From the IMG/VR virus record IMGVR_UViG_2778261420_000015: a stretch of 5,071 nt of DNA. The stretch is one strand, 5' to 3'. Shown here in pieces: positions 1 to 5,071 of the stretch (positions are counted from its first letter, which is position 1; each line of letters starts with the position of its first letter). The DNA comes from a virus. Taxonomy: Duplodnaviria > Heunggongvirae > Uroviricota > Caudoviricetes. A model generated the notes under the pieces. It was not told the origin of the DNA. It saw nothing but the letters and a program-made list of their open reading frames with translations, and made no database searches. The position numbers were made by a program, and so were the translations under genes.

Positions 1-495
1 CCTTTACTGTGTATATAAATAAATTATGTACACATAAATAATGTAAAGGCGTCCTTTTAGATATATCTTATCAAATGTTAATGACTTGAGTGGGAAATAT
101 GATTCCAGCAACTTATCATGTGGCTACTTTATAAAAATAATGCCCATATAAAACAACAAGCGAAAAGGATTACGGATAAAAAAGGAGCGAGATGTGCGAA
201 CTTGTTATTTTCCATGTTTAACCACCTTAAATAATTGATGATGACGGGATGATTGCATCTGTAATGCTTTTATTGAAATGTTATGATAAAAAAGAACTTT
301 TGCATAACATTAAAATGTAATTTATCTAATCGTTTTTAATAATAAATGTCGTATTTCTATCCTTGTACCAGCTATTTGATATGTAGTGTTTGTTCATGCT
401 ATGTGGGGCTTTACACCATAGCCAGTTTATTTATACTTTATTCGTCAGCCTGAACAACTGGCATCTGCTGCGCTGCGCCATCGAGAGATTGAGAA

Positions 496-1095
496 ATGGC
501 GCATATACAACTGGTCAAACAAACTTCTTCTGGTTTACTTCTCCCGGCGACGCCGGAGAGTTGCGATTTTCTGCATCAAATCAAAATAGGTGAGTGGATA
601 CACGCAGACTTTAAGCGTGTGCGTAACTACGCATTCCACAAGCGTTTTTTCAAACTCCTGCAACTGGGATTCGATTACTGGACTCCGGTCGGTGGGGCGA
701 TCACGCCTCGCGAACGAGAACTGCTGTCTGGTTTCGTTGATTACCTGTGCGAATCAGTTGGTCGGGAACACACGCCAGCCCTGAGTGATGCCGCAGAGCA
801 ATACCTTAACACCGTTGCGACTCGTAGAACCCGGGATACGGCGTTGCTAAAGTCGTTTGAGGCTTTCCGCGAGTGGGTAACCATTCAGGCCGGATTTTAC
901 ACCGAGCATATTTATCCGGACGGTAGCCGTGGGCGTCGGGCAAAATCCATCGCTTTTGCGAATATGGACGAAGTCGAGTTTCAGCAGGTTTATAAATCTG
1001 TACTGAATGTGCTGTGGAACTGGATTCTGTTTCGTAAATTCTCCTCTCAGGAGGAAGTTGAAAATGTGGCCGCACAACTACTGGAGTTTGCGTAA
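496..1095 (+). CDS. Phage Nin-region protein of unknown function (DUF1367-like as best recollection)
   Basis: 199-aa ORF with ordinary, non-low-complexity composition. Its TAA stop overlaps the next gene's ATG (TAATG at 1093-1097), which indicates translational coupling in an operon. Position is directly upstream of a YbcO-like gene and Q, as in lambdoid Nin regions. The family name is from memory and unverified. Confidence 0.6.
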   Translation: MAHIQLVKQTSSGLLLPATPESCDFLHQIKIGEWIHADFKRVRNYAFHKRFFKLLQLGFDYWTPVGGAITPRERELLSGFVDYLCESVGREHTPALSDAAEQYLNTVATRRTRDTALLKSFEAFREWVTIQAGFYTEHIYPDGSRGRRAKSIAFANMDEVEFQQVYKSVLNVLWNWILFRKFSSQEEVENVAAQLLEFA

Positions 1096-1385
1096 TGGTG
1101 AATTTACGTAAAGCGGCTAAAGGCCAGATGTGCCAGATCAGAATCCCTGGCTACTGCAATCACAATCCCGAAACCTCTGTGCTGGCGCATTACAGGCTGG
1201 CGGGGACGTGCGGAACAGCGACAAAACCACACGATATGCAGGCGGCGATAGCCTGTAGCTCATGCCACGATCTAATCGACGGGCGGGTAAAAACCAGCGA
1301 TTACACCAAAGAAGAATTGCGCCTGATGCATGCTGAAGGGGTTTTTCGCACACAAGAAATCTGGAGAAAGAAAGGTCATTTATGA
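1095..1385 (+). CDS. YbcO-like small Cys-rich (probable zinc-binding) phage protein, DUF1364 family, putative nuclease
   Basis: 96-aa ORF. N-terminal MVNLRKAAKGQMCQIRIPGYCNHNPETSVLAH and later CSSCHDLIDGR supply four cysteines in a C-x8-C ... C-x2-C layout typical of a zinc ribbon. This closely resembles my recollection of DLP12 YbcO. The start overlaps the upstream stop, and the TGA stop overlaps the next ATG (ATGA at 1382-1385). Confidence 0.65.
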   Translation: MVNLRKAAKGQMCQIRIPGYCNHNPETSVLAHYRLAGTCGTATKPHDMQAAIACSSCHDLIDGRVKTSDYTKEELRLMHAEGVFRTQEIWRKKGHL

Positions 1386-1924
1386 TTTACCCAACGAATA
1401 CAGGAAAAAGCGGAGAACACCTTCGCCTCACCACGCTGGAAAGTGTCTGGATTCAGGGAAAACTACGTATGTGGGGGCGCTGGTCGTATATTGGCGGTGG
1501 CAGGTCAGGGAATATGTTCAATCAGTTGTTGGCATCCAAAAAACTGACGAAAACAGCCATTAATGAAGCCCTGCGTAGAATGAAAAAAGCGGGAATAGAG
1601 AAAGCTGAGCTGGAAGCGTTTTTGCGAGAGATGATCAACGGCAAGCAAAAGAGCTGGCTGGCGCATTGTACTGATGCAGAGGCGTTATGTATTGATCGAG
1701 TCATAAGTGAGGTGCTGGCAGAGCATCCAGGATTGATTTGCATTCTCCGGCAACGCTATGAAGGGCGGGGGATGACTAAGCGCAAAATGGCTGAATTGCT
1801 AAATGATGGACACCCAGAGTGGTGTTTTAGCACATGCGAAAAACGGATTGCTAATTGGTTAGCTGTTGCTGAGTATGCCCTATATATTCCCATGCGTGAA
1901 TCATTTGCTGAGAAAATGGCTTGA
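1382..1924 (+). CDS. Late-gene antitermination protein Q-like
   Basis: 180-aa ORF, last gene of the coupled triad. It is followed within ~85 bp by a strong intrinsic terminator and then by accessory genes and the lysis cassette, which is the canonical Q-pR'-tR'-lysis layout. Cys/His motifs (HCTDAEALC..., EWCFSTCEK) are consistent with the zinc-binding Q families of phage 21/82-type elements. The assignment rests on context and motifs rather than a search. Confidence 0.6.
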   Translation: MIYPTNTGKSGEHLRLTTLESVWIQGKLRMWGRWSYIGGGRSGNMFNQLLASKKLTKTAINEALRRMKKAGIEKAELEAFLREMINGKQKSWLAHCTDAEALCIDRVISEVLAEHPGLICILRQRYEGRGMTKRKMAELLNDGHPEWCFSTCEKRIANWLAVAEYALYIPMRESFAEKMA

Positions 1925-2003
1925 TTTCTTACGTATAAACTGCTTCAATTTTGCTATGCTTCGCACAGCTGTATCGCGAGGCGGATTGCAGACATGGACA
2001 TCG
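1925..2003 (+). promoter_or_regulatory. Candidate late promoter (pR'-like) and Q-utilisation region
   Basis: Interval between the Q stop and the terminator. It contains TTGATT (1921-1926) and TATAAA (1934-1939), but their spacing is wrong for a single sigma-70 promoter, so I cannot pin the -35/-10 elements. Called from position only. Confidence 0.25.
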
Positions 2004-2031
2004 TAAAAAAACCGCTTAATGCGGTTTTTTT
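2004..2031 (+). terminator. Rho-independent terminator, tR'-like (symmetrical, possibly bidirectional)
   Basis: AAAAAAACCGC-TTAAT-GCGGTTTTTTT: GC stem ACCGC/GCGGT (2011-2015 / 2021-2025), flanked by an A7 run upstream and a T-run downstream. Confidence 0.6.
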
Positions 2032-2351
2032 ACGTCAGGAAAGCAGGGGAGAATGCTGCTAGTTGGGCAACTGGTCTTTCTGCTCCAAATTATAACAGAG
2101 ACCAGTTATAGTTTCGGTGCTGTGTTTTTTTTACAATATTGTGATAACACATTGCTGGCGGGAGTTTTGATATTTCTTGGCAGGGGCTGATGATGCGTTA
2201 TCCTGATGTCGTCAACTCATATAAAATGAGATGAGAGATCATTGCAGGGTGGTTTGTAATTCGCTGTTTAGCGGGACAATATGTTGTCTGATACAAGACA
2301 CCCGACGCCTCAGATTACTATAATAAAGACGAAGCATCCTTTGTATTGACC

Positions 2352-2378
2352 AACCGCCTGTTTAGGCGGTTCTTTTTG
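2352..2378 (+). terminator. Rho-independent terminator
   Basis: AACCGCCT-GTTT-AGGCGGTT (perfect 8-bp stem, 2352-2359 / 2364-2371) followed by CTTTTTG. Confidence 0.55.
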
Positions 2379-2908
2379 GACTGGTTTATTGTATGCCAAA
2401 TGATTATTAAAAAGGTTGTGTTAATAACAAAATCCGAAATAATATGCCTGCATATTTTTATCTTGCTTATATTCTGCATATTGTGCATAGCAGGCTCATC
2501 CCTGCAATCAAAACTGTATGATGAGTATTTTTTTTTTCCTTTTTTCCAGTCATCTGATGATGACCTGCTTCTTTTTAATCCGGATCGACATCAGTTTTTT
2601 AAGATAATTCCTGCGAGTTATATGCATAAATACCACAAACTCCGCATTTTATGTGGTTGGGAGTTGCCGGGCGCGCAGTGAGTTTGCTAAGAAAACTCCT
2701 GCATGGTGAATCCCCCTGTGCGGTGGGGTGATACCATTAACCTTTTCTGTCGCCGACAGGTATCACGAACATTTTGTTCACCGGGAGGCACCCGGCACCA
2801 TGCACTTCAATAGATTCTCTCCACATTATGGATATTCTTTCAGAATATCCCACGCAGACTTTGTGTAAATGTTAACAAATGTGCGTTTTATTTGATCTGA
2901 TTCGCTGT

Positions 2909-2938
2909 TTGAGCGTCCAAAACAACGGTATATATAAT
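2909..2938 (+). promoter_or_regulatory. Candidate sigma-70 promoter for the first TolA-like lipoprotein gene
   Basis: TTGAGC (2909-2914), 18-bp spacer, TATAAT (2933-2938). It lies ~30 bp upstream of the 2968 start codon, which has a GAGGA Shine-Dalgarno at 2960-2964. Confidence 0.4.
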
Positions 2939-2967
2939 CCTTTACTATATGACATATGTGAGGAAAA

Positions 2968-3396
2968 ATGGGTTTTCGTAGCGCATCAATTCTTACGTTG
3001 ATTATTAGTGGGATTATTATCGGGTGCACTGATGCTGTATCGACAAATTATCATGACCGTACATCATATTACTCCGATAAAGCAATAGAGACACAGTATG
3101 TGAGTTCATCTGAACGTACTTCTGATGTTAGTGAGGATATCCGTCTGTATGCCCATCAAATCAAGAGCGCCATCGAAAAACAGTTCGGGGATGCGAGTAA
3201 GTATTCAGGAAAAGAGTGTACACTGAGAATGCATATGGCCCCGAATGGCCTTCTACTGGAGGTTAAAAGAGAAAGTGGAGACCTCGATTTATGTCGTGAA
3301 GCGATGAATGCGATAAAGAATGCTGATATACCTGCCCCCCCTTCGCCGGAAGTATATAAAGTATTTCAAAATGGGGTGCTGGATTTTAAACCCTGA
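2968..3396 (+). CDS. Prophage lipoprotein with TolA C-terminal domain III-like fold
   Basis: 142 aa. The N-terminus MGFRSASILTLIISGIIIG-C is a signal peptide with lipobox IIGC; residues after the Cys are T, D. The C-terminal ~85 aa (LYAHQIKSAIEKQFGDASKYSGKECTLRMHMAPNGLLLEVKRESGDLDLCREAMNAIKNADIPAPPSPEVYKVFQNGVLDFKP) aligns by eye almost colinearly with E. coli TolA domain III as I recall it (...YAGQIKSAIESKFYDASSYAGKTCTLRIKLAPDGMLLDIK...ALCQAA...KIPKPPSQAVYEVFKNAPLDFKP), including both cysteines and the terminal LDFKP. Good RBS and own promoter. Confidence 0.8.
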   Translation: MGFRSASILTLIISGIIIGCTDAVSTNYHDRTSYYSDKAIETQYVSSSERTSDVSEDIRLYAHQIKSAIEKQFGDASKYSGKECTLRMHMAPNGLLLEVKRESGDLDLCREAMNAIKNADIPAPPSPEVYKVFQNGVLDFKP

Positions 3397-3546
3397 TATT
3401 TATTGTTTTGTAATAAACGGTTTCGGCTTAGGTTTGTTCTGACACAGCTACGGCACTGAGCTAAATTTAGCGGATAGTCAGCTCTGAGCCAGTGGCGGAC
3501 GTAACAACTACTATTGCTGAGATTTTAATGGATTGAGGAGCAAGAA

Positions 3547-3942
3547 GTGGGATTAAAGAAAATCGTTATGTTGACTTTTTGGGTCGGTTTTGTTGCGGGA
3601 TGCACACCTTTACACCCTTCAGATTGCCACAAAACTACTGCTACAGGTAGTTGCAGTTCAGGACGCTGGGATGATCAGGATGAATGGGGGGCGCAAGCGC
3701 GGGGAATCAGAGCTGCAATTAATGCCAAACTTGATGAGCCGCATAACTGGAAAGGGAAAAAATGCAGGTTGCATATGGAATTCTCTCAGGATGGCACGGC
3801 GTTAAAAATATCTACCAGTAACGGTGATAAAGCCTATTGCGAAGCGATAAAGTCCGCAGCTCATAAAGCCAAATTTCCGGCCTTCAACAATCCGGAAGTC
3901 TACAGAGATTTTCAGAAATCTGGCTTTGACATGCGAGGTTAG
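3547..3942 (+). CDS. Second, divergent TolA domain III-like lipoprotein (paralog of 2968-3396)
   Basis: 131 aa. GTG start at 3547, preceded by GAGGAG (3535-3540). Signal peptide MGLKKIVMLTFWVGFVAG-C with lipobox VAGC. The C-terminal region IRAAINAKLDEPHNWKGKKCRLHMEFSQDGTALKISTSNGDKAYCEAIKSAAHKAKFPAFNNPEVYRDFQKSG keeps the two cysteines and the PEVY..FQ core of the TolA-III-like domain, but the rest is diverged and the terminal LDFKP is replaced. Confidence 0.75.
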   Translation: MGLKKIVMLTFWVGFVAGCTPLHPSDCHKTTATGSCSSGRWDDQDEWGAQARGIRAAINAKLDEPHNWKGKKCRLHMEFSQDGTALKISTSNGDKAYCEAIKSAAHKAKFPAFNNPEVYRDFQKSGFDMRG

Positions 3943-4067
3943 CTCTTCAATTACTATATCTCATTCATAGCAAACTGACAGATTTGATGATGTTCTATAT
4001 ACGAAACCTGTGATGTCAAGTCTGAGCTAATACAAATAAACATAATATCAGAGAAATACATTTTATT

Positions 4068-4092
4068 AGCTCGCTACGGCGAGCTTTTTATA
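4068..4092 (+). terminator. Rho-independent terminator closing the accessory island
   Basis: AGCTCGC-TACG-GCGAGCT (7-bp stem) followed by TTTTTAT, about 100 bp upstream of the holin start. Confidence 0.5.
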
Positions 4093-4193
4093 TTGCATCG
4101 TCTCCAGCATATATATCAATTAAGGCTCTGATTGATGTGTCTGAAAGCCTACACATAATAACTATGCCATCCGTTCCGTGCGGAGGTGAGGCT

Positions 4194-4409
4194 ATGAAAT
4201 CCATGGACAAAATTTCAACAGGCATTGCCTACGGCACCTCCGCAGGCAGTGCTGGCTACTGGTTTTTACAGTTGCTCGATAGAGTAACTCCGTCACAGTG
4301 GGCTGCAATCGGTGTGCTGGGTAGTCTGGTATTTGGCCTGCTGACGTACCTGACAAACCTTTATTTCAAGATTAAAGAAGATAAGCGCAAGGCTGCGAGA
4401 GGTGAATAA
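4194..4409 (+). CDS. S: Class II pinholin, phage 21 S-type, dual-start (antiholin from 4194, holin from 4203)
   Basis: [28 protein letters not shown]...[36 protein letters not shown] matches the S21 pinholin nearly residue for residue from memory. The two starts are M-K-S-M (ATG at 4194 and 4203); the extra Lys is the known antiholin determinant. GGAGG at 4182-4186. TMD1 is Gly/Ala/Ser-rich (SAR-like); TMD2 carries a glycine-zipper. The track's 4137 start is an upstream in-frame extension lacking an RBS. Confidence 0.9.
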
Positions 4410-4906
4410 TGCCTCCATCATTACGAAAAGTCGTTGCTGCTGCTATTGGTGGCGGAGCAATTGCTATAGCATCAGTGTTAATCACTGGCCCAAGTGGTAA
4501 CGATGGTCTGGAAGGTGTCAGCTACATACCATACAAAGATATTGTTGGTGTATGGACTGTATGTCACGGGCATACAGGAAAAGACATCATGCTCGGTAAA
4601 ACGTATACCAAAGCAGAATGCAAAACACTCTTGAATAAAGACCTTGCCACGGTCGCCAGACAAATTAACCCGTACATCAAAGTCGATATACCGGAAACAA
4701 CGCGCGGCGCTCTTTACTCATTCGTTTACAACGTGGGTGCTGGCAATTTCAGAACATCGACGCTTCTTCGCAAAATAAACCAGGGCGATATCAAAGGCGC
4801 ATGTGATCAGCTACGTCGCTGGACATATGCTGGCGGTAAGCAATGGAAAGGTCTCATGACTCGTCGTGAGATTGAGCGTGAAATCTGTTTGTGGGGTCAG
4901 CAATGA
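4409..4906 (+). CDS. R: SAR endolysin (phage 21 R-type lysozyme, T4-lysozyme-like catalytic domain with N-terminal signal-anchor-release segment)
   Basis: 165 aa. The N-terminal [27 protein letters not shown] is a weakly hydrophobic Gly/Ala-rich SAR domain. It is followed by an E...D...T arrangement ([22 protein letters not shown]) matching the catalytic triad layout of R21-type lysozymes. The ATG overlaps the holin stop (TAATG at 4407-4411). Near-identical to my recollection of R21 / DLP12 RrrD. Confidence 0.9.
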
Positions 4907-5010
4907 ACAGAGTAACCGCGATTATCTCCGCTCTGGTTATCTGCATCGTCGTCTGCCTGTCATGGGGTGTTAATCATTACCGTGATAACGCCATTAGACT
5001 GGCCCCCTGA
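4903..5010 (+). pseudogene. Rz: Rz (i-spanin) 5' fragment, truncated by IS2 insertion
   Basis: The start overlaps the endolysin stop (ATGA at 4903-4906). [31 protein letters not shown] is the N-terminal TM anchor of phage-21-type Rz. After codon ~31 the frame runs into IS2 sequence (RLAP-stop at 5008-5010). The embedded Rz1 frame would lie beyond the insertion and is not in the window. Confidence 0.8.
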
Positions 5011-5071
5011 ATCTCCAGACAACCAATATCACTTAAATAAGTGATAGTCTTAATACTAGTTTTTAGACTAG
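4995..5071 (+). mobile_element. IS2 (IS3 family) left terminal region, partial; element continues past the window end
   Basis: TAGACTGGCCCCCTGAATCTCCAGACAACCAATATCACTTAAATAAGTGATAGTCTTAATACTAGTTTTTAGACTAG matches the IS2 left end as I recall it (the bases that follow in IS2 would be TCATTGGAGAACAGATG, the insC start). The junction is ambiguous by 1-2 nt, at about 4995-4997. Confidence 0.75.

Follow-up and report, generated by a model that had tools for sequence, protein, structure and literature searches.

Accessory cargo between the Q-like antiterminator and holin genes of a lambdoid prophage: a probable recombination mosaic with two predicted TolA-domain-III lipoprotein genes

Introduction

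The Q-S junction is the place of the Shiga toxin genes in lambdoid phages, and the other users of this site and their exchange therefore bear on the evolution of toxin phages. In the model for Stx1 phages, the cargo at this position is expressed from its own promoter and by read-through of the late operon, and stx2 in Stx2 phages is a cargo that relies mainly on pR'. A moron, by the definition attributed to Juhala and Hendrix, is a gene that has entered between conserved genes of a phage and has a promoter and a terminator of its own. Envelope lipoproteins are among the products of phage genomes, as exemplified by Llp of T5 and Cor of phi80 and N15, which act on FhuA and exclude superinfection by blocking an uptake machinery. 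Furthermore, expression of the filamentous-phage protein pIII leads to Tol-minus phenotypes.

Prophage sRNAs of the STnc100 family have been described at the same junction. An STnc100 copy is located 75 nt 3' of stx2B (PMC12370729), and the Hfq-bound sRNA EcOnc27 overlaps the STnc100 copy 3' of stx2B (PMC12711010). In strain EDL933, RNA-seq reads were obtained without induction from all 11 STnc100 copies, at RPKM values of approximately 100 to 1900, and one copy was verified by Northern blot (PMC5331693).

Here, we have analysed a stretch of 5,071 nucleotides from a virus of the Caudoviricetes (IMG/VR record IMGVR_UViG_2778261420_000015), referred to as the window. Its layout matches that of the Q-to-holin site, with Q at 1382-1924, a hairpin at 2002-2034, cargo on the plus strand and the holin gene at 4194-4409. 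The original prediction, made from the letters of this DNA, regarded positions 2004-4092 as an AT-rich accessory island equivalent to the stx locus, with its own promoter and bracketing terminators, and proposed that an alignment of Q-S intervals across related prophages would define its boundaries.

Results

The left anchor of the island is a Q-like late antiterminator gene on the plus strand (1382-1924), which matches Pfam DUF1133 with an E-value of 7e-107 and PHROG 753 ('anti-termination protein Q-like') with an E-value of 6e-79, and which scores 26.4 bits with Pfam Phage_antitermQ at a cut-off of 26. It is followed by a Q-linked block (1925-1986, plus strand) that is kept whatever the cargo and that presumably houses the late promoter pR' and the site of Q loading. 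A consensus scan for pR' returned nothing between 1880 and 2010. As a guess, the relevant elements may be TTGATT (1921-1926), a 17-nt spacer, TTCAAT (1944-1949) and a -10-like TAYGCT (1955-1960), where TTGATT and TTCAAT were assigned solely by conservation across 11 aligned loci. The tR'-like intrinsic terminator proposed to follow Q, which would end a short Q-proximal transcript, was recovered at 2002-2034 (plus strand). Its hairpin, AAAAAAACCGC-ttaat-GCGGTTTTTTT, has a dG of -19.7 kcal/mol and a z-score of -5.75, a stability that none of 200 shuffles reached. As its U-run forms part of the stem, the hairpin escaped the consensus scan. A hairpin with a U-run occupies the tR' position in 11/11 compared loci, with differing stem sequences. 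A minus-strand match to isrK at 2005-2086 was rejected, as it is sub-threshold (20 bits, E 0.39) and corresponds to the terminator hairpin read backwards. The right anchor (4183-4409, plus strand) contains a phage-21-type holin/antiholin gene with an MKSMDK dual start (4194-4409; Pfam Phage_holin_2_1, E 4.5e-35).

To define the limits of the island, we compared the window with 82 phage or prophage loci in which Q is at least 93% identical. Homology to the window ends in these loci at 1983-1986, and it returns in phages with the same Q and other cargo at 4181-4183, 11 nt 5' of the holin ATG; a few same-Q loci diverge later, at 2031 (two loci) or 2084 (four loci). At least six alternative cargos are present behind the same Q between the same breakpoints, with classes that comprise tRNA-Thr/Gly, a 189-aa protein, an AraC-family regulator, DUF2441-like genes and TerB-like fragments. 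The alignment thus demonstrates that cargo varies behind one Q, as had been anticipated, and it sets the limits of the island at 1984/1987 and 4182, so that the interval initially drawn was nearly right.

The supposed AT-richness of the island proved to be mild, since its GC content is 41.3%, as compared to 49% for the DUF1367-YbcO-Q segment and 46% in the lysis region. Within the island, non-coding stretches have 32-37% GC, the two cargo genes 42% and 46%, and an STnc100 element 50%. The difference between island and flanks is therefore modest and carried mainly by the non-coding parts, in agreement with the composition of a moron. The cassette is common in near-identical form: in a search of 5,426 complete E. 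coli genomes, the island query had matches of at least 99% identity in approximately 790 records, and the island was complete in 450 genomes.

Decayed non-coding DNA accounts for approximately 650 bp of the island. It begins with a lineage-specific spacer (1987-2295, no strand assigned) that contains short ORFs only and no convincing gene, and that is common, up to 2031 or 2084, to a few other cargo classes. The subsequent segment (2296-2380, plus strand) is what remains of the 3' end of a divergent STnc100-like sRNA element, with the terminator still present. This segment aligns with the 3' end of the match in locus L056, which is a weak full-length match to STnc100 (22 bits, E 0.032); both have the GGGAGGCACCCG core and the hairpin, and they differ in the loop. 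The terminator at 2352-2371 plus U-run (dG -14.4) is the third of the island and was absent from the original list. A 93-codon ORF at 2400-2681 (plus strand) is probably not a gene, as it has neither a Pfam or PHROG match nor a Shine-Dalgarno sequence, and its homologues are near-identical E. coli fragments only. In strain M8, moreover, its frame is disrupted into several pieces, and the ORF, taken as 2346/2400-2681, was rejected as a third cargo gene.

A complete STnc100-family sRNA element (Rfam RF02076) is located at 2671-2857 on the plus strand, where it covers model positions 1-206, corresponding to full model coverage, with 86.6 bits (gathering score 47, E 2.9e-18). This element had been overlooked in the original prediction. 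Its score is the lowest seen, compared to 114-179 bits in other copies, and its terminal hairpin (GGATATTC-tttca-GAATATCC, approximately 2830-2850) is AU-rich, weak and devoid of a U-run. STnc100 is not a universal part of Q-S intervals behind this Q, since the other cargo classes lack it; it arrived together with the cassette that contains the two cargo genes. An additional match, to STnc350 at 3528-3598, was sub-threshold (22 bits, E 0.98) and was discarded.

Comparison with other lineages established that the cassette is mobile among phages whose Q genes are unrelated. The window sequence from 2777 to 4396, 4410 or 4996 recurs with at least 99% identity behind an unrelated Q of 273 aa accompanied by tRNA-Ile/Arg, namely, in AR436, phage mEp460_ev081 and approximately 40 IMG/VR loci. 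Identity to AR436 and mEp460_ev081 climbs to approximately 100% from 2777 on, which places the crossover with the other-Q lineage inside STnc100, at about 2777. In at least 32 loci, the shared unit takes in the phage-21-type holin gene (junctions 4396/4410). The two genes also occur separately: M8 has gene 1 without gene 2, between two STnc100 copies, and a relative of gene 2 with 88% identity and an ATG start is found alone on approximately 600 plasmids, including IncI1 plasmids and pO157. On IncI1 plasmids, the gene 2 homologues adjoin the nikB relaxase gene; no STnc100 was found in the plasmid copies. Different cargos behind the same Q, and the same cassette behind an unrelated Q, identify the content of the island as accessory cargo rather than conserved core, in accordance with the original prediction. 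The single insertion that it implied has to be replaced by a mosaic of several modules.

Considering the proposed equivalence with the stx locus, we analysed the position of the cassette with respect to STnc100. In Stx phages, STnc100 is located 75-80 nt downstream of stxB, and H-19B has a copy directly 3' of stx1B. An stxAB-style place, between tRNA genes and STnc100, was not found in the window, which contains no tRNA genes and in which the cassette lies 3' of STnc100. Such a placement is seen in STEC1589, where the gene 1 homologue is located 5' of STnc100 and precisely replaces argO and stx2AB in a Stx2a-like prophage, with flanks that are 98% and 91% identical. The equivalence hence holds for the interval, which extends from Q/tR' to the holin gene and has co-oriented cargo, but within it the cassette 3' of STnc100 occupies the nanS-p slot and not the stx slot.

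Gene 1 (2968-3396, plus strand) encodes a 142-aa predicted lipoprotein with a TolA C-terminal domain (Pfam TolA, E 2.4e-23) and gene 2 (3547-3942, plus strand) a 131-aa predicted lipoprotein with a diverged version of this domain (E 1.3e-14); the whole-domain scores with PF06519 are 82.6 and 54.6 bits, respectively, at a cut-off of 25. Residues 55-142 of the gene 1 product align with E. coli TolA 334-421 with approximately 60% identity, as counted by hand from the alignment (E 5e-28, PDB), whereas gene 2, which matches TolA in the PDB with an E-value of 5e-9, shows approximately 33% identity over domain III. The two proteins share 29% identity. By their sequence similarity to solved structures of TolA domain III, the domain is identified decisively. 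Gene 1 belongs to PHROG 5772, of unknown function. Gene 2 has a GTG start and a Shine-Dalgarno sequence, GAGGAG, at 3535-3540.

The lipoboxes, read from the sequence, are IIGC with Cys20 for gene 1 and VAGC with Cys19 for gene 2, both with Thr at +2, and the Gly-Cys pair is invariant in 6/6 aligned homologues; both products are thus predicted bacterial lipoproteins of the outer-membrane type. Neither protein is TolA proper, as domains I and II are missing and only domain III follows the lipoprotein signal peptide. Domain III would consequently hang from a membrane leaflet instead of reaching across the periplasm under the control of TolQR. The products are 142 and 131 aa long, and their name in RefSeq, 'tolA', is misleading. 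A broad family exists of short TolA-III proteins with a lipobox. The dN/dS ratios of 0.26-0.34 for gene 1 and 0.11-0.12 for gene 2, together with intact genes in 113/114 and 110/110 loci, respectively, demonstrate purifying selection on both. Neither protein matched a PADLOC defence-system model at an E-value of 0.01 or below, and the searchable literature contained nothing relevant to prophage or plasmid TolA-like lipoproteins, nor any published function for them.

The candidate sigma-70-like promoter of the cassette (2909-2938, plus strand; TTGAGC-18-TATAAT) matches 10/12 positions and is situated 30 nt 5' of the ATG at 2968. The site is exactly as originally described, but it is only marginally beyond chance (p ~0.04), since an equally good match occurs in approximately 4% of random sequences that were matched in composition to the upstream region of 110 nt. 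There is no excess of promoter-like sites in the whole window (13, as compared to 10.9 ± 3.4 in shuffles). At 94-100% identity, the upstream regions of the orthologues are too alike for a test of promoter conservation; the single informative change, in M8 as the sole diverged orthologous copy, replaces the conserved A at position 2 of the -10 element by G (TGTAAT) and weakens it. The site is part of the mobile unit 2777-4182, and in STEC1589 the gene 1 homologue is preceded by a region unrelated to that of the window.

At the other end of the cassette, the intrinsic terminator predicted at 4068-4092 (plus strand) was confirmed as a hairpin at 4068-4085 with a U-run (dG -13, z -3.67). Its seven-pair stem has 5 GC pairs and is followed by TTTTTATATT; it lies 100 nt 5' of the holin gene and is conserved along with the cassette. 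No terminator was detected between genes 1 and 2 or directly 3' of gene 2 (z +0.5 and +1.2, respectively), so that they are probably transcribed as one unit. Further downstream, IS2 interrupts Rz at 4996, and the E. coli prophage copy in the window is, judging by its sequence, therefore defective. The EC28 prophage is a remnant without a left arm, yet both of its cassette genes are intact. Given the broken Rz and the lost left arm, a late lytic boost would mean little for the copy in the window.

Discussion

Our best explanation, to which as a whole we assign a probability of about 70%, is that positions 1987-4182 form an accessory region, variable in content, within a lambdoid late operon, located between Q, its promoter block and tR' on one side and the holin gene on the other, and that recombination assembled this region as a mosaic. 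Its left part (1987-2670) would be decayed, non-coding DNA that holds the terminator-bearing stump of one STnc100-like sRNA. The complete STnc100-family element (2671-2857) would come next, and then a compact moron (2777/2858-4182) composed of an AT-rich upstream region with the promoter-like site, two co-oriented TolA-domain-III lipoprotein genes and the intrinsic terminator. As a genome feature, the island is an ordinary phage moron of a known kind; its cargo is uncharacterised. From the breakpoints we infer that STnc100 served as a recombination junction, a role outside its published functions.

The architecture suggests, by analogy with the Stx1 model, that the cassette would be expressed in lysogens and boosted by Q. 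In a lysogen, both genes would be transcribed from the promoter at 2909-2938 and/or by read-through from STnc100 just upstream, and transcription would end at 4068-4085, which would keep the lethal lysis genes silent. In a phage that can be induced, RNA polymerase modified by Q would, from the start beside Q, pass all three terminators, and the co-oriented cargo would thus be transcribed along with S-R-Rz. The uninduced transcription of STnc100 copies in EDL933 is indirect evidence for expression from the repressed prophage, and the retention of intact genes in a remnant devoid of its left arm is consistent with a function that is independent of induction.

Alternatively, the promoter-like site may be a chance match and the genes may be read solely by Q-antiterminated polymerase. 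Their products would then have a late role, either in lysis or release, where competition with TolA for TolB/Pal could, for instance, make the outer membrane looser, or in a block of late re-adsorption or superinfection. We consider this reading as a whole quite unlikely. The genes are co-oriented with the late operon and immediately upstream of the holin gene, which belongs to the shared unit 2777-4396/4410 in at least 32 loci, the promoter match is marginal and altered in M8, and stx2 of Stx2 phages is a precedent for cargo that relies mainly on pR'. However, phages such as 683R6 and others encode a holin and a lysozyme that are 96-97% identical without having these genes, which indicates that the latter are dispensable for lysis, and the 88% relatives of gene 2 reside on IncI1 plasmids and pO157, which have no lysis genes. 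In addition, both genes are intact in defective remnants in which Q-driven late transcription is unlikely, and they have a terminator of their own ahead of the holin gene.

It is somewhat unlikely that the cassette is read in lysogens from STnc100's own promoter instead of that at 2909-2938, the genes then being a 3' extension past a leaky sRNA terminator. No STnc100 promoter was identified in the window, the STEC1589 homologue lies 5' of STnc100, so that the gene family is independent of that order, and the plasmid copies do without STnc100; these observations have to be set against the transcription of the EDL933 copies in the uninduced state (PMC5331693) and against the reduced score and AU-rich terminal hairpin, lacking a U-run, of the copy in the window. 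Finally, the interval might be decaying junk in which the TolA-like ORFs are dead tolA fragments derived from illegitimate recombination. The PGAP annotation of EC28 and P276M treats gene 1 as a partial pseudogene, with the RefSeq remark 'incomplete, missing N-terminus', and the left 650 bp of the island look decayed. Nevertheless, the annotations of AR436, M8 and STEC1589 give the 142-codon gene 1 as intact, both proteins have gained a signal peptide with a lipobox, and proteins of this short type are a broad family. Already contradicted by the data on selection (dN/dS 0.11-0.34) and gene intactness, this reading is highly improbable.

The two lipoproteins could be periplasmic, tethered copies of TolA domain III that sequester ligands in need of TolA or that bind TolB/Pal. 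The ligands would include the translocation domains of group A colicins and the pIII protein of filamentous phages, and their sequestration would protect the host. Such a decoy function is proposed purely by analogy. A broader idea, which we put forward tentatively and hold to be possible rather than probable, is that stand-alone, lipid-anchored TolA-III copies are a widespread uncharacterised cargo of lambdoid prophages, IncI1 plasmids and pO157, act as periplasmic decoys against group A colicins and filamentous phages, and are swapped in and out of the Shiga toxin slot by recombination at repeated STnc100 elements, which would then be cassette linkers as well as regulators. If true, TolA decoys would represent a simple new form of colicin or filamentous-phage exclusion. 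Beyond the original prediction, the analysis indicates that this gene family can replace stx2AB exactly, that breakpoints fall inside a repeated sRNA element and that conjugative plasmids also have one of the cargo genes.

The locus shares with the stx1AB locus of Stx1 phages (H-19B, 933V) the interval and its orientation, the terminator after Q and an STnc100 within the interval, and the dual expression proposed for the cassette is that of the Stx1 model. In contrast, the cargo of the window consists of two lipoproteins and not of an AB5 toxin, tRNA genes are lacking and no Fur-type regulation is evident. Like the lambda-type morons bor and lom, the cassette occurs in some phages and is missing from others between neighbours that are conserved, and it combines a promoter-like site and a terminator with a GC content below that of its flanks; it is predicted to encode envelope lipoproteins, as does bor. 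It differs from these morons in that the island is multi-modular, with sRNA elements and decayed DNA, that its promoter is only a candidate and that one of its genes also occurs on conjugative plasmids. The sRNA element resembles the STnc100/PasD/EcOnc27 family of prophage sRNAs in its full-length match above the gathering score and in its typical Q-S setting beside cargo genes, whereas its score, the lowest among the copies compared, and its weak terminal hairpin set it apart.

With Llp of T5 and Cor of phi80 and N15, the cassette proteins would have in common, according to our working model, that they are small envelope lipoproteins of mobile elements aimed at an import pathway; they are unrelated in sequence and would, by analogy, mimic a host component instead of binding a receptor. 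A further likeness is to TolA domain III of the Tol-Pal system (PDB 1S62; 1TOL with phage g3p-N1; 3QDR with colicin A), with which the whole domain aligns and both cysteines are kept, whereas the membrane anchor of domain I and the long helical domain II are replaced by a lipoprotein signal peptide.

Variable cargo between Q and the holin gene

The window is a portion of an Escherichia coli lambdoid prophage and carries, on the plus strand, genes for DUF1367 (496-1095), YbcO (1095-1385), a Q-like antiterminator (1382-1924; DUF1133, PHROG 'anti-termination protein Q-like'), two TolA C-terminal-domain proteins (gene 1, 2968-3396; gene 2, 3547-3942), a phage-21-type holin/antiholin (4194-4409), lysozyme (4409-4906) and the start of Rz (from 4891); no tRNA genes were found in it. 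Among 5,426 complete E. coli genomes, 439 contain ≥80% of the window at high identity, and a search of a phage collection returned no sequenced phage covering 80% of it.

We compared 80 IMG/VR loci with the same Q, the late-gene activator (93-100% amino-acid identity), and two isolated phages. Clustering of the DNA downstream of Q placed 35 loci in the window type and resolved at least six further cargo classes, including tRNA-Thr/tRNA-Gly with small ORFs, a 189-aa protein, an AraC-family regulator, DUF2441-like genes on the opposite strand, and TerB-like fragments. Homology to the window broke off at 1983-1986 in most loci (two extended to 2031 and four to 2084) and was regained at 4181-4183, 11 nt upstream of the holin ATG; loci whose lysis genes differ too regained it only at Rz. 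The original prediction of variable accessory cargo between Q and the holin gene was thus essentially right as to the kind of feature: cargo varies behind one Q, the related loci do not carry the same genes as conserved core content, and the feature is a moron-type accessory island, which is a well-known kind. Its boundaries, placed at 2004 and 4092, shift to 1984/1987 and 4182 in the comparison of Q-S intervals. The island is lower in GC (41.3%) than the flanking phage genes (49% and 46%), as had been claimed, but the difference is mild, and low values (32-37%) are limited to its non-coding stretches.

Mosaic structure and STnc100 elements

By sequence comparison, the island is a mosaic. Its left part (1987-2670) holds no credible gene; a 93-codon ORF at 2400-2681 was rejected, as it has no family match, ribosome-binding site or distant homologues and is fragmented in strain M8. 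Positions 2296-2380 align to the 3' end of a weak full-length STnc100-like element from other Q-S intervals, the terminator of which corresponds to 2352-2371. Other cargo classes also have this conserved mini-module, consisting of a GGGAGGCACCCG-like core, ~45 nt and a terminator (AACCGCC-N6-GGCGGTT plus U-run), ~380-460 bp upstream of the holin gene; it resembles what is left of the 3' part of a divergent STnc100/PasD-like sRNA. A promoter-like AAGACA-18-TATAAT (2295-2324) overlaps it.

A full STnc100-family element, overlooked in the original prediction, is found at 2671-2857 (Rfam RF02076; 86.6 bits versus a gathering score of 47), and the cassette proper spans 2777-4182. None of the other cargo classes behind the same Q contains STnc100, so it came with the cassette. 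Matches of ≥99% identity to the window from 2777 to an endpoint at 4396, 4410 or 4996 occur across E. coli genomes and IMG/VR following another Q, which is 273 aa long and accompanied by tRNA-Ile, tRNA-Arg and a DUF3927 gene (for example, in strain AR436, phage mEp460_ev081 and ~40 loci). When the two Q lineages are aligned, they agree over the 5' core of STnc100, diverge in its middle and are identical from the 3' half on, which places the crossover within the sRNA element. In M8, gene 1 stands alone between two STnc100 copies. M8 has four STnc100 copies in one Q-S interval. The prophage of strain STEC1589 has four in tandem just upstream of the nanS-p esterase gene (L007 7440-8419) and a fifth past its tolA-like gene. 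With cargo genes placed between copies, the arrangement looks as if these repeats acted like recombination linkers.

Terminators and promoter candidates

The predicted bracketing terminators are real in folding tests: a strong hairpin lies 3' of Q (2002-2034; dG -19.7 kcal/mol, z -5.75) and a terminator ahead of the holin gene (4068-4085 plus U-run; dG -13, z -3.67), with that at 2352-2371 as a third. The 60 bp past the Q stop codon are kept regardless of cargo, and ~25 nt beyond them a hairpin and U-run occur in 11/11 compared loci, with stems that vary in sequence (AAACCGC/GCGGTTT, ACCCGCC/GGCGGGT, AAACCACC/GGTGGTTT). In lambda, a short pR' transcript ends at tR'; by analogy, the conserved block and hairpin form the pattern expected for such a transcript. 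A consensus scan for a Q-linked late promoter placed none. TTGATT (1921-1926), a 17-nt spacer, TTCAAT (1944-1949) and a -10-like TAYGCT (1955-1960) are fully conserved in 11/11 loci with this Q type and are proposed, as a guess, to be a late promoter and its sigma-dependent pause element serving the DUF1133-type Q, for which we found no promoter description.

The sigma-70-like promoter proposed for the cassette (TTGAGC-18-TATAAT, 2909-2938, 30 nt upstream of the ATG) is present as described, but its match is only marginally above chance, an equally good one occurring in ~4% of random sequences generated to match the 110-nt upstream region in composition. The window contains 13 promoter-like sites versus 10.9 ± 3.4 in shuffles. 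The 150-bp spacer between the tolA-like genes harbors a perfect 12-bp palindrome (GCTAAATTTAGC; 3460-3471), adjoined by a weak promoter-like CTGACA-17-TAAATT (3439-3467); the palindrome could function as an operator or provide gene 2 with an internal promoter.

Cargo proteins and their relatives

Both proteins have an N-terminal signal peptide and a lipobox (IIGC and VAGC) with Thr at +2, and since under the usual lipoprotein sorting rule this residue directs to the outer membrane, both are predicted outer-membrane lipoproteins. The gene 1 product shares ~60% identity with residues 334-421 of E. coli TolA (E 5e-28), that of gene 2 ~33% (E 5e-9), and the two share 29%; being without TolA domains I and II, neither is TolA itself. 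The same gene 1 sequence is annotated in RefSeq (PGAP) as an N-terminally truncated tolA pseudogene in some genomes (window 3136-3396; L001 9136-9396 and L009 4356-4616 in two of these) and as an intact 142-aa 'tolA' in others. The pseudogene label is an annotation artefact, and surveys could overlook the gene family owing to this inconsistency. The cassette genes are under purifying selection, with dN/dS of 0.26-0.34 for gene 1 and 0.11-0.12 for gene 2 and reading frames intact in 113/114 and 110/110 loci, respectively.

A profile search of 1.8 billion representatives retrieved 611 relatives; of the top 150, 78 have a length of 100-170 aa, and a lipobox is present in at least 55. Stand-alone TolA-III lipoproteins thus constitute a broad family. 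Both cargo proteins belong to PHROG 5772 ('unknown function'); they matched no PADLOC defence model, and a literature search found no paper on them. Their position next to the lysis genes S-R-Rz would fit a role restricted to phage lysis, but plasmid-borne copies argue against it. Relatives of gene 2 at 88% occur on ~600 E. coli and Shigella plasmids: on IncI1/B/O plasmids (L171 4965-5396) directly downstream of the nikB relaxase gene in the same orientation, and on pO157 of EDL933 (L008 3995-4426) adjoining a nikB remnant. Remoter relatives occur on Klebsiella IncF plasmids. Because filamentous phages specific for conjugative pili use TolA, a protective role of the plasmid-borne relatives is an attractive guess.

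Proposed working of the cassette

The cassette is exchangeable, terminator-bracketed and co-oriented with the late operon. As there is no terminator between them, genes 1 and 2 would be transcribed in the lysogen as one unit, starting at 2909-2938 and/or by readthrough from STnc100, the terminal hairpin of which is weak in the window copy. In EDL933, STnc100 copies yield transcripts in the absence of induction (PMC5331693; PMC12711010). The terminator at 4068 would keep this transcription out of S-R-Rz, and upon induction of an intact phage, Q-modified polymerase would pass all three terminators, co-transcribing the cargo. The lipoproteins would act as tethered periplasmic competitors displaying TolA domain III: competition for the translocation domains of group A colicins or for filamentous-phage pIII would protect the host, or competition for TolB/Pal would perturb the envelope.

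An IS2 insertion interrupts the Rz/Rz1 spanin gene at 4996, and its left end (TAGACTGGCCCCCTGAATCTCC...) makes up the final 75 nt of the window (4997-5071); these 75 nt occur 21,587 times across E. coli genomes. The Rz reading frame enters IS2 and then stops, and because of this interruption the prophage copy of the source strain is lysis-defective. In strain EC28 the prophage is a remnant, with chromosomal genes abutting its left end and a truncated portal gene. A late lytic boost is therefore probably moot for this copy, which would leave own-promoter expression as the only plausible reason for the conservation of the genes in this lineage. Just past Rz, the EC28 remnant (L001) carries iss/bor and a 108-aa gene annotated 'TonB family protein' (11396-11689, 12170-12496). 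The latter matches PHROG 1267 'Rz-like spanin' (E 5e-43) and would be a second small envelope protein in the same prophage named for an energy-transducing system.

Relation to the stx locus

The original prediction had the kind of feature right and the stx analogy in spirit, but overlooked the sRNA elements, the island's composite make-up, its actual boundaries and the defective prophage; what makes the island interesting is its uncharacterised cargo and a recombination junction within STnc100. The term 'stx-equivalent' holds for the interval and for the gene family. The STEC1589 prophage, with flanks 98% and 91% identical to those of an Stx2a phage, has a 764-bp segment with a tolA-like gene in place of the 1,445-bp segment with argO, stx2A and stx2B; this homologue of gene 1, with 66% amino-acid identity, is flanked by tRNA-Arg and STnc100. 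The term does not hold exactly for the window copy. STnc100 copies are found directly past stx1B in H-19B, 75 nt after stx2B (PMC12370729), and also upstream of nanS-p. In Stx phages nanS-p follows STnc100, and the window cassette, likewise 3' of STnc100, thus occupies the position of nanS-p rather than that of stx.

Follow-up and report, generated by a model that had tools for sequence, protein, structure and literature searches.

What occupies the roughly 0.9 kb between the gene for a Q-like protein and the next gene, which encodes a lipoprotein, is the question raised by positions 2032-2960 of the window (the whole stretch of 5,071 nucleotides that was analysed). A sequence-only reading had treated a non-coding gap of this size as an oddity for a phage, a view that does not hold because in related prophages the part from Q to the lysis genes carries tRNAs, sok, isrK/C4, a cspA leader and as many as four STnc100 copies in tandem. 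The gap is ordinary: it contains a known small RNA (sRNA) gene, the tail left behind by a tRNA cluster that has been lost, and the promoter that serves the following gene. As a whole, it is likely to be the non-coding start of the late operon in a defective, Rac-type lambdoid prophage of Escherichia coli, composed of exchangeable RNA modules.

The genes of the window encode DUF1367, YbcO and DUF1133/Q-like proteins, two TolA-C lipoproteins, an S21-type holin and a lysozyme. The prophage is a mosaic. Positions 128-1986 and 4183-4994 resemble phage vB_EcoS-683R6, in which, as in H1, trkG adjoins the lysis genes, while positions 2680-4410 resemble phage mEp460_ev081 (96.9% identity) and the related locus L029 is 97.7% identical to positions 496-1983. 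Approximately 450 complete E. coli genomes carry the stretch almost unchanged, and strain 13C1079T (NZ_CP019267) is one E. coli carrier of the locus. Rz is cut by the end of an insertion sequence; since the prophage is thus defective, Q-driven readthrough may never occur in this host.

No credible protein gene was found in the gap, as comparisons with protein families, homologs and related loci were all without a coding signal, in agreement with the sequence-only reading. The stop-to-stop frames of at least 40 codons gave no family match, and the pseudogene remnant that had been suspected did not appear. Open reading frame (ORF) 2346-2681 is indeed the sole long ORF. What the gap does contain is inverted repeats: there are four perfect ones (arms of at least 8 bp, loops of 3-40 nt), compared to 0.53 +/- 0.74 expected, and none of 300 dinucleotide-preserving shuffles reached four. 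The elements previously listed are present, namely a 9-bp inverted repeat (2069-2077/2099-2107), an 8-bp dyad (2728-2735/2759-2766), a second terminator with a perfect 8-bp stem followed by CTTTTT, and T tracts (T10 at 2528-2537 and T6 at 2540-2545). Three further structures were detected: a 9-bp long-range pair, a 9-bp hairpin (2830-2850) and a 14-bp stem (2143-2156/2189-2202).

The clearest assignment is in the 3' part of the gap, where Rfam family RF02076 (STnc100) matches positions 2671-2857 over model positions 1-206 with 86.6 bits (gathering score, 47; E value, 2.9e-18). The features of this part are as follows; all RNA ends given here and below are predictions from sequence.

2664-2893, + strand: STnc100-family sRNA gene (Rfam match, fold and promoter-like site)
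2664-2669 and 2685-2693: promoter-like site, TTGCCG and TGcTAAGAA, with an 18-nt spacer
Near 2700: predicted start of the RNA
2700-2708/2796-2804: closing helix
Within the closing helix: four internal hairpins, including the dyad at 2728-2766
2805-2829: single-stranded stretch
2830-2850 and about 2853-2885: 3' hairpins, followed by UUUUAUUU at 2886-2893
2909-2938, + strand: sigma-70 promoter, TTGAGC-18-TATAAT (10 of 12 matches in the promoter scan)
2960-2964 and 2968: Shine-Dalgarno sequence GAGGA and ATG of the gene for a lipoprotein with a TolA C-terminal domain

On the late strand, the gene sits after that for Q and before those for lysis. Its predicted fold (-65.5 kcal/mol, z = -3.98) is formed by the closing helix, which is the 9-bp long-range pair of TGCATGGTG (2700-2708) and CACCATGCA (2796-2804), and by the four inner hairpins, including CCGGG-AGGCA-CCCGG, all present in the minimum-free-energy structure. 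In one internal hairpin, 7 pairs are changed on both sides across copies; several of the compared slices were short at the 3' end, so that the comparison is barely informative on the closing helix, and only this internal-hairpin result was used. A -35/-10 pair is at the same place in all copies compared, and that of the window is weak (4 of 6 matches in the -35 element and 3 of 6 in the -10 element, plus the TG). STnc100 occurs in tandem arrays in related prophages, with four copies in L031 and three in L029. The GC-rich terminator of the consensus is absent from the window copy, which instead has a weak hairpin (-2.3 kcal/mol) followed by UUUUAUUU at 2853-2893, and the RNA may therefore run on into the lipoprotein gene.

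The GC-richer patch noted in the sequence-only reading is real (0.51 at about 2675-2824 compared to 0.32-0.39 on the flanks). Judged by its match and fold, the patch together with the dyad is an intact copy of STnc100 and not a gene remnant; the dyad was rejected as an operator for the lipoprotein promoter, since it is an internal hairpin of this RNA. The suggestion of a small RNA in the gap was right in spirit, and an Rfam scan did return a discrete known family, placed at 2671-2857 and not before position 2378; the two terminators do not bound a single dedicated sRNA locus. The most likely product of STnc100 is an RNA of approximately 195 nt, made in the lysogen, that would bind Hfq and pair in trans with mRNAs, as has been shown for the related PasD and EcOnc27/sRNA103. 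PasD depends on Hfq and has been confirmed on Northern blots (PMC8550237). It is related to STnc100, and both lie between Q and the holin/lysozyme genes (bioRxiv 10.64898/2026.05.13.724894), while EcOnc27/sRNA103, which binds Hfq, is overlapped by an STnc100 copy located 3' of stx2B (PMC12711010). The near-consensus promoter at 2909-2938 would serve the TolA-like lipoprotein gene (Pfam TolA and PHROG 5772 matches); the promoter region is conserved with the gene in L029 (94%) and in mEp460_ev081 (within the 96.9% identity over 2680-4410).

At the other end of the gap, the Q-like gene appears to bring a late promoter and a terminator of its own. Its product matches PHROG 753 ('anti-termination protein Q-like', 6e-79) and, marginally, Pfam Phage_antitermQ (26.4 bits against a cut-off of 26); its likeness to the solved Q21 is confined to an N-terminal motif and is not significant (E value, 0.29). 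We know of no characterised member of the DUF1133 Q-like family. The elements found next to its gene are as follows.

1941-1960, + strand: candidate pR' of the DUF1133 Q-like protein (conserved box and extended -10; putative promoter)
1941-1949: conserved box TGCTTCAAT, a possible Q-binding element
1952-1960, + strand: extended -10, TGcTATGCT
1967-2031, + strand: predicted 65-nt leader RNA ending at an intrinsic terminator
2002-2015/2021-2034: stem of the first terminator (core CCGC/GCGG), with T7 at 2025-2031

In an alignment of 19 loci (A2) from different genera, in which the Q homologs are 52-100% identical as proteins, T..G..T.AAT and TA.GCT are invariant, as is a hairpin with a T-run located 50-110 nt past the promoter (19 of 19 loci). 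The boxes lie outside of the Q reading frame, since Q stops at 1924, and promoter and terminator are found directly 3' of the Q gene and are inherited with the Q type. The conserved box is at about -26 to -18 of the predicted start. The candidate pR' has no recognisable -35, and as a possible pause-inducing element the initially transcribed region offers only a TA-containing hexamer near +4 to +9, with a weak -10-like TA at about +6/+7. The leader with its terminator has a fold energy of -26.2 kcal/mol. The terminator at 2002-2034 was missing from the output of the terminator scan because its A7 and T7 pair and are counted as stem. Since the module inherited with Q sits at about 1941-2031, the first terminator, going by its position and conservation, is probably tR'. 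In the absence of Q, RNA polymerase would be predicted to start at pR' and release the short 65-nt RNA at 2002-2034; in its presence, polymerase would read through all downstream terminators. An isrK match at 1963-2031 on the + strand is below threshold (16.6 bits). In L004 and L008, the genes for related Q proteins (83-88% identical) are followed by true isrK in the corresponding place. Otherwise, a permissive Rfam scan of 1930-2700 returned only chance-level matches, mostly driven by terminators, and thus AgvB, AsxR, Esr41 and similar families are absent from this part.

The stretch between the two terminators has a different origin. Alignment with related loci showed what the window has lost and what it has kept: the tRNA cluster maintained by its relatives is missing, while the unit that trails the cluster is retained, partly decayed.

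2035-2079: junction DNA specific to the lineage of the window; the closest relative has a tRNA cluster here
2080-2132, + strand: remnant of the tRNA-cluster trailer, with hairpin TATAAC/GTTATA at 2090-2110 and T8 at 2125-2132
2143-2202, + strand: P1 element, a conserved stem-loop in which helix P1 pairs 2143-2156 with 2189-2202
2159-2164/2174-2179: inner hairpin of the P1 element
2179-2187: invariant motif GGCAGGGGC of the P1 element
2246-2378, + strand: decayed STnc100-like module, closed by the second terminator
2295-2324: promoter-like site AAGACA-18-TATAAT inside the decayed module
2352-2359/2364-2371: stem of the second terminator, with a T-run at 2373-2377

Past its window-like part, L029 carries tRNA-Ile, tRNA-Arg, tRNA-Thr and tRNA-Gly where the window has unrelated sequence. 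Positions 2080-2132 align just downstream of tRNA-Gly or tRNA-Lys in L029, L031, L032 and L033, and the arms of the trailer hairpin vary in a compensatory manner (GGCTA/TAGCC, GACTA/TAGTC and CTATAAC/GTTATAG). The 9-bp repeat at 2069-2107 overlaps this hairpin; it was considered as a terminator or operator and rejected, as the relatives keep the shorter hairpin at 2090-2110 instead. The conserved non-coding unit at 2125-2378, which ends in the second terminator, is preceded by a prophage tRNA cluster in each of the 14 other loci that were compared (L029-L034, L158-L163, L003 and L010), phage vB_EcoS-683R6 still has its tRNA cluster, and the unit at 2080-2378 lies approximately 70-130 nt past the last tRNA. 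It is found beside unrelated Q types and is therefore not specific to one Q. The copy in the window is orphaned because the window holds no tRNAs; a search with ARAGORN and the Rfam tRNA model found none, and the empty ARAGORN search rules out a hidden tRNA gene.

On the evidence of these alignments, the stretch from terminator to terminator once trailed a prophage tRNA cluster; the window has lost the cluster, and the trailer is now orphaned and partly decayed. Positions 2080-2378 would represent the tail of such a cluster without its tRNA genes, made up of the trailer hairpin and T-run, a double stem-loop (the P1 element) and a decayed STnc100-like module with the second terminator. That terminator is conserved in L029-L034 with changes in loop and stem. 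The same part in the intact Rac-type phage L033 has a sub-threshold STnc100 match (22.9 bits; E value, 0.009) that includes the hairpin CGGGAGGCACCCG, of which the window retains only ACACCCGACGCCTC. PasD was considered as an identity for the 2125-2378 unit and rejected, since PasD (from E2348/69) is a weak relative of STnc100. A search of the phage collection with positions 2088-2385 of the window had no match, and one with the L030 version of the unit matched two phages.

The P1 element has no family match in Rfam, including the tRNA model. A covariance model of the unit (R1) scores 104.5 bits on the window at 2125-2244 and finds 26 distinct copies on the + strand with 70-122 bits, compared to 22-54 bits on the reverse strands. 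Pairing in helix P1 stands at 94.6%, and 5 of its pairs differ on both sides; in the inner hairpin, this holds for 4 of 5 pairs. The covariation score is 0.318 compared to 0.266 +/- 0.011 in shuffles, with none of 500 reaching 0.318, in a set of related sequences whose alignment (A6) was fitted to the structure of the R1 model. This covariance-model realignment was used in place of a MAFFT alignment (A3), which was set aside because the inner hairpin and hairpin 2 were in inconsistent registers. The window type of the element occurs in 448 of 5,426 complete E. coli genomes and a second type in 400, two sets that may overlap. It is possible, though we hold the view with some doubt, that the P1 element and the unit up to the terminator at 2352-2378 are an undescribed class of functional RNA tied to prophage tRNA clusters. 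Such a unit could serve as a site for RNase III-type processing or could yield, from the trailer, a regulatory RNA that keeps tRNA and leader RNA apart from the lysis-gene mRNA.

Three other explanations have to be weighed against this account. The late promoter and tR' could be the site at 2295-2324 and the terminator at 2352-2378, giving an RNA of approximately 47 nt, with 2002-2034 merely ending the Q gene. The site scores 10 of 12, lies 27 nt ahead of a perfect-stem terminator and shares its TATAAT with L029. In other copies, however, TATAAT becomes TACAAT or AACAAT and the spacing to the -35 shifts. The 2125-2378 unit, moreover, is not inherited with Q, being found next to Q genes of unrelated types and without exception 3' of tRNA genes (four of which separate the same Q from the unit in L029), whereas the 1941-2031 module is invariant beside 19 Q homologs. 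This explanation is improbable, and the second terminator was rejected as tR' since it ends a trailer unit seen after tRNA clusters. Less credible still is a protein gene, real or recently decayed, whether as ORF 2346-2681 or as a relic within the GC-rich patch. The ORF has 111 codons and a membrane-helix-like middle, and some pipelines have named fragments of it 'hypothetical protein', but among 5.8 billion proteins it finds eight fragmentary clusters, all from E. coli, with at least 85% identity and coverage of 35-100%, and neither it nor the other frames match Pfam or PHROG. RefSeq has no annotation at this 1-kb stretch in 25 of 25 genomes among the matches listed. The ORF starts with TTG at a terminator, 6 nt ahead of its stem, and the internal ATG at 2400 has no Shine-Dalgarno sequence. 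STnc100 accounts fully for the GC-rich patch. Most of the ORF falls in sequence that would be a spacer, in which the ORF would be spurious:

2380-2663, + strand: AT-rich conserved non-coding spacer, including T10-CC-T6 (2528-2545) and most of ORF 2346-2681
2549-2564: weak terminator-like hairpin within the spacer

Sequence identity of the spacer is 83% with L029 and 74% with L031, in both of which the ORF is broken by indels that are not multiples of three (one is 58 nt).

The last explanation accepts STnc100 but makes it mainly cis-acting, serving the downstream cargo gene as an insulator or a structured 5' leader instead of as a trans-acting sRNA. Copies do regularly lie just upstream of cargo, namely the lipoprotein gene in the window, L029 and mEp460_ev081 and an esterase gene in L031, L029 and E2348/69. 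The homology with mEp460_ev081 begins at 2680 and extends through the lipoprotein gene, and without a strong terminator the window type could be cotranscribed with that gene. Other copies, however, have a strong GC-rich terminator and occur in tandem arrays with one promoter each, relatives of STnc100 are discrete Hfq-bound RNAs with targets in trans (PMC8550237 and PMC12711010), and a separate near-consensus promoter is located between the window copy and the lipoprotein gene. A mainly cis-acting role is therefore unlikely, and an sRNA gene, a Q-linked promoter and terminator and an orphaned tRNA trailer remain the preferred reading of the gap. This reading is built on sequence families, synteny, conservation of structure and the absence of a coding signal, all of which were observed directly; the transcription starts, termination, Q action and Hfq binding that it includes are predictions.

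The 1-kb stretch, unannotated in those 25 RefSeq genomes, can now be labelled with an STnc100 sRNA, a candidate tR', a tRNA-trailer remnant and a cargo-gene promoter. The DUF1133 family of Q-like proteins gains a concrete promoter and terminator to test, and an unannotated structured element has been found to travel with prophage tRNA clusters. The contents are mostly of known type and the understanding of lambdoid late regulation is unchanged by these results.

The trailer of an operon such as glyW-cysT-leuZ can give rise to an RNA, of which 3'ETS-leuZ is an example, and Daniels and coworkers, to judge by their title, reportedly described RNase III processing sites in lambda late RNA. Like tRNA-operon trailers, positions 2080-2378 are structured and end in a terminator that would close a tRNA transcription unit. 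The resemblance to these trailers and to the RNase III hairpins of the lambda late leader is positional only, and the window unit has no tRNA genes left. Short RNAs terminated at tR' are made by lambda (6S RNA), phages 21, phi80, 82 and P22, and Stx phages (StxS) (PMC7547250). The predicted leader is like 6S RNA, StxS and IsrK in having a promoter right after Q, a short leader and a strong intrinsic terminator, conserved with the Q type. Its predicted length is approximately 65 nt, whereas 6S RNA has 194 nt and StxS has 258 nt before being processed to 74 nt. The leader has no significant sequence match to IsrK (16.6 bits), and its promoter, unlike theirs, has an extended -10 and lacks a clear -35. 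The STnc100 consensus ends in a GCCCCUC..GAGGGGC U6 terminator, whereas the window copy ends in an AU-rich hairpin, a weak hairpin and UUUUAUUU; PasD itself reaches only 38-41 bits against the STnc100 model, and the region of the window corresponding to its reported seed (UGUGAG) is not conserved. Nevertheless, the window copy shares with RF02076 the closing helix CAUGGUG/CACCAUG, the CCCCC/GGGG hairpin and the CCGGG-AGGCA-CCCGG hairpin, and it resembles STnc100, PasD1 and PasD2 of EPEC E2348/69 and EcOnc27/sRNA103 of O157:H7 in its full-length model match, its late-strand orientation, its position between Q and the holin/lysozyme genes and its own promoter-like site.

The window covers the late region of an E. 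coli lambdoid prophage, and the interval under study (2032-2960) lies between the Q-like gene and the lysis genes. The features are as follows:

496-1095: DUF1367 gene
1095-1385: YbcO/DUF1364 gene
1382-1924: DUF1133 protein gene (PHROGs 'anti-termination protein Q-like', 6e-79)
1941-1949: box TGCTTCAAT, the window version of a conserved box after Q
1952-1960: extended -10, TGcTATGCT, window version
2002-2034: hairpin and T7, window version of the module terminator
2090-2132: tRNA-trailer unit, part 1, trailer hairpin and T-run, with hairpin arms that vary compensatorily between loci
2143-2202: unit, part 2, double stem-loop (here called the P1 element) carrying the invariant GGCAGGGGC
between parts 2 and 4: unit, part 3, variable middle
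ending at 2352-2378: unit, part 4, A/U-rich stretch and strong terminator (the second terminator of the sequence-only reading)
2700-2708/2796-2804: closing helix of the predicted STnc100 fold
within this helix: four predicted inner hairpins, one of them the 8-bp dyad at 2728-2766
beyond it: predicted single-stranded stretch, then two 3' hairpins, then UUUUAUUU
2968-3396 and 3547-3942: two paralogous lipoproteins with a TolA C-terminal domain, downstream of the interval
after the lipoproteins: S21-type holin, lysozyme and the start of Rz, in that order

At least 80% of the intergenic sequence 1925-2967 is present in 446 of the 5,426 E. coli genomes searched, and identity is at least 99% in most of 900 matching genomes. 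In all 25 genomes listed, the matching stretch carries no annotated feature. Because trkG comes after the lysis genes in the matching genomes, as it does in the inducible phage vB_EcoS-683R6, the element is of the Rac type. The final stretch searched, about 87 bases (4985-5071), is multi-copy: it occurs at 21,591 places in E. coli genomes, with as many as 41 in one genome, a pattern characteristic of an insertion-sequence end. At about 4999-5071 this element, taken to be IS2 with its left end here, interrupts Rz. Strain 13C1079T instead has an IS3-family element between the two lipoprotein genes (L001 7747-8975).

The features that the sequence-only reading had listed are all present, within a base or two: the 9-bp inverted repeat (2069-2077/2099-2107), the 8-bp terminator stem (2352-2359/2364-2371, then CTTTTT), the 8-bp dyad (2728-2735/2759-2766), the T10-CC-T6 tract (2528-2545) and a GC-richer patch (GC up to 0.51 around 2675-2824). 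It had missed a 9-bp long-range pair (2700-2708/2796-2804), a hairpin at 2830-2850 and a 14-bp stem (2143-2156/2189-2202). Four perfect inverted repeats with arms of 8 bp or longer and loops of 3-40 nt lie in the interval, against 0.53 +/- 0.74 in 300 dinucleotide shuffles, none of which reached four; the density of hairpins is therefore not due to chance. The observation stands, and its interpretation holds in part.

The interval had been described as lacking a credible coding sequence, and no conserved intact protein gene was found in it, as judged by family matches and frame conservation. The 111-codon ORF (2346-2681) has no match in Pfam or PHROG, and a family match was likewise lacking for all ten stop-to-stop frames that reach about 40 codons in 2023-3047. 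Among 5.8 billion proteins the ORF retrieved only eight clusters, all from E. coli, at 85% identity or above and covering 35-100%. Its frame is not kept in L029 (the closest relative) or L031, where there are indels, including one of 58 nt, and no matching open frame. The AT-rich spacer at 2380-2663 is 74-83% conserved in these two loci, which show the same order as the window (tRNA trailer, spacer, STnc100) and retain both the pyrimidine tract and the 2549-2564 hairpin.

The GC-richer patch, previously considered a possible gene remnant, is a full-length match to the Rfam sRNA family STnc100 at 2671-2857 (86.6 bits, gathering score 47, E 2.9e-18) with a predicted fold of z = -3.98. The 8-bp dyad turns out to be an inner hairpin of the predicted STnc100 fold. 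A -35/-10 pair lies at equal distance upstream in every STnc100 copy compared (TTGCCG, 18 nt, TGcTAAGAA in the window; TTGACT, 18 nt, TAAAAA in PasD), an arrangement that fits independent sRNA genes. In EPEC, PasD1 and PasD2 are abundant sRNAs that depend on Hfq; Northern blots validated them, and RIL-seq gave them many partners (PMC8550237). PasD, which scores 38-41 bits against the STnc100 model, is related to STnc100, and both lie between Q and holin/lysozyme (bioRxiv 10.64898/2026.05.13.724894). Downstream of stx2B, an STnc100 copy overlaps EcOnc27/sRNA103, which binds Hfq (PMC12711010); this copy has been detected in vesicles (PMC12370729).

STnc100 also occurs in tandem arrays, with four copies in L031 (3310-4425, 1.1 kb) and three in L029 (3436-3609 and 4331-4793); every tandem copy has its own promoter-like site, but only some have a strong GC-rich terminator. 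Copies lie at mosaic joints too: homology between the window and phage mEp460_ev081 covers 2680-4410 at 96.9%. The left edge of that homology (window 2680, L157 2501) lies at the 5' edge of STnc100. Conserved STnc100 cores may be recombination points that swap cargo modules between lambdoid phages.

Judged by its relatives, 2080-2378 is the orphaned tail of a tRNA cluster; the window itself has no tRNA genes. When E. coli genomes were searched with 2032-2670, every diverged relative had similar sequence soon after a prophage tRNA cluster and ahead of genes for lysis or cargo. The Q of L029 is the same as in the window and is followed by tRNA-Ile/Arg/Thr/Gly; window homology to L029 ends at 1983 and returns at 2296. 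The order in phage vB_EcoS-683R6 is Q, tRNA-Thr, tRNA-Gly, unit, holin, and phage SerU-LTIIb has the unit in two copies. The unit is likewise placed after a tRNA cluster in L030, L031, L032, six further genomes and, by covariance-model search, L003 and L010, so that it stands behind a tRNA cluster in 14 of 14 other loci. Since it is found beside unrelated Q genes too, the unit is not specific to Q.

A covariance model built from 17 variants of the unit found 26 distinct copies on the late strand at 70-122 bits (22-54 bits on the reverse strand), and no Rfam family matches 2080-2378. The long stem of the P1 element, which was checked also on a MAFFT-only alignment, shows 94.6% pairing; both sides have changed in five of its pairs and in four of the five pairs of the inner hairpin. 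The P1 covariation score, from related sequences in an alignment fitted to the model, exceeded 500 of 500 shuffles and all slid controls. From middle to terminator, the long form of the unit in vB_EcoS-683R6 gives a sub-threshold STnc100 match (22.9 bits, E 0.009) that includes the hairpin CGGGAGGCACCCG. The 5' half of this module is missing from the window copy, and the element before the second terminator is therefore decayed STnc100-like. A promoter-like AAGACA-18-TATAAT (2295-2324) inside the A/U-rich stretch is probably incidental; its TATAAT is kept as such only in the window and L029.

Some prophages have a weaker second copy of the P1 element (45-56 bits) on the upstream side of their tRNA genes: L030 (2217-2340), L036 (2589-2712) and L054 (2162-2285). 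The invariant GGCAGGGG of P1 (2179-2187) is complementary, possibly by chance, to CCCCCUG in the first STnc100 hairpin (2718-2724). At 4069-4089, about 105 nt upstream of the holin, the hairpin GCTCGCTACGGCGAGC followed by T5 is identical to L030 3290-3310, which lies 24 nt past the tRNA-trailer terminator there; the cargo block 2380-4060 therefore looks inserted between these two terminators.

Upstream of the unit, 27 loci coding for relatives of the Q-like protein in 20-odd enterobacterial species were compared. All main-type loci share one module directly at the Q gene end, consisting of a box TGCTT(G/C/A)AAT, five bases on TA-n-GCT, usually with TG before it (extended -10), a short leader and, 50-110 nt further downstream, an invariant GC-rich hairpin and T-run. 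Its conservation does not come from coding, because window 1941-2034 falls outside the Q reading frame. This is the layout expected of the Q protein's own promoter and terminator; promoter activity, pausing and Q binding are inferred. The candidate late promoter has no clear -35, and similarity of the Q-like protein to the solved Q21 is not significant (E 0.29). The predicted RNA (1967-2031) is about 65 nt (-26.2 kcal/mol). Short RNAs that start at the late promoter and end at tR', the late terminator, are known from lysogens of lambda, 21, phi80, 82, P22 and Stx phages (PMC7547250). Rfam isrK lies at exactly this place in two loci with Q 83-88% identical to the window's, and window 1963-2031 scores a sub-threshold 16.6 bits against isrK. 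Because the Q-linked module ends at 2002-2034 and such RNAs have precedent, this hairpin, the first terminator of the earlier reading, is most likely tR'. The interval would be DNA downstream of tR', transcribed mostly by polymerase that Q has modified or from promoters within it. After Q 83-88% identical, L004 (3575-3776) and L008 (3588-3768) have a late promoter of another type (TTGACT-17-TATATT), then isrK overlapping the a1/b1 targets of C4, then C4 antisense RNA; close Q relatives thus pair with different downstream modules.

At the far end of the interval, a sigma-70 promoter (TTGAGC-18-TATAAT, 2909-2938, 10/12 matches) lies 30 nt upstream of the lipoprotein start codon and is conserved together with the gene in L029 and mEp460_ev081. 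Self-expressed cargo genes of prophages are usually laid out in this way, and there is no sign that the upstream dyads are operators of this promoter. The lipoproteins, between Q and holin, match Pfam TolA and PHROG 5772 (function unknown); one of the two is 'cell envelope integrity protein TolA' in RefSeq, and mEp460_ev081 carries both as a unit. They could possibly block Tol-dependent phage or colicin entry.

Sequence, synteny and the literature on relatives suggest the following working. In a lysogen, or in this defective remnant, three units could fire independently: the late promoter, giving the terminated 65-nt RNA; the STnc100 promoter, whose product would be an Hfq-binding sRNA of about 195 nt that base-pairs with mRNAs; and the lipoprotein promoter. 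With Q, polymerase modified at the late promoter would read past four terminators (2031, 2132, 2378 and about 2893) to reach the lysis genes. The 2080-2378 segment is a leftover of a tRNA transcription unit, possibly functionless in the window; in phages that keep the tRNAs, the P1 element may be a processing site or a source of trailer RNA.

Compared with the STnc100 consensus, the window copy is without the GC-rich terminator at its 3' end and the substitute hairpin is weak, so some readthrough into the lipoprotein gene is possible. The tRNA-trailer stem-loop is unannotated; both it and the DUF1133 Q late promoter and terminator add new examples to known kinds of element, and the main content of the interval is an already described sRNA family, STnc100.

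Follow-up and report, generated by a model that had tools for sequence, protein, structure and literature searches.

Tandem prophage genes for predicted lipoproteins with a TolA domain III-like fold: candidate competitors of Tol-dependent import

The window, by which we mean the whole stretch of 5,071 nucleotides that was analyzed, carries two adjacent genes, ORF1 and ORF2, that lie in a lambdoid prophage between a Q-like gene and the holin gene (Table 1). A preliminary description of this DNA, made from the sequence alone, had placed two neighboring lipobox genes on the plus strand here, and both open reading frames were found as claimed. No tRNA genes are present between Q and the holin gene in the window. 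ORF1, ORF2, and the holin gene, which is the right-hand member, make up a mosaic block that travels as a unit and is seen in at least two phage backgrounds. This block runs from about 2680 to 4410, with boundaries near 2680/2760 and 4380-4410; its left edge is marked by the STnc100-type RNA element, and homology to phage mEp460_ev081 begins at 2680. The G+C content of the ORF1/ORF2 block genes is 0.40 to 0.45, compared with 0.49 to 0.52 for the genes of the Q region. Together with the promoter-like site, which is a consensus match only, and the terminator-like hairpin, this lower G+C content gives the pair a moron-like layout. Lysogenic-conversion genes between Q and the holin gene (stx, the lc/nmpC porin gene, and the nanS-p esterase genes) occupy the same genomic slot with a similar layout, although their products are unrelated to ORF1 and ORF2. 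Elsewhere, a variant of ORF1 lies several kilobases away from the holin gene, preceded by tRNA-Ile and tRNA-Arg and followed by a SASA (nanS-p-type) esterase gene; this slot is presumably the place of stx in Stx phages.

Table 1. Positions of the two genes, their parts, and neighboring elements in the window
Feature	Position	Strand	Description
STnc100-type RNA element	2671..2857	+	Rfam RF02076, 86.6 bits (gathering score 47), E = 2.9e-18
Predicted sigma-70 promoter-like site	2909..2938	+	TTGAGC, 18 nt, TATAAT; 10/12 consensus; 30 nt upstream of ORF1
ORF1 ribosome-binding site	2960-2964	+	GAGGA, upstream of ATG
ORF1	2968..3396	+	142-aa predicted lipoprotein with TolA-III-like domain; ATG start
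ORF1 signal peptide and lipobox	2968..3027	+	IIGC (residues 17-20); Cys20 at 3025-3027; Thr at +2
ORF1 tether	3028..3117	+	Residues 21-50; Ser-, Thr-, and Tyr-rich; predicted disordered
ORF1 TolA-III fold	3118..3393	+	Residues 51-142; C84/C109 pair; C-terminal β3 strand LDFKP
ORF2 Shine-Dalgarno sequence	3535..3540	+	GAGGAG, 6 nt ahead of GTG; read from sequence
ORF2	3547..3942	+	131-aa predicted lipoprotein with divergent TolA-III-like domain; GTG start
ORF2 signal peptide and lipobox	3547..3603	+	VAGC (residues 16-19); Cys19 at 3601-3603; Thr at +2
ORF2 conserved N-terminal segment	3604..3675	+	PLHPSDCHKTTATGSCSSGRWDDQ; extra Cys pair C27/C36
ORF2 TolA-III fold	3676..3939	+	Residues 44-131; C73/C98 pair; β3 strand FDMR
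Intrinsic-terminator-like hairpin and T run	4068..4092	+	Hairpin at 4068-4085; downstream of ORF2, upstream of holin gene
P21-type holin gene	4194..4409	+	Dual start MKSM; Pfam PF04971, 4.5e-35

Read from the sequence, ORF1 begins with MGFRSASILTLIISGIIIGC followed by TD and ORF2 with MGLKKIVMLTFWVGFVAGC followed by TP. In each, the n-region is charged and is followed by a hydrophobic core and a lipobox, with a threonine at position +2. The two lipoboxes and their threonines had been pointed out beforehand; the lipoboxes, which fit the pattern [LVI][ASTVI][GAS]C, are conserved in homologues: the ORF1 family has IIGC or TAGC followed by T or S, and the ORF2 family has VAGC or AAGC followed by A, T, or S across genera. 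PGAP places the start of ORF2 at an ATG at 3568; we favor the GTG because the K-K n-region is conserved in homologues. Among the best 150 cluster representatives, a lipobox is present in 57 of the 80 short proteins (100 to 190 aa), and Asp is absent from position +2 in all 57. Both ORF1 and ORF2 are probably lipidated, and since neither has Asp at +2, they are predicted to be sorted to the outer membrane, at its inner face. In AlphaFold2 models, residues 1 to 50 of ORF1 have a pLDDT below 50, and the segment PLHPSDCHKTTATGSCSSGRWDDQ of ORF2, which is nearly invariant across the ORF2 family, has a pLDDT of 56 to 84 and a short β-bridge.

The similarity of both proteins to domain III of TolA (TolA-III) is far beyond chance. 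Searches with the Pfam profile PF06519 gave 82.6 bits for ORF1 (E = 2.4e-23) and 54.6 bits for ORF2 (E = 1.3e-14), both above the gathering cut-off of 25 bits, and phmmer comparison with the TolA-III chains 1s62, 3qdp, 1tol, and 2x9a of the PDB gave E values of 5e-28 and 5e-9, respectively. The AlphaFold2 models of the domain have a pLDDT above 90 in both proteins. The top Foldseek matches of these predicted structures in the PDB were all TolA-III; the best was E. coli TolA-III chain 2x9a_B for ORF1 (rmsd, 0.6 Å; TM, 0.96) and E. coli TolA-III 3qdp for ORF2 (rmsd, 1.1 Å; TM, 0.92). The relationship to TolA-III proposed in the preliminary description was upheld in both the profile and the structure comparison. 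TolA-III (PDB 1TOL, 1S62, 3QDP/3QDR, and 2X9A; PF06519) shares with them a fold of three helices on a β2-β1-β3 sheet and the positions of the disulfide pair: the Cys pairs of ORF1 and ORF2 correspond to C363/C388 of TolA and are invariant in 27 of 27 aligned family members.

At the level of sequence, residues 55 to 142 of ORF1 are 59% identical to residues 334 to 421 of E. coli TolA (52/88, ungapped). The Cys pair and the C-terminal LDFKP previously attributed to ORF1 are present, but the accompanying claim that its domain is almost a copy of TolA-III is too strong at this level of identity. ORF2 is 34% identical to E. coli TolA-III (27/79), and the mutual identity of ORF1 and ORF2 is only 29%. 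ORF1 is 50 to 57% identical to TolA-III of other enteric bacteria and to further short lipoproteins, which, taken with its identity to the E. coli domain, indicates that the split is old. Recent capture of host tolA by a phage is unsupported, as ORF1 is only 59% identical to E. coli TolA-III.

Neither protein has the membrane anchor (domain I) or the helical domain II of TolA, and at 142 and 131 aa they are far shorter than TolA, with its 421 aa. TolA, which has both domains, resides in the inner membrane and is encoded in the tol-pal operon, whereas ORF1 and ORF2 are encoded by mobile-element genes, are predicted to carry a lipid anchor and to be sorted to the outer membrane, and, lacking domains I and II, have no connection to TolQR or the proton-motive force. 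PGAP labels ORF1 "tolA, incomplete, missing N-terminus" in NZ_CP019944, and it is given as a tolA pseudogene in some genomes. The match to TIGR02794, a full-length TolA model, covers only positions 265 to 362 of 362, and ORF1 passes the cut-off of this model through the C-terminal domain alone, which may explain the naming. ORF1 matches only positions 293 to 386 of NF007065, a TolA model of 387 positions, and the scores of ORF1 (107.8) and ORF2 (53.7) both fall below its cut-off of 213. The annotations "tolA" and "tolA pseudogene" are misleading for these genes and should be replaced.

The ligand sites of TolA-III have been mapped (PMC4339652 and PMC3365938), and L417, D418, and K420 of TolA, or other strong β-formers in their place, accept β-strand addition at strand β3 (PMC4339652). 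All of the TolA β3 residues L417, D418, F419, K420, and P421 are identical in ORF1. Across the ORF1 family, the four residues equivalent to L138-D139-F140-K141 of ORF1 are invariant, and P142 is replaced by Leu in one of seven members. ORF1 also retains L375, L376, K379, and K396 of the colicin A site of TolA. ORF2 has the β-forming residues F127-D128-M129-R130 at β3 and has lost all three lysines of the colicin A site. Judged from these residues, the β3 edge strands of both proteins appear suited to β-strand addition. The LDFKP strand of TolA is the place where TolB, colicin N, and g3p bind. Binding to TolA-III is at about 1 µM for colicin N and g3p, against about 40 µM for TolB, and a full tol phenotype follows when β3 mutations disrupt the contact of TolA with TolB (PMC4339652). 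TolA-III is also used by the g3p of phage IF1 (PDB 2x9a).

Of 5,426 complete E. coli genomes, 776 carry the ORF1-ORF2 pair, which was also found in one phage genome and, among the IMG/VR contigs examined, in at least 80 (149 matched ORF1). The 80 IMG/VR loci that were kept are 99 to 100% identical to ORF1 and so inform on mosaic boundaries, not on diversity. Within E. coli, the distribution of the genes is patchy (16 to 25% of genomes). A tblastn search of 50,697 phage records gave no match besides mEp460_ev081, and a Foldseek search of the catalogued viral proteins in BFVD gave no TolA-III-like fold at E values up to 0.001. ORF1 is confined to Escherichia and Shigella, with 951 of its 953 places chromosomal and no plasmid relatives, and ORF1-type genes also occur alone, in Qin-like and STEC prophages. 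ORF2-type genes likewise occur alone, on plasmids and chromosomes. They are present in the chromosomes of about 30 Enterobacterales species, often outside any prophage; many family members have ordinary chromosomal neighborhoods with no mobile-element signature, and the Enterobacter copies sit in a fixed, non-mobile neighborhood. The pair does lie between Q and the holin gene, as expected of the tandem prophage module envisaged at the outset, but that label is too narrow for genes that each occur alone and for an ORF2 family that is pan-Enterobacterales; an obligatory two-gene system is rejected for the same solitary occurrences.

On plasmids, ORF2-type genes adjoin a relaxase gene: they lie downstream of nikB/MobA in IncK/B/O/Z (I-complex) plasmids and in a transfer remnant of pO157. 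Klebsiella IncF plasmids also carry ORF2-type genes, and integrase-flanked islands carry genes of the family. The unit of exchange is precisely the ORF2-type gene together with its ribosome-binding site (3517-3945 of the window). At four loci in Klebsiella/Raoultella, a gene for a secreted free TonB_C domain is directly followed by an ORF2-type gene. In such a pair, each of the two envelope energy transducers is represented by its tip, without the motor. More widely, TolA-III domains that stand alone as predicted lipoproteins make up a superfamily of considerable size and diversity.

Purifying selection acts on both genes and is very strong on ORF2. The dN/dS ratio is 0.04 to 0.36 across ORF1 and ORF2, at high dS; by part, it is 0.26 for the ORF1 domain, 0.45 for the ORF1 tether, and 0.04 to 0.09 for ORF2. 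ORF2 is 78 to 89% identical across genera, and E. coli TolA-III is 64 to 88% identical to that of the TolA proteins of Pantoea, Kosakonia, and Enterobacter.

The only Pfam domains found were TolA and TonB_2. In PHROG, the sole significant match was phrog_5772, a family of unknown function, accompanied by weak matches to other families of unknown function, and no PADLOC defense model matched ORF1 or ORF2 at E values up to 1. Neither protein has sequence or profile similarity to the known exclusion lipoproteins Llp, Cor, Bor, and TraT in Pfam, PHROG, or PADLOC, and full-text literature searches found no paper on these TolA-III lipoproteins. Membership in a known defense or exclusion family is rejected on the PADLOC and PHROG results, and the earlier statement that the pair does not correspond to a characterized exclusion protein agrees with all of these searches.

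ORF1 and ORF2 are real genes under selection, with lipoboxes, the TolA-III fold, conserved ligand sites, and a mobile-element distribution. We infer that they bind TolA ligands and confer a protective or exclusion phenotype. Specifically, they may be motor-uncoupled TolA-III competitors at the outer membrane that block Tol-dependent import, a reading that we prefer to the alternatives below and to which we give a little less than an even chance. A TolA-III fold on a flexible tether of about 25 to 30 residues would be presented at the outer membrane with no link to the TolQR motor. Partners that add a β-strand, and for which it would compete with TolA, include g3p of filamentous phages (through its N1 domain), TolB (through its N-terminal strand), and group A colicins (through their TolA-binding segments). 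Once caught, an invader would not be pulled across the periplasm. The difference in affinity between colicin N or g3p and TolB suggests that decoy in modest amounts could capture invaders and still leave Tol-Pal working. Of the two proteins, ORF1 is the likelier decoy for colicins and for phages of the Ff/IF1 type, given its confinement to Escherichia/Shigella, its unchanged LDFKP, and a colicin A site that is mostly retained. For ORF2, a conserved ligand of the β3 edge, for example, the TolB N terminus, is the more likely partner, and ORF2 would thereby damp TolB-dependent import; its occurrence across Enterobacterales, its very strong conservation, and the loss of the colicin A-site lysines point in this direction.

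Several observations lend the decoy or exclusion reading indirect support. ORF1 keeps both mapped TolA-III ligand sites. Related predicted lipoproteins are encoded on I-complex plasmids, which we take to make the I-type pili to which the TolA-dependent phage IF1 attaches. Some ORF2 relatives are paired with a gene for a free TonB C-terminal domain. Free TonB C-terminal fragments in the periplasm reportedly act as a dominant-negative transducer tip that inhibits TonB-dependent uptake; the Klebsiella/Raoultella loci have a natural TonB_C gene next to ORF2-type genes, and this secreted partner is absent from the window. Strains that export free TolA-III are reported to be tolerant to colicins and Ff phage. 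Export of free TolA-III has also served as a laboratory means of getting E. coli to release periplasmic protein (PMC6195910). Such exported TolA-III (Levengood-Freyermuth et al. 1993; Wan and Baneyx 1998) is a motor-uncoupled domain in the periplasm, as proposed for ORF1 and ORF2; however, the laboratory constructs are soluble, overexpressed, artificial tolA fragments, whereas ORF1 and ORF2 are natural, diverged, predicted to be lipid-anchored, and under selection. Further arguments for competition with TolA are the purifying selection on the ORF1 domain and ORF2, the moron-like layout, and carriage by prophages (in the Q-holin slot), IncK/B/O/Z plasmids, pO157, and Klebsiella IncF plasmids. 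Llp of T5, Cor of phi80/N15/mEp167, and TraT of F are small outer-membrane lipoproteins of mobile elements that protect the carrier cell by acting on the route by which a competitor enters, as proposed for ORF1 and ORF2. Llp and Cor inactivate the outer-membrane receptor FhuA; ORF1 and ORF2 would instead imitate a periplasmic co-receptor.

Other observations weigh against competition. ORF2 is at least as conserved as TolA-III, which is unexpected for a decoy facing fast-evolving toxins, and its purifying selection is explained no less well by a conserved endogenous ligand, for example, TolB, than by a colicin arms race. Titration of TolB should carry the cost of a tol-like leaky envelope, and if the genes were expressed through Q antitermination only, they would be made in lytic growth, when protection of the cell matters little. 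The lack of a matching PADLOC model also counts against a defensive role, as does the ordinary chromosomal setting of many ORF2-family genes, from which the basic role of the family may be physiological.

In a different account, which we consider unlikely, ORF1 and ORF2 weaken the envelope as late genes. They would be made with the lysis cassette after Q antitermination and would titrate TolB, Pal, or CpoB from TolA, so that, as accessories to the pinholin, SAR endolysin, and spanin system, they loosen the outer membrane or cause vesiculation and aid the release of progeny, or of cargo in Stx-type phages. The position of the genes behind terminator-like hairpins between the Q-like gene and the holin gene is consistent with this, as are their joint movement with the holin gene, the leakiness of cells with free periplasmic TolA-III, the tol phenotype of the β3 mutations, and the strong conservation of ORF2, which would fit a conserved host target. 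A "TolA"-type gene of prophage CP-933O was 32-fold up after ciprofloxacin (PMC11125564), its kinship to ORF1 and ORF2 being only putative; no O157:H7 chromosomes were among the ORF1 matches listed. However, ORF2-type genes occur on conjugative plasmids and chromosomes with no lysis genes nearby, the ORF1 variant of other prophages lies kilobases from the holin gene, and the promoter-like site and terminator-like hairpin bracket the pair as in morons expressed by lysogens. Absence of the fold from BFVD likewise argues against a common lysis accessory. With about the same low probability, these are envelope housekeeping or stress lipoproteins with no role against invaders, whose TolA-III fold binds an endogenous partner, for example, to tune Pal mobilization, or another β-strand ligand, and which phages and plasmids carry as ordinary cargo. 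The size and diversity of the stand-alone superfamily, with its frequent lipoboxes (57/80 short proteins among the best 150 representatives), the fixed Enterobacter neighborhood, and the low dN/dS of ORF2 agree with such a role. Repeated independent recruitment to prophages, I-complex plasmids, IncF plasmids, and integrase-flanked islands does not, nor does the patchiness in E. coli, and the pairing with a free TonB_C gene would be hard to explain.

The place of ORF2-type genes directly 3' of the nikB/MobA relaxase gene and in the pO157 transfer remnant, with an exchanged unit of exactly one gene and its ribosome-binding site, raises a role in conjugation, either in entry or surface exclusion or as help to the mating apparatus, with the prophage copy borrowed from plasmids. 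TraT and similar known exclusion proteins are outer-membrane lipoproteins, which speaks for this role. We nevertheless think it very improbable, given that most family members lie in chromosomes or prophages where transfer genes are lacking, that ORF1 has no plasmid relatives, and that literature searches found no TolA link to I-type conjugation. That the genes are non-functional remnants, either a fragment of chromosomal tolA or an assembly chimera, can be considered refuted. The incomplete-tolA label given by PGAP to ORF1 agrees with a remnant, but neither reading frame is interrupted, each gene has a ribosome-binding site, signal peptide, and lipobox of its own, the divergence of ORF1 from tolA is 41%, and dN/dS is well below 1 at high dS. 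A misassembled or chimeric tolA, which the preliminary description had raised as a concern, is ruled out by the recurrence of the intact pair in the 776 complete genomes, the phage genome, and the IMG/VR contigs.

Extending the competitor reading, Enterobacterales mobile elements may carry an unrecognized class of import blockers, namely, free TolA-III lipoproteins, sometimes accompanied by a secreted TonB_C domain, of which the pair in the window would be a TolA-mimic decoy (ORF1) with a TolB-directed blocker (ORF2). This wider proposal is doubtful, and we put it forward tentatively. At the inner face of the outer membrane, members of such a class would capture bacteriocins by their translocation domains and filamentous phages, perhaps also other phages, by their entry proteins and would give lysogens and plasmid hosts broad, receptor-independent protection.

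Should the late-gene account hold instead, ORF1 and ORF2 would be a new aid by which Stx-type prophages lyse cells and release vesicles. If they do compete with TolA, about one-sixth to one-quarter of sequenced E. coli strains, as well as many I-complex plasmids, Klebsiella IncF plasmids, and pO157, would carry a transferable factor for tolerance to Tol-dependent colicins and filamentous phages. This would be relevant to therapeutics based on colicins or phages and to the way strains compete in the gut, and it could help explain the persistence of plasmids that make pili used by filamentous phages. ORF1 and ORF2 would also be ready-made probes of TolA-TolB force transduction and would show, in a natural case, how a mobile element can copy the domain of a host hub and thereby blunt attacks made through that hub.

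The two ORFs lie where the preliminary description had placed them, and the mimicry of the C-terminal domain III of TolA (TolA-III) by their products is real. Both proteins were matched well over threshold to the Pfam TolA C-terminal domain (2.4e-23 for ORF1 and 1.3e-14 for ORF2), as well as to solved E. coli TolA-III chains (5e-28 and 5e-9, respectively). AlphaFold2 models built from a 27-sequence alignment had a pLDDT of > 90 across the domain in both proteins and predicted N-terminal disorder, extending over 50 residues in ORF1 and ~23 in ORF2. When these models were compared with the PDB using Foldseek, the top matches were TolA-III (ORF1 on 2x9a_B, rmsd of 0.6 Å and TM of 0.96; ORF2 on 3qdp, rmsd of 1.1 Å and TM of 0.92), and TonB C-terminal domains appeared as distant matches only; profile and modeled structure bear out the resemblance first read from the sequence. 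The alignment of ORF1 residues 55-142 with TolA 334-421 is ungapped and shows 59% identity, so the earlier wording, "almost a copy," was too strong, although it was correct about the Cys pair and the LDFKP C-terminus. ORF2 is 34% identical to TolA-III and 29% identical to ORF1. By profile, predicted fold, and disulfide, the domain belongs to the TolA C-terminal family; however, the proteins are not TolA, because its defining anchor and helical domain are missing.

Both proteins carry a charged n-region, a hydrophobic core, and a canonical lipobox, and the previously claimed Thr at +2 was read in both (N-terminus MGFRSASILTLIISGIIIGC followed by TD in ORF1, and MGLKKIVMLTFWVGFVAGC followed by TP in ORF2). 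The GTG start of ORF2, six bases 3' of GAGGAG, is favored over the downstream ATG chosen by PGAP because the Lys-Lys n-region is conserved. All intact homologues examined retain the lipobox and a non-Asp residue at +2. In the ORF2 family, an N-terminal stretch containing another Cys pair, CHKTTATGSC...GRWDDQDEWG, is also near-invariant, and it is absent from TolA and ORF1; in ORF2, residues 20-48 (window 3604-3690) read PLHPS-C-HKTTATGS-C-SSGRWDDQDEWG. This segment was modeled by AlphaFold with moderate confidence, including a short β-bridge, and could close another disulfide loop or fill the binding edge as an intramolecular strand.

Substitution patterns show that both genes are under purifying selection. 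Against a 66%-identical variant, ORF1 gave a dN/dS of 0.36 (folded domain, 0.26; signal peptide and tether, 0.45), while mature ORF2 compared with plasmid, Enterobacter, and Serratia copies gave 0.04-0.09 at a dS of 0.5-1.1. Of 5,426 complete E. coli genomes, 776 carry the pair (identity of ≥ 99% with coverage of ≥ 80%). It was also seen in the mEp460_ev081 phage record and in the IMG/VR contigs inspected (ORF1 had 149 matches there, and the 80 that were kept were checked). With such recurrence and selection, the ORFs are not the misassembled or chimeric tolA that had been considered earlier; recurrence in 776 genomes together with dN/dS leaves a pseudogene or artifact a negligible prospect. 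RefSeq/PGAP nevertheless labels ORF1 a "tolA pseudogene missing its N-terminus" in some genomes and an intact "cell envelope integrity protein TolA" elsewhere (for example, 15136-15396 of comparison locus L001 versus 5933-6361 of L052). The C-terminal domain alone exceeds the TIGR02794 cut-off, spanning only the last quarter of that model, and this is probably the origin of the inconsistency. Start codons picked for ORF2-type genes also differ, giving 125 to 161 aa.

The view of a tandem prophage module holds in that the pair recurs in prophages, but it is too narrow, since each type also occurs alone and the ORF2 type resides on plasmids and chromosomes. ORF1-type genes are restricted to Escherichia and Shigella (895 of 5,426 genomes, nearly always chromosomal, with variants down to 65% identity), and the ORF2 type extends to ~30 Enterobacterales species at 63-89% identity, with remoter relatives at 47-53%. 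In Serratia, the ORF2-type gene adjoins a GmrSD/HEPN pair. An E. coli ORF2 homologue of 87-88% identity lies directly 3' of the nikB/MobA relaxase gene on IncK/B/O/Z (I-complex) plasmids; on pO157, its location is the decayed transfer region. For this plasmid-borne copy, ~525 plasmid places were counted in complete E. coli genomes, together with 604 plasmids in PLSDB. PGAP assigns it the GO term "bacteriocin transport," by inference only. The unit exchanged with plasmids is the ORF2 gene and its ribosome-binding site alone (window 3517-3945). A third lineage, ~35% identical, consists of lipoproteins with LLITAC followed by S and the C-terminus ALDFRL; it is found on ~300 plasmids, mostly Klebsiella, and in the one IncF example inspected adjoins a thioredoxin-fold (DsbA/TraF-like) gene. 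When 1.84 billion cluster representatives were searched with a profile, 600 relatives were returned; the best 150 include 80 proteins of 100-190 aa, among which 57 have a lipobox, none with Asp at +2. Short lipobox relatives are so numerous that stand-alone TolA-III lipoproteins constitute a large superfamily without a name. Among phage records, 1 of 50,697 encodes the ORF1/ORF2 proteins, and no TolA-III-like fold was found among viral proteins in BFVD.

Four loci, on a Klebsiella plasmid and a Raoultella contig and in K. grimontii and K. michiganensis, have an additional gene in the same orientation ~50 bases 5' of the ORF2-type gene, with which it forms a putative operon. It encodes a secreted protein of ~125 aa, and the mature part of this protein consists of a TonB C-terminal domain (PF03544, 2.7e-12 and 9e-16). 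The motor-less tips of both envelope energy transducers are thus carried side by side. The K. michiganensis pair adjoins an integrase gene, and in L050 the integrase gene beside the pair is of phage type.

Features of the window and of comparison loci
Feature	Position	Details
DUF1367 gene	496-1095	
YbcO/DUF1364 nuclease-like gene	1095-1385	
DUF1133 gene	1382-1924	weakly similar to antiterminator Q
AT-rich spacer	between Q-like gene and ORF1	~1 kb, with terminator-like hairpins
Terminator-like hairpins	2007-2030; 2352-2371	3' of Q-like gene
Promoter-like site	2295-2324	between the two hairpins
111-aa ORF	2346-2681	no match in Pfam, NCBIfam, or PHROG
STnc100 sRNA-family match (Rfam RF02076)	2671-2857 (+)	86.6 bits; gathering score, 47
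Sigma-70-like site	2909-2938	TTGAGC, 18 nt, TATAAT; 30 nt 5' of ORF1
ORF1	2968-3396 (+)	142 aa
ORF2	3547-3942 (+)	131 aa
Hairpin and T run	4068-4092	3' of ORF2
P21-type holin	4194-4409	dual start MKSM; Pfam Phage_holin_2_1
Lysozyme	4409-4906	Gly/Ala-rich N-terminal membrane segment, as in SAR endolysins
Rz (rzpD-like) spanin gene	from 4891	broken at 4995 by IS2 end
IS2 terminal inverted-repeat end	4995-5071	TAGACTGGCCCCCTGAATCTCC...; inserted in Rz
ORF2 homologue	L003 6995-7426	pO157 EDL933; also L004, L006 (IncK2/Z plasmid)
Third-lineage gene and thioredoxin-fold neighbor	L005 5217-6246	annotated "tolA"; 144 aa; lipobox ITAC; Klebsiella IncFIB/IncFII plasmid
TonB_C gene with ORF2-type gene	L047 5574-5951; L048 1094-1471; L049 5517-5942; L050 5517-5942	

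The window is late-region DNA of a lambdoid prophage of E. coli. Genes close to this prophage in the closest complete genome include sieB, ydaF, ydaT, and trkG, a Rac-like setting. The lysis cassette (4194-4906) looks P21-type, the pinholin and SAR labels being read from sequence features. The IS2 insertion is absent from 29 related IMG/VR loci, in which homology ends at ~4980-4999, where IS2 starts, and in the closest complete genome IS2 is located between ORF2 and the holin instead; the prophage copy in the window is probably defective for lysis. One of the two hairpins 3' of the Q-like gene (AAAAAAACCGCTTAATGCGGTTTTTTT) was spotted by eye and the other by a scan, and the promoter-like site between them may represent a late promoter and the terminator that belongs to it. 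The Q gene and endolysin of mEp460_ev081 differ from those of the window, and homology spans 2680-4410. A left break near 2760 in 39 of the 80 IMG/VR loci and a right break at 4380-4410 in ~36 of the 80 indicate a single mosaic block in which the holin moves together with ORF1 and ORF2, with a G+C content of 0.40-0.45 versus 0.49-0.52 for the genes around Q. The STnc100 match coincides with the left edge of this block relative to mEp460_ev081, just 5' of ORF1, and is a candidate separate sRNA, late-transcript leader, or ORF1 regulator. The layout is moron-like, with putative expression in the lysogen, and the Q-holin slot is known to harbor lysogenic-conversion genes. In L052 (5493-6361, the STEC1588 prophage, after tRNA-Ile and tRNA-Arg) and L015-L018, the 66%-identical ORF1 variant occurs without ORF2. 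Ahead of it are tRNA-Ile and tRNA-Arg, or else an AraC-type gene, and it is followed by an SASA (nanS-p-type) esterase, DUF1378, DUF826, and the holin. We take this slot in the STEC prophage to be the position of stx in Stx phages.

In TolA-III, the β3 edge strand (A415-K420) takes a β-strand from colicin N, g3p-N1, and TolB, and D418P or K420P abolishes all three interactions, giving a full tol phenotype (PMC4339652; PMC7066135). Colicin A binds the opposite edge (L375-P380), with cation-π contacts to K368, K379, and K396 (PMC3365938). The β3 strand of ORF1, L-D-F-K-P, is the same as that of TolA; L-D-F-K is invariant in its family, and one of seven members has Leu instead of the terminal Pro. 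At the colicin A edge, ORF1 keeps L375, L376, K379, and K396, with D377 changed to Glu and K368 to His or Tyr. ORF2 has a β-forming F-D-M-R strand, and Glu, Ser, and His replace the three colicin A-site lysines. Of the two, ORF1 makes the stronger case as a decoy, given its host restriction and its retention of both sites; for ORF2, a conserved target, e.g., the TolB N-terminus, is more likely.

Lipid anchoring through a 25-30-residue tether, with predicted sorting to the outer membrane, would place both domains at the location of TolB-Pal complexes, where g3p and the translocation domains of colicins also make their first appearance. Lacking domains I and II, the proteins cannot transmit force from TolQR, and they would act as competitors, any ligand held by them being unavailable to energized TolA. 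Periplasmic free TolA-III reportedly conferred tolerance to colicins and Ff phage in the 1993 work of Levengood-Freyermuth et al., and laboratory export of free TolA-III to the periplasm has been used to release periplasmic protein from E. coli. TolA-III binds ColN and g3p at ~1 µM and TolB at ~40 µM (PMC4339652), such that a modest decoy level could catch invaders while sparing most Tol-Pal. The carriers, namely prophages, I-complex conjugative plasmids, and islands pairing the gene with a free TonB domain, fit a protective role. I-type pili are the attachment site of IF1. The g3p of IF1 uses TolA-III (PDB 2x9a).

That the proteins compete with TolA-III for its ligands is, in our judgment, moderately probable. 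The fuller account, competitor lipoproteins with ORF1 as a decoy and ORF2 directed towards a conserved partner such as the TolB N-terminus, is held tentatively, at slightly under an even chance. Late-expressed envelope weakeners that aid lysis or vesicle release would also suit the location behind terminators, the holin linkage, and the tol phenotype that TolB titration should cause, but the plasmid and chromosomal copies and the moron-like layout speak against this reading, which is unlikely. We consider equally unlikely a physiological envelope role for a gene merely transported by mobile elements, for which the fixed chromosomal neighborhood in Enterobacter, devoid of mobile-element genes, and the very low dN/dS of ORF2 both argue; TolA-III itself is conserved to a comparable degree (E. 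coli versus Pantoea, Kosakonia, and Enterobacter, 64-88% identity). A conjugation-linked role, suggested by the position adjoining the relaxase, leaves ORF1 and the chromosomal copies unexplained and appears improbable.

An exclusion function for the competitor lipoproteins is a plausible candidate. Their likeness to Llp, Cor, and TraT extends only to being small lipoproteins on mobile elements; Pfam, PHROG, and PADLOC showed no sequence relationship to these proteins, and a full-text literature search found no published study of ORF1 or ORF2, in agreement with the earlier remark that the pair was not recognized as a characterized exclusion protein. In EDL933, the prophage CP-933O gene EDL933_2012, described as TolA-type, was up 32-fold after ciprofloxacin (PMC11125564); if this gene belongs to the family, a putative membership, expression from the late operon would follow. 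ORF1 and ORF2 may represent a newly seen form that joins the protective, or conversion, lipoproteins of mobile elements with dominant-negative transducer domains.

Follow-up and report, generated by a model that had tools for sequence, protein, structure and literature searches.

Organisation of the locus

The window analysed here, by which we mean the whole stretch of 5,071 nucleotides, covers part of a lambdoid prophage in which two short lipoprotein genes, P1 and P2, lie between a Q-like gene and the lysis genes (Table 1). P2 is an open reading frame at 3547-3942 (+) that begins with a GTG codon 6 nt after the Shine-Dalgarno sequence, and it is a genuine gene encoding a 131-aa lipoprotein precursor. 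Across database records its start codon has been annotated inconsistently. In an identical locus the two lysis genes are annotated essD and rrrD. The Rz gene is cut by the end of an insertion sequence, and the prophage is defective here. The interval between Q and the holin is a place where other accessory genes sit; a tRNA scan of the window found none.

Table 1. Positions of the features discussed in the text and the evidence for each.
Feature	Position	Strand	Evidence
Q-like gene, matches to DUF1133 and Phage_antitermQ	1382-1924		Profile match; upstream of 2295-2371
Promoter-like AAGACA-18-TATAAT, then terminator-like hairpin within ~30 nt	2295-2371	+	Consensus matches
Sigma-70-like promoter match TTGAGC-18-TATAAT	2909-2938	+	10/12 consensus matches; ~30 nt upstream of P1
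P1, predicted 142-aa TolA-III lipoprotein	2968-3396	+	PF06519, 82.6 bits; alignment to TolA
P1-P2 spacer, with Shine-Dalgarno GAGGAG at 3535-3540	3397-3546	+	Upstream-region alignment
P2 signal peptide and lipobox, MGLKKIVMLTFWVGFVAG-C19	3547-3603	+	Sequence; homologue comparison
P2 Cys module, C19-TPLHPSD-C27-HKTTATGS-C36-SSGRW41	3601-3669	+	Conservation, dN/dS
P2 predicted TolA-III domain, aa 42-131	3670-3939	+	Pfam, alignment, AF2 model
Terminator-like hairpin AGCTCGC-TACG-GCGAGCT, then TTTTATATT	4068-4095	+	7-bp stem, 5 GC pairs, T-run
Lysis cassette: S21-type holin (4137/4194-4409) and lysozyme (4409-4906)	4137-4906	+	PF04971, PF00959

The sigma-70-like match at 2909-2938 is possibly the promoter of the P1-P2 cassette itself. 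By their position, the promoter-like site and hairpin at 2295-2371 resemble the late promoter and terminator of lambdoid phages, and with Q-modified read-through, transcription would extend into P1, P2 and the lysis genes. The predicted hairpin at 4068-4095, a consensus match only, lies about 125 nt beyond the P2 stop codon, ahead of the holin gene, and would close the two-gene cassette. With such sites on either side, the cassette is a candidate phage moron, a self-contained accessory unit set between conserved phage modules. The spacer in front of P2 aligns with, and holds remnants of, a ~200-nt upstream block that accompanies chromosomal P2 orthologues, which suggests that P2 was inserted separately. 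A promoter-like site of P2, TTGAAA-17/18-AAGAAT, is conserved in Serratia and Citrobacter and is degenerate in the spacer (3397-3546), where we find only a weak promoter-like match (CTGACA-17-TAAATT, 3439-3467). In the lysogen, P2 would have to be transcribed from the P1 promoter-like site or by late read-through. An Rfam scan of the conserved block upstream of a chromosomal P2 orthologue gave no match.

In P1, the lipobox I-I-G-C20 (Cys codon 3025-3027) is followed by a Ser/Thr/Tyr-rich tether of 34 residues without cysteines, and then by a TolA-III domain that spans residues 55-142 (3130-3393) and ends in LDFKP. This domain is identical to residues 334-421 of E. coli TolA at 52 of 88 positions (59%), with no gap through the last residue. 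It retains the β3 edge LDFK as well as most of the colicin A site, namely K379, K396 and the strand LLEVKR. Alleles of P1, at 65-100% identity, are found only in E. coli and Shigella, in prophages.

Lipid anchor, Cys module and TolA-III domain of P2

In the signal peptide of P2, a KK n-region and a hydrophobic core precede the lipobox V-A-G-C19, and MGLKKIVMLTFWVGFVAG-C19 conforms to the pattern of bacterial lipoproteins ([LVI][ASTVI][GAS]C after a basic n-region and a hydrophobic core). The lipobox is kept in 120 homologues, while the remainder of the signal peptide varies (entropy 1.16 bits). According to the established +2 rule for lipoprotein sorting, Asp at position +2 is an inner-membrane retention signal. 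The +2 residue of mature P2 is Thr, and in L7092, the homologue on pO157, it is Ala. Since Thr does not act as an Asp-type retention signal, P2 is predicted to be sorted to the outer membrane.

The segment that follows the anchor had been described as a distinct linker with three extra cysteines. The extra cysteines are two, Cys27 (3625-3627) and Cys36 (3652-3654), the first one quoted being Cys19 of the lipobox, and the term linker does not suit a segment that is more conserved than the domain it precedes. Over 83 distinct mature sequences, the mean column entropy is 0.23 bits in C19-W41 vs. 0.37 bits in the TolA domain, and 48% vs. 19% of the columns are invariant. The dN/dS values point the same way (0.01-0.08 for the module, with dS saturated, and 0.06-0.17 for the domain). 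By these sequence comparisons the Cys module is the best-conserved part of P2, and relatives at 32-59% identity (P0122, P0128, P0133, P0142, P0163 and P0209) still show the pattern C-x7-9-C-x7-8-C behind the lipobox. Cys27 and Cys36 are probably joined by a disulfide, which would make one small loop immediately beneath the lipid anchor; most of the module falls within residues 1-38, for which the AF2 model has a pLDDT below 50, and the homologues available are too alike for covariation.

The TolA-III core of P2 had been recognised in the original prediction by the motifs CRLHM, a second Cys and PEVY.DFQ. All of them are present, and both the family match and the modelled fold bear the assignment out. 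P2 matches PF06519, the Pfam TolA C-terminal family, at 54.6 bits (cut-off 25, E=1.3e-14, profile positions 10-92 of 96), and the E. coli TolA chains in the PDB at E=5e-9. In the AF2 model, residues 39-131 (pLDDT 85-97) adopt the TolA domain III fold. The best PDB structure matches of this model are all TolA-III, with an rmsd of 1.1-1.2 Å over 84-86 columns to 3QDP, 2X9A, 3QDR and 1TOL, and a target-normalised TM-score of 0.85-0.92 to the isolated-domain chains 3QDP, 2X9A_B and 3QDR_A. One of these structures, 2X9A, is g3p of phage IF1 bound to TolA-III. In the viral structure library BFVD, nothing resembling TolA-III matched at E<=0.001.

E. coli TolA domain III (~333-421) and P2 thus share the same predicted α/β fold, but the proteins around it differ. 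P2 is without the N-terminal transmembrane helix and the long helical domain II of TolA, and is encoded outside the tol-pal operon. TolA is anchored to the TolQR motor in the inner membrane, whereas P2 is predicted to be lipid-anchored to the outer membrane. The NCBIfam equivalog profiles of full-length TolA, of which only the last ~80 positions match P2, score below their cut-offs (47.2 vs. 59.45 bits for TIGR02794 and 53.7 vs. 213 bits for NF007065). With 131 residues, a lipoprotein signal peptide and phage Q-like and lysis neighbours, P2 does not have the architecture of full-length TolA.

Two ligand sites have been mapped on TolA-III. The β3 strand is the docking strand for g3p-N1, ColN and TolB, and docking there rests mostly on backbone hydrogen bonds and β-propensity (PMC4339652); the other is the colicin A site (PMC3365938). 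P2 is identical to TolA 340-419 at 27 of 80 residues (34%). Its Cys73 (3763-3765) and Cys98 (3838-3840), a pair that is invariant in 23 aligned homologues, align with Cys363 and Cys388 of TolA. The terminal LDFKP, thought at first to be missing from P2, is conservatively replaced by FDMRG in an ungapped alignment (L417F, D418D, F419M, K420R, P421G), and the AF2 model predicts this segment as a strand (residues 124-130). In the colicin A site, the three cation-π lysines are changed to E, S and H, and LLDIKP reads ALKIST. This comparison leaves aside the TolB-contact residues Y352 and V407 of Walburger, whose numbering is off by one relative to the 421-residue TolA.

The alignment of interface residues that had been suggested earlier gives a split answer: P1 appears to keep both TolA ligand sites, and P2 only the β3 edge (FDMR). 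Because of this difference, different partner spectra of the two proteins are plausible. The earlier contrast between KAKFPAF in P2 and NADIPAPP in P1 is real, but not as a gain of a basic residue by P2; host TolA reads LAKIPKPP, and therefore it is P1 (NAD) that lost one. We also considered mimicry of a TolB box by GSCSSGRWDDQDEWG, which resembles the TolB-binding epitope of colicin E9, GASDGSGWSSENNPWG. We keep it as no more than a lead, as the Trp spacing is one residue off and the stretch DDQDEWG falls, in the alignment, at the beginning of TolA helix α1.

Distribution, selection and the relation of P2 to P1

Of 5426 complete E. coli genomes, 775 have the P1-P2 cassette in a lambdoid prophage, where it separates Q from the lysis genes. 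The P2 lineage is wider. It is carried on ~600 plasmids, among them pO157, where L7092 lies between hok and toxB, and I-complex plasmids, where it follows nikB within the transfer region, ahead of trbC/trbB(DsbC-like)/trbA. Lone chromosomal orthologues occur in Enterobacter, Serratia, Citrobacter and Klebsiella; those of Enterobacter, Citrobacter and K. oxytoca are in ordinary neighbourhoods, and that of Serratia adjoins GmrSD and HEPN genes. Among 50,697 phage records, only one holds either gene. Judged from these contexts, the P2 lineage moves as a single-gene cassette among chromosomes, conjugative and virulence plasmids, and this prophage. A lipobox is found in 54 of 72 short TolA-III representatives, and another TolA-III lipoprotein is encoded on ~300 mostly Klebsiella plasmids, which together suggest that outer-membrane anchoring of a free TolA-III domain is a recurrent, selected design.

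L7092 is 88% identical to P2 and shares its lipobox VAGC and its Cys module. It differs in being plasmid-borne, in having no P1 partner and no lysis genes nearby, and in its longer annotated N-terminus (143 aa). The protein was detected by shotgun proteomics in E. coli O157:H7 and was listed among the lipoproteins with the lipobox VAGC31A and the location 'IM or OM' (PMC3210124 supplements). The concern that P2 might not be expressed is thereby answered for this close homologue.

Could P1 and P2 be decaying remnants, or annotation noise, in a prophage that is after all defective and has its Rz gene interrupted? PGAP indeed labels P1 a tolA pseudogene ('incomplete; missing N-terminus'). The label comes from the equivalog model for full-length TolA, which finds no more of P1 than its C-terminus, and we rejected it, since the reading frame is intact, the signal peptide is a proper lipoprotein signal and the domain is near-identical among P1 alleles. 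The reading frame and signal peptide of P2 are intact as well, its dN/dS is 0.04-0.12 across prophage, plasmid, Enterobacter and Serratia copies, as expected under purifying selection, and its close homologue is made as a protein. Selection and proteomic evidence refute decay for P2, and for the pair we give this explanation next to no chance.

P1 and P2 are alike as TolA-III lipoproteins of ~130-140 residues that both match PHROG 5772 (function unassigned). The idea that they act jointly, one regulating or partnering the other as diverged products of a tandem duplication, draws on their adjacency on the same strand, 150 nt apart, and on the tight association of the P1 allele (at least 99% identity) with P2, as 775 of the 782 loci with that allele carry both genes. 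However, the two are only 31% identical over the TolA-III domain, whereas P1 is far closer to TolA, and P2 is equally distant from P1 and TolA. P1 further differs in its LDFKP end, its long Cys-free tether and its restriction to E. coli and Shigella prophages, while P2 has the Cys module and spans genera, plasmids and chromosomes. P2 stands alone on the plasmids and in four other genera, and one P1 allele stands alone at the stx position of another prophage, so each gene can do without the other, and this speaks against a regulator or partner role. With the low identity, the separate distributions and the upstream-block remnants in the spacer that point to separate insertion, we reject an origin by tandem duplication; what survives of the proposed diverged pair is that both genes encode TolA-III lipoproteins with differing ligand sites. 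Joint action is largely refuted by the distribution, and we consider it very improbable.

Candidate functions of P2

Group A colicins and filamentous phages of the Ff, If1 and CTXφ types have a common gateway in TolA domain III. Our preferred, though tentative, hypothesis is that P2, tethered to the outer membrane, acts as a decoy for Tol-dependent bacteriocins or for the pIII of filamentous phages, a reading that we would put a little short of probable. Lacking Asp at +2, P2 would be delivered to the outer membrane, on its periplasmic side, and a tether of ~20 residues would hold it there with the β3 edge exposed. This edge would bind, by β-strand augmentation, the ligands of host TolA-III, that is, the translocation domains of Tol-dependent bacteriocins and the N1 domain of pIII. 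Capture would occur at the exit from the outer membrane, before the ligands reach the energised TolA anchored in the inner membrane, and the carrier cell would gain tolerance. P1, as a near-faithful copy of TolA-III, would cover a partly different set of ligands because it also keeps the colicin A site, and the two proteins would work independently.

The β3 edge, conservatively kept in sequence (L417F, D418, F419M, K420R), speaks for the decoy, as do the TolA-III family match and modelled fold, the lipobox with its +2 residue, the purifying selection, the detection of L7092 as a protein and the recurrence of lipobox-bearing TolA-III proteins, and carriage on mobile elements (the prophage, I-complex plasmids, pO157, and Serratia near GmrSD/HEPN) fits a protective accessory trait. 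Phage IF1 infects through I-type pili. The I-complex plasmids that carry P2 after nikB make pili. In wild-type cells, overproduction of TolA-III in the periplasm reportedly led to colicin tolerance and leakiness (Levengood-Freyermuth, Click and Webster, 1993, J Bacteriol). The affinity of TolA for TolB is weak (~40 µM) compared to that for ColN (~1 µM) (PMC4339652), and therefore decoy at a moderate level could soak up invaders and still leave Tol-Pal working. A reverse case is pIII-N1 in the periplasm, which ties up TolA and thereby confers colicin A resistance and a 4-log drop in phage uptake (PMC10424213). On the other side, the identity of P2 to TolA-III is only 34%, none of the three colicin A lysines is left, the conserved promoter-like site of its cassette is degenerate in the window, and phage records hold the genes just once. 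PADLOC-DB v2 defence models gave no family at E<=0.1 for P1 or P2. Since pO157 makes no conjugative pilus, a rationale against filamentous phages does not apply to it. A decoy that also bound TolB would carry a fitness cost. The near-invariant surface and Cys module, and the lone chromosomal genes, fit a conserved endogenous partner such as the TolB N-terminus as well as they fit variable invaders, or better. A full-text literature search returned no functional study, binding or phenotype data for prophage or plasmid TolA-III lipoproteins.

The fit to an endogenous partner leads to an alternative that we regard as possible, if somewhat unlikely, in which P2, placed close to Pal, modulates Tol-Pal by binding TolB at its N-terminal strand, or some other conserved host partner. 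P2 would tune or block the TolA-driven removal of TolB from Pal. The outcome in carriers would be altered outer-membrane stability or vesiculation, or, late in phage induction, when holin and endolysin are transcribed along with P2, a weaker outer membrane. TolB docks on the same β3 edge of TolA-III, and the near-invariance of surface and Cys module across genera, under strong purifying selection, is what a conserved host ligand would impose; the lone orthologues in Enterobacter, Citrobacter and K. oxytoca chromosomes agree with it. In this window P2 is in the putative late transcription unit, directly before the lysis genes, and a TolA-type prophage gene of EDL933 was reported to rise 32-fold after ciprofloxacin (PMC11125564). 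According to a Tol-Pal review, vesicle production could be regulated through modulation of TolB interactions. However, lysis genes are absent from the surroundings of most copies, those on plasmids and in other genera, and therefore help in lysis cannot be the general role; a constitutive tol phenotype (sensitivity to detergent and bile) would be costly for gut bacteria, and the weak TolA-TolB affinity also tells against this reading. A further alternative, which we think unlikely, treats the TolA-like fold as a mere scaffold and assigns P2 a new partner and a role unrelated to Tol-dependent import; the Cys module and the P2-specific surface would contact an outer-membrane protein or a secretion or pilus component. 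The low identity to TolA-III with the lost colicin A site, the conservation of the lineage-specific Cys module above all other segments, and the place of P2 inside the transfer region of I-complex plasmids (nikB to trbC/trbB/trbA) are in its favour. But the fold and, by sequence, the β3 edge are retained, and P2 also occurs without transfer genes on pO157, on chromosomes and in the prophage. Nor was the module seen on any other domain, as a search with the first 52 residues of P2 returned only truncated P2 fragments.

The decoy hypothesis has parallels among known exclusion systems. Cor of phi80, N15 and the mEp phages is a small lipoprotein at the inner face of the outer membrane that blocks the entry of competitors. 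Llp of phage T5 (bioRxiv 10.64898/2026.03.26.714494) is likewise a small phage-encoded lipoprotein at this face that blocks competitors, as P2 would. Cor and Llp bind and plug the receptor FhuA, whereas P2 would mimic a periplasmic co-receptor and bind the invader. Pfam and PHROG scans returned only TolA, TonB_2, PHROG 5772 and PHROG 5374, and no relationship to Cor or Llp. Exclusion by the pIII-N1 of a resident filamentous phage also works through the TolA-III/pIII-N1 interaction, by which phage uptake and the action of colicin A are blocked (PMC10424213), but with the opposite logic: there the overproduced ligand occupies the host receptor, and here a copy of the receptor would occupy the ligand.

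If P2 blocks the TolA gateway, it would be a simple single-gene tolerance factor, with a bearing on bacteriocin competition and therapeutics, phage display, filamentous-phage ecology and plasmid fitness. If it acts on TolB-Pal instead, it would be the first accessory modulator of outer-membrane stabilisation borne by mobile elements. About 14% of complete E. coli genomes carry a free copy of TolA-III with a predicted lipid anchor, as do pO157 and hundreds of conjugative plasmids. It is a rather doubtful extension of the decoy hypothesis that such outer-membrane-anchored copies are a widespread, undescribed 'co-receptor mimic' defence on mobile elements, in which Tol-dependent bacteriocins and the pIII of filamentous phages would be caught on the inner side of the outer membrane; pilus-making conjugative plasmids would thereby offset the vulnerability to filamentous phages that their pili bring with them, and the Cys loop of P2 would set the position or rigidity of the trap. 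Such a class would include prophage P1 and P2, L7092 of pO157, the gene after nikB on I-complex plasmids and a Klebsiella IncFII plasmid lipoprotein. Annotation habits hide the family, with P1 flagged as a tolA pseudogene and P2 given inconsistent start codons.

Identity and conserved features of P2

The window is the late region of a lambdoid prophage, in which two adjacent small genes encode P1 and P2, lipoproteins with a domain resembling the C-terminal domain III of E. coli TolA (TolA-III). The reading frame of P2 lies exactly where the original prediction had placed a second TolA-III lipoprotein; it starts with GTG, 6 nt past GAGGAG, and encodes 131 residues.

Features of the window
Feature	Coordinates (strand)	Remark
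DUF1367 gene	496-1095	
YbcO-type gene	1095-1385	
DUF1133/Q-like gene	1382-1924	
AT-rich stretch		between DUF1133/Q-like gene and P1
Putative late promoter region	2295-2371 (+)	downstream of DUF1133/Q-like gene
111-aa ORF	2346-2681 (+)	in a stretch of 36% GC; overlaps terminator-like hairpins 2352-2383
STnc100 sRNA family (RF02076)	2671-2857 (+)	full-length Rfam match, 86.6 bits (gathering score 47)
Promoter-like site	2909-2938	upstream of P1
P1, small gene	2968-3396	
P2, small gene	3547-3942	
Terminator-like hairpin	4068-4085	3' of P2
S21-type holin + lysozyme	4137-4906	
Rz-type gene	from 4903	start only
Multi-copy element end	~4995-5071	inside Rz-type gene

P2 matches PF06519, the Pfam family for the TolA C-terminus, with 54.6 bits (cut-off 25), and a sequence search also retrieved PDB chains of E. 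coli TolA. An AlphaFold2 model, computed from an alignment of 23 homologues, has a pLDDT of 85-97 at residues 39-131, and its top structural matches are crystal structures of E. coli TolA-III, with an r.m.s.d. of 1.1-1.2 Å. Cys73 and Cys98 align with Cys363 and Cys388 of TolA. The match is far beyond chance; score, fold and cysteine pair all place P2 in the TolA C-terminal domain family. P2 does not qualify as TolA itself, because it scores under both equivalog cut-offs, has neither anchor helix nor domain II and is encoded away from the tol-pal cluster. P2 is already listed in databases and falls into PHROG 5772, a family of unknown function; it matched none of the PADLOC models, and we found no functional study of it in the literature.

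Mature P2 begins at Cys19 of the lipobox (VAG/C). Because the string quoted for “three extra cysteines” opens with this anchor residue, there are only two, Cys27 and Cys36. The terminal LDFKP of TolA, thought to be lacking, is not truncated in P2 but replaced by FDMRG in an ungapped alignment, and residues 124-130 are modelled as a strand. Nor is the “distinct” linker variable: among 83 distinct mature homologues, the column entropy of the segment C19-W41 (the Cys module) is 0.23 bits, compared to 0.37 in the TolA domain and 1.16 in the signal peptide, and 48% of its columns are invariant vs. 19% in the TolA domain. Its dN/dS is 0.01-0.08, with synonymous sites saturated, and the pattern lipobox-C, x7-9, C, x7-8, C is kept in relatives at just 32-59% identity. 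For prophage, plasmid, Enterobacter and Serratia copies of P2, pairwise dN/dS is 0.04-0.12. That the second protein might not be expressed is countered, at the level of a close homologue, by L7092 from plasmid pO157 (143 residues as annotated, lipobox VAGC31A, in agreement with our own translation of the plasmid gene), which was detected by shotgun proteomics of E. coli O157:H7 and classed among lipoproteins (PMC3210124 supplements).

Start codons are inconsistently called across the P2 family. In RefSeq/PGAP the start of P2 is an internal ATG (124 residues), so that the signal peptide loses its basic n-region, and homologues in other records carry N-terminal extensions of 12-30 residues. PGAP annotates P1 as a tolA pseudogene with “missing N-terminus” (8237-8497 of comparison locus L001, window ~3136-3396); we rejected this as an artefact, because the full-length TolA equivalog model matches just the C-terminus of P1.

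Separate origins of P1 and P2

The two genes had been taken for diverged tandem paralogs. The P1 domain is identical to TolA residues 334-421 at 52 of 88 positions (59%), ungapped through the last residue, whereas that of P2 shares 34% identity with TolA and 31% with P1. P1 relatives are confined to E. coli and Shigella, where alleles are 65-100% identical and the TolA domain is nearly unchanged. A lone P1 allele (~80% nucleotide identity; L014 4508-5375) occurs in a prophage of E. coli 2014C-3097, in the order Q, DNA methyltransferase gene, tRNA-Ile, tRNA-Arg, P1 allele and nanS-p-type esterase gene, a slot held by stx in Stx phages.

Relatives of P2 with 78-89% identity are found in Citrobacter, Enterobacter, Serratia, Klebsiella and Raoultella. 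Those of Enterobacter, Serratia, Citrobacter and K. oxytoca are lone genes in non-prophage neighbourhoods that differ per genus; in Serratia, nrdDG lies to one side and an arsenic-resistance permease gene to the other. Copies at 88% protein identity are carried by ~600 plasmids, between hok and toxB on the pO157 type and directly 3' of the nikB relaxase gene on I-complex plasmids. Of 5426 complete E. coli genomes, 775 carry the P1+P2 arrangement at ≥99% identity; among 50,697 phage records, mEp460_ev081 is the only one with it, and all others lack both genes. The spacer between P1 and P2 retains visible remnants of a ~200-nt block found upstream of chromosomal P2 orthologues. Together, the 31% identity, the different lineage ranges and these remnants indicate that the pair was put together from two independent cassettes rather than by tandem duplication, neither gene depending on the other.

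The block itself (Serratia L010 ~5780-6000, Citrobacter L015 ~4780-5000, K. oxytoca L018 ~4780-5000) is kept although the neighbourhoods are unrelated; it holds a short inverted repeat, CTACAT...ATGTAG, and has no Rfam match. Adjoining the Serratia orthologue are genes with GmrSD_N and HEPN domains (L010 6957-8736), likely a defence pair.

Transcription signals and neighbouring elements

The promoter-like site upstream of P1 (TTGAGC-18-TATAAT) and the hairpin 3' of P2 give the pair what appears to be a moron-like layout. A conserved promoter-like site within the block upstream of chromosomal P2 orthologues (TTGAAA-17/18-AAGAAT) is degenerate in the window. Further upstream, a promoter-like AAGACA-18-TATAAT and, ~30 nt beyond it, a hairpin of terminator type (AACCGCC-TGTT-TAGGCGGTT and a T-run) together look like a lambdoid late promoter region with its terminator; on induction, P1 and P2 would thus be co-transcribed with the lysis genes as well. 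In line with such transcription, a 32-fold rise after ciprofloxacin was reported for a TolA-type prophage gene of EDL933 (PMC11125564).

The STnc100 match falls within the leader of the late region, after the putative late promoter and before P1. The 111-aa ORF probably does not represent a gene; it had no match in Pfam, NCBIfam, PHROG or PADLOC. At ~4995 the window departs from an otherwise identical reference locus and continues as an element end, presumably the left end of IS2, which E. coli genomes contain at 21,591 places, with a median of 3 each; it enters the Rz-type gene, so that this copy of the prophage has an interrupted spanin gene.

Docking edges and possible function

The docking edges of TolA-III were taken from published structures and mutagenesis. 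The edge of its C-terminal strand β3 (L417-K420) is the strand-augmentation site for g3p-N1, colicin N and the TolB N-terminus, where side chains count less than backbone hydrogen bonds and β-propensity (PMC4339652; PMC7391070), while colicin A uses the opposite edge, L375-P380 with K368, K379 and K396 (PMC3365938). P1 has LDFK at β3, identical to TolA, and H, K, K with the strand LLEVKR at the colicin A site; it looks like a faithful copy of TolA-III. When aligned as originally proposed, P2 is conservatively changed at β3 (FDMR), but the colicin A site residues are not kept (E, S, H; strand ALKIST), so that P2 plausibly retains β3-type docking alone, plus its own invariant surfaces. The reported difference between KAKFPAF in P2 and NADIPAPP in P1 is real; since host TolA has LAKIPKPP, however, P1 is the one departing in charge.

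Could such copies intercept ligands bound for host TolA? Both proteins are predicted in the outer membrane, facing the periplasm, because they have no Asp at +2. The P1 domain would sit on a 34-residue tether and that of P2 on one of ~20 residues, which a Cys27-Cys36 loop probably shortens. From there they would compete for proteins needing the energised, inner-membrane-anchored TolA, namely Tol-dependent bacteriocins and filamentous-phage pIII. We tentatively prefer this decoy reading. In its favour, the genes are carried by mobile elements, among them I-complex plasmids that make pili, and P2 has GmrSD and HEPN neighbours in Serratia. I-type pili are the infection route of phage IF1, and the structural match 2X9A is IF1 g3p in complex with TolA-III. 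The design recurs: 54 of 72 short TolA-III representatives have a lipobox, and a further lineage resides on ~300 mostly Klebsiella plasmids. Moreover, colicin N binds TolA ~40-fold tighter than TolB does (PMC4339652) and, reciprocally, periplasmic pIII-N1 blocks colicin A action as well as the uptake of phage (PMC10424213).

Against decoys, a conserved host partner, e.g. TolB, would account just as well for the near-invariance of P2 between genera and for its ordinary chromosomal settings. We consider it rather unlikely that P2 modulates Tol-Pal, and slightly less likely again that it uses the Cys module to bind a new partner. That P1 and P2 regulate or partner each other, as first suggested, is very improbable given their separate distributions and mutual independence. 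As a decoy, P2 would share location and purpose with the exclusion lipoproteins Cor and Llp; these plug a receptor, whereas P2 would mimic a co-receptor.

The Klebsiella lineage is exemplified by K. pneumoniae IncFII plasmid NZ_CP033755.1 (L020 5217-6246), whose protein has lipobox ITAC, a long tether and C-terminal LDFRL. Its gene lies 46 nt downstream of one for a secreted protein with thioredoxin fold and CVYC motif, and nearby is a gene pair for an ATP-binding protein and a UvrD-helicase that looks like a Gabija-type defence system.

Follow-up and report, generated by a model that had tools for sequence, protein, structure and literature searches.

The Rz spanin gene of a Rac-type prophage lysis cassette runs into the left end of IS2 at codon 31

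IS2, the Rz/Rz1 spanins, the phage-21-type lysis genes and prophage genes inactivated by insertion sequences are all well known, the last for example from the defective prophages of O157 (PMC2669165). In Escherichia coli K-12, the curated copy IS2A lies in yaiX, is 1331 bp in length, begins with TAGACTGG, ends with AAATCCA and is flanked by a 5-bp duplication, ATTAC. The body of IS2 spans about 1331 bp and comprises insC/orfA and insD/orfB with a programmed -1 frameshift. Its left terminal inverted repeat (IRL), of 42 bp, is the transposase-proximal end of the element and carries the element's own promoter, PIRL (PMC3299598). Residues 1-24 of the Rz protein of phage lambda form the transmembrane domain (TMD), and all nonsense mutations tested in lambda Rz, as far along as residue 152, abolish lysis (PMC5295617). 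The partners of Rz/Rz1 in lambda are S and R, and the phage 21 / DLP12 cassette carries S21/essD and R21/rrrD. An inactivated spanin gene is presumably also present in the Rac prophage of K-12, in what we take to be the order rzpR pseudogene-rzoR-trkG.

The window (the whole stretch of viral DNA analysed here, 5,071 nt in length) contains a lysis cassette whose last gene is cut short within sight of its start. We consider, at a probability of roughly 0.85, that this Rz gene belongs to a Rac-type lambdoid prophage in E. coli or Shigella and was split at codon 31 when a copy of IS2 (IS3 family) transposed into it. Rz would be the third gene of a mosaic cassette made up of a phage-21-type holin, an SAR endolysin and a lambda-type Rz/Rz1, with the IRL of IS2 facing the endolysin and the transposase genes co-directional with the late operon. 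The features on which this reading is based are listed in Table 1.

Table 1. Features of the window relevant to the interrupted lysis cassette.
Feature	Position	Strand	Basis
Q-like late antiterminator gene, DUF1133 family	1382-1924	+	Pfam PF06576, E = 7e-107
Phage-21-type holin, EssD-like, 71 aa	4194-4409	+	Pfam PF04971 'Bacteriophage P21 holin S', E = 2e-35
SAR-type lysozyme, RrrD / R21-like endolysin, 165 aa	4409-4906	+	Pfam PF00959, E = 2e-45
Rz i-spanin gene, native 5' portion (codons 1-30 and 2 nt) with N-terminal transmembrane anchor	4903-4994	+	100% identity to intact 154-aa Rz (SE11 and others)
Truncated fusion ORF Rz' (35 aa), 31 native residues followed by RLAP, stop TGA 5008-5010	4903-5010	+	No Pfam family
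Predicted 5-bp target site GCCAT, of which a second copy is expected at the IS2 right end	4990-4994	+	Other IS2 copies
IS2 left end: 42-bp IRL and promoter/leader region, nt 1-77 of the 1331-bp element	4995-5071	+	77/77 identity to K-12 IS2A

Many E. coli strains, e.g. SE11 and CI5, have an intact essD-rrrD-Rz region to which 4100-4994 is 100% identical. When 4100-5071 was compared by megablast with 5,426 complete E. coli genomes, thousands of essD-rrrD-Rz cassettes were matched, and in every record listed the match to the intact cassette ends at query base 895, which corresponds to window position 4994. In the alignment, SE11 continues past ...GATAACGCCAT with CGCCTACAAAGAAC... and the window continues at the same point with TAGACTGGCCCCCTGAATCTCC..., the native continuation ATCGCCTACAAAG being swapped for TAGACTGGCCCCC. 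The 77 nt that follow are identical throughout to nt 1-77 of IS2A of E. coli K-12 MG1655, and the match opens on the first nucleotide of the element, a terminal T (TAGACTGG...), at its left end, so that the terminal inverted repeat (TAGACTGGCCCCC...) is followed by PIRL and the leader. The IS2 copy of SK1144, which has the same length of 1331 bp, gives the same match to 4995-5071. IS2 has the same orientation as Rz and the late operon. The Rz frame retains 30 native codons and two bases before IS2 begins; the third base of codon 31 is the first T of IS2 (ATT; native ATC), and isoleucine is encoded either way. The preliminary description had Rz running, after about 31 intact codons, into the left end of IS2; the break in homology falls on the exact terminal nucleotide of the IRL, and the coordinates, the codon count and the left-end call were all correct.

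Two other origins of this arrangement were considered and rejected. A chance match to IS2 is ruled out by the 77/77 identity from the exact terminus of the element and by an E value of 3e-32 for the 78-nt query 4994-5071 against 28 Gb. A different small gene in place of Rz is ruled out by the match to the beginning of an intact PF03245 Rz gene, which is 100% at the nucleotide level. Two alleles of Rz are in circulation, ...AIAYKEQ... (as in SE11) and a lambda-like ...AITYKAQ... (L009 4495-4959). Against the lambda-like allele the homology seems 2 nt longer, reaching 4996, which accounts for matches given as 1-4996; the SNPs upstream of the junction in the window agree with the SE11 allele.

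The ATG of Rz (4903-4905) overlaps the stop codon TGA of the endolysin (4904-4906) in the sequence ATGA (4903-4906). Such an overlap with the endolysin stop, together with an Rz1 embedded in the +1 frame, is common to lambda Rz/Rz1 and the intact allele of the relatives, whose Rz is 92% identical to lambda Rz and whose Rz1 is 96% identical to lambda Rz1. The N-terminal anchor of Rz is present in the window directly after the endolysin: residues 1-31 are 100% identical to SE11 Rz, and 28 of these 31 match lambda Rz. The two periplasmic coiled coils (CC1 and CC2) and the C-terminal Rz1-contact region are missing, since the ORF ends at 5010; in the intact SE11 protein (154 aa), PF03245 'Bacteriophage Rz lysis protein' covers residues 29-152 (Pfam). 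The sole Rz product encoded is a 35-residue peptide that consists of the membrane anchor and four IS2-encoded residues, and the gene, judged by its sequence, is a truncated fragment and not a functional member of the Rz family. The Rz1 lipoprotein of SE11 (61 aa, MRKLKMMFCVMMLPLVVVGC..., PF06085) is encoded in the +1 frame at nt 221-406 of Rz. As Rz1 has this position in intact relatives, it lies wholly distal to the insertion, and the portion of Rz that holds it is absent from the window. The truncation is equivalent to an early nonsense allele of Rz, comparable to the lambda Rz amber mutants, which are lysis-defective (PMC5295617). The lambda mutants carry point mutations, whereas the lesion in the window is an insertion with an inferred length of 1.3 kb, which also parts Rz1 from the upstream genes. 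In one related genome (L014 4495-4957), Rz contains two 1-nt deletions, one of them in a C-run, which leave ORFs of 71 and 81 aa; these frameshifts could be real decay or sequencing error.

The two lysis genes upstream of Rz appear complete. The holin is labelled essD in 100%-identical E. coli records, and a longer GTG-initiated ORF for it opens at 4137. The endolysin matches PDB entry 4zpu ('Lysozyme RrrD') over its full length (E = 9e-111), with three substitutions in 165 aligned residues and with the Gly/Ala-rich N-terminal segment included in the alignment. A full-length match of nearly equal score (E = 3e-110) was obtained for 3hde, which we take to be the R21 structure. The product is an SAR-type endolysin and forms with the PF04971 holin a pinholin/SAR endolysin pair of the phage 21 type. 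The presence of a P21-type holin and endolysin beside a lambda-type embedded spanin pair therefore makes the lysis cassette a mosaic. It differs from lambda in the type of its holin and endolysin; it shares these with phage 21 / DLP12, the holin falling into the Pfam P21 holin family and the endolysin matching RrrD, but unlike that cassette it is located, in the relatives, in a Rac-type prophage next to trkG, and its spanin gene is interrupted in the window.

The upstream part of the window contains a DUF1367 gene, YbcO and the DUF1133/Q-like gene. The last of these also matches PF06530 (Phage_antitermQ; 26.4 bits against a cutoff of 26), and its homologues in phage records are labelled antitermination protein Q. 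E. coli CI5 is 100% identical to the window over positions 1-4994, and there the segment forms part of a Rac-type prophage at ttcA that seems to be full-length. The order in CI5 is intR, xisR, ralR, recT, recE, kilR, sieB, repressor and replication genes and an 8-kb cargo island, followed by the genes of the window, an intact Rz, trkG, ynaK, terminase and head and tail genes; given this full-length context, there is no obvious sign in the closest relatives that the element is a remnant. A prophage remnant had been considered on the strength of chromosomal-looking genes upstream, and was ruled out: the transporter and regulator genes in CI5 are a cargo island within a full-length Rac-type prophage. 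This island (L004 12370-19682, ~8 kb) has the replication genes on one side and the DUF1367 gene on the other; the first bases of the window adjoin it. It encodes a BCCT transporter, a DUF2254 protein, a LysR regulator, a gamma-glutamylcyclotransferase, an MFS transporter and a DUF1971 protein. The Rac prophage of K-12 belongs to the same family and has the same Rz-trkG neighbourhood as the relatives. There, we assume, a deletion took away Q, the holin and endolysin genes and the 5' portion of Rz, whereas in the window both of these lysis genes are intact and the damage to Rz comes from IS2.

Several further features were observed between the Q-like gene and the holin. At 2295-2371 (+), a consensus scan located a promoter-like AAGACA-18-TATAAT and, ~30 nt on, a strong terminator-like hairpin with a T-run (2352-2371); this arrangement, downstream of Q, could be pR'/tR'-like. 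The long spacer from Q to the holin contains a match to the Rfam family of STnc100 sRNA at 2671-2857 (+) (RF02076; 86.6 bits, gathering score 47). At 2968-3396 and 3547-3942 (+) lie two small genes, paralogues of each other, whose products have a TolA C-terminal domain (PF06519) and which look like late-operon cargo genes; the first, which has an additional weak match to TonB_2, bears a pseudogene label in CI5 and DSM 103246 and is intact in the window and in SE11. A second terminator-like hairpin was found by the consensus scan just upstream of the holin at 4068-4085 (+).

The junction between Rz and IS2 was not found in the 5,426 complete E. coli genomes (megablast with 4100-5071 and with the whole window) or in plasmid or phage records, and an exact 26-mer across it was absent from the GTDB species representatives, the JGI metagenomes and IMG/VR. 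An exact-protein look-up returned no called protein on record for the truncated ORF in either its 35-aa or its 39-aa form, and a look-up of the endolysin returned only contexts with uninterrupted Rz DNA (one of them L014, with its frameshifted Rz) or with IS2 elsewhere. The uniqueness of the junction among these collections, and the fact that the window ends in a multi-copy repeat, are what would be seen if a contig had been mis-joined at its end or had ended in a repeat, in which case Rz would be intact in the real genome. We regard such an assembly artefact as scarcely credible, since a join at the exact terminal nucleotide of IS2 is the mark of transposition, unlike a random chimera, and a contig that ends in a repeat still needs reads that span the junction. 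The insertion site at codon 31 of Rz is in none of the collections searched, yet it is not a new kind of thing: K-12 IS2A has the same first 77 nt, including the 42-bp IRL, and likewise interrupts a coding sequence. The difference is that IS2A is complete, whereas the window holds the left end only, and that the Rz codon 31 target is in no database record searched.

A group of genomes (H56-H69) matched the whole window with '100% coverage' and was rejected as an occurrence of the same insertion; this coverage is an artefact of piece-joining, IS2 being upstream of essD in these genomes and not in Rz. Many E. coli genomes, DSM 103246 and the others of this group, have a whole copy of IS2 in the same Rac-type cassette, 36 nt ahead of the essD ATG. 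This copy is inserted at the equivalent of window positions 4154-4158 (L003 10159-11489), in the orientation of the late operon and with a CATAA duplication. The window is without IS2 at 4154-4158, and the site upstream of essD is a second, independent IS2 target in the lysis cassette.

The ATG of insC/orfA, at IS2 nt 92, is 14 nt past the end of the window, and no right inverted repeat (IRR, ...GGGGCAAATCCA) is found within the window, which itself holds the first 77 nt of the element only; we infer that IS2 is complete at the junction. As a rough prior for an IRL belonging to a whole IS2, three 78-nt segments of the element were counted in E. coli genomes. The IRL end (window 4994-5071, i.e. 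one flanking base and IS2 nt 1-77) was found at 21,589 places, with a median of three copies per genome, compared with 14,734 places for IS2 nt 78-155 and 10,873 for the last 78 nt; the corresponding numbers of E. coli records at at least 99% identity are 3,506, 3,200 and 3,011. These counts suggest that most canonical IS2 left ends, though not all, accompany a complete element. The surplus of IRL-end places is in the direction expected if the window contained a solo left end, the remnant of a truncated or decayed IS2 that would leave Rz truncated and supply no transposase. This is very improbable here, as the 77 nt are 100% canonical IS2 and the record numbers for the three segments are similar, and part of the surplus probably represents divergent IS2 relatives that megablast misses in the less conserved segments.

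Copies of IS2 with both ends visible carry 5-bp duplications, as seen in K-12 IS2A (ATTAC) and upstream of essD in DSM 103246 (CATAA). The most likely continuation of the window is thus a complete 1331-bp IS2, then a duplication of GCCAT and then the remaining part of Rz/Rz1; a simple insertion would give ...GGGGCAAATCCA followed by GCCATCGCCTACAAAG ~1331 bp past position 4995. As the window ends inside IS2, the DNA beyond the element might also not be the rest of Rz, through an adjacent deletion, an inversion or recombination between IS2 copies. E. coli genomes, with a median of three and up to 41 IS2 left ends, offer substrates for such recombination, and relatives (L012 among them) have more IS copies in or around the prophage. 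Such an event would have deleted or displaced Rz1, and perhaps also trkG and the terminase or head genes, leaving a grossly defective prophage. We consider a rearrangement of this kind unlikely, however, since simple insertion with a 5-bp duplication is the usual outcome for IS2 and was seen in both examples examined, and direct evidence of a deletion was not seen. In the given sequence, Rz is truncated under all three of these alternatives, i.e. rearrangement, solo remnant and chimera.

It had also been suggested that the insertion could act as a polar block or as a mobile promoter. Lambdoid late transcription is antiterminated by Q and resistant to terminators. Since terminators do not stop Q-modified RNA polymerase, transcription on induction is expected to continue into Rz1 and the late genes downstream, and with this read-through the main effect of a simple IS2 insertion should be the loss of Rz protein and not polarity. 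IS2 does have Rho-dependent terminators, which are the basis of the galEP3 reporter (PMC8141534); with late transcription expected to be Q-antiterminated and a Q-like gene in the window, a polar block is doubtful. The mobile promoter finds no support in the predicted right junction either. The sole outward element known in IS2 is a -35 in the IRR, which forms Pjunc with a -10 exactly one base past the end (PMC3299598); applying this Pjunc geometry to the predicted right flank (G-CCATCG...), a -10-like hexamer does not appear at the required spacing.

The consequences for lysis can be predicted by analogy. With Rz truncated, no spanin complex would bridge the inner and outer membranes. On induction, cell killing by the holin and murein degradation by the SAR endolysin would still take place, and the outer membrane would stay intact; the cells would become spherical and fragile and would release little phage, except under shear or in a medium with few divalent cations. 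Lysis through the phi21 pinholin-SAR endolysin pathway depends on spanins, as does lysis through the lambda holin-endolysin pathway, and in shaken cultures a spanin defect is masked by shear and shows only when the outer membrane is stabilised by millimolar divalent cations (PMC6139136). Spherical, non-lysing cells are therefore what published lambda and phage 21 genetics would lead one to expect, and the poor lysis foreseen in the preliminary description agrees with the literature on lambda Rz and the phi21 spanins (PMC5295617, PMC6139136).

It seems decidedly doubtful that the insertion is more than neutral decay and belongs to a set of independent, selected, recurrent IS2 hits, the site upstream of essD being a second one, that tame lysis by Rac-type prophages while the holin and endolysin are kept, or that late transcription drives the IS2 transposase at induction. 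In the latter case, as IS2 is co-oriented with the late operon, Q-antiterminated transcription might read into insC/insD and boost IS2 transposition, and the spread of IS2 would be coupled to prophage induction. The insertion is better regarded as a routine case of ordinary IS-mediated prophage inactivation. For annotation, the 35-codon ORF should be treated as an IS2-disrupted Rz pseudogene and the prophage as lysis-impaired despite its intact-looking holin and endolysin. Prophage predictors, and induction or lysis experiments on the source strain, should accordingly expect killing without efficient release.
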